Assembly (NCBI GenBank): GCA_965649205.1
Contig: CBFGJV010000001.1
Span: 1 to 64,000 of the forward strand
From: a candidate division WOR-3 bacterium
Lineage (GTDB): Bacteria; Hydrothermota; Tepidihabitantia; Tepidihabitantales; Tepidihabitantaceae
Length of the DNA stretch: 64,000 nt
Direction: 5' to 3'
Position 1 is the stretch's first letter. Each line of letters begins with the position of its first letter. The notes beneath the pieces are model-generated. The model saw nothing but the letters and a program-made list of their open reading frames with translations. It had not been told where the DNA came from and did no database searches. Made by a program: the position numbers and the translations under genes. Shown here one piece after another: positions 1 through 64,000 of this stretch.

Positions 1-25
1 AAGGGGGAGGTTCCCGTGGTTGGCG

Positions 26-53
26 TTGACTTGAGGTTTACGGTTCCTATGCT
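26..53 (+). promoter_or_regulatory. sigma70-type promoter (TTGACT-N16-TATGCT), near-leaderless
   Basis: -35 at 26-31, -10 at 48-53; ATG at 62 with no Shine-Dalgarno in between. Confidence 0.55.
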
Positions 54-61
54 GAAAATAG

Positions 62-1138
62 ATGGAATCTGGTTCTACCCAGTCAAGTAGGGATCTGAAA
101 GAGCTTGCGGCGTTCTTGAGTCGACATGGCCCAGCAGGGCCGCTGCCTAGGGCTGGACGGACGTTTGCACCGGGCGTCGGTGATATTATCTGGGTGGAGA
201 ACGCTTGGGGAGTAAAGATACGGGGTTTGGACGGTCGAGAGTACGTGGATTTCAGTTGCGGCGGAGAGATGCCTCTGGGGTACAACTATCGGCTGGGGGG
301 AGGAGAGAATGGCCAGTTTGTTCTGGGGAGGGGAGTGGAGTCACCGGTCAGGGTGCGTTTGATGCATAAGCTCGCAGAGATAGTTCCGGGAGGAATGAAT
401 CGGAGGGTGCTGCTGTGTGAGTCAGGGAGGGAAGCTCTAGCCCGTGCTGTCTCACTTGCTTGTAGGGAAACAGGAAGAAGCCGGGTGGCATATCTTTCTG
501 ACAGCGATGCTGAGTCCCCAGATTTTGGCATGGACGTGGCCGCAGTGGTCGTCCATCCTCTCGACTACAGGCTGACGTGGGCAAAGCAGTTCTGCGACCG
601 GTCAGGAGCTTTACTTATAGACGATGAAAGTCGTCTCGCGCCCGGTGTAACGGGCCGCATGTTTGCAATTGAGCACCTGGGCATCAGACCCGACTTGTAT
701 GTAGAGGGCCGGGGGCTGGCGGCCGGGGCATCTTTCGGGGCTTGCATAACGGGAAGTTCCAGACTACGGTGGGAGGATACGGAGACTAATGCCACTGTTG
801 CGGGCTGTGTCGCCGCCTTAGGCTATATAGCTCTATTGGAATCGGGATTACTTGAAGCTGGACAGAAGAAAGGGGCACACTTGGCGCGGCGCCTTGCAGC
901 GTTGCCCGGATGCGGTACAGTTTTTTGCTGTGCTGGTATCGGGATGTGTCAGTGGCTCAAATTTCAAAGTCAACGTGAGGCTTTCAGGTTTTTCTTGGGC
1001 TGCAGAGAACAGGGGCTTCTTTTGAGTTGGTCCGGCTCCAGAGCCGTGGCCATGGTTGTTCCTCTGGTTGCTGACGATTCTGAAATAGAAGCCGGTTTAA
1101 CGGTAATGCATAAGGTATTGACAAATGTTCAATCCTAG
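62..1138 (+). CDS. class-III PLP-dependent aminotransferase-like protein, degenerate (catalytic Lys replaced by Arg)
   Basis: GREYVDFSCG..LGY, CESGREA, LLIDDE...GVTG and PDLYVEGRGLAAG follow class-III AT motifs (DGxxYLDF, SGxEA, LIxDEVQTGxGRTG, PDxxxxGKxLxGG) but are diverged. Confidence 0.7.
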   Translation: MESGSTQSSRDLKELAAFLSRHGPAGPLPRAGRTFAPGVGDIIWVENAWGVKIRGLDGREYVDFSCGGEMPLGYNYRLGGGENGQFVLGRGVESPVRVRLMHKLAEIVPGGMNRRVLLCESGREALARAVSLACRETGRSRVAYLSDSDAESPDFGMDVAAVVVHPLDYRLTWAKQFCDRSGALLIDDESRLAPGVTGRMFAIEHLGIRPDLYVEGRGLAAGASFGACITGSSRLRWEDTETNATVAGCVAALGYIALLESGLLEAGQKKGAHLARRLAALPGCGTVFCCAGIGMCQWLKFQSQREAFRFFLGCREQGLLLSWSGSRAVAMVVPLVADDSEIEAGLTVMHKVLTNVQS

Positions 1139-2093
1139 GCGTGCTTCTGTTTACGGTTGTTTCCTGCAGACGGTAGAGAGGTACCACCTTTTTCCGCCAG
1201 AGAGCAAGGTGCTGGTGGCCGTTTCAGGCGGACCTGATTCAGTTTGCCTACTTGACCTGCTGAGGATTTTTGCGCCCGAGCGAAAGATACTCCTGATTGG
1301 CTTTCATCTTAATCATCGTCTGCGTGAGACTGCCCGCAGGGATGAGACTTTTGTACGTGGTCTTTTCGGTACCGAGCCGCTGGTGGTGGTACGTGCTGAT
1401 GTTCGACGCTACGCGCAACGGCATGGATTGGGCATAGAGGAAGCCGCCCGGTTTGTACGTTATCGGCACATGGAGCGCATAGCAGGAAAAATGGGGTGTA
1501 CCAGAGTTGCTTTGGGGCACAACGCAAATGATAATCTTGAGACCATGCTCTTCAATTTGGCCCGTGGTGCGGGATTGTCTGGGTTGGCGGGGATTCCGGT
1601 GCAACGAGGGATATTCGTGCGGCCCCTACTTGACCTGGAAAGAGAAGACATAGTTCGTTATTTACGTGCTCGTGGCCTAGATTGGGTAGAGGATGAAACT
1701 AACAAAGATATTGCTTTTAAGCGTAACCTCCTGAGATTGCAGGTTGTTCCGGCCTTAAAGACCGTGAATCCGGAAGTGGTGACAAACGCGCGGAGAGCTT
1801 CGGTTCTGTTGCGAGACGAAGACGACTTTCTGGACGCTTTGGCGCGGGCGGCCCTAGAGCGGGTTGCGAAGGTGAGTCGGAATCGGGTTTCTGTTGACTG
1901 CCGCGTATTTGAGGAATATAATCGATGTTTGAAGCGGAGAATAGTCAGAATACTTATCCCAGGACTGGACGCAGATGCAGTGGAGCGTGTGGTGGCTTTT
2001 CTGGAGCCGGACTGTCAGCTTCCGTCTGTTGTCGTGAAGGGGGCCAGGCTTTCGAGACGGGGTAAAAGCGTTTTACTGACCAACTATGCCTGA
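1125..2093 (+). CDS. tilS: tRNA(Ile)-lysidine synthase (short form)
   Basis: PP-loop VAVSGGPDS, HLNHRLR, EEAAR, LGHNANDNLET, RPLL, EDETN...RN; directly upstream of ftsH. Confidence 0.95.
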   Translation: MFNPRRASVYGCFLQTVERYHLFPPESKVLVAVSGGPDSVCLLDLLRIFAPERKILLIGFHLNHRLRETARRDETFVRGLFGTEPLVVVRADVRRYAQRHGLGIEEAARFVRYRHMERIAGKMGCTRVALGHNANDNLETMLFNLARGAGLSGLAGIPVQRGIFVRPLLDLEREDIVRYLRARGLDWVEDETNKDIAFKRNLLRLQVVPALKTVNPEVVTNARRASVLLRDEDDFLDALARAALERVAKVSRNRVSVDCRVFEEYNRCLKRRIVRILIPGLDADAVERVVAFLEPDCQLPSVVVKGARLSRRGKSVLLTNYA

Positions 2094-3978
2094 AAGACCT
2101 CAAGCCCGCAGGGTATTCGGTCCAATTATAGTTTGGCTTATAGTCTTGCTGGCGTCTTGGCTTGTATGGAATTTCTTTCTGACCAGAAGTCGAAGTAGGG
2201 TAACCATAGACTATACGGATTTTATCCGTGAACTCGATTCAAGTAATGTAGCCGAGGTGGTACTGGCGGACCGCGACCTGTCGGGTAGGCTCAAGCGTGA
2301 GTCCGAGTTAGTGACTTCTAAAGGTAGCGTGCGCTACAGAGAATTCAAAACATATGTACCAGAAGACCCGGAACTGATAAAGCGATTGCTTGCTTCTGGT
2401 GTGCGAGTGAGTGCGCGTGCGCCTTCGCAGTGGGGCCCTATTCTCATAAACGTCCTTCCCTGGATTCTCATCATAGGTTTTTGGATTTTGTTCATGCGAC
2501 GAATGTCGTCCGGCCAAGACCGAGCGTTCAGTTTTGGTAAGACCAGGGCAAGGCCGATGACTTCGGACAGACCCAAGGTGACTTTCAACGACGTGGCTGG
2601 CGTTGAAGAGGCCAAAGAAGAATTGCGGGAAGTAATAGAGTTTCTTAAGGCTCCCCACAAGTTTCAGCGTTTGGGTGGAAGGATTCCTAAAGGTGTGCTG
2701 TTGGTGGGTCCGACGGGTACGGGCAAAACTTTACTTGCAAAAGCGGTTGCAGGTGAAGCCGGGGTGCCGTTTCTTTCTATTTCGGGGTCGGATTTTGTGG
2801 AGATGTTCGTAGGTGTAGGTGCGGCACGCGTAAGGGATTTGTTTGAACAGGGAAAACGCAATGCTCCCTGCATAATATTTATAGACGAAATTGATGCAGT
2901 GGGTCGTCAGAGAGGGGCAGGACTAGGTGGCGGACACGATGAGCGCGAGCAAACTCTGAATCAACTGCTAGTGGAGATGGATGGCTTTGAGACGCAAGAC
3001 GGTGTTATCATAATGGCCGCCACTAATCGTCCGGATATTCTAGATCGTGCTTTGCTACGACCGGGTAGGTTCGACCGGCAGATCGTTGTGGATAATCCCG
3101 ACGTGGTGGGGCGTGAGGGTATCTTGCGAGTGCACACGCGGAAAATAACCATGGCTCCAGACGTGGACTTGAAGATTCTGGCACGCGGGACGCCGGGTTT
3201 TTCCGGAGCGGACATTGCCAATATGGTCAACGAAGCGGCTCTGTTGGCAGCTCGCAGGGGACGGTCTGCGGTTACTATGCAAGATTTTGAAGACGCCAAA
3301 GATAAAGTACTGATGGGCGTGGAACGTCGGAGCCTGCTGATTTCCGATAAGGAGAAACGCTGGATAGCCTATCATGAGGCCGGTCACGCTCTGGTGTCCC
3401 GTATGATTCCGGGCACCGACCCGATCCACAAAGTTTCCATTATTCCCCGAGGGCGTGCATTGGGTGTTACTCAGCAGCTTCCCTTGGATGATAAACGCAT
3501 TTATTCTCGCGAGTATTGTGTTGATCAGTTAGCTATTATGCTCGGAGGAAGGGCAGCAGAACTTTTGGTTTTTGGGGATGTTTCTACTGGGGCGCACGAT
3601 GATATCGAAAAGGCCACCACTTTGGCCAGAAGAATGGTGTGCGAGTGGGGTATGAGTCCGGCTGTGGGACCCGTGACATTTGGCCGACAGGACGATATGG
3701 TGTTTTTGGGACGGGAGTTTGGGGTAAGGCAGACCTTCTCAGAAGAAACTGCGCGTTTGATCGATTCTGAGATCCGAAGATTTGTGGAGACGCAGCAAAA
3801 ACGCGCAGAAGAGATAATTTCGTCTAGGCGTGACAAACTGGATATTTTAGCTCGAGCTCTTTTGGAAAAAGAAAGCTTGGACGGAGAAGAGATAGATAGG
3901 CTGTTAGGTATTGCAGTCGAGACTGGTTCGCAACCCGCTGATAATTCATCCTATAGTTCTGACCGTAAGGAGGGTTAG
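2086..3978 (+). CDS. ftsH: ATP-dependent zinc metalloprotease FtsH
   Basis: Two N-terminal TM helices, Walker A GPTGTGKT, Walker [22 protein letters not shown], zinc motif HEAGH. Confidence 0.98.
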
Positions 3979-4866
3979 ATGTTTTCTGGCTGCATAACTG
4001 CACTGGTTACGCCTTTTCGTAGAAACAAGTTGGACCTGAGAGGATTGCGCAAAAATGTCCAGTATCAGATTGAACACGGAGTGAATGGTCTCCTGGTTGG
4101 TGGTTCAACGGGCGAGGCCGCCGGTCTGACGCAGGATGAGTGGGAGCAGGCAGTGGCAACGGTAATAGACATAGCTGCCGGACGGGTGCCGGTATTGGTT
4201 GGAACTGGGACTAATAGTACGAGCAAGTCGATATCCGGTATGAAAGCAGCCGAACAACTGGGAGCAGATGGTGTTCTGGTTGTTGTGCCCTACTATGTGA
4301 AACCGACACAGGAAGGAATCTATCGGCACTTTCGTACCCTCTCGGAAAAGGTCAGGATTCCGATAGTGTTGTACAATATTCCGGGTAGGACAGCAGTTAA
4401 CGTGCTCCCGGCGACTGTGGAACGCCTGGCGCAGGATTGTCCGAATCTGGTGGCGGTCAAAGAAGCGTCGGGTGTGCTTGATCAAGCAACTGAAATAATC
4501 AATCGGTGCGGAGACAGGATTGTGGTACTATCTGGGGATGACTCACTTACTCTGCCGATTTTGGCTGTTGGCGGTAAAGGTGTGATTTCCGTGGTGTCCA
4601 ACATTGTACCCGGCGACGTCACTGCGCTCGTTCGCCATTTTCTTGAGGGCAATTTTGTTGCAGCACGCGAATTGCATCATCGGTTATACCCTCTAACCAA
4701 AGCCCTGTTCTGCGAGACCAATCCAATTCCGGTCAAGGCTGCGATGGAGATGTTGGGCATGCCGGCGGGTAACCCGCGATTGCCTTTGACTCCGCTCAGC
4801 GACCAAGGCAGGAAGGTGGTGTCAGATGCCTTGCGGGCATACGGTTTGGTTGCCTGTTGCAATTGA
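3979..4866 (+). CDS. dapA: 4-hydroxy-tetrahydrodipicolinate synthase
   Basis: ALVTPF, GSTGE, LYNIPGRT, AVKEASG, SGDD, ETNPIPVK. Confidence 0.95.
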   Translation: MFSGCITALVTPFRRNKLDLRGLRKNVQYQIEHGVNGLLVGGSTGEAAGLTQDEWEQAVATVIDIAAGRVPVLVGTGTNSTSKSISGMKAAEQLGADGVLVVVPYYVKPTQEGIYRHFRTLSEKVRIPIVLYNIPGRTAVNVLPATVERLAQDCPNLVAVKEASGVLDQATEIINRCGDRIVVLSGDDSLTLPILAVGGKGVISVVSNIVPGDVTALVRHFLEGNFVAARELHHRLYPLTKALFCETNPIPVKAAMEMLGMPAGNPRLPLTPLSDQGRKVVSDALRAYGLVACCN

Positions 4867-4903
4867 AGAAAGATCGGAAACCACTTATCGCAATTAGGAA
4901 AAC

Positions 4904-5659
4904 ATGATTCGGGTTTGTGTAATTGGTGCAGCTGGTAAGATGGGCAGTACTGTTTGCCGACAGATTGTCGGCTGCAGTAAGTTAAGATTGACCTCAGTCA
5001 TTGAGCGGAATGACCATCCGGAATTAGGCAAGACTTTCTTTGATTGTAAACTCGACTGCGACCTGGCTGCGGGTTTGACGACCGCGGATGTGGTGGTGGA
5101 TTTTGCTCTGGCACCTGGTGTGGTCGAAAGGGCGACTGTTAGTGCTGAAGCGGGTAAGCCTTACGTGTGCGGAGTAACTGGTTTGTCTGACGTCGAGATG
5201 GAAGCGCTGCGCAGAGTGAGTACGCGAATCCCTGTTGTGTATGCGGCAAATTTCTCTGTCGGTATCAATGTCCTTTATGCACTCGTGGCCAATGCGGTAA
5301 ATATGCTAGGTCCGGGGTATGATGTAGAGATTATAGAGATACACCACCGGTCCAAACGCGACGCACCTTCCGGTACAGCCAGGAAATTGGCTGAATTTCT
5401 GCTGGCAGCAAGGAATAGAGAGATAACGACGGCAGGGCAGGTCCCGATTCACTCCTTACGAGCAGGTGATGTTGTGGGTGATCATACAGTTATTTTTGCT
5501 GGCCGGGGTGAGAGGTTAGAGTTTACTCACCGCGCTGCGAGCAGAGAGGCGTTTGGCTCCGGGGTTATCGCCGCTATATGTTTTGTGTTTGGCGCCAAAC
5601 CAGGATTTTACTCTATGTCCGATGTACTCGCTGCTGGTCGGGATACTTGCAAGGCGTGA
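4904..5659 (+). CDS. dapB: 4-hydroxy-tetrahydrodipicolinate reductase
   Basis: GAAGKMG Rossmann motif, ANFSVG, EIHHRSKRDAPSGTA, GDVVGDHTV; follows dapA. Confidence 0.95.
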   Translation: MIRVCVIGAAGKMGSTVCRQIVGCSKLRLTSVIERNDHPELGKTFFDCKLDCDLAAGLTTADVVVDFALAPGVVERATVSAEAGKPYVCGVTGLSDVEMEALRRVSTRIPVVYAANFSVGINVLYALVANAVNMLGPGYDVEIIEIHHRSKRDAPSGTARKLAEFLLAARNREITTAGQVPIHSLRAGDVVGDHTVIFAGRGERLEFTHRAASREAFGSGVIAAICFVFGAKPGFYSMSDVLAAGRDTCKA

Positions 5660-5911
5660 AGGAAATAGTGGTGTATGGCCTTGGTAGCAACATAACACAG
5701 ATACCCGGCAGTCCTGGCCTTCAAAACAGTGAGTCTAGGGTCCATAGACGGACCGCATTAGCAGTATTGAGTTAGAATTTTCCCTGCATAAAAGGTCGGT
5801 AACATGAGACAGGGTTTAGAGAGCTCGTTGAACAGGTAGCCGGTCAGCTACATGCATACTCATTTAACCACTTATGGCGGTGACGAAGACACTGTGGCTG
5901 CAGATTTGCTA

Positions 5912-5939
5912 TTGACTTCAGGAATTCACTGTCTATAAT
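5912..5939 (+). promoter_or_regulatory. sigma70-type promoter (TTGACT-N16-TATAAT)
   Basis: Near-consensus hexamers; strong SD AAGGAGG before ATG 5973. Confidence 0.75.
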
Positions 5940-5972
5940 CCCTGAGCGATGTAACCCTAAGGAGGTTCAAAT

Positions 5973-7382
5973 ATGGCGCAACGTTGTTTCGTGCTTGCCT
6001 CGGTACTAGTAGCTTTGGCCGCGGGTCAGAATGTAGTAATAGACAATCACGAGATTCCCTGCCTGCCAGGTTCCTATGCAAGATTTCGGCAGAATTCAGG
6101 CACCTTCAACTGGCCGGCGTTTGATTCGCTGAGACAGGTGTGGGACCTTACCGTCTATCCGGGAGGTAATACTGCTCGCGTGGGGTTGCGTCCCTACACC
6201 GAGGGAAGGCCGCCGGCCCCTGATTCAATGGCCGCCGATTTTCCACCGCCTGATGCGGTCGAATTTGATACCCTTGGCAGCGGGGCAGTACAGTGGGGAT
6301 ATACGTATGTTGATACCGGCGGCTTCAAGGGTGACGGTATCGATTTCACCCAGACCTTCCGTTTCTTGGGTAACTATCGCCCCGATAACATTCTAGTCAA
6401 GACTCCGTGTCAGCGCGGCTCTGAATGGTCAAGCCGCTATTCTTGGAGTTGCGTTCTCATCAGCGTCCCCTATACAATGAACGAGAGTCGTTCTAAAAGA
6501 GTCGTTGCTCAGGGTAAAGTGAGAGTGCCGATGTCCGGAGAGTATTTCTGGCCTTGCTTGGTGGTGCGCGACTCAGTGTATATGCGAGACAATCTGGGAA
6601 CTACGGCTAGGCGCTGGATGTACCACTGGTTAGTCCCTGGCCATTTCTGTGGGGCTAATTTCGCAGCCATGTTCATGAGTCCAGATGGCGCAGGCCCAAA
6701 TTTTACTACAGTTGACCAAGCATTTCAGATGGAGCATTGTGAAATTCCTGGGTGGGATTTGATTCCACCAATTTTTGCTAATACGACTGTTCTGCGTGAC
6801 ACCAACTTTACTGGTCCTTTTCTAGTTAGTTCAACGATAAAAGACGACAAAGGAATGGGTTCGGCCTGGATCTACTATCGCTTGAACCGTGGTTCGTGGC
6901 AATCTTTGCCCGCTGATTCGGCGAAGGACACGGTGTACTATTTTCACATTCCGCAAGTTACCCTGTCGACACGAGTGGATTATTATCTGATGGCCAAGGA
7001 TTCCTTTTCGGTCAATCGAAACATAGACTTTTGGACAACCTGGCCAGTGTGTTCACCCGAAAGCACAATGCTAACCTTTACTGTAGGAGGCGCTGGAACT
7101 GCAGACGAGCGGAACTGGCCGTCACAAGGAACGTTTTTAGTGTCAGGAGTCGCTACTTCTGGGTCGGTTCTGGTACGTTACAGTCCACCTCAGCCAGGGG
7201 CGGTATGGGTAAAGGTTTACGATGCAACCGGGCGGAATGTACTAGTTCACAGTCTGGGGTATGTTGACGACCCAGGACTACGCACTATGTTACTCGATGT
7301 TAGTTCACTGCCGGGCGGTGTATATCTGGTCAAATTGGAGTCAGGTAGTTTCTCGGCTACCCGCAAGTTGTTGATTCAGTAG
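5973..7382 (+). CDS. secreted protein with T9SS-type/FlgD-like C-terminal sorting domain
   Basis: N-terminal signal peptide; C-terminus VKVYDATGR...LPGGVYLVKLESGSFSATRKLLIQ; core function not recognised. Confidence 0.7.
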   Translation: MAQRCFVLASVLVALAAGQNVVIDNHEIPCLPGSYARFRQNSGTFNWPAFDSLRQVWDLTVYPGGNTARVGLRPYTEGRPPAPDSMAADFPPPDAVEFDTLGSGAVQWGYTYVDTGGFKGDGIDFTQTFRFLGNYRPDNILVKTPCQRGSEWSSRYSWSCVLISVPYTMNESRSKRVVAQGKVRVPMSGEYFWPCLVVRDSVYMRDNLGTTARRWMYHWLVPGHFCGANFAAMFMSPDGAGPNFTTVDQAFQMEHCEIPGWDLIPPIFANTTVLRDTNFTGPFLVSSTIKDDKGMGSAWIYYRLNRGSWQSLPADSAKDTVYYFHIPQVTLSTRVDYYLMAKDSFSVNRNIDFWTTWPVCSPESTMLTFTVGGAGTADERNWPSQGTFLVSGVATSGSVLVRYSPPQPGAVWVKVYDATGRNVLVHSLGYVDDPGLRTMLLDVSSLPGGVYLVKLESGSFSATRKLLIQ

Positions 7383-7406
7383 CTGCTAGAGCGACAGATA
7401 AGTACG

Positions 7407-7440
7407 GCACCGGGTTCAAAACCCGGTGCTTTCTTTTGTT
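7407..7440 (+). terminator. rho-independent terminator
   Basis: GCACCGGGTT-caa-AACCCGGTGC 10-bp stem followed by TTTCTTTTGTT. Confidence 0.85.
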
Positions 7441-7449
7441 CGCTAAGAC

Positions 7450-7477
7450 TTGACCCGAAGTTTACCATAGTTAGCAT
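7450..7477 (+). promoter_or_regulatory. promoter (TTGACC-N16-TAGCAT), probably leaderless
   Basis: -10 ends 5 nt before ATG 7483; no SD. Confidence 0.55.
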
Positions 7478-7482
7478 TTCTA

Positions 7483-7830
7483 ATGCTTACAGGAAATTTC
7501 CTAGACGTTGTTCCTGAACAACCGAATATACCTAACACCAAAAGCACTATCCGTTGGCTCATTACCTCGAAAGAGGGTGCACCTAACTTTACGATGAGAG
7601 CTATAGAGATTATTCGGCCGGGTGATATGATTCCTCTGCATGTTCATGATTATGAGCATGAAGTGTTTGTAATTGAAGGCCAAGGTCGGCTTCTTTTCCG
7701 GACGGGCAGTAGGGTTATGACTTACGGCGATTTTGGTTTGATTCTGGCAGGCGAGGAGCATGGTTTTGAGAATACAGGCTCTGGTCCTTTCCGATTCGTC
7801 TGCGTGATACCAAATCCAAAGGAAAGATGA
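7483..7830 (+). CDS. cupin-domain protein
   Basis: PLHVHDYEHEVFVIEG and GEEHGFEN cupin motifs 1 and 2; stop overlaps next start. Confidence 0.9.
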   Translation: MLTGNFLDVVPEQPNIPNTKSTIRWLITSKEGAPNFTMRAIEIIRPGDMIPLHVHDYEHEVFVIEGQGRLLFRTGSRVMTYGDFGLILAGEEHGFENTGSGPFRFVCVIPNPKER

Positions 7831-9581
7831 GTCAGACTGGAGTAGATGTAACAGTCGTCGTGGCTGGTGAAGCTGGCCAGGGGGTACAATCTGCCGGAAA
7901 TATTCTGGCCAAGCTGTTTTTCAGGGCCGGTTACTATGTATTCGCATACCCGGACATTATGTCCAGAATTAGGGGTGGGCATAATTTCACGCGCATCAGA
8001 GTTTCCGACCGTCCCGTGGGATCTGTGTCTGGGAGAATGAACGTACTCCTGGCGCTAGACGACTTTTCGTCCCGTGCCCATTTGGACGAAATGGTGGAAG
8101 GTGGAGTAGTTTTGACAGAAAGCGGCGAGAAAGGAGTGGGGGTTCAATCCGTTGACCAGGTGCAGCTGGTTATGTTGCCAATGTGGGAATTAGCTCGAAA
8201 ATACGGTAACAGCAAGGCTCTTTCTGGTGCGGTTGCACTCGGAGCAATGGTGAAACTCGTGGGACAGTCGATGCAGGCTTTGGAGTCGATTTTAAGCGAG
8301 GAATTTAGCCGCAAGGGTAAGCAGGTGGTCGGTCAAAACATCGCCTGTGCGCGGCAGGGATTCGAAGCTGTGTCTGGCGAGATGGCGAAAGAGTGTCCAT
8401 GTCGCATCCCAATACTAAGGAATGACTCGGTATCTAAAAAGGTGTTTCTTACGGGTAATCAGGCATCCGGTTTTGGGGCTCTGGTGGCAGGCGTCAAGTT
8501 CTATGCTGGTTACCCTATGTCTCCGTCCACTGGGATTATGGAATTTTTGGCCTCAAAGCAGAAGGATTTCAGGTTAGTGGTTGAACAGGCTGAAGACGAG
8601 GTGGCGGCCGTCAATATGGTTCTGGGTGCCTCTTATGCCGGAGCCAAGGCCATGACCGCCACGTCCGGAGGCGGTTTTGCGTTAATGGTAGAAGCTTTGG
8701 GATTGGCTGGGATGGCTGAACTTCCTATGGTGATTGTTTTGTGTCAACGGCCCGGACCGGCGACCGGTTTTCCTACGCGAACGGAACAGGCAGAACTACT
8801 ATATGTCTTGAATGCCTCTCAAGACGAATTTCCGCGTTTTGTCTTCGCGCCGGGCGATGCCCTCCAGATTATGCGTTGTACGATGCGCGCTGTAGATTTG
8901 GCTTGGCGTTTTCAGGTACCTGCGATTGTTTTATCTGATCAGTTTTTGGCGGACTCGTTCTGGACCTTGGAAGGATGGGAGGAGGTATGTCGCGATGCTT
9001 TGGAGCATCGTCAGAAGCAGGTGTTTACTTACTCGCCGTATGACTACAAACGTTATCGGCTTACGCCAGACGGTGTTTCTCCCCGTCTTTTTCCGGGCGT
9101 GAAACAACAGCTGGTTTGTTCCTCTGGGAGTGAGCATGGGGAGGACGGGCTTCCTACAGAAGATGCAGAGGTGCGCAGCATGATGCAGGAGAAGAGGATG
9201 CGCAAAATTACAGAGATGAGCCGTGTTTTTGGGAATCTTACCTGCTGTCCGTCTGAAACAGAGAATTGCATCGTGGTGTGTTACGGGTCCACACTAGGAG
9301 TAGTGAAAGAAAGCGTGCAGGAGCTAAGAAGGAGGGGGGCTGATATAGGTTTCGTGCATTTACATGAGATATGGCCAGTCCCTCGCGATCGGCTGCTTGC
9401 GAGACTGACGCGTGCGAGACAGATTGTGACAGTAGAGCATAATGCTACCGGTCAGATGGCTAGATTGTTACGGCGAGAGACTCGATTGACTGCAGGGCAA
9501 ATCTTAAAATATGATGGAAGACCTTTTTCTGTGGATGAGCTAGTTGTTAAACTTGGGGAAATGTACCGGGGGCGATTGTAG
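7827..9581 (+). CDS. korA: 2-oxoacid:ferredoxin oxidoreductase subunit alpha (gamma-alpha fusion), copy 1
   Basis: GEAGQGV, SRIRGGHN, GYPMSP, EQAEDE, ATSGGG, RPGPATG, VEHNATGQ, YDGRP. Confidence 0.9.
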   Translation: MSQTGVDVTVVVAGEAGQGVQSAGNILAKLFFRAGYYVFAYPDIMSRIRGGHNFTRIRVSDRPVGSVSGRMNVLLALDDFSSRAHLDEMVEGGVVLTESGEKGVGVQSVDQVQLVMLPMWELARKYGNSKALSGAVALGAMVKLVGQSMQALESILSEEFSRKGKQVVGQNIACARQGFEAVSGEMAKECPCRIPILRNDSVSKKVFLTGNQASGFGALVAGVKFYAGYPMSPSTGIMEFLASKQKDFRLVVEQAEDEVAAVNMVLGASYAGAKAMTATSGGGFALMVEALGLAGMAELPMVIVLCQRPGPATGFPTRTEQAELLYVLNASQDEFPRFVFAPGDALQIMRCTMRAVDLAWRFQVPAIVLSDQFLADSFWTLEGWEEVCRDALEHRQKQVFTYSPYDYKRYRLTPDGVSPRLFPGVKQQLVCSSGSEHGEDGLPTEDAEVRSMMQEKRMRKITEMSRVFGNLTCCPSETENCIVVCYGSTLGVVKESVQELRRRGADIGFVHLHEIWPVPRDRLLARLTRARQIVTVEHNATGQMARLLRRETRLTAGQILKYDGRPFSVDELVVKLGEMYRGRL

Positions 9582-9585
9582 TAGA

Positions 9586-10539
9586 ATGGACATGACTTCA
9601 GATTCAGAAAACAATCAAAACAGCTATCAGTGGAGAAGAAGCGGAGAAATACACTGGTGTCCCGGGTGTGGTAATTATGCGCTACTGGATGCTCTTATCG
9701 AGGCTTTTAGGCAACTTCGGCTAGAACCGTGGCAAGTGTGTATTGTTTCGGGTATAGGCCAGGCCGGTAAAGTGCCCCACTACCTCTATTGTAACTTCCT
9801 GCACGGTCTGCATGGACGTGCTCTGGCGCATGCCGAAGGTGTGAAACTGACAGATCCCGGACTTATGGTAATAGCAATAGGTGGTGATGGCGACATATAC
9901 GGGGAAGGTGGAGGTCATCTAATTCATGCCTTGCGTCGCAATTTGGACCTTACCTGCATTGTACACAACAACGGCGTGTACGGACTGACCAAGGGACAGC
10001 CGTCCCCTACTGCAAAAAACGGGTATGTGAGTAGAATAAGTCCACAAGGAACTTCTTTGCCCGGGCTGAATCCCCTGGCTCTTGCGATTGCCGCAGGGGG
10101 GACTTTTGTTGCGCGAGGCTATGTCGGGCATAAGGAACATCTCGTAGCGTTGATTGCTAAAGCCGTGAAACACCGGGGTTTTGGTTTCGTGGATGTACTG
10201 CAGCCTTGCGTAACTTATAACCGCTTATACAGTTATAGCTGGTTTAAGGAAAGAGTATACGAACTAACTCCGTCAGACCACGACCCTACGGACCGAAGGA
10301 GCGCCTTTGCGCGGGCATTGGAATGGCCCCGTGACGGTAGTGAGAAAACAGATGATACCGTGATGAAGGAAGAGGGAGAAGTTCGGGTTATGCCGAAAGA
10401 AAGAATACCGATAGGCATTTTTTATGTTGAAAACAGGGAGACGTATGAGGAAAAGGAACCAGGTCTTGAGGAGACGTTGCTCTTAGACGGCGGGCCAACT
10501 TGGGAACAGCTGGAAGCAGCTATGGCACAGTTTCGCTAG
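9586..10539 (+). CDS. korB: 2-oxoacid:ferredoxin oxidoreductase subunit beta, copy 1
   Basis: WCPGCG, SGIG, LHGR, TPP-binding GGDGD...NN, YGLTKGQ, QPCVTYN; start moved to ATG 9586. Confidence 0.9.
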   Translation: MDMTSDSENNQNSYQWRRSGEIHWCPGCGNYALLDALIEAFRQLRLEPWQVCIVSGIGQAGKVPHYLYCNFLHGLHGRALAHAEGVKLTDPGLMVIAIGGDGDIYGEGGGHLIHALRRNLDLTCIVHNNGVYGLTKGQPSPTAKNGYVSRISPQGTSLPGLNPLALAIAAGGTFVARGYVGHKEHLVALIAKAVKHRGFGFVDVLQPCVTYNRLYSYSWFKERVYELTPSDHDPTDRRSAFARALEWPRDGSEKTDDTVMKEEGEVRVMPKERIPIGIFYVENRETYEEKEPGLEETLLLDGGPTWEQLEAAMAQFR

Positions 10540-10548
10540 GGGCTGGCT

Positions 10549-12396
10549 GTGAATTTGGATTTTACCGTTCTCATTTCTGGTCAAGCCGGTCAGGGTGTAC
10601 AACTCTTGGCGGAGATTTTAGGTCGAGCGCTGGTGCGCCATGGTTTTTCCGTGTTTGTTTCAATGGATGTAATGTCCAGAATTAGGGGAGGGCATAACCG
10701 TTGTCGACTGCGAATAACGGCTCATGCGCGAGGAGCCGATAGTGGAGTGGCGCATTTACTTGTTGCCCTAGATCCTCTTCAGGCGGGTTTCAGTTTCCCT
10801 GAGCTTTCCGCAGGCAGTGTGGTTCTGACCGATGATTCTACGGAGGTTCACCTACAGAACGAAAATAACTGGGGACAGACTTTGGTTTCCGCGGACGGTG
10901 CGCAGGAGAGGCAAAGGAGTGTTTTCGTTCTACAGCTGCCGCTCGTCGAAACCTCTTTGGCGTTAGGTGGCAGCAAGGTTATGGCTAATATGGTAGCTGC
11001 TGGAGCTGTATTTGGGTTGTTTGGCCTTGAACCCGACATCTTGTGTCGGGTAGTTGAGGAACGTTTTAGAGGCAGCAATCAGGAAAGTGTAAGGCGGAAT
11101 GTGGCCTGTATCCGCAAGGGGGTTGAGCTTATTGTCCGTCGAGCTCGCAAAGGAACTCTGGCTCTTTCCCGTGAGACCGCGGAAAAGGCTGATAGTACCG
11201 GGCGGGTTTTTATGACTGGAGCGCAGGCCATCGCCCTTGGTGCGGTGGCTGGTGGGGTTAGGTTTGTCGCCGGGTATCCAATGTCTCCTGGGACGCCGAT
11301 ATTGGAAGCGTGCGCTTCTTGGCAGGAAAAAACTGGCATCATCGTCGAACAGGCAGAGGATGAAATTGCGGCTGTGAATATGGCTATTGGTGCTTCTTTC
11401 GCCGGTGCCTTGGGAATGGTGGCAACAGCAGGTGGCGGCATGTGTCTCATGAACGAAGGCATCAGCCTTGCCGGCATGACTGAGACTCCCCTCGTAGTGG
11501 TATCAGGAATGAGGCCGGGTCCGGCAACCGGTCTTGCTACGAGAACAGCTCAGGCAGATCTGCTTTTTGCGCTTTCCTGCGGTCACGGGGAGTTTCCTCG
11601 AGCAGTGTTATGTCCGGGAACGGCGGAGCAGGCTTTCTGTGTTATGCAGCGTGCCTGCGCCATTGCTGTAAAGTATCAAATCCCTGTGATAGTGCTATTT
11701 GACCAGTTCATGGGAGATGCATATTGGACATGTGAGGAGCGGGCCTTGGGCGTAGACATTCCCGTTTCTTTAGCTGAAGTGGCACAGAAGCATTTCGATG
11801 GTCCTTATACTTATCGGCGATATGAACTGACTAGGGAAGGTATGTCGCCTCTTATACTGCCGGGTACCAAAGATCAACTTGTCTATGCTGATTCAGATGA
11901 GCATACGCCAGAGGGACACATAACAGAATCGGCAGAGATCAGAAGCCACATGGTGTGTAAGCGACTGGCTAAGCTGTCTGGTATTGCGGCAGAATTAGTA
12001 CCTCCAGAGCGCTATCCCGATGCAGAGGCTGATACGATTGTATTCTGCTTTGGATCGATGAAGGGAGCTGTCCGGGAGGCTGTAGAAATACTAGACAGTG
12101 CCGTCGACAGTCCGCAGCTTGGCGGGACACCAACAGAGGCGATTTTCCCCTCAGTTACGAAAAGGGTAGCTATGGTGCACTTCTGTGACCTATGGCCATT
12201 TCCAGAGAAGCGAGTAGTAGAATTGGCTGGTCGGGCACGCAGATTCCTGACTGTGGAAGGTAACTATACTGCTCAGCTGGCACAGTTGATTACTCAAGAA
12301 ACCGGTCTGAAAATAGATGGCTCTGTCCGTAGGTATGACGGTCGTCCACTTACAGTGACCGACGTTGTACGGGGACTTCGGCAACTGGGAATATGA
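10549..12396 (+). CDS. korA: 2-oxoacid:ferredoxin oxidoreductase subunit alpha, copy 2
   Basis: GQAGQGV, SRIRGGHN, GYPMSP, EQAEDE, RPGPATG, GHGEFPR, SDEH, YDGRP. Confidence 0.9.
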   Translation: MNLDFTVLISGQAGQGVQLLAEILGRALVRHGFSVFVSMDVMSRIRGGHNRCRLRITAHARGADSGVAHLLVALDPLQAGFSFPELSAGSVVLTDDSTEVHLQNENNWGQTLVSADGAQERQRSVFVLQLPLVETSLALGGSKVMANMVAAGAVFGLFGLEPDILCRVVEERFRGSNQESVRRNVACIRKGVELIVRRARKGTLALSRETAEKADSTGRVFMTGAQAIALGAVAGGVRFVAGYPMSPGTPILEACASWQEKTGIIVEQAEDEIAAVNMAIGASFAGALGMVATAGGGMCLMNEGISLAGMTETPLVVVSGMRPGPATGLATRTAQADLLFALSCGHGEFPRAVLCPGTAEQAFCVMQRACAIAVKYQIPVIVLFDQFMGDAYWTCEERALGVDIPVSLAEVAQKHFDGPYTYRRYELTREGMSPLILPGTKDQLVYADSDEHTPEGHITESAEIRSHMVCKRLAKLSGIAAELVPPERYPDAEADTIVFCFGSMKGAVREAVEILDSAVDSPQLGGTPTEAIFPSVTKRVAMVHFCDLWPFPEKRVVELAGRARRFLTVEGNYTAQLAQLITQETGLKIDGSVRRYDGRPLTVTDVVRGLRQLGI

Positions 12397-13223
12397 ACCC
12401 GCAAGAATACAACAGCGAAGACCCTATTGCTTGGTGTCCCGGTTGCGGGAACTTTGGTATCAGGGAAGCGGTGAAGATTGCATTGGCGGAGTTGGGTATC
12501 GAGCCGTGGCAGACCTGCTTTGTCTCGGGTATTGGTCAGGCTGCCAAGTTGCCGCATTACATTCGTTGCAATCTTTTTAACGGTCTGCATGGTAGGACTT
12601 TACCTGTGGCTACGGCTATCAAGCTAGTCAATCCGGAACTAGTAGTCATTGCCGAAGGTGGAGACGGCGATGGATATGCCGAGGGGTGTAATCACTTTTT
12701 GCACTGTTTACGTCGTAACCCGGATGTGACCTATCTTGTACATAACAATCAGGTATACGGTTTGACAAAAGGGCAGACCTCGCCGACTAGCGAAAAGGGG
12801 TATGTTGCAAAGACCACGCCTTTCGGGGCAATTGCTCCGGGTTTGAACCCGATTGCCTTAGCTATAGCGCTTGATGCGGGATTTGTTGCCCGAAGCTTTT
12901 CCAACAATACGCGCCACCTAGCAGATACGATCAAGCAGGCGATAAGGTATCCAGGATTTGCTTTTGTGGATATTCTGCAGCCATGTGTTAGTTTCAATAA
13001 GGTGAATACAGCCCAGTGGTATAGAGAACGAGTGTATGAACTTGGTCCTGATTATGATCCAACGGACCGTCTACAAGCTTTCGAAAAGGCCTTCGAGTGG
13101 GGTGAACGGATTCCCCTTGGTGTTATTTATCGTTCCCGGCGACCAGCTTATTCGAAACCTGCGCATCAGGTGGAGCTCGAAGGTTGGAATGTAGTTGCCG
13201 ACCTAATTCGTAGACTGCGATAA
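12393..13223 (+). CDS. korB: 2-oxoacid:ferredoxin oxidoreductase subunit beta, copy 2
   Basis: WCPGCGNFGI, LHGR, GGDGD, NNQVYGLTKGQTSPT, QPCVSFN. Confidence 0.92.
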   Translation: MNPQEYNSEDPIAWCPGCGNFGIREAVKIALAELGIEPWQTCFVSGIGQAAKLPHYIRCNLFNGLHGRTLPVATAIKLVNPELVVIAEGGDGDGYAEGCNHFLHCLRRNPDVTYLVHNNQVYGLTKGQTSPTSEKGYVAKTTPFGAIAPGLNPIALAIALDAGFVARSFSNNTRHLADTIKQAIRYPGFAFVDILQPCVSFNKVNTAQWYRERVYELGPDYDPTDRLQAFEKAFEWGERIPLGVIYRSRRPAYSKPAHQVELEGWNVVADLIRRLR

Positions 13224-13287
13224 TAATTTCAAAAGCTCCGACCGGAAACGATCCGGTTGCGTTTGATGGCGGGTGCGTGCAAAATAG

Positions 13288-14667
13288 CTATTCAATCAAC
13301 ACGGCGCCCGGCAGGTGAAGTTCTTGTTTTGTTATCGGACCCACTATGACTACCAGACAGTTCTCTGGTGACAATCGATGGCGGCCGGCTTGGTTCACCT
13401 GTTCCAAAGTTACCTTCCGTACCTCCGCAGGAAACTGTTCCAGCCAGTCGTCACCAAATTGGTATAGTTCCTGAGTAATCAGTTGAGACAGTTTGCCGGA
13501 GTTGGAGCTGTAGCTGAGGGGAAAACTACCGGCGAAGTAGTTCTGAGCGTTACGCAGTTCGGCCAGTGTGCAACCTGATTTGTGTAGTTCTCGCATAGCA
13601 CCAAACATATAGCTAAGAGCTTTTGCCGGTTCCGCGGTTTGTACTGTGGCATGAAAGGCACCGGGAAGCTTATGCCGGTCAAACCAGCAACGCACGTCGT
13701 AAGCCAGACCCCTTTCTTCCCGTACTGATTTGCCGAGGCGAGAAGATTTTGGGTTTCCGCCTAGTATGTAAGCCAGCAGTCTTGCAGCCAGCATATCAGT
13801 GTCAGATACGGAAATTCCCGGGTGGCCGAACTCAATGAAACACTGGTTAAGCTCCGGGCGGGTGATAAGTTTTACCTGCAGTCCCGACGGGAAGTTTATG
13901 TTAGGGTGCTGAAGAGATGGAATGGAAGCAGGTTTCCAAGAGCCGAAGTAGTGTTCCAGCAGGGTTAGTAGTCTTTGCTGGTCGAAGTCGCCAACTGCAA
14001 TAACAAAACAGTTGTTTGGTCGATAGTGGTCCCGGTGAAATGAAACTATATCTGCGTGGGAAATGCGGTTCAGAGAGGCAGTATCTCCGTTGGGGGGCAG
14101 GGCATAGCGGTGAGCGCCGAAAAGAAGACGGCGGAAGGTGTGACTCACCATTGTCCTCGGGTTGTCAAGCGAACGTCGAGCCAGGAGGATTTCCTGCGTT
14201 CGGCTTCGTTCGAATTCCTTAGGGTCGAAAGTGGGATAAAGCAGGGCATTGGCTATGATGTCTAAACCCTGTTCCAAGTCTTTTGCTAAACATCGTAATG
14301 TGAGACTGGTGCGGTCATAATCTGTCTGGGCACTGGCGATTGCGCCCAGTAAATCCAGCGCGTTAGCAACCGAATCTGCGTTACGTCTCGAATCGCCGCG
14401 CAAAAGTAGGGTTCCTACAAGATGAGCCACCCCTTCTTTTCCGACGGGGTCCTCTGCCGCACCAGAGCGACACACGACCGCAATGTCCAATATGGGTAAC
14501 CTGGCGTCGGGATAGGTCAGGACAGTTAACCCGTTGGATAAGGTGGTACGACGTAACAAGGCTGCAGAAGAGGAAACGGAGATACAGAACAGCAAGAGGA
14601 TGATGGTCATCACAAATGGAGCTGCAAACTGTAACGTAGTTTTTTTGTGCGGGAAGTGAACGTTCAT
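13288..14667 (-). CDS. M16 (pitrilysin-family) peptidase, non-catalytic subunit
   Basis: LSNGLTV, SRLGKSVREERGLAY; the HxxEH site reads HLVGT; hydrophobic N-terminus. Confidence 0.88.
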   Translation of the reverse strand: MNVHFPHKKTTLQFAAPFVMTIILLLFCISVSSSAALLRRTTLSNGLTVLTYPDARLPILDIAVVCRSGAAEDPVGKEGVAHLVGTLLLRGDSRRNADSVANALDLLGAIASAQTDYDRTSLTLRCLAKDLEQGLDIIANALLYPTFDPKEFERSRTQEILLARRSLDNPRTMVSHTFRRLLFGAHRYALPPNGDTASLNRISHADIVSFHRDHYRPNNCFVIAVGDFDQQRLLTLLEHYFGSWKPASIPSLQHPNINFPSGLQVKLITRPELNQCFIEFGHPGISVSDTDMLAARLLAYILGGNPKSSRLGKSVREERGLAYDVRCWFDRHKLPGAFHATVQTAEPAKALSYMFGAMRELHKSGCTLAELRNAQNYFAGSFPLSYSSNSGKLSQLITQELYQFGDDWLEQFPAEVRKVTLEQVNQAGRHRLSPENCLVVIVGPITKQELHLPGAVLIE

Positions 14668-15968
14668 CTGTTCATCTCGTTCTCCGGCAGGAGGATGCCT
14701 ACCGTGCGATTGTTGCTGACAAGATAACGTCGGCAGAACTCGCTGACTTGCTCGGGGGTTATCTGGAGCAGGCGTTGGCGTTCGCGAAGAAAATGGCGCC
14801 AGTCGCCATGGATGATGTATGAAGAAGCGAGTTGGCTGGCAACGTTATGTATGGCGTCACGGTTGTAGTAATCCTCAGCCAACAGCCCATTGGCTACGCG
14901 TGTCATTTCCTGCGCGGTGGGTGGTTCTGTGGCGAGCCGGGCAATCTCTTTTTCGATGCTGGTCTCAATGTAGGGGATAAGACTTTCTGCTTTTGGTACC
15001 ACCTGGATTTCCAACAATCCGGGGTCGAGGGTAACCGCATTCCACGCTGCACAACTGACGGCGAGTTCTTGTTGTATCACCAGTGCTTGGTATAGGCGGG
15101 AGTTACGGCCCGAAGCCAGCAGGCGGGCCGTAACATATCCAGCCAGGTACAAGGAATCTTTCACACCAGGAGCGTGGTAACCGATAAGCATAATGGGTTG
15201 TGCTATGGGGCGTCGAACTGTAAGACGGCGTTCTCCTGTTTGTACCGGCTCCGAGTGGTACAAGATCGAACGACCAGGAGATTTTCCTTTGAGCTTCCCG
15301 AAGTAGCGTTCGGCTTGGCGATGGACTTCAGCTGGCTGAACATGTCCAGCTACAACTAATACGGCATTAGCAGGGTTATAGTATTGCCTGTACCAACTGT
15401 TCAGTTTTTGGACTGTAAAAGATTTTATGTCCTCAGGCCATCCGATTACGGGGTTGCGTTGGGGATTAGCCAGAAAAGCAACTGCTCTATAGGTTTCTCT
15501 CAGGATTGATGAGGGGTTGTTGTCATGAAGCCGGCGTTCTTCAAGGACGACTTGGTGTTCAGTTGCGAACTCCGGCTCGGAGAAAATACACGTTGACATC
15601 CTGGCTGCTTCTAGTTGCAGACCCAGTTTCCAGTGTTCGCAGGAGAGATTTTCGAAGTATCCGGTGAAGTAGGTAGATGTAAAACCGTTCTTCTGGGCAC
15701 CGACAGAGTCTAGGATGCGGTCAAAATCGCCAGGCTGGTAAGCACGAGAGTGTTTGAAAGTCATGTGCTCCAGCATATGGGAAATGCCAGTGTGGCCAGT
15801 TTGTTCGTCATAGGCTCCTACTCGATAGTACATTTGTACCGAAGCAACTGGAGCCGATGTGTCTACATATACCAGTATTTTTAGCCCGTTTTGTAGGGTG
15901 TATTCATGAACGTTCAGTTCAAACTCCTGTGGTACGGCAATTACAGTGAGGGCCAGTAGGATATACAC
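14664..15968 (-). CDS. M16 (pitrilysin-family) zinc peptidase, catalytic subunit
   Basis: LQNGLKI, GISHMLEHMTF (HxxEH), NGFTS, VLEERR, SRLYQ. Confidence 0.92.
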   Translation of the reverse strand: MYILLALTVIAVPQEFELNVHEYTLQNGLKILVYVDTSAPVASVQMYYRVGAYDEQTGHTGISHMLEHMTFKHSRAYQPGDFDRILDSVGAQKNGFTSTYFTGYFENLSCEHWKLGLQLEAARMSTCIFSEPEFATEHQVVLEERRLHDNNPSSILRETYRAVAFLANPQRNPVIGWPEDIKSFTVQKLNSWYRQYYNPANAVLVVAGHVQPAEVHRQAERYFGKLKGKSPGRSILYHSEPVQTGERRLTVRRPIAQPIMLIGYHAPGVKDSLYLAGYVTARLLASGRNSRLYQALVIQQELAVSCAAWNAVTLDPGLLEIQVVPKAESLIPYIETSIEKEIARLATEPPTAQEMTRVANGLLAEDYYNRDAIHNVASQLASSYIIHGDWRHFLRERQRLLQITPEQVSEFCRRYLVSNNRTVGILLPENEMNR

Positions 15969-15971
15969 GCG

Positions 15972-17987
15972 CTATCTTAGGATAACAAGTCTTAATTCAG
16001 GGGCATCACCAGTCAAACGGCAGAAATATACACCGGGGCTGACAGATGTGGTCTTCCAGATTACTTCCTGATTACGAATGGGTACATTGCAGACGACGCG
16101 ACCAGCCGCATTTCGGATAGTAAGCCGCGTGTTTGGTTCTATCTGTTCCAGCAAACGGAAAAGTACTGGCCAGCGCGCCGGATTTGGGCATACTAGCTTG
16201 CGAGTAGAATGTTTGAGACTGACGAGCTGGGAAATTCCTACGTTGGGACGGTTGATTCCTTCTATTGCATCCAGGTTGAAGGTACCATTTGCGGTCAGTC
16301 TGATGTATCTGATGCTGTCGAGGCCAGAAGAACCGAGATCGAGATGGGTTTGTGCTGCATTGGCAGTGCCGATGAGGGTCCAAGGACCCTGCCATGAGTG
16401 CGAACCCTGTACGGTGGCAGTGCCGCTGCCTGAGGAGCGGTATACTATCATGTCGGGGCCGGGTCCATTCCTTATCGGACGATGCATATCGAGGCAGATG
16501 TATTTGCCATTATCGAGGCGGAAGGCGGCTCCGTCGGCGCGACCAAGTGCACTGATTGGGTACGTGCGATTTGAAAGCGGATCCACATAGCTACAGTAGA
16601 TGAAGCGGAAGGCGAATAGTGGTGCTGTTGTATCGGGCATCATTTGCACGTCTAGGGTAACGGAAGAATCTCCAAAGCCCGGAACGATCACGCCAGTTAG
16701 AGTCGTATCGCGGTAGCCGGGCGAACGAAAAGTTACGTCGTAGGTACCGGGTAGATAGAAACGATGAAAGTCGCCCAGCGATGTGTCATTGTAACTGGGC
16801 CAGTTGGCCGGGCTGACAAGAATTTGTGCTGGTATTGGTTGCCCGGTTACAATGTCGCTAACAGTACCGTGTATGCCCTGACCTGCCCGATGAATAAATT
16901 CCAACATGGCGGGGCGGTTTTTATTAAAAGTAGGGTCGATTTCTGATGCTGGAGGGGTCTTAGTGGTGTGAACTTCGATAGACCAACCCATCATACCTTG
17001 ACCGAAGTCGAAGTCCTTGGTGGAGCCATTGATGGGGTACATACCCGAGTAGCCTTGGCCGACGGTATAGCCGGTGGGCATATTGTAACGTCTGGAAAGA
17101 AACAGTATGTTGCGATTCTCAGGTATGGGCAACGAGTCAGGCGAACAACTCCAGGGATACGAGATGAAAACAGTGCCGGAATGAAAAGATACGAAGAGTA
17201 CGAAAGGATGACGCATGATATGCGCCAGTACAGCTTGGTTTTCTGGCTCTGAAAATGGGGCTGATCCCATTGCATTTTCGTTTCCCCACATCCAGCCCCA
17301 GTTTCGGTTCAGATCTACGTTTCGGTCGTTGTACCGGCTGGTTCTGATGTATCCGTCCGGATTATACATAGGCAGAAGCCAGATCTCTCGGGAATCAACC
17401 AGCCTTGTAACTAGCGGATCCGCGCCGTAATTCTGACACAGGTATTTCAGCATTTCAAACGTCACAGCCCAACCGATTTTCTCGTCTCCGTGGATAGCTC
17501 CCTCAAAATGCACCGCAGGTTCATTTTCATGTGACCCTGGGTTGTCAGATACCTTCATTGTCAGAAGAAGTCGGCCACCGTAAGAGACTCCCAATGTTTC
17601 TAGTTTACAGATATGGGGGTTATTACGTGCGATTGTGTACATCGTGTCCAGGAATTGCTGGTAGGTTAGGTACTGTCCTAACAGGCAACCTTCGATGAAA
17701 TTAGCGTGGTATACACCAGTTATGTTTTTAACGATGGTTTCTAGCTGGAACCCAGCAGTACGCAGAGCATCTTGCTGGGACTGGGTAGCTTCTGCTATCA
17801 ACCCTGCAGCATCTGCGTAGTTGATCCAAACGCCTTTTGCTTCAATGATGGCAGCTTCATTGTGGCTGGCGTTCGTTATACGGACAAGGTCGCGTATCTC
17901 TGCGTTCGTTTCAGGTGTTCCTCCCGAGAGCAGGGAGCTGACACTGCATAACAATGTTGTAATCAGGACGGTGGCTGACCTTGACAT
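15972..17987 (-). CDS. secreted M14 zinc carboxypeptidase with C-terminal sorting domain
   Basis: Signal peptide, IHGDE (HxxE), NPDG, VDLNRNW, SFHSG; CTD IRNAAGR...SPGVYFCRL. Confidence 0.92.
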   Translation of the reverse strand: MSRSATVLITTLLCSVSSLLSGGTPETNAEIRDLVRITNASHNEAAIIEAKGVWINYADAAGLIAEATQSQQDALRTAGFQLETIVKNITGVYHANFIEGCLLGQYLTYQQFLDTMYTIARNNPHICKLETLGVSYGGRLLLTMKVSDNPGSHENEPAVHFEGAIHGDEKIGWAVTFEMLKYLCQNYGADPLVTRLVDSREIWLLPMYNPDGYIRTSRYNDRNVDLNRNWGWMWGNENAMGSAPFSEPENQAVLAHIMRHPFVLFVSFHSGTVFISYPWSCSPDSLPIPENRNILFLSRRYNMPTGYTVGQGYSGMYPINGSTKDFDFGQGMMGWSIEVHTTKTPPASEIDPTFNKNRPAMLEFIHRAGQGIHGTVSDIVTGQPIPAQILVSPANWPSYNDTSLGDFHRFYLPGTYDVTFRSPGYRDTTLTGVIVPGFGDSSVTLDVQMMPDTTAPLFAFRFIYCSYVDPLSNRTYPISALGRADGAAFRLDNGKYICLDMHRPIRNGPGPDMIVYRSSGSGTATVQGSHSWQGPWTLIGTANAAQTHLDLGSSGLDSIRYIRLTANGTFNLDAIEGINRPNVGISQLVSLKHSTRKLVCPNPARWPVLFRLLEQIEPNTRLTIRNAAGRVVCNVPIRNQEVIWKTTSVSPGVYFCRLTGDAPELRLVILR

Positions 17988-18154
17988 TTTCTTTCTCCTC
18001 TTCTCATGAGCGGATTTGATTCCGGTCTGAGTGTTTCTGATTACCGAGATTGCTAACGGCTAGCCTAGTCATAACAAGTTATGATAAGAGGTTCGTTGCA
18101 GCTAGTCAAACACATGCTGCGACGGGAGCCAAGGTTGCAGTTGAAGTTCAACGC

Positions 18155-18182
18155 TTGACAACGGAGTGGTTTTCGTTAGATT
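18155..18182 (+). promoter_or_regulatory. promoter (TTGACA-N16-TAGATT) for the exbB-tonB-TBDR operon
   Basis: Perfect -35; SD AGGAGG before 18224/18227. Confidence 0.65.
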
Positions 18183-18226
18183 CTAACTTGACAGTAGCTC
18201 TATCGAAGAATCAATAGGAGGACTTG

Positions 18227-18844
18227 ATGATAGAGGAATTTAGAGCCGGCGGGGGAACCATGTGGTTCCTGCTGACTTGTGCAGTAATCGGTGTAGCCCT
18301 GGTGCTTGAGCGTTTGTTCACCATCTTCATTCGTCTGCGTGTGAATGTTCGTAAATTCACAACTCAGCTGATTGAAACGGTGAATTCTCAAGGCGTCAAA
18401 GCAGGTATTGAGTTGTGCAACAAGACTCCCAGTCCGGCAGCCAAGGTGCTGCGGGCGGCATTGGAAAGGGCTTCTGACGGGAAGGCAGCCATGGAGGATG
18501 CTATCGTTCAGGCGGGTACCTCTGAGCTAGCTTTTCTCGACCGCGGCATGGGACTCCTGGCGGGTATAGTTACGGTAGCACCCTTCTTCGGTTTTCTGGG
18601 TACTGTAACCGGAATGATAGGCGCGTTCAAGGCAGTGGCGGCTGTTGGCGAAGTGGAGCCTACGGTGGTAGCCAGTGGTATCTCTGAGGCACTGATAACC
18701 ACAAAGTGGGGCTTAATCATAGCCGCTCCTCTTTCAATTGTGCATATCCTGCTGTCGGGGCGGGTAAATGGGTACCTGCGCGAGATGGAGACGGCCTCGG
18801 CGGAACTTTTGGAGTTCTTGGTCAAGAAAACCGAGTGCAAGTAG
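18227..18844 (+). CDS. exbB: MotA/TolQ/ExbB proton channel protein
   Basis: APFFGFLGTVTGMIGAF, VASGISEALITT; three TM segments. Confidence 0.92.
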   Translation: MIEEFRAGGGTMWFLLTCAVIGVALVLERLFTIFIRLRVNVRKFTTQLIETVNSQGVKAGIELCNKTPSPAAKVLRAALERASDGKAAMEDAIVQAGTSELAFLDRGMGLLAGIVTVAPFFGFLGTVTGMIGAFKAVAAVGEVEPTVVASGISEALITTKWGLIIAAPLSIVHILLSGRVNGYLREMETASAELLEFLVKKTECK

Positions 18845-18856
18845 GCGGGAGCAGGC

Positions 18857-19279
18857 ATGAGATTGAGGAAGGGTGAGCGCTCAATAAGGAGAGCTACCAT
18901 TCCGACCGCCTCGATGGGAGATATTGCTTTCCTCATTATAATCTTCTTCATGACTACCAGCATATTCAGCCGCGAGAAGGGTTTGAAGATAGTTTTACCG
19001 GAAAAGGGCGAAGAGGTAAAAATAAAAAGCGAGAACATCCTTACTGTGTCAGTTAATCCTGCCGGGCAGGTGATGATAGGAGACCAGGTTGTTGCGATTC
19101 CGGAGGTGCGTGATTTGGTCATACGGAGGCTGGCGGAAAATCCAGACCTAGCAGTTGCTCTGCGGGTCAGCCGTAGCGCACCGTATCGAGTGATGATTGA
19201 TGTATTCGACCAGCTGAAGATGGCCAAGGCACAGCGTATTAGTTTGATGCCAGTAATAGAAGAAGGGGCCGGTCAATGA
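18857..19279 (+). CDS. exbD: ExbD/TolR family protein
   Basis: IPTASMGDIAFLIIIFFM (essential TM Asp). Confidence 0.9.
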   Translation: MRLRKGERSIRRATIPTASMGDIAFLIIIFFMTTSIFSREKGLKIVLPEKGEEVKIKSENILTVSVNPAGQVMIGDQVVAIPEVRDLVIRRLAENPDLAVALRVSRSAPYRVMIDVFDQLKMAKAQRISLMPVIEEGAGQ

Positions 19280-19698
19280 GAAGAATCGCCCGTAAGCGAG
19301 AAAATCAGCCAGAAATTCCTACAGCGTCAACGGCGGACGTAGCGTTTCTGCTCATAATTTTCTTCATGGTTTCTACGGTTTTTCGGCAGTCAAGAGGCTT
19401 GAAAGTTACACTTCCCCAGGCGGAGGCGACAGAGCGAATCTTGAAGCGGCGGAATGTGGTGAGCATCTGGATGGACAGCACCGGGAAAACGACTCTGGAC
19501 GACAATCTGGTGACCCCGGCGATTGTGACTACTGTAATGACGGAGAAAATAATAGAAAATCCTGACTTGGTAGTGACGGTTCAAGCCGACAGGGACGTGA
19601 GTTATGGCTATGTTACAGATTTGCTGGAGGCGTTGAAGGATGCCAGGGCACTCAAGGTAACATTTGCGACAGAATACAAGCTGGGTCAGGGAGGTTAG
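19276..19698 (+). CDS. exbD: ExbD/TolR family protein
   Basis: IPTASTADVAFLLIIFFMV, QADRDVSYG. Confidence 0.9.
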   Translation: MRRIARKRENQPEIPTASTADVAFLLIIFFMVSTVFRQSRGLKVTLPQAEATERILKRRNVVSIWMDSTGKTTLDDNLVTPAIVTTVMTEKIIENPDLVVTVQADRDVSYGYVTDLLEALKDARALKVTFATEYKLGQGG

Positions 19699-19699
19699 G

Positions 19700-20326
19700 G
19701 TGAGAAGTACGGCGAGGATTGAGTCGTTGGAGTGGGAAAGTCGCTACTATGCCATCGCTATTCGAGTAGCCACGGTGGTGGCTATTGTTCTGTTACTTGC
19801 CGCTTTTCTGTTTCTGCCTCGGGAATTTACGGTAAAACCTTATCAGCTGCGCGGTAGTGTAGAAACGGTGATGGAGGCTCTGCCGCCGGAACTAGAGAAA
19901 GTGGCCGAACCTCCTAAAGTGGAGAAGCCGCAGATGCCCGTAGCTGCGGCCAGTGAAGAGGAAGTGGAAGCTAAGACTATAGAGGCCACCACGTTTTCCG
20001 AGATAGTTAAACGGCCCGAGGAAACGGATATTCCTATAGTGCCCTTCTGGAAGGTAGAGGTAAAGCCTCAGCCTGTCAGTATACCAACACCTGTTTACCC
20101 CGAGATGGCTCGAAATGCGGGCATAGAAGGTCAGGTGGTTGTAAAAGCACTGGTGGACGTTACAGGAGATGTCATAGAGGCCGAAGTAATGAAGAGTTCG
20201 GGTAATCAAACTCTGGACGCTGCGGCTGTGGAGGCGGCGTATAAGGCCAAGTTTACCCCTGCCAAACAGCGTGATCAGCCGGTACGGGTCTATGTGTCTA
20301 TACCTTATCGCTTTACGCTGCAGTAG
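19700..20326 (+). CDS. tonB: TonB family energy transducer
   Basis: N-terminal TM, Pro/Glu-rich linker, TonB-C YPEMARNAGIEGQV...SSG...LDAAA...FTPA; start moved to GTG 19700 after GGAGG. Confidence 0.9.
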   Translation: MRSTARIESLEWESRYYAIAIRVATVVAIVLLLAAFLFLPREFTVKPYQLRGSVETVMEALPPELEKVAEPPKVEKPQMPVAAASEEEVEAKTIEATTFSEIVKRPEETDIPIVPFWKVEVKPQPVSIPTPVYPEMARNAGIEGQVVVKALVDVTGDVIEAEVMKSSGNQTLDAAAVEAAYKAKFTPAKQRDQPVRVYVSIPYRFTLQ

Positions 20327-20396
20327 GGACAGGTTAAAAGAATGCTAAGGGCCGCGATGAGTGATGTTGGTCAAACCTAAACAAAGGAGGAGTCTG

Positions 20397-22136
20397 ATGA
20401 AAAACGTCCTAGTAGTGATGCTCCTAGTGCCGATAATGGTGCTGGCGAGCTCCAATCTAAAGCCCGTGACTGTGCTTGATGCCGGAGACCGGGCAGTATC
20501 CCTGCCTGTTGAAACAGGGGGAGGTGCAACTGAGCCTTCCACCATGACCGTTTTGGTGGGCACCATAGATACAATCGGTGGTACTACGTATGACTGGCAG
20601 ACTAACGGTCCGGCCTATCAGAATGTGTTACATTCGCCCGGGCAGGGCTTGCACACTTTGTTCATGTTCTCGGCGGATCAGGCGGGAAGTTTTCCGGACA
20701 GGAATATGCGCTATAACTTCTTCGACTACAGCTCAAATTCCTGGACGTGGAAGGACCCGGACTTTATGCAGTCCGGTGTGAGCGTTTACACCTCCCGGGT
20801 TGGTTTTGGTAATCTGGGTGCGGACGTGACCACTGGGGCGGCATATACTTCGGCTCACGGTGGCTCGCCCATTAAGGTGATCGCTGCCAGAGATATGGCT
20901 CCGGGTGTGGGTATTTTCGAGTATACCAATGGTCCCGACGGGTACCTGTGGGGTTGCATTCAAGCCGGCAGACCGGGTAAATTGCATGTGGCCATGGCTG
21001 ATGATGCGACAAGAGAAAAGGTGTTCTATTCGAGAGTGAATCCGTGGGCTACCTGGTCAACGCCTCAAGATATGGCTCCGCCTAAACCCGATCCGACTTT
21101 CCCTGATTATAACATCGCCGCTTCCAAAGTCAGCGAGAAGGTATGCGTTACTTGGGTGGACGTAAATTCAACGCCCAGCCCGGGCTTCTATCGGATTTCT
21201 ACGGATGGCGGCGTGACTTGGGGTGACCCTACGGAGCTTCCCGGACCAAACGCTTTTGGTGGCGATACCGCGGCTTCCTTTTACATAACTTCTTTGTTCC
21301 CCTATTATGATGCGAATGATAAGCTTCATATTGTAGCCGACGTGACTCCCGTTGTTGGTGGGGAACAGTATATAACGCCAGCACAGATATGGCACTGGTG
21401 TCCAGATAATACGCCTAACTGGTCTCGAATTGCCACAGCCAAGTTTGCTGATCTGCCAGCACCGGTGGGGAGCAATGCACTTCTGGCCTGCAGACCAAGC
21501 ATGGGGCAGGATTCTCTAGGTAACCTGTACGTGGCTTGGGAACAGTTTGATTCTGCGAACGTTGAACCTGGACCGCCTGACAGGCTCAGGGCCGATATAT
21601 TTGTAGCTGGTTCCAGCACCAACGGTCGAACTTGGGGCGCTCCAGTAAAGATCACGAATGCAGGCAACACCTCCTGTCGTTATCCCTCCATTGTAGACCA
21701 GGCCTATGCCGGCAAGTTGGCTGTTATCTATATGATTGACCAGAAGGCCGGTTCCTTTGTGCAGGGTGAGGGTACAGTGAGCAATAACCCGGTGGTATGC
21801 CATTGGCTGCCTACTAACGCGATACCGGGCGTAGCCGAGTCCCCACAAGCCAGAATGCCGGTGCGTACTGAGGTTACAGCTCGGCCCAACCCGTTTGAGC
21901 GGGGAACCCTAATTTCGTATGCTCTCCCTATAGCGGGAAATGTATCCGTTACAGTTTATGACGCAGCAGGCAGACCGATCAGGATGCTGGAGAACGGCTA
22001 TCGTCAGGCTGGACGTTATGCCGTGGCCTGGGATGGCCGTGCGGATAACGGTACACTGGTTCCCGCGGGTATATATTTCTACACACTGAGCACGGACCAG
22101 ACATCTTTGTCCGAGAAGCTCGTTGTAGTCCGTTAA
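20397..22136 (+). CDS. secreted beta-propeller-like (Asp-box) protein with FlgD-Ig/T9SS C-terminal domain
   Basis: Signal peptide after AGGAGG; Asp-boxes STDGGVTW and STNGRTW; CTD PNPF...VYDAAGR...WDGR...AGIYFY. Confidence 0.75.
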   Translation: MKNVLVVMLLVPIMVLASSNLKPVTVLDAGDRAVSLPVETGGGATEPSTMTVLVGTIDTIGGTTYDWQTNGPAYQNVLHSPGQGLHTLFMFSADQAGSFPDRNMRYNFFDYSSNSWTWKDPDFMQSGVSVYTSRVGFGNLGADVTTGAAYTSAHGGSPIKVIAARDMAPGVGIFEYTNGPDGYLWGCIQAGRPGKLHVAMADDATREKVFYSRVNPWATWSTPQDMAPPKPDPTFPDYNIAASKVSEKVCVTWVDVNSTPSPGFYRISTDGGVTWGDPTELPGPNAFGGDTAASFYITSLFPYYDANDKLHIVADVTPVVGGEQYITPAQIWHWCPDNTPNWSRIATAKFADLPAPVGSNALLACRPSMGQDSLGNLYVAWEQFDSANVEPGPPDRLRADIFVAGSSTNGRTWGAPVKITNAGNTSCRYPSIVDQAYAGKLAVIYMIDQKAGSFVQGEGTVSNNPVVCHWLPTNAIPGVAESPQARMPVRTEVTARPNPFERGTLISYALPIAGNVSVTVYDAAGRPIRMLENGYRQAGRYAVAWDGRADNGTLVPAGIYFYTLSTDQTSLSEKLVVVR

Positions 22137-22145
22137 CTTTTGAAG

Positions 22146-22175
22146 AGGCGGCGGGCCTTTACGGGCCCGCCGCCT
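22146..22175 (+). terminator. strong GC-rich hairpin (terminator or mRNA-stabilising stem inside the operon)
   Basis: AGGCGGCGGGCC-tttacg-GGCCCGCCGCCT perfect 12-bp stem; weak U-tract. Confidence 0.6.
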
Positions 22176-22281
22176 TACATGCGTGATGCCAATTTATCGC
22201 ATCCGCTCTCTGCATATACAAGCTGTAATTGTATCACTTCACAAAAATGCCAGGTAACATTTCGTTGAGGAGGAGGCTATA

Positions 22282-23364
22282 GTGCGACGATATATGTCTA
22301 GGTCCGGACTTTTTCTGCCCCTTTTCTTTTCCTTTGGCGGCCTGGTGGGTGCCTTTCTGTTTGTGTTCTCTGGGTGTGGTACCGAGCCGCCGCCGCCGTG
22401 GCCTTGGTGGACAACACAGGATTCAACCGCTGTAGAGACGGAATTGGCCGGCTGGAAAGATGTGTTGGATCCAACAGCGGGAATCGCCGGGTTGGTGGCT
22501 GATACTTGGCGGGGACAGATTCGGCTGGCAGACAGTACCTCTGAGAAGGGGGACACGCTATACAAATTTGCCCGTCTGCTTTCCGTAGAGATAGAGGTGG
22601 AGAGTGCTGGTCACGCTAACGTGATGCAGTTTGGTGTGACTGTGGATACGTTGCCGATGAAGGATACCTTCTGCGAAGTAACCTATCGGGACTCCTCGCT
22701 GCTGACCAGAGCTCGCTTTACCTATGATAGTCTCTGGGTGATAGGCTTTAGACCTGATACGCAGATTTCCGGTTCTCCACCGGAGACCACCATAATCTAC
22801 AGGCCGAGCTATACGGAGCGACGCGGATTCGCCATACCGCAGACAGCGGTGAAGACATTTGCTTGGACCGCCATGCGTAAGGTATTCCTGGTGCGGGATA
22901 CCCTGAAGGACACGCTGTTCTATACCCTGCGGAAACTGACGGGGGTGGCTGCTTATGTTCCGTCGGCGACTGACGCCCCGAACATTAACCGGGTAATTTT
23001 CTCCCGCCTTGGCGGAATAGATACTGTTTTCTATGCCCCGCGCCAGGACGGTAGGGGCCTTTACAATCTGAAGGAGCCAGCCTCCCTGTATACCGTAGCG
23101 GCCGGCGAACGGGTAACCGTAGCCGTGACTACTACAACGCCGGTGGATACCGCGGTCGATAAGAATCGGTTTTTCCTGATTGTCTCAGGGAGAGCAAAGG
23201 ATATAACGCTTAACGCACGCAGAGGGGAAGGTTCTTTTGCCTTCGCGGATACCGGTCTGCAGCATGTGTATGTCAGGGTTGTTCCTTTGTCGAATTTGCT
23301 CTATCCCACCGTCAAATACACAGGTACCTTCTGGGCGATACCCGTGCGTGTAGTCAACCAGTGA
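22282..23364 (+). CDS. putative lipoprotein, unknown function
   Basis: SD GAGGAGG, hydrophobic N-terminus ending in lipobox-like FSGC. Confidence 0.6.
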   Translation: MRRYMSRSGLFLPLFFSFGGLVGAFLFVFSGCGTEPPPPWPWWTTQDSTAVETELAGWKDVLDPTAGIAGLVADTWRGQIRLADSTSEKGDTLYKFARLLSVEIEVESAGHANVMQFGVTVDTLPMKDTFCEVTYRDSSLLTRARFTYDSLWVIGFRPDTQISGSPPETTIIYRPSYTERRGFAIPQTAVKTFAWTAMRKVFLVRDTLKDTLFYTLRKLTGVAAYVPSATDAPNINRVIFSRLGGIDTVFYAPRQDGRGLYNLKEPASLYTVAAGERVTVAVTTTTPVDTAVDKNRFFLIVSGRAKDITLNARRGEGSFAFADTGLQHVYVRVVPLSNLLYPTVKYTGTFWAIPVRVVNQ

Positions 23365-23374
23365 GGAGGCGACA

Positions 23375-26185
23375 ATGACTAGAAAGTTCAAAATCAGAGA
23401 TAGGAATTCAGAACTTTGGCCCGTGGTGTTGCTGTTCTTTGCGGTTTCGTCCGCTCTGGCGCAAACCGGGAGGATCCGGGGCAGGGTTACGGACGCTGAG
23501 ACTGGTGAACCATTGGTGGGGGCCAATGTTATTATTCAAGGGACTCTCTTGGGTTCGGCCACAGATGCAAATGGCGAGTACCTGATCAGCAACGTACCTG
23601 TGGGGAAACAGACGATAGAAGTTTCCTACATAGGGTATCAAACCTTGGTGCGCAAGGACGTGCTGGTAATACTCGACCAGACTATTACTGAGGACTTCAA
23701 GTTGAAGCCCGGGGCGGCATTGCGTGTAGAGGAAGTGGTCGTAGCCGGCACGAGAGCGAAGATAGTGCGAACCGACCCGACTACAAGCCGGTATATGACA
23801 ACGGAAGAGTTTGACAAGATGCCGGTGCAGAGTTTGGCTGACATCGTCAGGCTTCAGGCGGGAATTGTTACCAGTCCGGCTTATGGTCAGCACTTGCGCG
23901 GCGGCCGACCGGATGAGGTGGCTTACTTTGTTGACGGTGTGGCTACCCGCGACCCTCTATATGGCTATCAGGCGGCACAGGTGAATCCAGAGGCAGCGGC
24001 TGAGGTGGTAGTAATTTCTGGCGGGTTTGACGCGGAGTATGGCGAGGCGATGTCAGGCGTGATACAGGTCATTACCAAGGAGGGTAAGCCGGTTACACAG
24101 GGCAGAGCTAAATATGTCACGGACGAAGTATTCCCCGGCCCCTTGAATTTTGGCGACAACCGCTATGAGGTATCAGTGGGTGGGCCATTTCCCGGTTTAC
24201 GCAAATTGCGCTATTTTGTTTCGGGAGAGCTGTACTTCACAGATGACTACGCGCCTTGCCGGCACAAGCTTCCTCATCAACGTCGGCAGGACTATAACGC
24301 CACGGCGAAGTTGACCTATTCCTTGCCTTTGAATCAGGGGCTCAAGTTCACGGCCAGTGGACTTCTCTCGCGAGTACAATACGAAATGTATCCCAGCGAC
24401 AGAGAAAGCGAGAATCATCTTGGGTTTAAGTACAACCTTGATCACTATCTTTCTCGTCGGGAGCGCGTAAGAACGCTTGACCTCTCGGCCAACCACATGC
24501 TTACGGAGAAGACCTTTTACACCGTGAGACTGGGTTATTTCTATAACCACCGTACGCAGGCGGTACGGGATCTGGAGCGGGAAGCCAAGGAGCGTAATTT
24601 TGCCGTACGCTTCTGGGAGGACTACATATTCAAGGCTGAGGATTCGGTGTTGGCTGACTCTGCGACTTTGTTCCGTCCCTTGCCCGGATATGAGGCCCAG
24701 ACGAATGCCAATTCCAACAATCCCTGGGGCGTTTTCGGCTTATTCTACGGCAAGGGTGATTACCGACTGTTCCTTACTCACTGGTCGGATGTTGTAAACT
24801 TTTCGGGTAATATCACTCACAACATCGGTAAAGTGCACGAACTGAAAACCGGTATTGAGATAAAACGGAGTAACCTGCACCGGCGCTACAATTCCTTACC
24901 TACGGACTGGAACCCATTTGTGGATTACTATGACTTTCAGCCTACTAATGTGGCGGCTTTTGTGCAGGACCGTATGGACTTCGAGGACCTGGTGGTACGC
25001 GCAGGACTCAGACTGGATTATTTGGACCCGAATGCCTACAAGCGGTTTGACCCGACCAACATAGGCAATGACTCTATGATCCCAGCCAGTGTCAAATACA
25101 AGTTGTCGCCACGTCTGGGAATTTCCTTCCCCATAACCGTGCGCACCAAGTTCCGTTTCAGTTACGGCCATTTCTACCAGACCCCAGCTTACCGCTACCT
25201 GTATGACAATATATCGTCAGCTGCCTACAGCAGGGGTAACCAGATAATCGGCAACCCTGACCTGAAAGCGCAGCAGACGATTGCTTACGAGTTGGGCCTG
25301 GAGCAGCAGCTATCGGATGTTACTCTGGTCGATTTTACTGCCTACTATAAGGACATATTTGACCTGATGGGCACGCGTTTCCAGCCCGCTGTTCCTCTGG
25401 GTTACTTCCCGCTGGTAAACGAAGAATACGGCAGCGTGCGCGGCTTTGAGGTAGGTTTTGTGAAGTCCCTTGCTGACTACTGGAATGGCAGGATTTCCTA
25501 TGGACTTTCCGCAGCGCGGGGCACGGCTTCGTATACATACGAGTGGTACTATGAGCGGTATCGGTATGGCGTAGACCCGGTGACAGGACAGGAAATGGAG
25601 CCGCCGCGTCGCGACTATGCGCTGGATTTTGATGAGACCCACAACGCCAAGTTGAGTCTGGGCTGCGATTTCCCCAAAGACTTTGCCTTTGCTCCGTTGC
25701 GGGAATTCACCGCCTCGGCTCTGGCTAACTTTGGGTCCGGTCTTCCTTATTCACCGCGCGAGGTGCGACGTCTGAATGCGGGACGGCTCACGGCGGAGCG
25801 TAACTCGGCCCGCATGCCGCCTAGGTTCACCACAGACCTGAATCTGGGTAAGCATGTAACCCTCGGAGGAATACGTATCGGCCTTACCTGTGTCGTTACG
25901 AATCTTTTCAATGCCCGTGTGGTGCAATGGGTATACGGCGCAACCGGACTACCCAATGACGACGGATACATCTGGACCTATTCTCCGGCTAATTGGGCCA
26001 ATACGCTAGATGCGACTCTGCTCTCTGGGACCTATCATCCGGCCCGAGACCGCAACCACGATGGCTACATTACGGACGAGGAAGAGTATGTGGCTTATCG
26101 TTGCGCTTATCTGGACTTTGTGGACAATCCGGTAAACTACGGGCCGCCAAGGCAGATAAAAGTTGGCATCAATATCGAGTTCTGA
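23375..26185 (+). CDS. TonB-dependent receptor with N-terminal carboxypeptidase-regulatory-like domain
   Basis: GRIRGRVTDAETGEPLVGANV, plug LRGGRPDE...GGFDAEYG.AMSGVI, GNPDLKAQ, NLFN, terminal aromatic (INIEF). Confidence 0.92.
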   Translation: MTRKFKIRDRNSELWPVVLLFFAVSSALAQTGRIRGRVTDAETGEPLVGANVIIQGTLLGSATDANGEYLISNVPVGKQTIEVSYIGYQTLVRKDVLVILDQTITEDFKLKPGAALRVEEVVVAGTRAKIVRTDPTTSRYMTTEEFDKMPVQSLADIVRLQAGIVTSPAYGQHLRGGRPDEVAYFVDGVATRDPLYGYQAAQVNPEAAAEVVVISGGFDAEYGEAMSGVIQVITKEGKPVTQGRAKYVTDEVFPGPLNFGDNRYEVSVGGPFPGLRKLRYFVSGELYFTDDYAPCRHKLPHQRRQDYNATAKLTYSLPLNQGLKFTASGLLSRVQYEMYPSDRESENHLGFKYNLDHYLSRRERVRTLDLSANHMLTEKTFYTVRLGYFYNHRTQAVRDLEREAKERNFAVRFWEDYIFKAEDSVLADSATLFRPLPGYEAQTNANSNNPWGVFGLFYGKGDYRLFLTHWSDVVNFSGNITHNIGKVHELKTGIEIKRSNLHRRYNSLPTDWNPFVDYYDFQPTNVAAFVQDRMDFEDLVVRAGLRLDYLDPNAYKRFDPTNIGNDSMIPASVKYKLSPRLGISFPITVRTKFRFSYGHFYQTPAYRYLYDNISSAAYSRGNQIIGNPDLKAQQTIAYELGLEQQLSDVTLVDFTAYYKDIFDLMGTRFQPAVPLGYFPLVNEEYGSVRGFEVGFVKSLADYWNGRISYGLSAARGTASYTYEWYYERYRYGVDPVTGQEMEPPRRDYALDFDETHNAKLSLGCDFPKDFAFAPLREFTASALANFGSGLPYSPREVRRLNAGRLTAERNSARMPPRFTTDLNLGKHVTLGGIRIGLTCVVTNLFNARVVQWVYGATGLPNDDGYIWTYSPANWANTLDATLLSGTYHPARDRNHDGYITDEEEYVAYRCAYLDFVDNPVNYGPPRQIKVGINIEF

Positions 26186-26198
26186 TAAGGAGGAGAGC

Positions 26199-29100
26199 AT
26201 GCGAATACAGAACAGACAGGAAATACGGTTGTTTTTCGGCAACCGCACACTGTTTGCTGCGCTGGTTTTGCTCGTAGCAGTTTCTTCCGGCTGGGCAAGG
26301 ACAGCAGGCAAAGCCTGGCGGCCACCGCGTATATTTGACTTCAGATGGTACCAGAAGAACCAGTGGCGTCTGCCCATAACCAACTACGCTACTTTTGGAT
26401 ATGGCATTGGTCGTTCGGGTGGTGAGTGGCCCGCAGGTTCTGGCGATATGTACATCTATGGCGCGGGCATCTGGATCGGCTGCATCAGACGCGGTCCGGG
26501 AGGAAAGGATACGCTGGTATCATGTGGTTATAACCCGAACTCGGGCAAGTCAGAGATGACTCCGGGCGCGTATGACAACGCTACAGGCGGTTATGCTGAC
26601 CGAGGATTTGAGCGAGTTTATGTTTACCCTGGAGACTGGCCGCCGAAGGAATCAGACTTCCCGCCTTCCATGTGGGGCGGTGTTGAAACTCCTCTGCGCA
26701 TTAAGGGTGACCCGACTTTCCGAGACACTTTCTATTATGTGCCTCGTAAAGCCACTTCTCTCGGCGATGCCTGGGCGGTGTTCAATGATCGGGACCCGGC
26801 CCAGCACGTAGCCGGTAAGACGCCCAGGCCTATCGGAGTAGAAGTATATCAGGAGACCTACTCCTGGACCTTGCCGTGGAACAAGGACATAGTGTTTTTC
26901 AAGCTCAATGTGCGCAATCGGACGCAGGATACATTGCGGGATGTGTATCTGGGTATGGCTTGTGATGCTGACGTAGGAAATGCGGCTGACGACTGGTGCG
27001 GTCTGGCGCTGTCCAAGTACATATACAGCCCAGACGGCAGAGATTCGGTCTTTGTGGACAACATGGGTTATGTGTGGAGCAATGATGGCGTACCTTCCGG
27101 CTTTGTGGGCTTTGACTTCCTCCAGAGTCCTTTCTGGAAAGATGCCAATGGCAAGATGCGTGAAGTAGCACCGGCTCCGGGTCAGGATTCTATTTACCCG
27201 AACGGTTACGACGACAACAACAACGGGCTCATAGACGAACCGGCGGAAGGCAGACAGTTGGGAATGACCGCGTACAAGATATTCACCTTGACTGACGCTG
27301 ACCCCAAAGACGATGTAGAACAATTCCTGGCTCTGGCTGGCTATGACTACTGGGACCCGCAGAGGCCATATAACCCCTACGATTCTTCTGACCAGGCTGC
27401 GGCTGATAAGCGTTTCCTGCAATCCACTGGACCGTTCAATCTGGCGCCGGATGAGATAGCCACAGTAACCATAGGTCTGATTGCCGCGGACCGGGCAAGA
27501 GGCGGACCGCCCGGAACAATGGTTTACAACTTGGCTTTGGCATCCCGTGCTGCGCAAGCCGCCTACGACAACAACTGGATTATGCCCGAACCCCCGCCCA
27601 GCCCGAATGTGACTACTATTCCGGGCGACGGGCGGGTTACGATTGTATGGGACAATCTACCAGAGAACGCCAAAGACCGTTTCTATCCGGTTGCGCCGGC
27701 CCTGAAGAATCCCTTCTATACGGAGAAAGACTTTCAGGGATACAAGATATACCGCAGCCGTACCGGTCAGCCCGGAGACTGGAAGCTGCTGGCGCAGTGT
27801 GACAAGATAGATGGCATCAAGTACGAAGATAAGAGCGCGCCGGAGTCGCTACGCACCAAAGCCACAGATGCCGGACTATTCTACAGTTATGTAGATTCTT
27901 CAAACTTGCGACTGGGGTTTCCTTACTACTACGCAGTAACAGCATTCGACGTCAATTACCTGGGAGACACGACAGGCGGCCAGAAACTGGATACGATGTC
28001 GCTGGAGTCGGGCATTACTGCGGTGAGGGCTGTGCCTCGTACTCAACCTTCGAACTATACAGCTCCCGGTGACAGCTGGTGGCAGGTGGCTGGCAATCCC
28101 AAACTTCGGTTAAAGATAAACCCTCTAGCGGTGAGTCCCCATGCAGTAAAAGACCAGACCTATCGTATACAATTCGGGCCTCCCAGATATGACCCTGTGG
28201 CACGAGAACCGGTGTACAGTTTTGTGGTGACAGACGAGGCCGGAGACACGGTGGCAGGCCCCACGAGCTTCGTTGCCGCCATCAGCCGCACCACCGATAC
28301 CTTCCGGCTGGTTCCCACAGTGTTTGACTCGGTAATTACACGCATAGCCCGGGTGCGCTCTCCTTCGGGTGACACGGTTATAGATACTACCAAAGCCTGG
28401 CTGCCGGTAGCGCAGATGGCATTCACTCTGCAGATGGACTCAGTACCGCTACAGTTCTTCCAGAAGATAAGTCTGGTAAAGAACGCAGCAGGATACCCGG
28501 CGGAATCGCTGGCTTTTCCCGTGCCTACGCAGAATCGGGCTCTCTGGGCTTACCGAGGGTCAACCTATCGGATTGCCTGGAAAACGCATCCATCTGGTCG
28601 TCTGACCTGCGAGGTTTACGACCTAGAAAACCAGCTGCCTGTACCTTACCGCTACTTCAGTCCGCGCGCAGCCACGCCGGACTCGGCAGACGGCTGGTGC
28701 TTCCGGGATATACGCGATGCGGCAGATACTTTCTCAGTAGGCAAGACCTGGTTTATGTATCTGTGCGGCAGCACGTTCCAGTTCAACCCAACAGGCGCAG
28801 CGGCGTTCTCGCCCGCTGACGGCGATACCTGGCTTGTGTACTCGCGGCCGCTGGCTCCGGCGCCTGTGTTCTCCGCCTTCAATGTGCGCTTCACCGCGGC
28901 CAGATTTGCTAGCAGCAGCGATACGGGCAAGCTTAACGTCAAAGTGGTGCCCAATCCATATCTGGTGCGCAACGAGTGGGAACGGCACAAGGACTTCCGC
29001 AAACTCAAATTCATAAACCTTCCTTCCAAATGCACCATACGCATCTACAACCTTGCGGGCGACCTGGTACGGACGCTTACGCACGACGAGACCAATCCTC

Positions 29101-29252
29101 GGGCTGGCGGTTTGCCCAACCAGTACGGCGGAGATGAAGACTGGGACCTGCTGAACGAGAACAGCCAGAAACCGGCGCCTGGGTTGTACCTGTTCCATGT
29201 GGATGCCGGGGAGCTGGGCACGCAGGTAGGCAAGTTCGTCATCGTATACTAG
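26199..29252 (+). CDS. large secreted protein with Fn3-like and T9SS-like C-terminal domains
   Basis: Signal peptide; Fn3-like GDGRVTIVWD...FQGYKIYRS...YYYAVTAFD; C-terminal VVPNPY...CTIRIYNLAGDLV...GLYLFHV...GKFVIVY; start moved to ATG 26199 after AAGGAGG. Confidence 0.7.
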   Translation: MRIQNRQEIRLFFGNRTLFAALVLLVAVSSGWARTAGKAWRPPRIFDFRWYQKNQWRLPITNYATFGYGIGRSGGEWPAGSGDMYIYGAGIWIGCIRRGPGGKDTLVSCGYNPNSGKSEMTPGAYDNATGGYADRGFERVYVYPGDWPPKESDFPPSMWGGVETPLRIKGDPTFRDTFYYVPRKATSLGDAWAVFNDRDPAQHVAGKTPRPIGVEVYQETYSWTLPWNKDIVFFKLNVRNRTQDTLRDVYLGMACDADVGNAADDWCGLALSKYIYSPDGRDSVFVDNMGYVWSNDGVPSGFVGFDFLQSPFWKDANGKMREVAPAPGQDSIYPNGYDDNNNGLIDEPAEGRQLGMTAYKIFTLTDADPKDDVEQFLALAGYDYWDPQRPYNPYDSSDQAAADKRFLQSTGPFNLAPDEIATVTIGLIAADRARGGPPGTMVYNLALASRAAQAAYDNNWIMPEPPPSPNVTTIPGDGRVTIVWDNLPENAKDRFYPVAPALKNPFYTEKDFQGYKIYRSRTGQPGDWKLLAQCDKIDGIKYEDKSAPESLRTKATDAGLFYSYVDSSNLRLGFPYYYAVTAFDVNYLGDTTGGQKLDTMSLESGITAVRAVPRTQPSNYTAPGDSWWQVAGNPKLRLKINPLAVSPHAVKDQTYRIQFGPPRYDPVAREPVYSFVVTDEAGDTVAGPTSFVAAISRTTDTFRLVPTVFDSVITRIARVRSPSGDTVIDTTKAWLPVAQMAFTLQMDSVPLQFFQKISLVKNAAGYPAESLAFPVPTQNRALWAYRGSTYRIAWKTHPSGRLTCEVYDLENQLPVPYRYFSPRAATPDSADGWCFRDIRDAADTFSVGKTWFMYLCGSTFQFNPTGAAAFSPADGDTWLVYSRPLAPAPVFSAFNVRFTAARFASSSDTGKLNVKVVPNPYLVRNEWERHKDFRKLKFINLPSKCTIRIYNLAGDLVRTLTHDETNPRAGGLPNQYGGDEDWDLLNENSQKPAPGLYLFHVDAGELGTQVGKFVIVY

Positions 29253-29261
29253 GAGGCGGAC

Positions 29262-30311
29262 ATGAAAAGGTTCAGCAAAGCGACAAGAATAATCAGAATT
29301 GCGTTTCTGTGTGTTTTGGTGCTGGGAACATTCGCCAGTTCTCAGGCGGCGTTTGCCAAGATAGGCATGGCCGGACTCACCTTCCTGAAGATAGGAGTGG
29401 GGCGCAGCACAGGAATGGGAGATGCCTTCGTCGCTGTGGCGGATGACGCCACAGCTGCGTATTGGAATCCGGCCGGGCTGGCCCTAGTTTCGGGCAGGCA
29501 AGCGCTGGTAAACCACATAGATTGGATAGCGGACGTCAGCCACGAATACGTGGCAGTCGTACTACCCGCAGGGCAGGGAAATCTGGGCATAAATGTCACC
29601 GCGCTATCAATGGGCAAGATGGAAGAGACCACCCTGGAGCGCTATCAGGGCACTGGTACTTTCTTCACGGGCACAGACCTGGCCCTGGGCGTGTCTTATG
29701 CCCGGATGGTAACGGAGAAACTGTGCTTTGGACTGACTGCCAAAGTTCTATCTGAAAGAATCTGGGACGTTGGTGCAACCGGCGCAGCATTCGACCTGGG
29801 AGTACACTACAATACCGGCTGGCGGAACTTGCGCCTGGCGATGGCTATTGCCAACTTCGGGCCAGACCTCTCCTTCCACGGCAGCCAGTTGAACTTCATG
29901 CACGACCCCGACTGGGAATGGCCTTGGACGCGGGAACCCATACCCGGCACCTATCTTACCGAGAACTTCTCTCTCCCCGTGATATTCCGCTTCGGCGTGG
30001 CATATGACTTCATCAACGACGAAAACTCACGACTCACCGGCGCCGCGGACCTCAATCACTACAACGACGTAAACGAGAAAGTCAACCTCGGGCTGGAATA
30101 TGTTTACCGCATTCTCTCTCTCCGGGGTGGTTACATAGTGAACACCGATGCCAGCTATGCCTCAGACTTGGGCATTCGGGCCGGTCTTTCGGCAGGGATG
30201 GGTCTGAAACTAAAGCCGGCGGAGAATCTGGGGTTAACTCTGGACTACAGCTATCGTGACCTGGCGCGACTTGGGGGTTCGCACAGATTCACGCTGCTGG
30301 TTGATTTCTAA
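29262..30311 (+). CDS. PorV/UPF0164-like outer-membrane beta-barrel
   Basis: FLKIGVGRSTGMGDAFVAVADDATAAYWNPAGL signature; terminal HRFTLLVDF. Confidence 0.82.
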   Translation: MKRFSKATRIIRIAFLCVLVLGTFASSQAAFAKIGMAGLTFLKIGVGRSTGMGDAFVAVADDATAAYWNPAGLALVSGRQALVNHIDWIADVSHEYVAVVLPAGQGNLGINVTALSMGKMEETTLERYQGTGTFFTGTDLALGVSYARMVTEKLCFGLTAKVLSERIWDVGATGAAFDLGVHYNTGWRNLRLAMAIANFGPDLSFHGSQLNFMHDPDWEWPWTREPIPGTYLTENFSLPVIFRFGVAYDFINDENSRLTGAADLNHYNDVNEKVNLGLEYVYRILSLRGGYIVNTDASYASDLGIRAGLSAGMGLKLKPAENLGLTLDYSYRDLARLGGSHRFTLLVDF

Positions 30312-30330
30312 ACCAATCCGAACGCTTTAT

Positions 30331-30367
30331 GACCAGCTCGGGATTCCCCGGGCCGGTCTCGTTTTAT
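30331..30367 (+). terminator. probable rho-independent terminator between the PorV-like gene and the CRISPR array
   Basis: GACCAGCTCGGG-attc-CCCGGGCCGGTC imperfect stem then TCGTTTTAT. Confidence 0.55.
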
Positions 30368-30380
30368 ATGGCAACCGCAC

Positions 30381-30557
30381 TTGTCGGTAGGTGAGATTCG
30401 GAATGTCAACTGCTACTGTCAAGCGTAAGAACAAAACTTCCCGACTACGTGGTGTCGGTAGGTGAGATTCGGAATGTCAACTGCTACTTGGCACGACTCG
30501 GCAAAGCATTGCAGGCAGTGGGTGTCGGTAGGTGAGATTCGGAATGTCAACTGCTAC
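30381..30557 (-). CRISPR. CRISPR array, 3 x 36-bp repeats, 2 spacers (35 and 34 bp)
   Basis: Repeat (minus sense) GTAGCAGTTGACATTCCGAATCTCACCTACCGACAC at 30381-30416 (terminal base mutated), 30452-30487 and 30522-30557; spacers 30417-30451 and 30488-30521. Confidence 0.95.
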
Positions 30558-30749
30558 AGCGCGTGACCGAGGTTGTTGTTCCATGCGAACTTGGAATGCA
30601 TTTTGCGAGAATCTGCAGGAGGTGCGCCGCAAACTTTCAGTTTTGCAGGTATGCCTACTGACTAACTTCAGTTAGTAGCAAATCTTATTCTTCTGCGAGC
30701 ATCCCTTGACCCCCGTTGCACCACCTGCATGCTCGCACTCCAGATTGTC

Positions 30750-30843
30750 AGAGAGCAGTTGACTTTCCTATTATCTACCACTCGGTGCCAAGGCCGTTGA
30801 AGGCGACGACACGTTCCGAGTATTCTGCACCCCTCTAGGATGC
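30750..30843 (-). ncRNA. tracrRNA of the type V-B system
   Basis: Lies between cas2 and the array; anti-repeat at 30754-30779 (AGCAGTTGAC exact, TTCC, CTACC) and second element at 30807-30812 (GUGUCG, complementary to the repeat 3' end); 5' hairpin and ACUCGG/CCGAGU long-range stem. Confidence 0.85.
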
Positions 30844-30849
30844 GGTTTA

Positions 30850-30877
30850 AGTATATGTGCCGAAAGGAAATCGTCAA
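30850..30877 (-). promoter_or_regulatory. tracrRNA promoter (TTGACG-N16-TATACT)
   Basis: -35 at 30877-30872, -10 at 30855-30850; predicted +1 near 30843, the first base of the 5' hairpin. Confidence 0.7.
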
Positions 30878-30903
30878 GTGTATCCGGAGTCGAGCTTCGG
30901 AGG

Positions 30904-31194
30904 TTAGACTATGATAGTGCGTTCTTCACCTTCCGGTAAGGGCTGTCCGAGATTCGTGGCAGCCTGGCGCGCCGCAGCTTCGTCCGCGCCGAGGTCTATA
31001 ATCAGTGCCTGGTCTTCTTTGAGGTTCATGGCTTCCTCCAGGGCAGACTGCATACGTACGCGGTCAATCTCTTTTAGAGTGCAGAAGAAGACCGAGTACT
31101 GCCAGTGTTCTCCGTAGCCTTTCATTATCTTGAAGACCCGGCGCCAGCGCGCCGGGCTGGAGATGTCGTAACAGACAAGATAGGAGCGACGCAT
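30904..31194 (-). CDS. cas2: CRISPR-associated endonuclease Cas2 (96 aa)
   Basis: MRRSYLVCYDIS...GYGEHWQYSVF...D; ATG overlaps the cas1 stop (TAATG). Confidence 0.95.
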   Translation of the reverse strand: MRRSYLVCYDISSPARWRRVFKIMKGYGEHWQYSVFFCTLKEIDRVRMQSALEEAMNLKEDQALIIDLGADEAAARQAATNLGQPLPEGEERTIIV

Positions 31195-32923
31195 TAGCGA
31201 GTAGTCAGGAAGGAGAGAGTGGAGATTTCTCCTGTGAGCCACGCGGCGATCATCTTAGCGTGGAGATAAAGCATTCGGCGATAGCTCAAACGGTAGTCGA
31301 ATACCGGATGAGTGACAATTGTATCCATTCTGCGCGCAAAGGCTTTGAAGAATGCTTTGCGGCCAGCTTCGGTGAAATTGCAGCCAGCCACAGTGTCGAG
31401 GAAGTGACCGCCGGTAAGTTCTTCTTTGTTGAATGCGGTGATGGCGATTGAGTCGGCGATGATGGGCCGAAATGGTTCCATCAGGTCTAGCGCCAGGGCG
31501 GGACGGCCGGGACGAGACACATGGAAACCACCGATGGAAGGTTCCAGCCGGGCCATTCTGAGCGCAGCGGCGCATTCAAGACATAGCATTGAGTACGCCA
31601 TCGAAAGGCAGGAGTTTACCGGATCAGGTGGTGGTCGGCGGGAGCGGCCGTTGGCGTCAAAGCGTGACGCTTCCGGCCCCTTGAGCATTCCGGCGAAATG
31701 CTGAAAGTACAGCGCAGCAGCCTGACCTTCGTGACTGCGCAGATTGTCAAGGGATTCGGCGACCCGGGCTTTTTCTACTTCCTGCGCCATTTGGGCCAGG
31801 ACGGATGCAGGCAGAGAAGGATGGTTGCGCATCAGGACTGTGCGCTGATTCTGAATTTTGGCGGTGATGAGTGCGCGGGCGAGTTCCAGGCACTTTTCCG
31901 GACGGTCAAGTTGGCGCACTTGTTCCCGGCGCATCTTGGCACTGACCGAGTCCATAGGGTCGATCATTGCCACAAGCCTGCCAGCTGCGGAAAGATACGC
32001 TACTGGTACACATTGGTCGGCTAATGCATGAAGAGCCTGGGTAGAGACCTGCACCGGTCCGACAACAACAAGTCCTTCGAGCCCGGCGAGTGGAATCTGG
32101 CGTTGAGTTACACCCTTGCGGTCTATTACTTCAAGTGCCATCCCGGTGATGCCAATTCTCGTTCCTTGGGACAGTGCCACTAGCTGAATACCCTCGTCAC
32201 GGGGCGGCCACAGCTTGCGGGGTGTGGTTTGTTCAGTTTCGGTTTGGCCGCGCTGGAAGTTGATTTCGTCCGGCAGGCAGATGGGGAGAAGTGAACACCG
32301 GGGCAGCGCGGGTCATTGACGAGAGGGAGAGGGCGGGGGCCTTCGGCGCACTTCTTAGCCGCCTCAAGTATAGTCAGCGCTTCGTTGCGCAACTGCTGGT
32401 CAACCGGAATAGTGAGCTTGCGCTTTTCCTCAGCATAGTACAGCACCGCTTCATTCACTGTGTATCCAGCTTCTTCCAACAGAAGTGCCTGCAGTCCTAC
32501 TTGAATCCGATCCGCAGGCCAAGGCGCAACTACCGTCAATGGTGGTGAATCTGCTTCTTCAGTCTCCTCGGGTGGTGGGGCGATGGAAAGGTGTTTTGGC
32601 GCGCCTTTGCGGTATTCTACTGGTGTGGCCGTGTTACCAAAGATTTCAGCCAAGTCAAGAACGGCGCTGATCCCGAGCCGGGTACTGGAAAGAGCGAGGG
32701 AACGGATGGATTTCGGTCTGTCCGGGTCTTCGTCAGATTCGGTCTCTTCTTTCCTGTCAGACGGAGCGCAGCTCGGTCGGTCAACCCAGCGGTGGACCGC
32801 ACAACCTTGCTCGGTGTCGGGTGAGGGCAGAAAGATGCCCTCAACTGCCATATAGTAGAATAGACGCGGGCAGTAGGCGTACTCGGCGACGTTGCGGCAG
32901 CCCCAGAGTTCAGACTCGCTCAC
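31194..32923 (-). pseudogene. cas4-cas1: cas4-cas1 fusion interrupted by a 1-bp deletion at the G4 run 32300-32303 (576 aa if restored)
   Basis: Cas4 YAYCPR, DLAE..VEYRKG; adding one base gives CPRCSLLPICLPDE (Fe-S cysteines) and reads into Cas1 (HEGQAAALYF, RRPPPDPVN, GFH, ALDLMEPFR). Confidence 0.9.
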
Positions 32924-32926
32924 AGA

Positions 32927-35900
32927 CTACAGACCGGCCCACTCACGCAGGCGTTCAATAACCCGGAATTTCACCTTATTCCAGTACTCGATGGAGCTCT
33001 GCCAACTGTCGGATTCAATTGCTGCGGCTGACACATCGCGCCAGGCGTTGACCACGTCTTTGTCAACGGTTTCACTGAGTAGTTGCCCATTCAGGTCGAA
33101 TGCCTTCGTACCCTTACACCTGTCCTTTGCCGGCTTGCCGTTCCTGCCGCAGGGGATCCACCACCACCTACCTGGCCAGTCCGGGTCCAGGAGCGCGCGC
33201 AGGCCGATGTTGGCGGCAGCATTGAGGTCGGCCTGGATGCCTTTGGACGCGGGCGAGTTTCTGTCCGCCGAGACGAAAAGTTCACCTGAGCGGTCAAGAA
33301 TCCGTACCAACTTTGTGTTGTCGGTGCAGCCGTCCCACTTCGCCTTGAGTGCTTCGAGGTACTCGTTTTCTGCTCCCGCGGCGTTTTTGACCAGCCGTTC
33401 GTAGCGCCTCAGGAATTCCGGCACAGGCAGGTCTGTGCATCTTGCGCCCGGCGCGCCGGTGCGGGAATCCTGCCGGGAGGTGTAATTGGGTATTACTTGG
33501 CGGAGGTGCAGGCCATTCAATTCGCAGGCTTCTTTCAGATACCTGAGAACTTTTACCGCTGACCACTGCATCAATTGACGGTTCTCGCGGCGGGTGCGGA
33601 TCTGCTCAGGTCGATAGGAATCCAGATTTTCAACCACAACGGCATGGCAGGGTTTAAAGCGAGGTTCGACGATTGGTTTCTGAGGCCGCTTACCCCCTTC
33701 CCAATGTTTCTTGTCTTCGGAACCGATGCCCAGCGCGGCTTCCACAATTCTGGAAGCCAGTTGTTTCACCCGGTTCTCGCGCAGATGTTCTAGTGTATTA
33801 AGGACTCGCTGGCCGTAGTTATCCAATCGTATGTCCCCTTTTTCGGGTGTGTTTCTGCGAATGTCTTCCGGCTCCGGTCTTGTCGTGTACGCTTTCATGG
33901 CTTGCCACAATTCGCGGATGTTTGCGAGTCGGTCCAATGACAGGCCACCTACGTGTCGGATAGAGGCATCGGATTTCGGTCTGCCGCGGGGCAGTAGCCA
34001 GTTACGAAGCCAGCGAAGATGACCTTTCCATTGTTTGTCATCTTCGCGCCAACGTGTGGCCCAGATAGTGTGTAGCTTCATCCGTAACTGGGGATTGCCG
34101 GCTAGTTTCGCCGCATAGTCAGTCAGTAGTTTGCGAAGATTCCTATTGTAAGTCTTGAGGTCGGCTTGCGTTGCGTCTTCGCCTGGCGCGGGTGGAAGTT
34201 CCGCCTGCACGTATGTGTGCCACATTTCCTTGGCCCAGTCGTCGCGCCAGCGGGGGCTTTGGAACAGACTCTGCCAGAGTATCAGGGTGTCTTCTAGGAA
34301 CTCTCGGCGCCTGTCCGAGGTCAATTCTTCCCAGCGGTCGCCTGGTAGCGGCTTCCGGTCGGTTTTCAGGTTAAAAGCAATTCGAGCTCGATCGCCATGG
34401 CGGCGAAGTCCGAGCCGGGCGGTGTGGACCGCATCAGCCATCAGGCTGACTATGTTGTGAGGCAGAGGGTTGTCTTTCGTTCGGATGCGACCGAGCCAGG
34501 CTTCGAACTGCTGCACTGCTGCATATTCATCAGGCGATGCCTTCCGGCCGGTTTCATTTTCGCCCTGCAGTTTGATAAGGAATTGCCGGTCGAGTCTTGC
34601 CCACATATCCGGGCCGGTACGACGGTAAATTGTCCTAAGTCTCTTACCGTTTTGACTGAGGAGCAGATGCAGGGCAAGGTCACCGGGTTTCGGCGGCTTT
34701 CGCCCGGCCTCTACGCAGAGGCGGGTCATCTGCTCTTCGGTAAGGGTCTCCCAGACCGCACAGGCTGCCGCGTAGCGGTGGCCGAGGTCCAGTGATAGCA
34801 CACGAAAGCCCGGGAATACGGCATAGCATAAGAGTGGCATGCCCTTTCCGTCCTTTATTGTCTTCAGCGTGCGGCCAGGCTTGCGGGTCCTCGTCCAGGT
34901 TGAGTCTGCGGGCCAAGGTTGCCCAAGGGCCGGCTTCCTGTGTCTGCAGGCGGCCAGAGAAGGTGATGAACCAGTTCAGGCCGTTGCGCATTTTAACAGC
35001 TTTTGCATCCCAGCCATGCTTCTGCACGCGTCTGGCTAGCCGGTCGAGCTGGGCGCGGGGCGCCTGCAGGCGGCCGTTCCAGTCCTTCTCGACGAATACA
35101 TTTAGGACAAGCACAGCTGTTTCGCTGCCGATGCCGGCTGCGGCGCGGCTGAGTCGGTCGGCGCGGCTAACCCGGACACCATCCGGAGCCTGTTCTAACA
35201 TTAGATCAGCAACAAGCCGCTTGGACTGCCAGAGCATTGCGGTTCTGCCAAGCGATGAGCCTGTTACGGTACGTAGCGTAAGCCGCCGGTCGGACAGGGC
35301 GGCGCGGAATCGCGCGCGGGCTTTTTCAAGTTGTTTCTGTGCCCTGAGTAGCTGGGTGGGCATTTTTTCACCAGTGGTTTCGCCACAATACGCGAGAGAC
35401 TGTTTTAATCCGTCCACTTTCAAAACCGCTTTCAGGCAGGAGTTCGCAGCTTTGTGTACGGCAAAAGAAATTGCCCAGCGAGACTTGCCGTAGTCGCAGA
35501 ACACCGGATGAGATAATGGATGAGGATGACGATAGGCCGGGACTTTGAAGCGGCGCATCTTCGCCTGGGCGTCGCGTGCGTTAACATAGTCAAGGAGCGG
35601 CTGCGGGTCGGGTCTGCCGTTGCGCAACCAGACGATGCTGGCGCCTTCTGCAGACAATGCCTCGAACAGAGTTATGTCGCCGAACTTCTCGATTTCGTCC
35701 TGCAGTTCTCTGGCCGCAGCCTTGCGGTCTTCGGCGGTGCGGCAGTCTCTTGCAGACCAGGCTTTCACAATTTCTTCCCAACTTTCTACCGCCCGGGGCT
35801 GAATTTGGAGCGGGCCGACCGCACCAGTCAGGCGGCCACGTTCTTCCAAGAATTCGTCCAGCCATTGTTCCACATCGGTCGGAACCTGCTTTTGGGCCTG

Positions 35901-37100
35901 TTCCGCTAACTTCTGGCGGTTGGCTTCGGCCCGTTTTTGCCAGGAGTGGGCGGAGGAAACCCTCCTGAGTGCGAGATCCAGCATTACCGAGTACTCGTCT
36001 GTCAGGTTCCGGCCACAGACAAAGGGTAGGCCGGTGGCTTTCTCGACGCGGGCGCGCAATGTCTCGGCCCATTTGGGCACGTTTCTAGCACCCTTTTTTA
36101 TTTTCTCCATTTTCTCGTCGGCCTCGGCTGCCAGTTTGGCCTGCATAGTTGAGATCGTATCCGATGTTAGTACCGGCATGGCGTAAACTTTCTCAATAGC
36201 CAGTTTTCCCTGCGAGGGGCGACCTTTCCATCCGATGGCTTTGTAGATGCTGCTGAGCAAGTCTCCCTTTTCCGTCGCCTGAAGAAGTGTCAGAAGGTGG
36301 CTAGCCAAGGCAGAGCCGGACTGACCCTCGTAGTGGCTCAGGTCCGCAGTAGCAAGCGTGCGCAGCTTTTCTGCTATTCGCTCCAGGTCGCTTTTTTCTC
36401 CAGTTCCCCAACAGTTCACGATCCAGCTGCGAGCCTTCTCTCGAAATTTTGTTTCGTGCGCGGCCGCCGCGGTTGATCCGGATTCTGGTAGCTTGAGGAA
36501 TTCGTCTAAGTCCCCAAATAACTCTCTAATCGCCGACTGCGCTTGTTCCCTGGTAAGGGTCTTATCGTTCTGCGCTTCCACGTCGAATGCCTTGGCGCGG
36601 TTGACCCAGACCGCGTCTTCTCGAATGGCGGCACAGAGCGAATCTTTGCAGTCGGCAACCCAGGTCTCGATTTCCTCCTTGGTCAGACCACGTGAGGCGA
36701 GAACTTCCTAGAGCGCGGCAACGATTTTGCACTTGCGGTCGGGCGCGGCGTCTTTGCCGGTGGCCACGATGTACTCGGCCGGAGCACCGTCGGCGGATTC
36801 AACCGAGAGCCAGGAAAGTGCGAGCATTATACGACGGTGACGAGTTTCTTGGTCGTCGGGACGGCGTTCGGTTTTCTTCTGGCCTTTTCCTTCGGTTACC
36901 GATAGCTCTGTAAGACGGTGGTCCAGACCACCGCGGAGGGTGAGGAGCCAGTCAGCGAAGACCTTGGTTCCCTTGTTGATTGTCTCGTGCGTACGCCATA
37001 GTGCCTCGCGCCAAGCCTCATCTTCGCTTCCTTCTCTGCCCGGTATGCCGCGCAGGCGCAGCGTGTAGGCCCGTTGGGTAATTGTCGCAGACGTCGTCAC
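32927..37100 (-). pseudogene. cas12b: type V-B effector Cas12b (C2c1), ~1390 aa if restored; in-frame TAG at 36708-36710 and +1 frameshift at A3 34805-34807
   Basis: Three collinear ORF pieces; N-terminal TQRAYTLRL..LWRTHE; RuvC-I (L)RVLSLDLG, WARLDRQFLIKLQGE, RuvC-II PCHAVVVENL..RRENRQLMQWS, TSRQDSRTGAPGARC, RuvC-III QADLNAAANI; followed by cas4/1, cas2, tracr and array. Confidence 0.93.
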
Positions 37101-37126
37101 CTCCTGTCGTTGCGCGGTATGCAGAA

Positions 37127-37155
37127 AGCTTAGGTGGGAAAATTGGATTTGTCAA
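37127..37155 (-). promoter_or_regulatory. cas operon promoter (TTGACA-N17-TAAGCT)
   Basis: -35 at 37155-37150, -10 at 37132-37127; SD AGGAGG(TG) at the gene start. Confidence 0.65.
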
Positions 37156-37539
37156 GAGAGCGGCGGGAGGGTAGCAAGGTAGGCGGTTCGGGGAGCAGGA
37201 AGGGGATTACTCCACCAGGCGGCGGGCGGGGCGCATCAGAGGGCAGGAAGGATAGTAGGTCGCTGCATGGGAGAGTGGGCGGGTCGGTGAGGGACTCGGC
37301 GGGCGGGTGGGCTATTGGACGGGGGAGTTGCCGGGTCTGCGGCCGGGAGGACTACGGGGGATACGGACCGGTGGGCAGGTGGTGGAGTGGCTCAGGGAGC
37401 GGCGGAGCGGGCAGGAGACCGGGTTATCCGGAGAGCCACGGAGGGAGCCGCTGGGGGAGCTGGGGAGGGGGGTAACGGAGGATTTCAGGTATCAGATTGT
37501 GGTGCAAGGAGTTAGGTCGCTAAGAAGCCTTGCGGACCG

Positions 37540-37557
37540 TAATACTAATGAGTATTA
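37540..37557. promoter_or_regulatory. palindromic operator TAATACT-N4-AGTATTA overlapping the -10 of the HTH gene
   Basis: Perfect 7-bp inverted repeat inside TTGCGG-N17-TATTAT, 10 nt upstream of ATG 37568. Confidence 0.6.
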
Positions 37558-37567
37558 TCAAGTCTGT

Positions 37568-38709
37568 ATGGGCCGCAGGTATGTGCAGGATTCTTTCTAC
37601 TTCCCGCAGGCGCTGGGCGAGCGGCTGCGGGAGCTTAGGCTGCGGGCGGGCCTGACCCAGAAGGAGCTGGCAAGTATGGCCGGGCGGGAGTTTCGGGGCG
37701 GGCAGGCCATGGTGAGCAGGCTGGAAAGAGGCCGCATTCGGAGCCCTTCTTTGCGGTTGGTGGCGGATTTTCTGCGGGCCTGTCGAGCGAGTTTTGACGA
37801 CATCCGCGATGTCCTGCACGCCTACACGGCGCAGCCATTGGTGGCGGAGAAGCGGGCAAGAAGGGCGGTGCAGAGACTGGTGGAGGTTTTGCCGGAGGGT
37901 GTGGCGGGAAGGTGGATAAGTACGATGTGAAGACGGCAGTGTGGCGTCGGCACCAGGGAGATTTGCCGGAGGCAGAGGCGGCACGGTTGGAGAGAGTGAG
38001 GGGAATGGCTCAGCAGTTGCTTTTGCGGCAGAAGTTGGAGGAGAGGTTGCATATTGCCCTGAATCATATCGGCGCCAGGCGGGGCGGGCCGGCAAGAAAG
38101 GCGCTGGCCGATTTTGGTCGCAAGGTTTGGGCTATTTTGCGCCGAACGCGGGCGCAGCCAAAGAAGAGGGCGTACCTTTTGTCTGAGGCGGGCGAGAAGC
38201 TGAGGCAGGAACGGGTGGTGACAGACGAGGCCATACGTTATATCGAAACCGTGACGTGCGAGCTTTTTGCGGAGCTGGAGCAGAAGGGCGAGTTGGATCG
38301 CTTGCCGAGCGTAGAGGTCACAGAGGGGCTGCTGGCCAAAAGGGCGGGGGAGCGAGTTATGCGAGATGAGCAGATGTGCGCGGAGGAGTGGAGAAAGCAG
38401 TTGCGGGAGTACGAGCAGGCGCGGGAGCGAATGCTGAGACAGGTGCTGGACGAAGCGAGACCGTTGTTTGCGGAGAAGGGAAAGCAGGAGGAGGTATTCT
38501 ATATTGGCGTGGTAAGAGGTTGTTTGTATGCGGCGCAACGGACGCGGGCGGGGAGTAAAGAGCGGGAGCAGGCAACAGAGGAAGCGTTGCAAGTGGTACG
38601 CAGGAAAGGGCTGGATGTAGAGTTGGCGCGACAGGTGGCCGAGTTTGCCTTGCGCAGGTTTGACGAGTTGCTGCGTTTTCTCCCGCCGAATCCCCGGACG
38701 CAGCTCTGA
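37568..38709 (+). pseudogene. XRE-family HTH protein with long helical C-terminal region, apparently frameshifted near 37906-37911 (or two overlapping genes)
   Basis: LGERLRELRLRAGLTQKELA...VSRLERG...PSL in ORF 37568-37930; overlapping ORF 37912-38709 continues with similar composition; one extra G would fuse them (~380 aa). Confidence 0.6.
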
Positions 38710-38733
38710 GCGAAGCGCGGAAATGACATTTGT

Positions 38734-38761
38734 TTGACGGCGGTGGAGTTTCTCTTACACT
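38734..38761 (+). promoter_or_regulatory. promoter (TTGACG-N16-TACACT), leaderless, for the methyltransferase cluster
   Basis: -10 ends 6 nt before ATG 38768; no SD. Confidence 0.65.
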
Positions 38762-38767
38762 TGGGCT

Positions 38768-39433
38768 ATGAGTGAAATTTTGCGTCGAATTGCCCGAGCA
38801 GTGGAGTCAGGTCACAGCGATGCTGCATCGCCGTATCCGCCAGATATGGTGGGTGAGCCTGGCGTAGATGAACTGACTCGGCAGGCTTTGGCAGAAGGCA
38901 TACAGGTAAGGCGGTTGTTGTATGAGGGTCTGGTGGCGGGAATGAAGGCTATTGGCGAGAGGTTCAGCGAGGGGAGTGCGTTTCTGCCCGAGGTTCTGAT
39001 GGCGGCGCGGGCTTTGGCTGCGGGCTTTACACATCTGCAGCCGTACTTTTCGTCTGGCGCAGTGAAGCATAAGGGGACGGTGATTCTGGGTACAGTACAG
39101 GGCGACTTGCACGATATCGGCAAGAAGATTGTGGGTCTGTTTTTTAACGGGGCAGGGTGGAGAGTGGTGGATTTGGGCGTGGATGTGCCGCTGGAACGGT
39201 TTCTGGCCGCAATCGAGGAGCACAAGCCGCAGGCAGTGGGCTTGAGCACGCTCTTGACTACGACTATGCCGAGCATGGCAAAGATTACGGCTGGCATAAA
39301 ATCCCGGTATCCAGAGTTGAAGGTGGTGGTAGGGGGTGCGCCTTTGACTGCTGAGTTTGCCGCCAGCATAGGGGCGGACTTTTATGGCGCGGACCCGCAG
39401 ATGGCCTTAGACTATCTGGACGGTGCGGTATGA
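38768..39433 (+). CDS. corrinoid (B12-binding) protein 1
   Basis: Cap domain FLPEVLMAA; GTVQGDLHDIGK (DxHxxG), DLGVDV, STLLTTT, VVVGGAP. Confidence 0.93.
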   Translation: MSEILRRIARAVESGHSDAASPYPPDMVGEPGVDELTRQALAEGIQVRRLLYEGLVAGMKAIGERFSEGSAFLPEVLMAARALAAGFTHLQPYFSSGAVKHKGTVILGTVQGDLHDIGKKIVGLFFNGAGWRVVDLGVDVPLERFLAAIEEHKPQAVGLSTLLTTTMPSMAKITAGIKSRYPELKVVVGGAPLTAEFAASIGADFYGADPQMALDYLDGAV

Positions 39434-40515
39434 CGAGCAGGGAAGTTATTACCGCGTTGGTGAGGGATAAGGAATGTCCCGAACGAGTGGGGCATCAGGA
39501 GAGTTTTTGGGAGGACTTGCGACCGGCCTGGGAAGAGCAGGGGTTGCCGCGCGAGGGCCGCATGCAGGAGATTCTGGACTTGGATATTATTCCCATAAAC
39601 GAAGAGTGGACCAGCACCGAGGCGCGAGTGGGCTACAGGCGAATTCTGGAGGAGACAGAAACAACCTATGTGGAAGAGAACGGTTGGGGTTCGGTGATGC
39701 GTTATTGGAAAGGAAAGTCTGGCACCCCAGAGCATCTGTCCTTTGCCCTGACCGACGAGAAGGTATGGAAGGAGAAGTACCGGGACCTTTTGACGAGTTT
39801 TGATATCCGCCGTCTGGGAGACCTGGAAAGATTGAAGAAGAGGTATCGCGAGCTGGAGTCTTCGGACAAGTTCCGGGTTTACGAGGTGCTGCAGATATTT
39901 GAGATAATGCGGCAGGCGATGGGCGATGTGATAATGCTGGAGGCGATGTGTTTGAATCCGGCCTGGATAACGGATTTCTGCACGGTAATGACCGATAACA
40001 TCATTATGCACCTGGAGTATGAGATACGGGAGGTTGGCCTGCCGGACGGTATCTGGTTCTATGAGGACCTGGGTTATCGGCATCTGCCTTTTGTCTCGCC
40101 GCAGATGTATAGAGACCTTCTGCTGCCGCATCACCGTCGGTTTGTGGATTTCTGTCACAGTTATGGTCTGCCGGTGATAATGCATACCTGCGGCAATATC
40201 GCTCCTCTCTTTCCTTATCTTCTGGAAACGGGTATAGATTGTTTGCAGCCGCTGGAAGCCAAGACCGGGCAGAATTTTATCAAGATGGCCGAACTGGCTT
40301 CCCGGCGCATAGCTTATATGGGGAATATGGATATCCGGGCGTTTGAGACTAATGACCCGCAGGCCTTGGCGGCAGAAATTTTGCCCAAGCTGCAGGCGGC
40401 GATAGAGAAACGGATACCTTACATTTTCCATTCCGACCACAGTATTCCCCGTACGGTCAAGCTGGCCACCTATCGCTACGCCCGAGCGTTGGTTGATGAG
40501 TACGGTCGTTACTGA
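39430..40515 (+). CDS. uroporphyrinogen decarboxylase/MT2 (MtaA-CmuA-like) family protein
   Basis: FYEDLG, SPQMYR, IMHTCGN (HxC), CLQPLE, YMGNMD, YIFHSDHSIP. Confidence 0.8.
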   Translation: MTSREVITALVRDKECPERVGHQESFWEDLRPAWEEQGLPREGRMQEILDLDIIPINEEWTSTEARVGYRRILEETETTYVEENGWGSVMRYWKGKSGTPEHLSFALTDEKVWKEKYRDLLTSFDIRRLGDLERLKKRYRELESSDKFRVYEVLQIFEIMRQAMGDVIMLEAMCLNPAWITDFCTVMTDNIIMHLEYEIREVGLPDGIWFYEDLGYRHLPFVSPQMYRDLLLPHHRRFVDFCHSYGLPVIMHTCGNIAPLFPYLLETGIDCLQPLEAKTGQNFIKMAELASRRIAYMGNMDIRAFETNDPQALAAEILPKLQAAIEKRIPYIFHSDHSIPRTVKLATYRYARALVDEYGRY

Positions 40516-40530
40516 AACTGAGGGGGAAAA

Positions 40531-41991
40531 ATGAGACCAAAGTTGAAGCTGCTTAGCGAGGGACTTGTTGAGCAGATTGTAGCCGAGGCACTGGACCTGC
40601 TGGCCGTGTTGGGAGTAGAAATAAACAACCCCGGGCTGGTTGAACTGCTGTTGGCCCAGGGCGCAGAATGGGATACCGAGAAGAAAAGGTTGCTGTTGCC
40701 CGAGTCCATGGTGAGGCAGGCTTTGGCTGCTGCTCCGTGTTCGTTCCGGTTGTATGATGTGCGAGGGGAGATGACAAATGAACTGGGGGGTGATAATGTG
40801 TATTTCACCCCGGGTTCTGCGGCGTTGAACATTCTGGATGCAGATACCGGCGAGATGAGACGACCACAGACGCGTGATTACGTGCAGTATGCCAAGCTGG
40901 TGTCGCGTTTAGAACACATTGCGGCCCAGTCCACAGCCCTGATACCGGCAGATGTGCCGGAGAAGATTTCGGACAGCTATCGGTTGTATCTGTCGTTGCT
41001 GTTCTGTGAGAAGCCGGTGGTTACCGGCTGTTTTACGATAGAGTCCTTTCGAGTAATGAAGGAAATGCAGGTGGCGGTGCGGGGTTCTGAAGAGGAGCTT
41101 GTCGCCCGGCCCCTGACCATTTTTTCCTGCTGTCCGACCGCGCCTCTGAAGTGGAGCGAGGTGACTTCGCAGAATGTGGTGGATTGTGCGCGGGCCGGTA
41201 TCCCGGTGGAGTTTATCTCCATGCCTTTGTCCGGCTTTGTGGCGCCTGTCACCCTGGTGGGCACTTTGATTCAGCATACGGCGGAGACCCTGTCGGGTGT
41301 GGTTATCAGTCAAACAGTCGCGCCGGGTTCGCCGATTCTTTATGGCGGTTCGCCGGCGATTTTTGATGTGCGCCGAGAAACTACCCCGATGGGCGCCATA
41401 GAGACGATGATGATTGACTGTGCCAGTGCAGAAATAGGTAAGTACCTGGGTTTGCCCACGCAGGCTTACATCGGTCTTTCCGACGCGAAGCTGCTGGACG
41501 CACAAGCCGGGCTGGAAACAGGCATCGGCGCAGTTCTGGCCGCCTTGGCAGGCGTGAACAGCGTGTCTGGTCCGGGCATGCTGGATTTTGAGAGTTGTCA
41601 GAGTCTGGAGAAGCTGGTGCTGGATAATGAGATATGCGGCATGGCGCTGCGGCTGGTGCGGGGTATTGAGCCGCACGAGGACTTTCCGGCCTTGAATCTT
41701 TTCACCGAACTGTTGAGTGAGAAACATTTGCTTATCAGTCCGCATACCAGGCGCTGGCTGAAGACAGAGCACTACTTTCCCGGGCCGGTGATAGACCGGG
41801 CAAACAGAGGACGCTGGCAGGCTGCCGGTAGTCCTACTCTTTTGGCACGGGCGCGCCGGGAAAAGGAGCGCTTGATCGCCAGCTGGCAGCCGTCCCGTCT
41901 GGCAGAAGAGACAAAAAAGGAACTTACCCGGCTGATGACCACAGAGGCCCGGCGCTGGGGGATGGAACAGCTGCCAGAACTGCCCGCATGA
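40531..41991 (+). CDS. MttB-superfamily (trimethylamine methyltransferase-like) corrinoid methyltransferase, non-pyrrolysine
   Basis: APVTLVGTLIQHTAETLSG, PGSPILYG, MGAIE, SDAKLLDAQAGLE, GMLDFE..SLEKLVLDNEI; Leu, not TAG, at the Pyl-equivalent position. Confidence 0.9.
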   Translation: MRPKLKLLSEGLVEQIVAEALDLLAVLGVEINNPGLVELLLAQGAEWDTEKKRLLLPESMVRQALAAAPCSFRLYDVRGEMTNELGGDNVYFTPGSAALNILDADTGEMRRPQTRDYVQYAKLVSRLEHIAAQSTALIPADVPEKISDSYRLYLSLLFCEKPVVTGCFTIESFRVMKEMQVAVRGSEEELVARPLTIFSCCPTAPLKWSEVTSQNVVDCARAGIPVEFISMPLSGFVAPVTLVGTLIQHTAETLSGVVISQTVAPGSPILYGGSPAIFDVRRETTPMGAIETMMIDCASAEIGKYLGLPTQAYIGLSDAKLLDAQAGLETGIGAVLAALAGVNSVSGPGMLDFESCQSLEKLVLDNEICGMALRLVRGIEPHEDFPALNLFTELLSEKHLLISPHTRRWLKTEHYFPGPVIDRANRGRWQAAGSPTLLARARREKERLIASWQPSRLAEETKKELTRLMTTEARRWGMEQLPELPA

Positions 41992-42716
41992 GACGAGTAT
42001 TGCGTTTTGCCGCACAGGACTGCAGACCGAGCGAGGAGATGATACTTGCAGGAGAGGGAATGCCCGGCCGGGCTGGAGCGCAACCCGAAACCTTGCGGCT
42101 GGTGGTTGAAGCCGGGGAATTGTACGAGAGGCTGGCTGCACCGGTGGCCGTGTACGCCAAGATCAGTCGCGAGGAATTCGGCAGGGTCTTTGTCGGCGAA
42201 GGTCGTAATGCGCCAGATGCAGTGCTGGGCAGGATTTATCCCCAGGCGGTCCGTTTGGCTCTTTTTGCCTGTACGGTGGGGAAGGCTTTGACAGACGAAA
42301 TCACGCGGCGTTTTGAGCAGCACGATTATGCTCTGGGCTATGTGCTGGATGCTGTGGCTTCGGCTGGAGTGGAAAAATTGGCTGCACTGGTGGAGGCTGA
42401 ATACTGCAGGGAAAACAGAGAACAGAAGTCTGGCGGGGAGGATTCGAAAACGGTGCTGAGGTATAGTCCGGGTTACTGCGGCTGGCATGTGAGCGGCCAG
42501 CGCAAGCTGTTTGAGTTTCTCCATCCGGAGGAGATTGGCATTACTCTGCGCGAGAGCTTTCTGATGGAGCCTTTGAAGTCGGTCTCGGGCGTGTTTGTGG
42601 CCGGGCCGGCCGCAATCCACCGTTTTCAGCCGGCTACATTCGTCTTTTGCGCAGAGTGTCGTCAACCGAGCTGCACAGAACGGTTGGCAGAACTAGAACA
42701 ACGAACTGGGAGGTGA
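41988..42716 (+). CDS. stand-alone methionine synthase reactivation (AdoMet-binding)-like domain protein
   Basis: FACTVG, LDAVAS, RYSPGY, IGITLRESFLMEPLKSVSG, C-terminal CxxCxxxxC. Confidence 0.8.
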   Translation: MRRVLRFAAQDCRPSEEMILAGEGMPGRAGAQPETLRLVVEAGELYERLAAPVAVYAKISREEFGRVFVGEGRNAPDAVLGRIYPQAVRLALFACTVGKALTDEITRRFEQHDYALGYVLDAVASAGVEKLAALVEAEYCRENREQKSGGEDSKTVLRYSPGYCGWHVSGQRKLFEFLHPEEIGITLRESFLMEPLKSVSGVFVAGPAAIHRFQPATFVFCAECRQPSCTERLAELEQRTGR

Positions 42717-42720
42717 CAGA

Positions 42721-43359
42721 GTGGAATTGCTGCAGCAGATAGCAGACAGTCTGTGCGCAGGAGAATCAGAACGGGTAGCGCAGCTGACCCGTCGGGCACT
42801 GGATGCCGGCCTTGCGGGCCGCGAGGTCCTGGACAAAGGGTTGCTTGCCGGTATGGACCGGGTAGGCAGGTTGTTTCAAGAGGAAGAAGTGTTCCTGCCG
42901 GATGTGTTGCTTGCGGCCAAGGCGATGTATGCCGGGTTGGAGGTGCTGAAGCCTTTGTTGGAGCAGCAGGGGACAGGCGCGGCCGCCGGCAAGGTGGTTA
43001 TCGGGACTGTGCAGGGTGATTTGCACGACATAGGCAAGAATCTGGTGACTATCATGCTGCGGGGCGCAGGGTTTGAGGTGATTGACTTGGGCAATGACGT
43101 GGCACCGGAGAAATTCATTCAGGTGGCGTGCGAGCAGAATTGTCAGATTATAGGCATGTCCGCACTTCTGACTACTACGATGCCCGTAATGGGAGAGGTA
43201 TGCGAGTTGCTGAGAGAAAAAAATCTTGCCGGCAGGATAAAGACGATAATCGGCGGTGCACCGGTGAGCGAGGCTTTTGCCCGCGAGATAGGGGCGGATG
43301 CTTACTGTTATGACGCAGCAGCGGCGGTTGCAACTGTCAAACGTCTTCTTTCTCAGTGA
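42721..43359 (+). CDS. corrinoid (B12-binding) protein 2
   Basis: FLPDVLLAAKAM, GTVQGDLHDIGKNLV, SALLTTT, IIGGAP. Confidence 0.93.
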   Translation: MELLQQIADSLCAGESERVAQLTRRALDAGLAGREVLDKGLLAGMDRVGRLFQEEEVFLPDVLLAAKAMYAGLEVLKPLLEQQGTGAAAGKVVIGTVQGDLHDIGKNLVTIMLRGAGFEVIDLGNDVAPEKFIQVACEQNCQIIGMSALLTTTMPVMGEVCELLREKNLAGRIKTIIGGAPVSEAFAREIGADAYCYDAAAAVATVKRLLSQ

Positions 43360-44297
43360 AAACAGACGAACAGGGAGGTAAGACGTTGTCCAGACGGGAA
43401 AGGCTGTGGGAACGGGTGAGGTCTGGTCAGGTTCTCCTTGCCGATGGCGCACTGGGTTCTTTGCTGCTGGCGAAGGGTTTGAAACCCGGGCAGGCACCTG
43501 AAGAATTGTGTCTTTCTCGGCCGGAAGTTCTGGCTGAGATTGTACGTCTTTACCAGGAGGCGGGCGCAGAGGTTTTTCAGGCGAATACCTTTGGTGCGTC
43601 GCCTCTGAAGCTGGAGCAGCACGGTTTGGCCGAAAAAATGGAGGAGATAAACCGGCAGGCGGTAAGAATCGTGCGGGAAGTGGTGGGGGAGGAGGGGTAT
43701 GTATGGGCTTCGGTAGGTCCTTCCGGTCGTCTACTGGAACCGTACGGAGATGTCTCAGCCGAAAGGATGTATGAGAATTTTGCCCGGCAGACAACCGTGT
43801 TGGCAGAAGCCGGTGCGGACATTATCGCCATTGAGACTATGACCGATCTGGCCGAGGCAAAGCTGGCGCTGGCAGCCGCCGTGGATACTGGCAGAGCCAG
43901 CGGGGCGGTGATTACGGTTTCCCTGACTTTCGAAAAGCGGCGCCGAGGGTTCTTTACGGTCATGGGCAACTCCATCGCTGATGCCGTTGCCGCTTTGGCT
44001 GACGCAGACATGATTGGCTCTAACTGCGGCAATGGTATGGATAATATGGTGGAGATTGCCCGAGAGTTCCGCCGGCTGACGGATAAGCTGCTGGTAATCA
44101 GACCGAATGCCGGTCTGCCTGAAATTCGCAACGGTGCGGTTGTGTATCCGGAGACGCCAGAGTTTATGGCCGAGCGGATTCCGGCACTTCTGGAATGCAA
44201 GCTGGGTATTCTGGGAGGTTGTTGTGGCACGACGCCTGAGCATATACGTGCCTTCCGGCGGGTACTGGAGAAAGAACAGAGCAGACGGTCGGGTTAG
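43356..44297 (+). CDS. homocysteine S-methyltransferase family protein (MetH N-terminal-like Zn domain)
   Basis: LADGALG, ANTFGA, IETM, GSNCG, PNAGLP, GGCCGTTPEHI (three Zn cysteines). Confidence 0.92.
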   Translation: MKTDEQGGKTLSRRERLWERVRSGQVLLADGALGSLLLAKGLKPGQAPEELCLSRPEVLAEIVRLYQEAGAEVFQANTFGASPLKLEQHGLAEKMEEINRQAVRIVREVVGEEGYVWASVGPSGRLLEPYGDVSAERMYENFARQTTVLAEAGADIIAIETMTDLAEAKLALAAAVDTGRASGAVITVSLTFEKRRRGFFTVMGNSIADAVAALADADMIGSNCGNGMDNMVEIAREFRRLTDKLLVIRPNAGLPEIRNGAVVYPETPEFMAERIPALLECKLGILGGCCGTTPEHIRAFRRVLEKEQSRRSG

Positions 44298-45202
44298 CGG
44301 ATGCGAATCTCTATCTTGGAGAATTTGGGTTTCAGCCCAGGGATGAAGCGGGGAACCACCTGTAGGGCTTTCGCTGGCAGCACCATGCGTTTGGTGAGTT
44401 CTGTCTGGAGAGCTGCACAACGGGCAGTGGAGAGTTTTTCCTGTTCGGTGTACACATATACTACGAGGTCTTTGCGGAACTGCTTTTTGATAACATTGGC
44501 TACTTCGTCCAAACGCCGGCCGGCCTGATCCAGCAGTTCGGCGCTACCTGAAGCAAAGATCAGGTCTGCCGCCAGAGATACAACCCATTCGTCTTGTTCT
44601 TTGTACACGATTCCATTTATGCGCTGCGGTGAGACCGGTGTGCGGGTCTGGTTGCCATGCGCGTCGTAGGCGCTGAAGGTAAAGCTGTATATTTCGCCCG
44701 GAGAAATCATTTCGCCGTTGTCCATGCGTCCGTCCCAGGTAATCATAGCCGGTGGCCTGCCTTTGCGGCTCAAACGGCGGACAGTTTCGCCCAGGGAATT
44801 AGCTACTACCAATTCCCAAGAAACGACTTGCTCTTGGAAGTCGGGCATAAAGATGATTACGTCGCCGTAAATAAGGTCGCGCTCCACCGGTATGCGCAGA
44901 TAGGAGGAGTGGATAAACTGATGAGGTATGGTCAGAGAGTCAATGGTGCGAAGCAGAGGGGGATCGAATATGTAACTCTGCGAAATAAACAGGCTGTCAA
45001 CTGGAGAGAACGGGTCGAAGCTGGGACTGAGAAACAGTTTGCGGTCTTCGACTTTTATCTCGGCCTGGCCGGTAATTACCTCTTCGCCTAGGCCGTGTTC
45101 AGCGGGCGGCTGGGCGGTAGCCGGTTTTGCAGAGTCGGGTGTGGCAGTTGCAGGCCCAGGGCCTGTCTGGGCTACAAGCAGGGCCAGTAGCAAATGAAGC
45201 AT
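44294..45202 (-). CDS. secreted protein with FlgD-Ig-like domain and degenerate OmpA/MotB-like C-terminal domain
   Basis: Signal peptide; WELVVANSLGETVR...TWDGRMDNG; ADLIFASGSAEL...LDEVA...VYVYT. Confidence 0.65.
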   Translation of the reverse strand: MLHLLLALLVAQTGPGPATATPDSAKPATAQPPAEHGLGEEVITGQAEIKVEDRKLFLSPSFDPFSPVDSLFISQSYIFDPPLLRTIDSLTIPHQFIHSSYLRIPVERDLIYGDVIIFMPDFQEQVVSWELVVANSLGETVRRLSRKGRPPAMITWDGRMDNGEMISPGEIYSFTFSAYDAHGNQTRTPVSPQRINGIVYKEQDEWVVSLAADLIFASGSAELLDQAGRRLDEVANVIKKQFRKDLVVYVYTEQEKLSTARCAALQTELTKRMVLPAKALQVVPRFIPGLKPKFSKIEIRIR

Positions 45203-45203
45203 G

Positions 45204-46145
45204 TTAGGAGAGAGTAAAGCGGAAAGTAATTAGGCCCCACTGTTCTTCTGCTTTTACATTCGGATCCAGCGGAGCAAATTCCCAGTTCTTGAGCGCATTG
45301 ACGACTACCTGATCAAGGTCCGGGTAGCCGGAACTCACCTCTACGGTGGGCGTGCCTTTGACTTTGCCGCTAGGCAGCACCCATATCCGGACTGTCACGC
45401 TTCCGGAGATGCGACGCTGCAGGGCCCAGGCCGGGTACTTGGGAACCTGTTTGCTGAGTATGGGTCGCTGGGAAATAGGGCCAGCTACCTCAAACCGGGT
45501 CCCAGATGTTACCGGAGCGGATACTTCCGGGACAGTTTGCGTGGGTAACGGCTCGGGAAGCGTGCGGGCAGGCGTCTTCGCCAAAGGACGGTGCTCAATA
45601 GTCAACTGAGGTTCCTGGCGTGGTACCCCCGGTAGTCCTCTGGCTGGGCCGGACGAACCGGAGCTAGCACGAGTGAGAGCTATAGCCGGCTGAGACAGGA
45701 TTTCCTCTGTGGACTGAGAACTGCCTTGGCCTCCTAAATACACCACATCCATGGCGCCGGAGCGATCCAGTTCGTAGCGGTTGAGGTCTATCTTAGCCTG
45801 AGAAGGGTTCCGCTCCAGGGCGGTTTTCAGGTCTATGGTGGGACCTTCGGCGGGCGCGGAAGGTGTGTAGCTAAGTTGATCGGTTCCGGTTGGACCGAAG
45901 CCGCCTCCACCTGTGAGCTCCTGTTTGGGGACCACCTTGGCAACTTCTGGACGTCTGGTGATGTCGTAGACGCTTACCTGGATCAGTTCCTCGGCCGACC
46001 GGTGCGCAGCAGGTCTGAAAGCGGATATAAGAATCATCGTTCCCAGATGCAGGATGGCGGAGATAGCTACCGTCAGCCACAGGGTGCGCGAGCGACGTTT
46101 CTCTTCGAACAGAACAATGTGCCGGATAGCTACTTCTTTGTTCAA
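45204..46145 (-). CDS. TonB family protein
   Basis: TM with SAILH (SHLS-like), Pro-rich linker, TonB-C PKYPAWA...SSGYPDLD...WEFAP; start moved to TTG 46145 after GGAGG. Confidence 0.82.
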   Translation of the reverse strand: MNKEVAIRHIVLFEEKRRSRTLWLTVAISAILHLGTMILISAFRPAAHRSAEELIQVSVYDITRRPEVAKVVPKQELTGGGGFGPTGTDQLSYTPSAPAEGPTIDLKTALERNPSQAKIDLNRYELDRSGAMDVVYLGGQGSSQSTEEILSQPAIALTRASSGSSGPARGLPGVPRQEPQLTIEHRPLAKTPARTLPEPLPTQTVPEVSAPVTSGTRFEVAGPISQRPILSKQVPKYPAWALQRRISGSVTVRIWVLPSGKVKGTPTVEVSSGYPDLDQVVVNALKNWEFAPLDPNVKAEEQWGLITFRFTLS

Positions 46146-46147
46146 AC

Positions 46148-46546
46148 CTAGCCTCCGCCAGTCAGTTTTTTGGTGGCACAGACAATCCGTTGCGCGCCTG
46201 CGGCTTTGGCTGCGGCCAAAATGTCCAGCACCTGATTGCCCCGACATTCTCTGTCAGCCCTTACTACTACCAGGATATACGGGTCGGAAAGCACTGCCTG
46301 TCGTACCAGCTCTTGCACCTGTTGCAGGTTGGCAACCGGCTCGTCGTTGAAGTAGTACTCGCCGGAGCTGGTAAGCACGATGCTCACATCGTTTTGCACC
46401 TCACGTTGGCCGGTATTGGCTTCGGGCACGGCAACAGGCGTGCGAGCGTGGCTGATGACCATGGGAGAAATCATCATCATTATGAGTACAAGTATGAGGC
46501 CGACAGCAGCCATGGGAAGGATGTCCAGGTTGGGAGCAGGCTTCAC
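46148..46546 (-). CDS. exbD: ExbD/TolR family protein (TM Asp apparently absent)
   Basis: LDILPMAAVGLILVLIMMM, VVRADREC, AGAQRI. Confidence 0.82.
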   Translation of the reverse strand: MKPAPNLDILPMAAVGLILVLIMMMISPMVISHARTPVAVPEANTGQREVQNDVSIVLTSSGEYYFNDEPVANLQQVQELVRQAVLSDPYILVVVRADRECRGNQVLDILAAAKAAGAQRIVCATKKLTGGG

Positions 46547-46962
46547 TGCATCCTCCTGGTGCGCAACCACGCTACGTCTGCTGCCCCCATCTGTTTTGCC
46601 AAATCCATTACCTGGATGACTCGGTCGTAGCGCACCAGGTCCTCGTTGGAGATAATCACGCGGCGCTCCACCGAACGATCAAGCAGGTGGGGAAGAAGAA
46701 GACGGAGACTGTCCAGAGTTACAGGTGCCTCGTTGAGCATAATGCGGCCGTCATTGGCAAGGAAGATGTTGGCCTTGATGTCGGAGCCGGCCGGAACAGT
46801 TCCGCCTGCCTGAGCAACGCCGGGAGCCGAAACAAAGATGCCGTTTTCGAAAAATATGGGCATCGACACCATAAAGCCAATGACCAGGGATAGGGCAATG
46901 TCCACAAGCGAGTTGACTATCAGTCCTTCGTTCTTGCGTCGCTCTACGTGTCGTCGGCGCAT
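46543..46962 (-). CDS. exbD: ExbD/TolR family protein
   Basis: VNSLVDIALSLVIGFMV, VRYDRVIQVMDLAKQMG. Confidence 0.85.
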   Translation of the reverse strand: MRRRHVERRKNEGLIVNSLVDIALSLVIGFMVSMPIFFENGIFVSAPGVAQAGGTVPAGSDIKANIFLANDGRIMLNEAPVTLDSLRLLLPHLLDRSVERRVIISNEDLVRYDRVIQVMDLAKQMGAADVAWLRTRRMQ

Positions 46963-47660
46963 CAGAATCTCCAGGCAGAATCGTCGGCCCGGGTTTGGGC
47001 AGGAGTTGCCTGAGGCTGGCTGGCAGTCGCCGTTTGACTGCTGCGGGCTTTGTCCAGCATGACGATTACGCGGTCGGCCGCGGCCTCAAGTTGCATAGCC
47101 AAGTCGCTTGATTTCTTACTGAAGTAATTATAGGCAAAAAGGGTAGGAATGCCTATACCCAGTCCCCAGGCGGTGGTGAGCAGAGCCACAGCAATGCCTC
47201 CTGCGACCACGTCCGGGCCGGCCTGTTTGGTAATGCTTATCTGATTAAAGGACTTGATCAGGCCTGTTACAGTGCCAAAGAGACCGAGCAGGGTGGCGGC
47301 GTTAGCCAGAGTGCCCATGCCGCCAAGCAGGTGCTCAAACTTGATACGTTCGTCTACGATATGGCTGTAACTCAGGTCTGCCAGGTCTTCGGCACTGAGG
47401 GTGGCGTTTTCCAGAATTAACGTAACCATTCTGCCCATGGGATTATTCTGGCTGCGGGCCCATTCCAGACCGGCAGTAATACCGCCGGAGTTGAGTCTGC
47501 GTCGTAGTTCCAGTATGTCGCGACCGGTATTACAGCGGTTACGGCGAAAGTAGAGAAACCGATCCAGTATCAGGGCGAGAGCGGCGATGGAAGCCGCCAG
47601 AAGGGTAAGCATTACCGGATCAAGAAGTACGCTGAACAGGTTTCTTCCCATTATGGTCAT
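46962..47660 (-). CDS. exbB: MotA/TolQ/ExbB proton channel protein
   Basis: ATLLGLFGTVTGLIKSF, VAGGIAVALLTTAWGL. Confidence 0.9.
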   Translation of the reverse strand: MTIMGRNLFSVLLDPVMLTLLAASIAALALILDRFLYFRRNRCNTGRDILELRRRLNSGGITAGLEWARSQNNPMGRMVTLILENATLSAEDLADLSYSHIVDERIKFEHLLGGMGTLANAATLLGLFGTVTGLIKSFNQISITKQAGPDVVAGGIAVALLTTAWGLGIGIPTLFAYNYFSKKSSDLAMQLEAAADRVIVMLDKARSSQTATASQPQATPAQTRADDSAWRF

Positions 47661-50182
47661 GGCTGATTGTCTCCTTTATTTGGGGTAGGAATTGCTTCCG
47701 ACTCGGCGCCGGATGGAGCAGATGTTTGTCCGGCTCCCAGTTTTCGCCGACAGATGTCAATGTTCTGTCGGGCGCTGGTCACGAATTCTGACTGGGGAAA
47801 GGAATCCACTACGGTCTGAAAGGCGGCGAGGCTGCCTTGGTAGTCTCCTAGGTTAAAAAGTGCGATTCCCAAATTGAAGTAGCCGCCATCCCGTCGTTCG
47901 TGCTGAGGAAAATAGTCCAGGTATTTACGATAGGCTCGACTGGCTTCTTCCCATTTTTTAAGCTGAGAATAGCTCTCTGCTGTCAGCAGCTGCGCATCGG
48001 CTGCAATGGCTGAACCCGGAAAGTTGACCACCGCCTTCTGCAGCTCCAGGGCGGCTTCTGCGTAGCGTCCTGCGTCGTAGAGAGAACGGCCTTTCTGATA
48101 CTGACCTTCGGCTGCCATGTCCGAACTGCCGAAGCGGCGGAGAAATTCGGCCATGACCGCCTCGTCCTCAGTACCGGCGAGGTAGTAGCTGGTTTCCAGA
48201 CTTTTGCGCACGCTGGGACCCTGGGGGTCAGAAGGGTACAGGTCAAGAAACTTCTGGTATTCTCGAACCGCGTCCAGATAAAGCCGACGGTTGTAATATG
48301 ACTGGGCAATGAGAGCCTGGGCAGGTGGAGCAAATTCACTGTCCGGATGCCGTTCCACCAAGAATTTGAACATGGCGACAGCTTTATCATATTCCAATGC
48401 CTTGAAATAAGTGTCGCCGGTGCGGAAGGCTGCCTCGGCTACTTTGGGGTTGCCTTCCGGATATTTGTTTACCAAGTTGGTCCAGGCATCCACTGCCTGT
48501 CCGTAGTAGCCGGTCTGGTAGTAGCAGTAGCCCGCGTAAAACCAGCCCGGCACTGCCGCTTGGCTGATGTCGGGGAACGTGTTTGCCAGAGCTTCAAATA
48601 TGTCGAGGGCTTTGAGGTATTCTTTCTGGTTGAAAAGGCTGTAGCCATAGCCTAGGTAGGCGGCAATGGTGAAAAGCGTGTCTTCGGGGCGTGCAGAAAG
48701 CAAAGTTTGGAAACTATTTGCCGCTTCTGTGAGGCGTCCCAGGTGGTATAGGCAGTAAGAGCGACCCAGGCGGGCATACGGCCCTATGTCCGAGGCCGGC
48801 TGGGCATACGCCTGCTGGTAGTATACATCTGCTTCATTGTATTTGTCGTAGTAGTAGAAAGCGTCGGCCAGAGCATACAGCAGGCGCGCCCGCCATTCTC
48901 CTGTTTCTTGCGGATAGTCTGCCAGGTACTTGGTGCCTACTGCTATGCTCTTTTCGTATTTGCCCGCAGCATTCAGCGTGAAAAGGAGCATGGCCGCGGC
49001 CGGTTCCCGCAGGGCAGTTTTCGCGTAGTCGGTAATTACCTGCTCGAATTGCTTTTCTGCTCGTTCCAACTGACCTTGCTGGTAGCTGATAACACCTGAG
49101 AGGTAATTCCCGGTTCCGGAGATTTCGCCGGTGCGAAACATTGTTGCCAGTTGGCTGGTGGTGAGCAAAGTCTGGGTGGTGTCCGCGTTAGCCAGCAGGG
49201 CCTGGGTGAGCTGCAGGTTGGCGTAGCTCGCAATCTTGGTATTGGGGTAGTTGGCTCGTACTTTCTGGAATCGTTCTATTGCTTCAGCCGGTCGGCCCAG
49301 AGCGTTGTAGGCATAGCCCATGAAGTAATTGGCATGGGCAGCAAGGAAGTTGTTGGGGTGCCGGGTAAGAGGTAGCAACTGTTCTAAGGCCAGGTTGTAT
49401 TCCTTCTGGGCGATGAGCGCACAGCCCAGAAAGTATCGGGCATAGTCAGCTAGGTGGGAGTGAGGATAGTTGTCCAGAAAGAATTGAAACTTGGCCCTGG
49501 CACCGTCGTAGTCCTGGTTCATAAACAGAGCCTGCCCGGCGGCGAAGTGGGCGAGGATGGCTAACCGGGTATTGGGAAATTCGGTGGTTATCTCTTTGAG
49601 ACTCAGGAGTGCAGGCAAAGGTCGGCCTGTAGCGGCATAGCTCTTCGCTAGATAGTATTTTGCTTCGGGCAGAGAAACGCGAGACAATCTGGTTATGGCT
49701 TGCTCGTAGTTGCGTTCAAAGTAGTCCAGAACACCCAGAGCAAACGCGGTACGTTCGTGGTCTTCGTAACCCTGGGTTTTGGCCAGATTCTCCAGTTCTG
49801 CGCGTGCCTGACGGAGTTGACCGAGCATTATAGAGGACAGCGCGAGACCGTACAGGGCCTCAGGTTTCAAGTAGGCGGAACGCGCCTTTGTGGCTAAATG
49901 CCGAAAGATGACCTGAGCCTGGGCATACTGTCCCAAGTTGAAGTGGGTCTCCGCCAAGGCATAGCGAAGCTCGTCTCCGAACTCACTGCCGCCGTAGTCG
50001 CGCACAAGGCTAAACAGTTCAACCGCCGCTTTGTTGTAATCGTGCTCGGCCAGCCATGATTGAGTCTTGTTGTAGCGTTCCACAAGCAAACGCAGTTTCT
50101 CCGGGGATAGACCCCGTTCCGCTGCCATTACGGGTTCGGCCAAGAGCATAATAAAGCAGAGGAAACGACAACTGGAAGACAA
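47657..50182 (-). CDS. periplasmic tetratricopeptide-repeat protein (YbgF/BamD-like repeats)
   Basis: Signal peptide; many repeats of A..Y..G..YY....Y..A...F......YP.S. Confidence 0.85.
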   Translation of the reverse strand: MSSSCRFLCFIMLLAEPVMAAERGLSPEKLRLLVERYNKTQSWLAEHDYNKAAVELFSLVRDYGGSEFGDELRYALAETHFNLGQYAQAQVIFRHLATKARSAYLKPEALYGLALSSIMLGQLRQARAELENLAKTQGYEDHERTAFALGVLDYFERNYEQAITRLSRVSLPEAKYYLAKSYAATGRPLPALLSLKEITTEFPNTRLAILAHFAAGQALFMNQDYDGARAKFQFFLDNYPHSHLADYARYFLGCALIAQKEYNLALEQLLPLTRHPNNFLAAHANYFMGYAYNALGRPAEAIERFQKVRANYPNTKIASYANLQLTQALLANADTTQTLLTTSQLATMFRTGEISGTGNYLSGVISYQQGQLERAEKQFEQVITDYAKTALREPAAAMLLFTLNAAGKYEKSIAVGTKYLADYPQETGEWRARLLYALADAFYYYDKYNEADVYYQQAYAQPASDIGPYARLGRSYCLYHLGRLTEAANSFQTLLSARPEDTLFTIAAYLGYGYSLFNQKEYLKALDIFEALANTFPDISQAAVPGWFYAGYCYYQTGYYGQAVDAWTNLVNKYPEGNPKVAEAAFRTGDTYFKALEYDKAVAMFKFLVERHPDSEFAPPAQALIAQSYYNRRLYLDAVREYQKFLDLYPSDPQGPSVRKSLETSYYLAGTEDEAVMAEFLRRFGSSDMAAEGQYQKGRSLYDAGRYAEAALELQKAVVNFPGSAIAADAQLLTAESYSQLKKWEEASRAYRKYLDYFPQHERRDGGYFNLGIALFNLGDYQGSLAAFQTVVDSFPQSEFVTSARQNIDICRRKLGAGQTSAPSGAESEAIPTPNKGDNQP

Positions 50183-50185
50183 GGC

Positions 50186-51508
50186 TTATTCCCCGGGCTT
50201 TATTTCTACTTTACCCCTAGGGCCGCGAGTAAGTATTTCCGTGAGCAACCCGGAACACTCCAGGGAGTTGTTGCGCACATCAATGACGACTATGTTGTAG
50301 TAGTACCGTCCGTCAGCCACAAGTCGGCCGGAATCATCCAGACCGTCCCAGCTGATGCGCAATGGCGGGTTGTCCCACCCCTGAAAAGTGCGTACTAGCT
50401 CGCCGTAGCTGTTCTTTATGAGAATCTGCCAGCGTTTAGGTCGGGCTCGCGGCTGAAGCCGCACGTCCATCCAGAGGACGTTTCTGTCGTTGTCTGGTGT
50501 GGGTCTGAACACGGCCGGGGTAGCCTCTATCCAGACGCGGAAGCCAGAAAATCCAAGGTAGAGCCCGGCTTTATGGGTAGGGGCTAGGCGATAGCGGGAT
50601 TGGTGATGAAGCAGAACGGCGTAATCAACGCCTATAGACATCCTGCCCCAAGACTTGTGAATACCCAATCCTAGACTCAGGTCATTGGGGTCCATGCCGA
50701 TCCGTTGATAGAGTACATCGGGCACGAGTTCGATTTCTGCCCCTCCTCGCAGCGCAAAGCGCGGAGTAAAGTTGCGCGTGGGGTTACCTAGTTCATCCCG
50801 GTTATAGAGCAGAGGCAGGGAAACGTCTGCAGTAAGAAGAGCGCGGCCACCGAGTAGGTGTACTGCGGTTCCAGCACGCAGGATACGTGGATAGTTTTCC
50901 GGCAAAGTAGCTAGCTGCAATCGAGGCTGGAGCACATTTTGAAAGCAGAGGCCGAAGCTCAGAGGCGAAGGTCTAGTGAGGAGAATGCCCAAATCTGCTC
51001 CCAGGCCGACGGCAGAATACTGCGCCATGTTTTTGGAAACGAGCTTGCCTGTCATTCCTAGTCCGAGGAAGTTAGTAGGGTTGTAGCAGTACGACATCAG
51101 GTAAGAATTCTCCAAATAAAAGAAATTTTGGTAGGGATAGTTGTCAGGGGTACGCGACTGCAGTCCACCGGCCCAGTAACTGGCTAGGTTCACGCCGAAG
51201 GTACCCCAGTCTCGGGTAGGAAGAGCGTAGGCGATGTATTCCATCTGCGCGCCGTAGAGCTGAGAGTGGGCGAGTACCACTTCGTTGGCGTTCAGCTGAA
51301 ACAGACCACCAGGGTTGAAGTAGACTGCCTGTACGTCGTCAGCCAGAGCGGTGAAAGCCTTACCCAGGGCCAGACTGCGGGGTGACGGAGCGTAGGAGAG
51401 CATGGCACCGGGCAGACCACCTTCTGCGTAGAGCAGAGTAAAGAGACAGAAAAAACAAGTCAGACAGAGGCCAACGTGTGTGTGGGTACTCCTTGCCTGT
51501 CTTACCAT
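50186..51508 (-). CDS. PorV/UPF0164-like beta-barrel fused to a C-terminal FlgD-Ig-like domain
   Basis: SPRSLALGKAFTALADDVQAVYFNPGGL; barrel ends near THKAGLYLGF, then FRPTPD...WQILIKNSYGELVR...WDGLDDSG...DGRYYY; start moved to ATG 51508. Confidence 0.75.
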   Translation of the reverse strand: MVRQARSTHTHVGLCLTCFFCLFTLLYAEGGLPGAMLSYAPSPRSLALGKAFTALADDVQAVYFNPGGLFQLNANEVVLAHSQLYGAQMEYIAYALPTRDWGTFGVNLASYWAGGLQSRTPDNYPYQNFFYLENSYLMSYCYNPTNFLGLGMTGKLVSKNMAQYSAVGLGADLGILLTRPSPLSFGLCFQNVLQPRLQLATLPENYPRILRAGTAVHLLGGRALLTADVSLPLLYNRDELGNPTRNFTPRFALRGGAEIELVPDVLYQRIGMDPNDLSLGLGIHKSWGRMSIGVDYAVLLHHQSRYRLAPTHKAGLYLGFSGFRVWIEATPAVFRPTPDNDRNVLWMDVRLQPRARPKRWQILIKNSYGELVRTFQGWDNPPLRISWDGLDDSGRLVADGRYYYNIVVIDVRNNSLECSGLLTEILTRGPRGKVEIKPGE

Positions 51509-53154
51509 AGTACTCCTACCCGGCAGGTACCGCGGAAAGCAATACCGGTATGCATTTCGCTTACCACCTGAATGAGGTAGATACCATTCGCCACTCGCCT
51601 GTTCTGGTTGTTGCGACCGTCCCACTGTATGTAGTTTATGCCGCTGCGGCCGTAGGCGCTGCCGGGAGGACCGTGCCAGGTTCTGACTTCGTTGCCGAAG
51701 GGGTCGTATATTCTTACCCAAGTTTCTGCTGCACCGGGTAGATAATAATAGATGGTGGCAGATTCACGGTTGAAACCGAAAGGGTTGGGATATACGCCGA
51801 CGGTGGAGCTATCCGGTCGGTCTACAAAGATGGAAACGAACGTATCTGCCGCAGCAGTTATCTTGATGGTGTCACGTTCCGGTCCTCGAGCGGCTGAGGA
51901 GAGAAAACGAGCGGTAACCCGGCCCAGGGTGTCAGAAAGAACCAAGGAATCTAGCATTCTGCCTTTTCCGGCAATTACCGTGAAACGGCAGGGAGCAGCT
52001 ACTACCGGTGTATAGTTGTCGTCTTTTAAGATTACGTGTATATAGGCGGTTTCTCCTGCTCGTACGGTGTCGGGTGCGGAAATCTCAAAGCGAGTAGCCA
52101 GCGCTCGAACATCGAGCCAGCTGGTGTAGGTTATGAGATTCCGGCTAGGGGTCGCCGCCCGTATGTTCTGACTGGCTCCGGCTCGCAGGAAACGGGCCTG
52201 AAAGACTGCTTCTCTTCCGAGTCGAGCGCGTTGGGGCTGGACGACAAAGGGAAAGTCTGAATACAGGCTTACGCTCTCGGCCGGGGCTTCCACTCGATTC
52301 CAGCATAGGTCGCATGCATACACCTTTACCTCAAAGTCCCGTCCTACATACTGTGCCTGCGGTGTCCCTGCTTTGCCTGGTGTGTTCCATTCGTCAGTGG
52401 TGGTGTCTCCGGGCAAAAACGTCTCTCCAGGCAGTAACAACAGTAATTGCGCCGGAGCTTGGGGGTCTACAGGACATAGAGAAGAAACGCCCGCCCGTAC
52501 TGGAGAGTTCCGAGAAGGGGTGACGGTTATGCGTTGAGAGTCGCCCGCGGCGCGCAGAACAACAGAGAATACCGCGGAACCATTCGCAAGACGTCCGCCA
52601 CGGGGAAGGACAGAAAAGCTGTCAGTAGAGGAAAAATAGACGCTGTCATTACGGTTAGGCACCCGGTTGTGCCATGCGTCAGTAACATACACCTCCGTGT
52701 CAAAGCCGATGCCAGCTTTCTGTCGGGCCGGGCTGCCCAAACGCCCTTGGAGAGAACCCGGGACATAGGTTTCACCAGGAAGGACAAGAAGGAACTGAAC
52801 CGGCGGGCCGTTTTCTACTCTTATCTGGTTGCTTGTGCCCCAGGCAGTGCGTTGCAGGTTACTGCAGCGTAAGGTGAGGGTTTCGGCCAGGGTTACATAG
52901 ACGAAACCCTCCCAGAGGCCTGAGCTGAAGGAGACAATATTATCTCCGCGGGTGGTATAGATGAAACGGGCCGCGCCATCCCGGCTGGTCATGAGTTCTG
53001 CCGGACCATTGTAGGGAAATAGATTACCGGCCGCGTCTCTGGCTGATATGCTTATATGAAAGGAGTCGCCCGCTCGTTGCTGGGTCGGTATGTACTCAAA
53101 CCGAAACGAGCTTAGCTGGCCGAGGAGTGCAAAGACCAGAACTGTATGTGTCAC
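51502..53154 (-). CDS. secreted Ig-like repeat protein with FlgD-Ig/T9SS C-terminal domain
   Basis: Duplicated module LLVLPGETYVPG...VYVTDAWHN / LLLLPGETFLPG...VYACDLCWN; CTD YPNPF...IYDPFG...WDGRN...ANGIY; start moved to GTG 53154. Confidence 0.7.
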   Translation of the reverse strand: MTHTVLVFALLGQLSSFRFEYIPTQQRAGDSFHISISARDAAGNLFPYNGPAELMTSRDGAARFIYTTRGDNIVSFSSGLWEGFVYVTLAETLTLRCSNLQRTAWGTSNQIRVENGPPVQFLLVLPGETYVPGSLQGRLGSPARQKAGIGFDTEVYVTDAWHNRVPNRNDSVYFSSTDSFSVLPRGGRLANGSAVFSVVLRAAGDSQRITVTPSRNSPVRAGVSSLCPVDPQAPAQLLLLLPGETFLPGDTTTDEWNTPGKAGTPQAQYVGRDFEVKVYACDLCWNRVEAPAESVSLYSDFPFVVQPQRARLGREAVFQARFLRAGASQNIRAATPSRNLITYTSWLDVRALATRFEISAPDTVRAGETAYIHVILKDDNYTPVVAAPCRFTVIAGKGRMLDSLVLSDTLGRVTARFLSSAARGPERDTIKITAAADTFVSIFVDRPDSSTVGVYPNPFGFNRESATIYYYLPGAAETWVRIYDPFGNEVRTWHGPPGSAYGRSGINYIQWDGRNNQNRRVANGIYLIQVVSEMHTGIAFRGTCRVGVLW

Positions 53155-53164
53155 AAGACAATAT

Positions 53165-53192
53165 ATTCTAGAATAGTGAAAGAAGGTGTCAA
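53165..53192 (-). promoter_or_regulatory. promoter (TTGACA-N16-TAGAAT) for the second PorV-like/TonB operon
   Basis: -35 at 53192-53187, -10 at 53170-53165, 10 nt before GTG. Confidence 0.65.
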
Positions 53193-53233
53193 TTCCGTTC
53201 CGGAGTTGGACAGTCTGCCTGCAGATCGGTGTA

Positions 53234-53261
53234 TTGACCCGCTGTTGAATGAGCATAGACT
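53234..53261 (+). promoter_or_regulatory. promoter (TTGACC-N16-TAGACT) for the S8 protease
   Basis: Divergent from the previous promoter; SD AGGAGG before ATG 53345. Confidence 0.55.
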
Positions 53262-53344
53262 TGGGACAAGGTGAAAAAGGAGGGTGTTCCGTGGGGATAG
53301 ATGAAAAGCGAAGAAGTAGTAGCACATCAAACAGGAGGCTGGCC

Positions 53345-56300
53345 ATGAAGTTCTCTCTGATACTGCTGCTGGCTGGGGTCGTGTTCGCCGAACCGGTAAT
53401 GTTGTCAGGTTATTCCGGAGCATTTGAGCCGGAGATATTGCCCGAATACGATTCGGTAGCCATCGCCGGATACAGGTTTGCTCCCAAGTCAGGAGTACCC
53501 GAGTTTCCGCCTGAGTGGCGTGCCGTATCAGACTACTGCCTGATACAGCTGAGAGGGCCGGTGTATGAGTATATGCACAGGACGCTTTCCAGTTATGGCA
53601 TCAGAATTATTCAATATGTTCCTTTCAATACCTTCGTCTGCAGGGCAAATCCGGCAGAGCGAGCTGCGGTTGCGGAGCTTGATTTTGTAAGCTGGGTGGG
53701 TAACTACGAACCCGCGTACAAGATCAGCGCAGACCTGAGGAGTGCGTCGGATAGATTCCGGGAGGGAAGGCTTGACCTGCTGGTGATGCTATTTCTTGAC
53801 GAGAGTATGGAGCAGGCAGTAAGACGATTCTCTACGCTCGGTACAGTGCGAGAGATTTCAGAAAGCGACGCCTTCAAGGTTGTCAGGCTGGAAATAGATG
53901 CTTCGCGTCTGGCCGAGTTGGCCCGGCTTACAGAGGTAGCCTGGATTGAACCTTGGCCGGAGGTGGTGCACTGTAATGAGAATGCTCAGTGGGTAACCCA
54001 GACTTGGCGCCAGGGTATTCGTCGCATATGGGCAAAAGGAGTAAGAGGAGAAACCCAGGTGGTGAATACTGCTGATACTGGCATTCTTATGGGGTCAGTT
54101 ACTCACAACATGGTCCGCGATCCGGCAGTTCCGATTACAAACTGGGGTGACTTTCCGACCCATCGCAAGGTTATAGCGTATCGGACCTGGTCCGGCTCCT
54201 CGGCCGCATTTGGCGACAACTCAGCCGGCGGTTGGCACGGCACCCATACGGCTGGCACCATCTGTGGTGACGACAGTCATGTCGGAGGTCAGAGTGATGC
54301 CGACGGCATGGCCGTCAAAGCCAAGATGTATTTCATGGACATCGGTACTTCGTCCGGTTCTTTGTCTGTGCCGGGTGATCTGACGAATCTTTACACTTTG
54401 CCTTACACCGGAAATGCAGGGGGTGCTGCTCGTATTTCTTCTCATTCCTGGGGCTCAACCACGGGTGCGGGTACTTACACAGCCTACTGCCAACAGACAG
54501 ACAGGTTCATGTGGGATCGCAAGGATTTTCTGCTTGTTTATGCAGCAGGTAACAGCGGGCCACAGGCATCCACGGTTGTTCCGCCCGGAACGTCTAAGAA
54601 CATCATTACCGCCGGTGCGACCGCTAATGGCACATCTGCCCGTCTGATGGCCGATTTTTCCTCCCGGGGTCCTTGTAATGATACCCGCTATAAACCTACG
54701 GTTACGGCACCCGGTCAGACAATGCTTTCGGCCGTCGGGCCGAATGCCAACAGCTATGGTTACATGCAGGGTACCTCCATGGCAACTCCCTGCGTAGCCG
54801 GCAGCGCGGCACTCGTGCGCGATTACTTCGCGAAAGGATTCTACCCGAGCGGTGAATCGGTACCGGCCAACCGGATGAGCTACATTTCGGCTGCCTTAGT
54901 TAAGGCCTGCATAATCAATTCGGCGGCTGCTGACATCATTGGTTCCACTATCCCGGATAACAATACTGGTTGGGGTCGTGTGAATCTGGATGACGTACTC
55001 TATTTCAAGGATGATGTGCGCCGGCTTCTGATTGTTGATGATACAGCAGGTATTGCCACCGGTCAGTTTCGCGAGTATACGGTTTCAGTTAACAATCAGG
55101 CAGAGCCGCTGAAGATAACTCTGGTCTGGACCGACTATCCGGCCAGCGCTGGCGCGAATCCGGCTATTGTCAATAACCTTGATTTGCAGGTGACCGGGCC
55201 GAATGGGGTGGTGTATCGCGGTAATCAATACTCTGGTGGAGAGTCGCAGCCAAATCCAACAAGCTGGGACAATCGTAATGTGGAGGAATGTGTTCGACGC
55301 CATATACCGGAGATTGGCCGCTGGACTATTAGGGTGAACGGTACCAATGTACCTCAGGGCACTAGACAGCCATTTGCTCTGGTGGTGACCGGAGGCTTGG
55401 GTGAAGAGACTGTTCCGGCCCTGGTTCTTTCCGGGTTCAAGCTGGATGACCCCGCGCCGGGCAACAACAACGGAAGGTTAGACCCTGGCGAGACTGTCTT
55501 TCTGACTGATACAATACGCAATCAATCGGCCCAACCGGCATTTAGTGTTTTGGGCCGTCTGCGGCTGGTAACTCCTAGTCCCCATATTACTCTGCTGGAT
55601 ACCGTGGGATATTTCGGAGATGTCCCGGTGGGAGCGAGCGCGCACAATGGCGAAACCCGCTTTAGTCTTTCTGCCTCCAGCCTGACTCCGGCCGGTACCG
55701 TAGTGGAATTCATTCTGGCTTTGGAAGGGACAGGCTTCACTCAAAACATTCCCTTCCAGTTGAAGGTGGGCAGCAGCGGTTTTGAGGTCATATGGGGCCC
55801 TAAACCTCTGCCCAGCTTTCCCAGTTCCGGTTTTCCCTACGGATTGGCCTATTGTTCATTGAATGACCGTCTGTATGTGATGAACGCCTATTCCCGTAAG
55901 ATATATATGTATTCGAGTGATTCTAATCTGACATACTTAGGTACCATTCCTGCACCTGATACTCTGGGAACTGATATCAAGTATTGCTCCTACGATACGA
56001 CGTTCTGGGTGGCGGCGAATTTCAATGTCGGCGGCAGAAGAGTGTACAAAATTTTACCCGATGGAACTGTTCTTTGGCAGTTTGCCAATCCGGCTAATGA
56101 CTATCCGACTGGGCTTGCCTGGGTGGAGGCTGAGGGGCTTTTGTACTTAGCCGACCGCAGAACGGCGCTGAATACATTTCCTCAGTACGTATATGTTGCA
56201 GACACTTTGGGCAGACAACTGCGCCGGATGGATGTACCTTTGCGTGCGGCCTACGGGGCGCGATGTCTAGCCTATGAGCCGCGCGGACCGGGGAATGGTT

Positions 56301-56842
56301 CCCTTTTGATGCTTTATACAGCCTTCAATGCGGAGGGCACGGCCATTGATTCCTGCGGCGTTTACGAGTTCAGTCGTTCTGACCTGTCCCTCATCCAGCG
56401 TGTGCTTCTACCAGGGTGGAACTGTCGCGGCATTGAGTACGACCCGCGTGACGGTAACTATTGGATAGCGATGCCTCAGTCACCCGATCGCTCCTTGGCT
56501 AAGATCTCCGGGTTCTATGGCCCGCCCACCGGACTCGGTCAGGGTGCAAGAGCAGCTCTTGGGCGAGGTGTATATCTGTGTCCCCCCAGTCCCTGTGTGT
56601 TCCGCAATCAGGTGAAGTTGACCTATCATTTACCTGTAGGAGGACACGTACGGCTTGTCATCTGTGACCTTAGCGGCAGAGTGAAGACCGTGTTGGTTGA
56701 CGGATTCGTTGGGCCCGGAGAAAACACTCTGATTTGGAATGGTAGGACAACGGATGGAATACAATTGTCAACGGGTGTCTATTTCATAAGGCTGGAAGCT
56801 TTAGGTGAGATGCGCGTCAAACGAGCAGTAATGGTGCGTTAG
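53345..56842 (+). CDS. large secreted S8 subtilase with propeller-like and FlgD/T9SS C-terminal domains
   Basis: Catalytic triad ADTG, HGTHTAGTI, GTSMATP; AAGN oxyanion; LVWTDYP...NNLDL; CTD WNGR...GVYFIRL. Confidence 0.93.
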   Translation: MKFSLILLLAGVVFAEPVMLSGYSGAFEPEILPEYDSVAIAGYRFAPKSGVPEFPPEWRAVSDYCLIQLRGPVYEYMHRTLSSYGIRIIQYVPFNTFVCRANPAERAAVAELDFVSWVGNYEPAYKISADLRSASDRFREGRLDLLVMLFLDESMEQAVRRFSTLGTVREISESDAFKVVRLEIDASRLAELARLTEVAWIEPWPEVVHCNENAQWVTQTWRQGIRRIWAKGVRGETQVVNTADTGILMGSVTHNMVRDPAVPITNWGDFPTHRKVIAYRTWSGSSAAFGDNSAGGWHGTHTAGTICGDDSHVGGQSDADGMAVKAKMYFMDIGTSSGSLSVPGDLTNLYTLPYTGNAGGAARISSHSWGSTTGAGTYTAYCQQTDRFMWDRKDFLLVYAAGNSGPQASTVVPPGTSKNIITAGATANGTSARLMADFSSRGPCNDTRYKPTVTAPGQTMLSAVGPNANSYGYMQGTSMATPCVAGSAALVRDYFAKGFYPSGESVPANRMSYISAALVKACIINSAAADIIGSTIPDNNTGWGRVNLDDVLYFKDDVRRLLIVDDTAGIATGQFREYTVSVNNQAEPLKITLVWTDYPASAGANPAIVNNLDLQVTGPNGVVYRGNQYSGGESQPNPTSWDNRNVEECVRRHIPEIGRWTIRVNGTNVPQGTRQPFALVVTGGLGEETVPALVLSGFKLDDPAPGNNNGRLDPGETVFLTDTIRNQSAQPAFSVLGRLRLVTPSPHITLLDTVGYFGDVPVGASAHNGETRFSLSASSLTPAGTVVEFILALEGTGFTQNIPFQLKVGSSGFEVIWGPKPLPSFPSSGFPYGLAYCSLNDRLYVMNAYSRKIYMYSSDSNLTYLGTIPAPDTLGTDIKYCSYDTTFWVAANFNVGGRRVYKILPDGTVLWQFANPANDYPTGLAWVEAEGLLYLADRRTALNTFPQYVYVADTLGRQLRRMDVPLRAAYGARCLAYEPRGPGNGSLLMLYTAFNAEGTAIDSCGVYEFSRSDLSLIQRVLLPGWNCRGIEYDPRDGNYWIAMPQSPDRSLAKISGFYGPPTGLGQGARAALGRGVYLCPPSPCVFRNQVKLTYHLPVGGHVRLVICDLSGRVKTVLVDGFVGPGENTLIWNGRTTDGIQLSTGVYFIRLEALGEMRVKRAVMVR

Positions 56843-56979
56843 AAACAGACAAGATTTTGCCAGAAATTGTCCGCGGATAGTTTCGTTCTACGTGCAGAGA
56901 GTCTCTCAGTGGTTTAGCAGTACTATCTGTAAATCTTCGGTTTGCCTCTTCGGCGTGCGTTTTTAGCATAATATCATCG

Positions 56980-59949
56980 ATGTCAGCCGTCAGAGACCTG
57001 TTTTCCCTTCATCCTGTTTGGGAAGAGGTTGTTACCAGAATTCAACGGGAGGAGCCAGTTTTCCTCAGTCATGTCCCCGGTTCGGCTCGCATACTGGTAA
57101 TTTCTGAACTGGCAAAGAGGCTCAAGCGAAGGGCGTTACTGGTTCTACGCGACCCCGATGAAGTTGAGCTTCTGGTTGCAGACGGTCAAGTTCTTGTCGG
57201 GCATACTGACGTAAACCTGTGGCCTCATCCTGCCGGGCTGGAACAGAAGGCTGCTGTTCTGGTTTCCAGCGAAAAGAACTTGTCTCAGCCTGCGCTGGAA
57301 CCGCTCCCACCGGAAAAGGCAAGTTTACGCCTAGAAGAAGGGGGGAGATGGGAGCGCGAGGAAGTGGTACAATGGTTGGAGGAAGCAGGTTATGAGAGGG
57401 TGGATCTGGTAGCCGAACCAGGCGAGTACAGCGTCCGTGGTGGCATCGTGGATGTTTTTCCCGAAGAAGCAGAGGAGCCAATCCGTGCCGAATTTGGTGA
57501 CCAGGCCCTTCTGTCTTTGCGCAGGTTTGACCCGCTGACGCAGCGTTCGGTGGGAGTTTTGCATGCAGTTGTTATAACGACTAGGAGACAACCTGCGCTT
57601 TCCAGCAGGTTGGTGGTTGAGACGGTACCTCCAGAATGGTTGGTTGCGAGTGAAGTTGAAACCCCGGGCTTGAAGCCACTGGTGTTCCTAGCCGAATCGG
57701 AGGAAATACTGCCCAGCCTCGCTAATACCTCCACTGTTTCTTTGGTTGCCAAATTTGATGTCTGTTGTCTCCCGGCACCTAAGTATTCCGGGAATATCGG
57801 ATTGCTGATGGGCGATTTGGTAGGTGCGTATGAGAGGGTATTTGTTGCTTTGGGTTCTTTGGAGCGTCAGAAGAGATTGGCCCGTCTTTTGCCGCAGAAG
57901 GTGGAATACATTCTTGGTAATGTGAGTGCGGGATTCATCTGTCCGACCGGTTTTGTGCTTCTTACCGAGCGTGAGTTGTATGGATTCACTATACCAAAAC
58001 GGCGACGCAAACGCTTTCGCGGCGTACCAGTTGAGAACTTGACCATGTTACGCCCTGGGGACTTAGTGGTGCACGCTCATCATGGCATAGGTCGTTTTGA
58101 AGGCACGCGGCGGCTGGTTCATGCGGGGACAGAGAAGGATTACCTGACCGTCCGTTACGCAGGAAACGACAGGCTATATGTGCCGGTGGAAAATCTGGCC
58201 GCAATCGATCGCTACATAGGCGCAGAGGATACGCAAGTTCAGCTTGACCGCCTTGGGGGTCGGTCGTGGTTACTGGCAAAAGCCCGAGCAGCGCGCGCTA
58301 GTGCTCAGTATGCTGAAGAACTGCTGGAACTGGAAGCCCGTCGCAGCCTGACTCGTGGCTTTGCCTTCGGCCCAGATACAGAGTGGCAGTTGCAGCTGGA
58401 AGCAGCCTTTCCCTACGAAGAAACTGAAGACCAACTGCGAGTTGTTGAACAGGTGAAGCGTGACATGGAGAGCGGACGGCCTATGGAGCGATTGGTGTGC
58501 GGAGAAGTGGGATATGGCAAAACCGAGGTCGCACTGCGTGCCGCATGCAAAGCGGTCTGCGCCTGCAAGCAGGTCGCGCTGTTAGCTCCGACTACCATTC
58601 TTGCCTGCCAGCACTTTGAAACCTTCTGTCGGCGCCTTGAGTCTTTCCCGGTGCGCGTGGAGATGCTTTCCCGTTTCGTTCCGCTGTCCAAGCGCAGGCA
58701 GATAATTGCAGACATTGCTGATGGGAAGGTGGACATTGTCATTGGTACCCACAGTCTGCTGGGAGAGGAAGTACGGTTTCGGGATTTGGGACTGCTGATC
58801 ATAGACGAAGAACAGAAATTTGGTGTCCGACAGAAAGAAAAGTTGAAGAAGCTCTATGTGCACGTAGACATTCTCAGTCTGACGGCGACGCCGGTGCCGC
58901 GGACGCTTTATCTGGCACTTGCGGGACTGCGGGACATATCGAACATCAACACGCCTCCTCCCGGGAGGAGGGAGGTTTTGACGGAGGTGGCAGAGTGGAG
59001 CGATGATTTGGTTGTGCGCTACGTGGAGCGGGAGCTGGCCCGAGATGGACAGGTATTCTTCGTGCACAACCGTATTGCGAGCCTGCCTCTGGTGGCACGC
59101 AGGCTGGAAAAGCTGTTTCCGGGACTGGATATCGCGGTTGCCCATGGGCAGATGTCTGCGCGGCGGTTACAGGACCTGTATCTGAATTTTGCGGCTGGGA
59201 AATATAAGATGCTGCTGTCTACGGCTATTATTGAATCAGGACTGGATTTGCCCAATGTGAATACCATCATTGTGGACCGGGCAGACAGCTTTGGTCTTGC
59301 TGATTTGCACCAGTTGCGCGGTCGCGTGGGGCGTTCGGGCCGGCAGGCATACGCTCTTTTCCTGGTTCCCGCGACGATGCGGCAGTCAGGGATTACGCCT
59401 GAAGCCCGCAAACGGCTTTCTGCCTTGCTTGCCTATACTCGTCTCGGGTCGGGTTTCCGTCTGGCGATGCGCGACCTGGAGATACGGGGGGCGGGTGAAC
59501 TTCTCGGTACTCGTCAGCACGGACATATAGCCCGTGTGGGTCTCAATCTTTATGCCTCGATGCTCAGGGAGGCTGCGGCCCGCCTGAAGGGTGAGGCGCT
59601 TCCGGTTGAACCAGAGCTTGCTCTGGAAGTCACCGCTTTTTTCCCGGAGGAGTATGTGCCGGACAGTTTTGAACGCGTGGCTCTTTATCGTCGTCTGCTC
59701 ACGGTGCGAGATGAAACTGAGCTGAACGAATTCCGCGCAGAGCTAGTGGACCGGTTCGGTCGCTACCCTTCTGTAGTCGAAAATCTGTTTCTGGTTGCTC
59801 AAGTGCGTCTGATTGCGCGTCAGAAGCAGCTGCTGCGCGTAGAACTGAAATCGGGACGGGCGCGATTGGTCGGGCACCACGGAAGTAAGGAGTTTACGGC
59901 CGATTTAGAGGAACTGGTCGCGCGTCTGCAACAGATGGAACCAATGTAA
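56980..59949 (+). CDS. mfd: transcription-repair coupling factor Mfd (compact)
   Basis: GEYSVRGGIVDVF, RID VVHAHHGIGRF, GEVGYGKTEVA, IDEEQKFG, TATP, QLRGRVGR, RDLEIRGAG. Confidence 0.96.
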   Translation: MSAVRDLFSLHPVWEEVVTRIQREEPVFLSHVPGSARILVISELAKRLKRRALLVLRDPDEVELLVADGQVLVGHTDVNLWPHPAGLEQKAAVLVSSEKNLSQPALEPLPPEKASLRLEEGGRWEREEVVQWLEEAGYERVDLVAEPGEYSVRGGIVDVFPEEAEEPIRAEFGDQALLSLRRFDPLTQRSVGVLHAVVITTRRQPALSSRLVVETVPPEWLVASEVETPGLKPLVFLAESEEILPSLANTSTVSLVAKFDVCCLPAPKYSGNIGLLMGDLVGAYERVFVALGSLERQKRLARLLPQKVEYILGNVSAGFICPTGFVLLTERELYGFTIPKRRRKRFRGVPVENLTMLRPGDLVVHAHHGIGRFEGTRRLVHAGTEKDYLTVRYAGNDRLYVPVENLAAIDRYIGAEDTQVQLDRLGGRSWLLAKARAARASAQYAEELLELEARRSLTRGFAFGPDTEWQLQLEAAFPYEETEDQLRVVEQVKRDMESGRPMERLVCGEVGYGKTEVALRAACKAVCACKQVALLAPTTILACQHFETFCRRLESFPVRVEMLSRFVPLSKRRQIIADIADGKVDIVIGTHSLLGEEVRFRDLGLLIIDEEQKFGVRQKEKLKKLYVHVDILSLTATPVPRTLYLALAGLRDISNINTPPPGRREVLTEVAEWSDDLVVRYVERELARDGQVFFVHNRIASLPLVARRLEKLFPGLDIAVAHGQMSARRLQDLYLNFAAGKYKMLLSTAIIESGLDLPNVNTIIVDRADSFGLADLHQLRGRVGRSGRQAYALFLVPATMRQSGITPEARKRLSALLAYTRLGSGFRLAMRDLEIRGAGELLGTRQHGHIARVGLNLYASMLREAAARLKGEALPVEPELALEVTAFFPEEYVPDSFERVALYRRLLTVRDETELNEFRAELVDRFGRYPSVVENLFLVAQVRLIARQKQLLRVELKSGRARLVGHHGSKEFTADLEELVARLQQMEPM

Positions 59950-60069
59950 CCGCCGGCTTACCCAATTTTGCTACTCGACATAGGATACTTAAGGTTGTTT
60001 GCGGTTTAGCTTCGCTTTCTGTAAGGAAAATACTGATGACCAAGACTTTGGCGGTCTGGCAGTGTTGAG

Positions 60070-60495
60070 TTAGGTCTGTGTTTTTTCCGGAAGAGGACCG
60101 AGGGCTATTATGGTCTCTGTGAATTTTGTCACCGCGTCGGCAAAACGTTGACCCTCGGAGGCTGAAATCCATTCCAGATGAAGCCTTTGAGGTTCTATTC
60201 CCAGTCCCCTTAGAAGAGACTGTAGCAGCATTATTCTTTTCTGGGTCTTGTAGTTACCCGAAACGTAGTGGCAGTCACCCGGGTGGCACCCACCGATAAA
60301 AACCCCGTCCGCTCCGTCCCGGAATGCTTTGAGGATAAACTGAGGGTCTATGCGGCCAGTGCACATTACCCGTATAATGCGAATGTTAGCGGGGTATCTG
60401 AGCCTGGCTGTTCCGGCCAAGTCGGCACCTGCGTAACAGCACCAGTTGCAGGCGAATCCTACGATGCGAGGTTGAAAGCCAGGGGAAGAACTCAT
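60070..60495 (-). CDS. mvhD: MvhD-type [2Fe-2S] subunit (methyl-viologen-reducing hydrogenase delta family)
   Basis: [47 protein letters not shown] 60495 overlaps the hdrA stop. Confidence 0.93.
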
Positions 60496-62489
60496 GTTGT
60501 TTCGTTTGTACACACGAGCAGTGCGTCCAACTGGGCGTCTATTTGTGTGGTTGTGAAATTGCGCAGAGAGATGGCTCCCGAAGGGCATGCTGCCGGACAC
60601 ACACCGCAGCCTTTACACAGTACCTGATTTACTGTCATCACATCGCGCATGGGGTCGTAGACAAGTGCGCCATAAGGACACAGTGCTTCGCATATATGAC
60701 AGGCAGAGCAGGCATCGGGATTGACTTCTGCTACAAGCGATTCTACTACCACCTTGCCGCGATTAAGAAGGGCAATGGCCGAGGCAGCGGCCGCTTTGGC
60801 CTGGGCCACAGTGTCGGGAATGTCCTTAGGGCCTTGGCAGCATCCAGCCAGGTAAACCCCGTCCGTATTCGTGTCTACCGGTCTTAGCTTGGGATGCGCT
60901 TCCAGGTAGAAGCGATCGGAGGAAAGAGATAGTTTCAGCATCTGAGCCAGTTCTTTGTAGCCGGGACTTGGCTCTAATCCAATACCTAGCACTACCAGGT
61001 CTGTTTCGTGTTCAATGACCTGACCAAGAAGAGTGTCTTCTACCCGCACTACTAGTTTGTCCTTGCGTTTGAAGATTTCTGAGGGTTTACCGCGTCTGAA
61101 GAATACTCCTTCCGCACGCACGCGATCGTAGAACTCCTCAAATCCCTTTCCGTACGCGCGGATGTCCATATAGTAGCTGGTAACCTTCGCCTCCGGCAGC
61201 CTGTCTTTGACCATATGTGCCTGTTTGATGATGAACATGCAGCATACGCGCGAGCAGTATTCGTTGCCTACGGCTTTGTCTCGCGAACCTACGCAGTGGA
61301 TAAACACTACATCGCGGGGCGGTCGGCCGTCCGATAGCCTTATGAGTTTGCCACCAGTCGGCCCGCCCGCAGAAAGCAGTCGTTCAAATTCCAGAGCGGT
61401 AAGGACATCCTGGTATTTGCCGTATCCAAACTCGGGACTGCGCGTCGCGTCGTATACCTCCATGCCCGTTGCCAGCACCACGGCACCCACCTGTAGTTCT
61501 ATGTCTCTGTCTTCTTCATCATAATTGATGCATTTCTTCTGGCATGCCTGCAGACATTTCTCGCAGGCACGGGGAAGACGACCCAGACAGTCCTGCGGGT
61601 TTAGGACAAAAGCTGCCGGTACCGCTTGGGGGAAAGGCTGGTAGATTGCTCTTCGTGTAGTGAGACCCAGGTTAAATTCGTCTGGCAGCATCTGCGGACA
61701 GACAGGTACGCAGTCGCCGCAAGCAGTACATTCACTCAAGCTGACGTACCTTGCCTTCTGGTGCACCTTCACTTTGAAGTTGCCGACGAAACCACTAACT
61801 TCCTTCACTTCCGCTAGAGTAAGAAGCTCGATGTTCGGATGTCGAGAGACGTCCACCATTTTAGGAGTAAGAATACAGGCGGAGCAGTCGAGGGTAGGAA
61901 ATGTCTTGTCCAGCTGCGCCATGTGTCCGCCAATAGAGGCTTCTCGTTCTACCAGATATACCTTGTATCCGGCTTCCGCTATGTCCAGAGCTGCCTGAAT
62001 TCCTGCTATTCCGCCTCCCACGACTAGACACGCTTTGGTTACATCGGCGTAGTGTTCTTGAACCTCCTCTAGTAGTCTAGCGCGGGCTACTGCGCTTCTC
62101 ACTAAATCTTTGGCTTTTCGGGTAGCTTCTTCTCTATCCGGATGCACCCAAGAACATTGCTCACGAATATTTGCCATTTCAAAAAGGTAGCGGTTCATTC
62201 CTGCTCCGAAAACTGCGCCGCGGAAAGTGGGTTCGTGCATCCTTGGCGAGCAGGCCGCTACAACAACACGAGTCAGGCGTGCCTCTTTGATGTCGCGTTT
62301 AATTAGGTCCTGCCCTGGGTCGGAACACATGTACATATAGTCTTTTGCGAGAACTACATCGGGAAGCGTGGCTGCGTACTGGACTACCGCTTTCACGTCC
62401 ACGGTCTGGGCGATGTTTGTGCCGCAGTGGCAGACATATACCCCGACGCGTGGTCGCACACCTGTAGCAGATCCCGGGACGGAAGTCAT
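60492..62489 (-). CDS. hdrA: heterodisulfide reductase subunit A-like flavoprotein
   Basis: [45 protein letters not shown], ferredoxin CxxCxxCxxxC, HCVGSR..YCSRVCC, GPKDI. Confidence 0.95.
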
Positions 62490-62581
62490 AGTTTTAGCTT
62501 AGAGTCTTGGCGATGTTGTCGGCTAATACTGTCTCGGTGAAGCATCCTAATGCTCTGTTTCTTTTGGGTGAGCTAGCAGCA

Positions 62582-63553
62582 TTATCTTGCTTCCGCCAGT
62601 TTTGCTTTCAGTGCCGGCACAACCTTATGCATATCGTCGACTATGCCGTAGTGGGCGATTGAGAATATTGGTGCGTTCGGGTCTTTATTAACCGCAATTA
62701 TCGTTTCTGCTGCTCTCATGCCGGCGACGTGCTGGAACGTGCCGGAAATACCTAACGCCAGATAGAGCTTGGGTTTGACTGTTCTGCCGGAGGAACCTAC
62801 CTGGCATTCTTTGGGAAGCCAGCCGGCGTCAATAACCGGTCTGGAGCCAGCCAGAACTCCGCCCAAGGCATCAGCCAGTTCTTTCACCGCCGGCAGATTA
62901 GCCGGATCCTTCAGCCCGCGTCCAACGACAACAATGACGGAAGCTTTAGTTATGTCTATGCCCGTTACGGGGATTTCTTCCCAAGCTATGAATTTTGTGG
63001 CGAATTGCCTGGTCAAAGCATCTGCCGGATTCCAGTTCTCAAAGGTTGATACAAGGCTAGCAGATGTCGGCTTGAAATGCGACTGTCTAACCATTACTAT
63101 CGCCGGCTTGGTCTTAATAAGTCGCTCTGCGCATAGCTTACTCGCATACATTCCGCGGGTGACAACTAGGCCTGCGGGGGTCCAGCTAAAGCCGGCGGCA
63201 TCCGACACCAGACCAAGTCCCAACTCAGCAGCCAGGCTAGGAGCAAGGTCCGTACCGAAAGCGGAGTGACCAATCATAAGAATAGAAAACGGGCGTTCGG
63301 AGAGCAGTCTTGCCAGCACGCACTGGTAAACTTCGTAATTGTAGTCAGAGAGAAGGCGATGTTCGGCTACTATTATGACATCCGCATGACCTTTCAGTTG
63401 TTCCAGCAGAGAAGAGCACTCGTGCCCGAGCAGGATAGCTTGAACCTTACCTCCAGTCTGCTTGGCGAGGTCGCGCGCGGCCGCCAGCATCTCAAAACTG
63501 ATGTCCCGTACGGTCCCCAGTCTGTGTTCTACCAATACGGCTATGTCGCTCAT
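62582..63553 (-). CDS. etfA: electron transfer flavoprotein alpha subunit
   Basis: GRG, SRPVID, QVGSSGRTVKPKLYLALGISGTFQH, AVNKDPNAPIF. Confidence 0.95.
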   Translation of the reverse strand: MSDIAVLVEHRLGTVRDISFEMLAAARDLAKQTGGKVQAILLGHECSSLLEQLKGHADVIIVAEHRLLSDYNYEVYQCVLARLLSERPFSILMIGHSAFGTDLAPSLAAELGLGLVSDAAGFSWTPAGLVVTRGMYASKLCAERLIKTKPAIVMVRQSHFKPTSASLVSTFENWNPADALTRQFATKFIAWEEIPVTGIDITKASVIVVVGRGLKDPANLPAVKELADALGGVLAGSRPVIDAGWLPKECQVGSSGRTVKPKLYLALGISGTFQHVAGMRAAETIIAVNKDPNAPIFSIAHYGIVDDMHKVVPALKAKLAEAR

Positions 63554-64000
63554 ACCAGTCTCTTCTCCTTGAGAATCTCGACTACACGTTGTGCCTTGGC
63601 TGGTATTTCACCTACTATAATCTCTGCTGCAGAGGTCACTTCGGGTTTGAACAGTCGTAACAATTCTGTCTTCGGCTCTTCTTTCTCAAGTTCGAAGCCC
63701 AGCTCGTTGCTTCCTTTCTCAACTATTGGTTTAGTGCCTGCTCTTTTGATTCCGAGGATGGATGCATACCTCGGAGTATTTCCCCCTGTCTGGACCGACA
63801 GTACACAAGGCAAAGGTATTTCTTTTACCTCGAGATAGCCTCCCTCCAGTTCTCGTTTTACCGACATCTTTTCTCCCGCAAGTGTAAGTTTGATGCAGTA
63901 GGCCGCGTGGGGCAGACCGAGGAGTTGAGCAAGCGCGGGGCCTACCTGTGAATCCTCTACATCCTGAGCGACACACCCCGTCAGGATTAGGTCGAAACTC
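63550..64000 (-). CDS. etfB: electron transfer flavoprotein beta subunit (5' end outside window)
   Basis: Frame open to the window edge: DLILTG..QD..SQVGPALAQLLG, RELEGG, LPCVLSV, NTPRYAS. Confidence 0.9.
   Translation of the reverse strand, partial: SFDLILTGCVAQDVEDSQVGPALAQLLGLPHAAYCIKLTLAGEKMSVKRELEGGYLEVKEIPLPCVLSVQTGGNTPRYASILGIKRAGTKPIVEKGSNELGFELEKEEPKTELLRLFKPEVTSAAEIIVGEIPAKAQRVVEILKEKRLV

Follow-up and report, generated by a model that had tools for sequence, protein, structure and literature searches.

The window, by which we mean the whole 64,000-nucleotide stretch of DNA analyzed here, contains on its minus strand, at 30843-30754, what we identify, with a probability of about 0.9, as the tracrRNA gene of an adjacent, broken type V-B CRISPR locus of the ChCas12b clade. 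Judged from its sequence, this type V-B tracrRNA belongs to the ChCas12b clade and not to the AacCas12b clade, and it is ordinary in kind, one more ChCas12b-type guide. The gene lies on the array's strand between cas2 (31194-30904) and the array; upstream of it are cas4-cas1 and a large cas12b gene. The features of the locus are as follows.

32927..37100, minus strand: cas12b, about 1390 codons, ChCas12b clade, with intact RuvC motifs but interrupted by an in-frame TAG (36710-36708) and, near 34810, by a frameshift
31194..32923, minus strand: cas4-cas1 fusion, split by a frameshift near 32300
30904..31194, minus strand: cas2
30850..30877, minus strand: sigma-70-type promoter, TTGACG-N16-TATACT (10/12), predicted to drive tracrRNA, leader and array
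30827..30843, minus strand: stem 1 with a conserved UA-N-AG loop; 98.7% of cells paired, changes on both sides at 4/4 pairs; equivalent to ChCas12b stem 1/L1
30816..30821, minus strand: 5' strand of stem 2; covariation and ChCas12b match
30808..30812, minus strand: short anti-repeat GUGUC (repeat:anti-repeat duplex 2), pairing with the last 5 nt of the repeat; same in ChCas12b, complementary in 89/89 loci
30793..30804, minus strand: stem 3 (30804-30802 with 30795-30793) and loop L5; all three pairs formed in 70/70 loci of equal loop length
30786..30792, minus strand: linker L6, whose GGCA and next C are able to pair with GUGUC in the free RNA
30780..30785, minus strand: 3' strand of stem 2; covariation and ChCas12b match
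30775..30779, minus strand: proximal anti-repeat GGUAG, which forms repeat:anti-repeat duplex 1 with repeat positions 27-31; in locus L159 both sides of this duplex are changed
30754..30768, minus strand: distal anti-repeat, 4 bp plus 10 bp, GGAA and GUCAACUGCU, pairing with repeat positions 3-17; z -5.7 against shuffles
30745..30757, minus strand: predicted boxA-like antitermination site, sharing 4 nt with the end of the anti-repeat; 10/12 to the E. coli consensus
30558..30744, minus strand: CRISPR leader, with GCGAG at 30736 and CTCGC at 30699 and 30609, at a fixed distance to the first repeat
30381..30557, minus strand: CRISPR array of three 36-nt repeats and spacers of 34 and 35 nt; last repeat with an altered final base

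Sequence, pairing and promoter scans found the stems, both repeat pairings and the promoter exactly where the original prediction had placed them on an RNA read from 30843; this presumed start lies 7 nt below the -10. Taken as a single sequence, the RNA folds modestly (z -2.26 for 69 nt and -1.17 for 90 nt), and several unrelated 50-nt tiles of the window out-pair the anti-repeat tile with the repeat (-36.4 versus -30.4 kcal/mol). Rfam had no match to the RNA, either in the whole window at gathering score or in 30550-30910 at E<=5. These single-sequence statistics are weak; what decides the matter is the comparison with related loci.

Related loci were fetched by alignment query (79 plus 78, or 157), and the window was added to them; a genome scan with a single protein query returned no loci. 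With an iterated profile, the RNA was recovered from 128 of these 158 loci, and the addition of two loci from the host family brought the set to 130 anchored of 160, representing 107 distinct genes, 89 of them with a full repeat. Five profile hits were left unanchored (L072, L077, L082, L103 and L136), three anchors were moved by hand (L092, L109 and L140), and in two array loci (L032 and L073) the tracrRNA was not found. A covariance model was built from 75 of the 107 genes with the window left out; the initial collection of relatives was seeded with the sequence of the window itself, and kin among them are not independent. In the 75 relatives, 91.3% of the cells of the named structure are paired, and 13 of 13 pairs change on both sides, with a covariation score of 0.572 versus 0.187 in shuffled and at most 0.116 in slid alignments. 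The held-out model hits the window only at 30770-30844 on the minus strand (73.1 bits, E = 9e-16; next site, 10.8 bits), its single hit in the whole genome. The original prediction of a Cas12b tracrRNA that has a promoter of its own and pairs with the repeat in two duplexes is borne out, as is that of selection on the pairings, the latter across the family by covariation among loci. The model finds genes of this RNA kind, for which Rfam has no matching entry.

A promoter-like site (9 or more of 12) precedes 59 of the 107 tracrRNA genes, compared to 3.0 in shuffles (maximum, 10), and 50 of the 59 are at the window's spacing, 10 to 12 nt to the stem 1 loop. The relatives vary in layout. In L131 (2210-2334), L039 and L140, the region from stem 3 to stem 2' is enlarged to about 37 to 49 nt, versus 22. 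In L001, L008, L016 and many others, the array and tracrRNA lie approximately 300 to 450 nt past the end of cas12b, with no cas4-cas1-cas2 between. L038 has a second tracrRNA-like match on the opposite strand (5406-5462).

The nearest solved protein to the window cas12b product is ChCas12b (9KLN; E = 2.5e-133); the other solved Cas12b chains match at E values of 1e-13 to 1e-15 over the RuvC part only and leave the middle piece unmatched. NF033949 (Cas12b) scores above its cut-off for both large pieces of the broken gene, and the protein falls outside the AacCas12b/BthCas12b clade, to which its similarity is remote. Loci L155-L157 carry the tracrRNA sequence and repeat end printed as ChCas12b primers in PMC12204704. 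The L157 protein (1,496 aa) agrees with the 9KLN chain where compared, with one named residue differing, and the read-through protein of the window is 46% identical to it. Among the 28 RNA-contacting residues that PMC12204704 names, 16 are identical in the window and 12 differ or are gapped, and the four duplex 2 contact residues in its list are all kept. The RNA of the window matches that of L155 element by element, with 31 of 42 core nucleotides identical, and no gap, from stem 2 to stem 2'.

The short duplex of AacCas12b reads GUGCC:GGCAC, and the original prediction, using AacCas12b as its model, had taken GUGUC:GACAC for a compensatory change in the window locus. ChCas12b is the right comparison, and because its guide has the identical duplex, of five pairs in the structure (PDB 9KLN-9KLQ; PMC12204704), we regard GUGUC:GACAC as the default of the clade and not as a local change. 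It occurs in 84 of 89 loci, with GCGUC:GACGC in 4 and GUGCC:GGCAC in 1; only these three pentamers were allowed as anchors, and their pairing with the repeat was left free. Compensatory changes in duplex 2 do exist in nature: in L126, L133, L135, L145 and L039, the repeat ends in GACGC or GGCAC with a matching GCGUC or GUGCC. These five variants represent about two events. The predicted pairing of GUGUC(G) with the repeat end held for five pairs; the sixth is not supported, as it shows no covariation and the ChCas12b structure has five. A general Watson-Crick pair at the position of ChCas12b -70:-55 was rejected, being without covariation.

Repeat and anti-repeat also match locus by locus in duplex 1. 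The proximal part pairs with its own repeat at 6.75 of 8 positions versus 5.36 with foreign repeats (maximum in 10,000 permutations, 5.72). When the anti-repeat is taken at full length, the repeat of the window comes first among 79 (-27.7; next, -20.3); across the 89 loci, the cognate repeat leads in 37 and is among the top three in 57. The distal duplex is strong and largely locus specific (z -2.5 to -5.7), L042 and L159 cross-pairing, and the long duplex covaries among the window, L042, L159 and L169. GGUAG:CUACC can pair as originally described, but in the window this register is tied with a shifted 7-bp register (-27.4 each); L159 changes both sides of duplex 1 in the canonical register.

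In the lowest fold of the free RNA, GUGUC is buried in an internal helix with the GGCAC of L6 (-25.3 versus -18.0 kcal/mol for the open form), and the repeat duplex returns about -9 kcal/mol. One could read the helix as a selected switch that keeps the free tracrRNA closed until the repeat arrives. It is the minimum-energy fold, and all five pairs are possible in 70 of 107 loci; it is not possible in the 5 variant-pentamer loci and does not covary there. The conservation of these bases is also explained by the tertiary and cation contacts that L6 bases make in the ChCas12b structure (PMC12204704). We consider a selected switch improbable.

Behind the anti-repeat, the leader carries motifs that are phased to the array. 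In 59 of 89 loci, CTCG[CG] stands 52 nt upstream of the repeat, and in 10 it stands at 51 nt (69 of 89 at 51 to 52 nt), with further copies at 141 to 144 nt, and GCGAG lies 170 to 171 or 177 to 181 nt from the first repeat. Because this spacing is fixed to the first repeat, we assign the GCGAG/CTCGC stretch to the leader and not to the tracrRNA; the motifs are probably binding sites of the Cas4-Cas1-Cas2 integrase. The inverted repeat GCGAG...CTCGC at 30736-30695 could instead suggest that the tracrRNA lies further downstream, as an anti-repeat with hairpins at 30774-30624, or that the interval is only leader DNA. This idea is hardly credible: the motifs keep their distance to the first repeat and not to the tracrRNA core, the fold there is unremarkable (z -1.28), and both the ChCas12b homology and the model hit fall at 30844-30770. 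The match to the solved ChCas12b guide refutes it.

The boxA-like motif, CTC(T/C)TGACAA, matches 10 of 12 positions of the E. coli consensus printed in PMC13753749 and has a G as in the B. subtilis form. Elsewhere in the genome, 30762-30738 finds its best match in the leader of the 23S rRNA gene of the host. The boxA-like word was found in 70 of 107 loci (5.3 in shuffled sequences) and was missing in 37, with a pattern chosen after the loci had been viewed; a stricter pattern was found in 42 of 89 loci (2.7 in shuffled sequences). The host genome encodes nusB and rho, and its three other arrays have no such boxA within 350 nt. Between the tracrRNA core and the array, promoter-like sites occur in 6 of 89 loci (5.6 in shuffled sequences) and terminator-like sites in 15 of 89, though not in the interval of the window. 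In such a transcript, the anti-repeat is predicted to form a cis duplex with repeat 1 (p about 1). A TTGACA-like word after the anti-repeat was tried as a -35 box and rejected, as a -10 follows it in 0 of 70 loci in the sense and 4 of 70 in the antisense direction; the promoter hit on the plus strand is therefore likely due to chance.

The boxA-like site, which overlaps the end of the anti-repeat and has its best genomic match in the host's 23S rRNA leader, suggests a single tracrRNA-leader-array transcript. Based on the sequence features, the tracrRNA is likely the front end of the array transcript, with tracrRNA, boxA, leader and array as one unit, and from the boxA just behind the anti-repeat, which many loci of the clade share, tracrRNA and array are expected to form one transcription unit. 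The stand-alone transcript of 90 to 100 nt that had been expected is doubtful, since a scan of the window interval found no terminator after the anti-repeat and the boxA-like site overlaps its end.

RNase III had no match in the host genome (97.95% complete) by TIGR02191 or PF00636, and an unfiltered custom-profile search of all six frames gave a best E of 2.1, compared to 5e-26 for the held-out positive control, which was one sequence (L194). In the host family (f1), only one of 44 genomes (G024) yielded RNase III, and the five that hold V-B parts (G000, G004, G006, G017 and G018) yielded none; all 44 are MAGs, the five being 63 to 98% complete, and a very diverged RNase III could be missed. 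Elsewhere in the order sample, RNase III was found only in family f2 (2/2). The G024 gene (L194, on G024:C28) sits at the end of a 5.7-kb stretch with ORFs that have no match in the window's genome, and the contig may be foreign. In the host, the 16S rRNA gene is followed by a hairpin and a U-run, and the 23S rRNA gene, with its own upstream region, is on another contig; such unlinked rRNA genes have been associated with RNase III loss (bioRxiv 10.1101/705046). The host has RNase E/G and RNase Y, and its genome gave no match to RNase J.

An alternative hypothesis is the classic route, in which a separate short tracrRNA with its own end and an independently promoted array form a long duplex that is cut by an RNase III too diverged, or left unassembled, to be found. 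The long duplex is kept and covaries in the window, L042, L159 and L169, which is what one would expect if RNase III cut it; for tracrRNA-using type V systems, the 2025 classification predicts the use of this enzyme (PMC12669027); and RNase III is present in 48 of 50 other Cas12b hosts (50 of 56 chosen genomes searched). Against this stand the 43 of 44 family genomes in which RNase III was not found, the unfiltered profile search, the unlinked rRNA genes, the boxA-like site and the absence of a second promoter above chance level. We judge the classic route unlikely and infer, from the host family in which RNase III was not found, that guides would be released by other means. In a limited literature search on type V tracrRNA maturation without RNase III, the only source was the classification paper itself (PMC12669027).

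The host genome does not hold the unbroken cas12b and cas4-cas1 that a working type V-B system requires: cas12b has the TAG and one frameshift, and cas4-cas1 the other. Homologues have mostly E, K or R at the TAG position (115 aligned), and among 112 related loci with both halves of cas4-cas1, 109 have them as a single ORF. The system might still be active in the organism if the breaks were assembly errors or the TAG were read as pyrrolysine. Both frameshifts sit in short homopolymer runs, the catalytic motifs are intact, and Rfam reports a PYLIS_3 match at 41476-41575 on the plus strand, barely above the gathering score and inside an mttB-like gene without an in-frame stop. However, comparison with a same-genus genome showed no frameshift in 96 ORFs (46,196 aa), and pylS was not found in the host genome, nor was tRNA-Pyl among its 44 tRNAs. 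In that comparison, three ORFs had stops: one with a slightly shorter C terminus and two that are apparently wrong-frame ORFs. We rejected pyrrolysine read-through and regard an active system in this organism as very unlikely. Because the 96 compared ORFs contain no frameshift, the three lesions are probably real, and the breakage of cas12b appears recent because its RuvC motifs are still intact.

Several further observations concern the state of the locus. The host genome (G000) has more cas1 genes and three other arrays (14, 6 and 37 repeats) on contigs C20, C22, C31 and C43, which leaves room for other CRISPR systems to stand in for the V-B locus now that it is broken. A look through sequencing runs turned up one DNA run, with a small share, and no RNA run. 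The contigs of the DNA run span 30554-30830 with 6 differences in 277 nt, 4 of which were displayed (three in the leader and one at 30772, in the internal loop), and its cas2 differs at 15 of 367 positions, too few changes to test selection. Behind the array, 30205-30411 is an 88% match to a 4260-nt contig of run X1, which has higher depth, breaks off within the last repeat and ceases to match before 30205. Viral contigs contained no exact copy of a 22-nt piece of spacer 1, and neither spacer had an above-chance match within its own genome.

The family's V-B loci could be hand-me-downs that have never worked well without RNase III and decay, the window tracrRNA then being a relic under no present selection. 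The window has three lesions and only two spacers, V-B parts occur in only 5 of 44 family genomes (of these five loci, 1 is known to be broken and 3 are cut by contig ends), and the same-genus genome has nothing matching the V-B locus beside the flanking gene. Against this, the proteins of the window and G017 form one clade with L042, L080 and four database proteins (support, 1.0, in a FastTree tree built without L126, L145 and L170), and the window and family proteins are 54 to 68% identical. Repeat and anti-repeat change together. In G018, neither cas12b nor cas4-cas1 is broken, and the array has 13 identical repeats with different spacers; it lies on a contig where flanking genes have 60 to 72% identical counterparts in the window's genome. 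On the G018 and G006 contigs together, the counterparts are 50 to 72% identical, and both contigs are likely native because of them. The G018 array does not prove interference, because spacer uptake alone needs no mature guides. We find the hand-me-down account somewhat unlikely.

We propose the following mechanism for the locus. Sequence and covariation show stems 1 to 3, a duplex GUGUC:GACAC of 5 bp and, at the 3' end, a long anti-repeat that fits the locus's own repeat; the RNA is predicted to fold into these stems and to hold the crRNA repeat at two places. The scaffold would then be held as established for ChCas12b, mainly via linkers and duplex 2, so as to position the spacer for DNA cleavage (PMC12204704). 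NusB-S10 bound at boxA would quite probably carry RNA polymerase past Rho through the leader and array; the tracrRNA and the first repeat of that transcript would pair in cis, much as in a single guide with a long loop, and later repeats would need released tracrRNA in trans. [quoted passage not shown] In the host strain, the RNA would very probably be left without a working partner, because cas12b is a recent pseudogene.

Taken as a whole, we tentatively speculate, at somewhat less than even odds, that the V-B clade has been resident and diverging in a family without RNase III, with a boxA-antiterminated tracrRNA-leader-array transcript whose tracrRNA and first repeat pair in cis to make a natural single guide with a long loop, and with Cas12b RuvC releasing the crRNAs. 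If true, this would overturn the predicted need for RNase III in type V systems that use a tracrRNA, and the intact G018 locus, with its 13 repeats, makes the question of RNase III-free maturation testable. Array processing by Cas12b without RNase III would serve multiplexed editing. The sgRNA that the original prediction proposed to build from this RNA by short fusion is plausible on our analysis, because PMC12204704 describes duplex 1 of ChCas12b as uncontacted and only 5 bp of the duplex as ordered; an essentially identical design is already published for ChCas12b.

Compared to known systems, the RNA is closest to the ChCas12b guide of Candidatus Hydrogenedentes as described in PMC12204704: stems 1 to 3 and the lengths of L3 to L6 are equal, and a 5-bp duplex 1 is stacked on stem 2. 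In the window, stem 1 is longer by one pair, L2 is shorter, the duplex 1 and repeat sequences are different, and a large internal loop follows the first 5 bp. The effector is broken in the window, and no RNase III was found in the host's family, in 43 of 44 genomes. The PAM-reading loop of ChCas12b (P289, G290 and K292) corresponds to K-G-R-P at approximately residues 292-295 of the read-through protein. With residues 289 and 292 thus altered, the PAM of the window subclade may differ. The guides of AacCas12b, BthCas12b and BhCas12b (5u30 and 5wti) share the discontinuous arrangement of a long stem and a 5-bp short duplex, an anti-repeat at the 3' end and a gene between the cas genes and the array (PMC11246509 and PMC6546382), but they belong to a different clade with other stem lengths, and PMC12204704 calls the ChCas12b fold "markedly different."

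Phased leader motifs resembling those of the window have been described for type I systems (bioRxiv 2023.05.26.542337). A boxA ahead of CRISPR arrays has also been published (Stringer et al. 2020, as cited in PMC13753749; PMC7862264). As in those boxA-antiterminated arrays, the site lies between promoter and array in a host with NusB and Rho; unlike in them, it follows and overlaps a tracrRNA anti-repeat, a combination with V-B/Cas12b for which a limited literature search found no report. In type V-K, a joint tracrRNA-array precursor was seen on a northern blot, and the tracrRNA is upstream of the array on the same strand, as here; V-K differs in being another subtype, transposon associated and with a much longer RNA (PMC12416283). 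Finally, tracrRNA is kept without RNase III in type II-D of DPANN archaea, for which PMC12669027 leaves the processing enzyme open, and in some II-C systems RNase III is absent or dispensable (PMC6546382). The window shares with these cases a tracrRNA retained where RNase III was not found, and it differs from them in coming from a bacterial family and from subtype V-B, for which PMC12669027 predicts RNase III.
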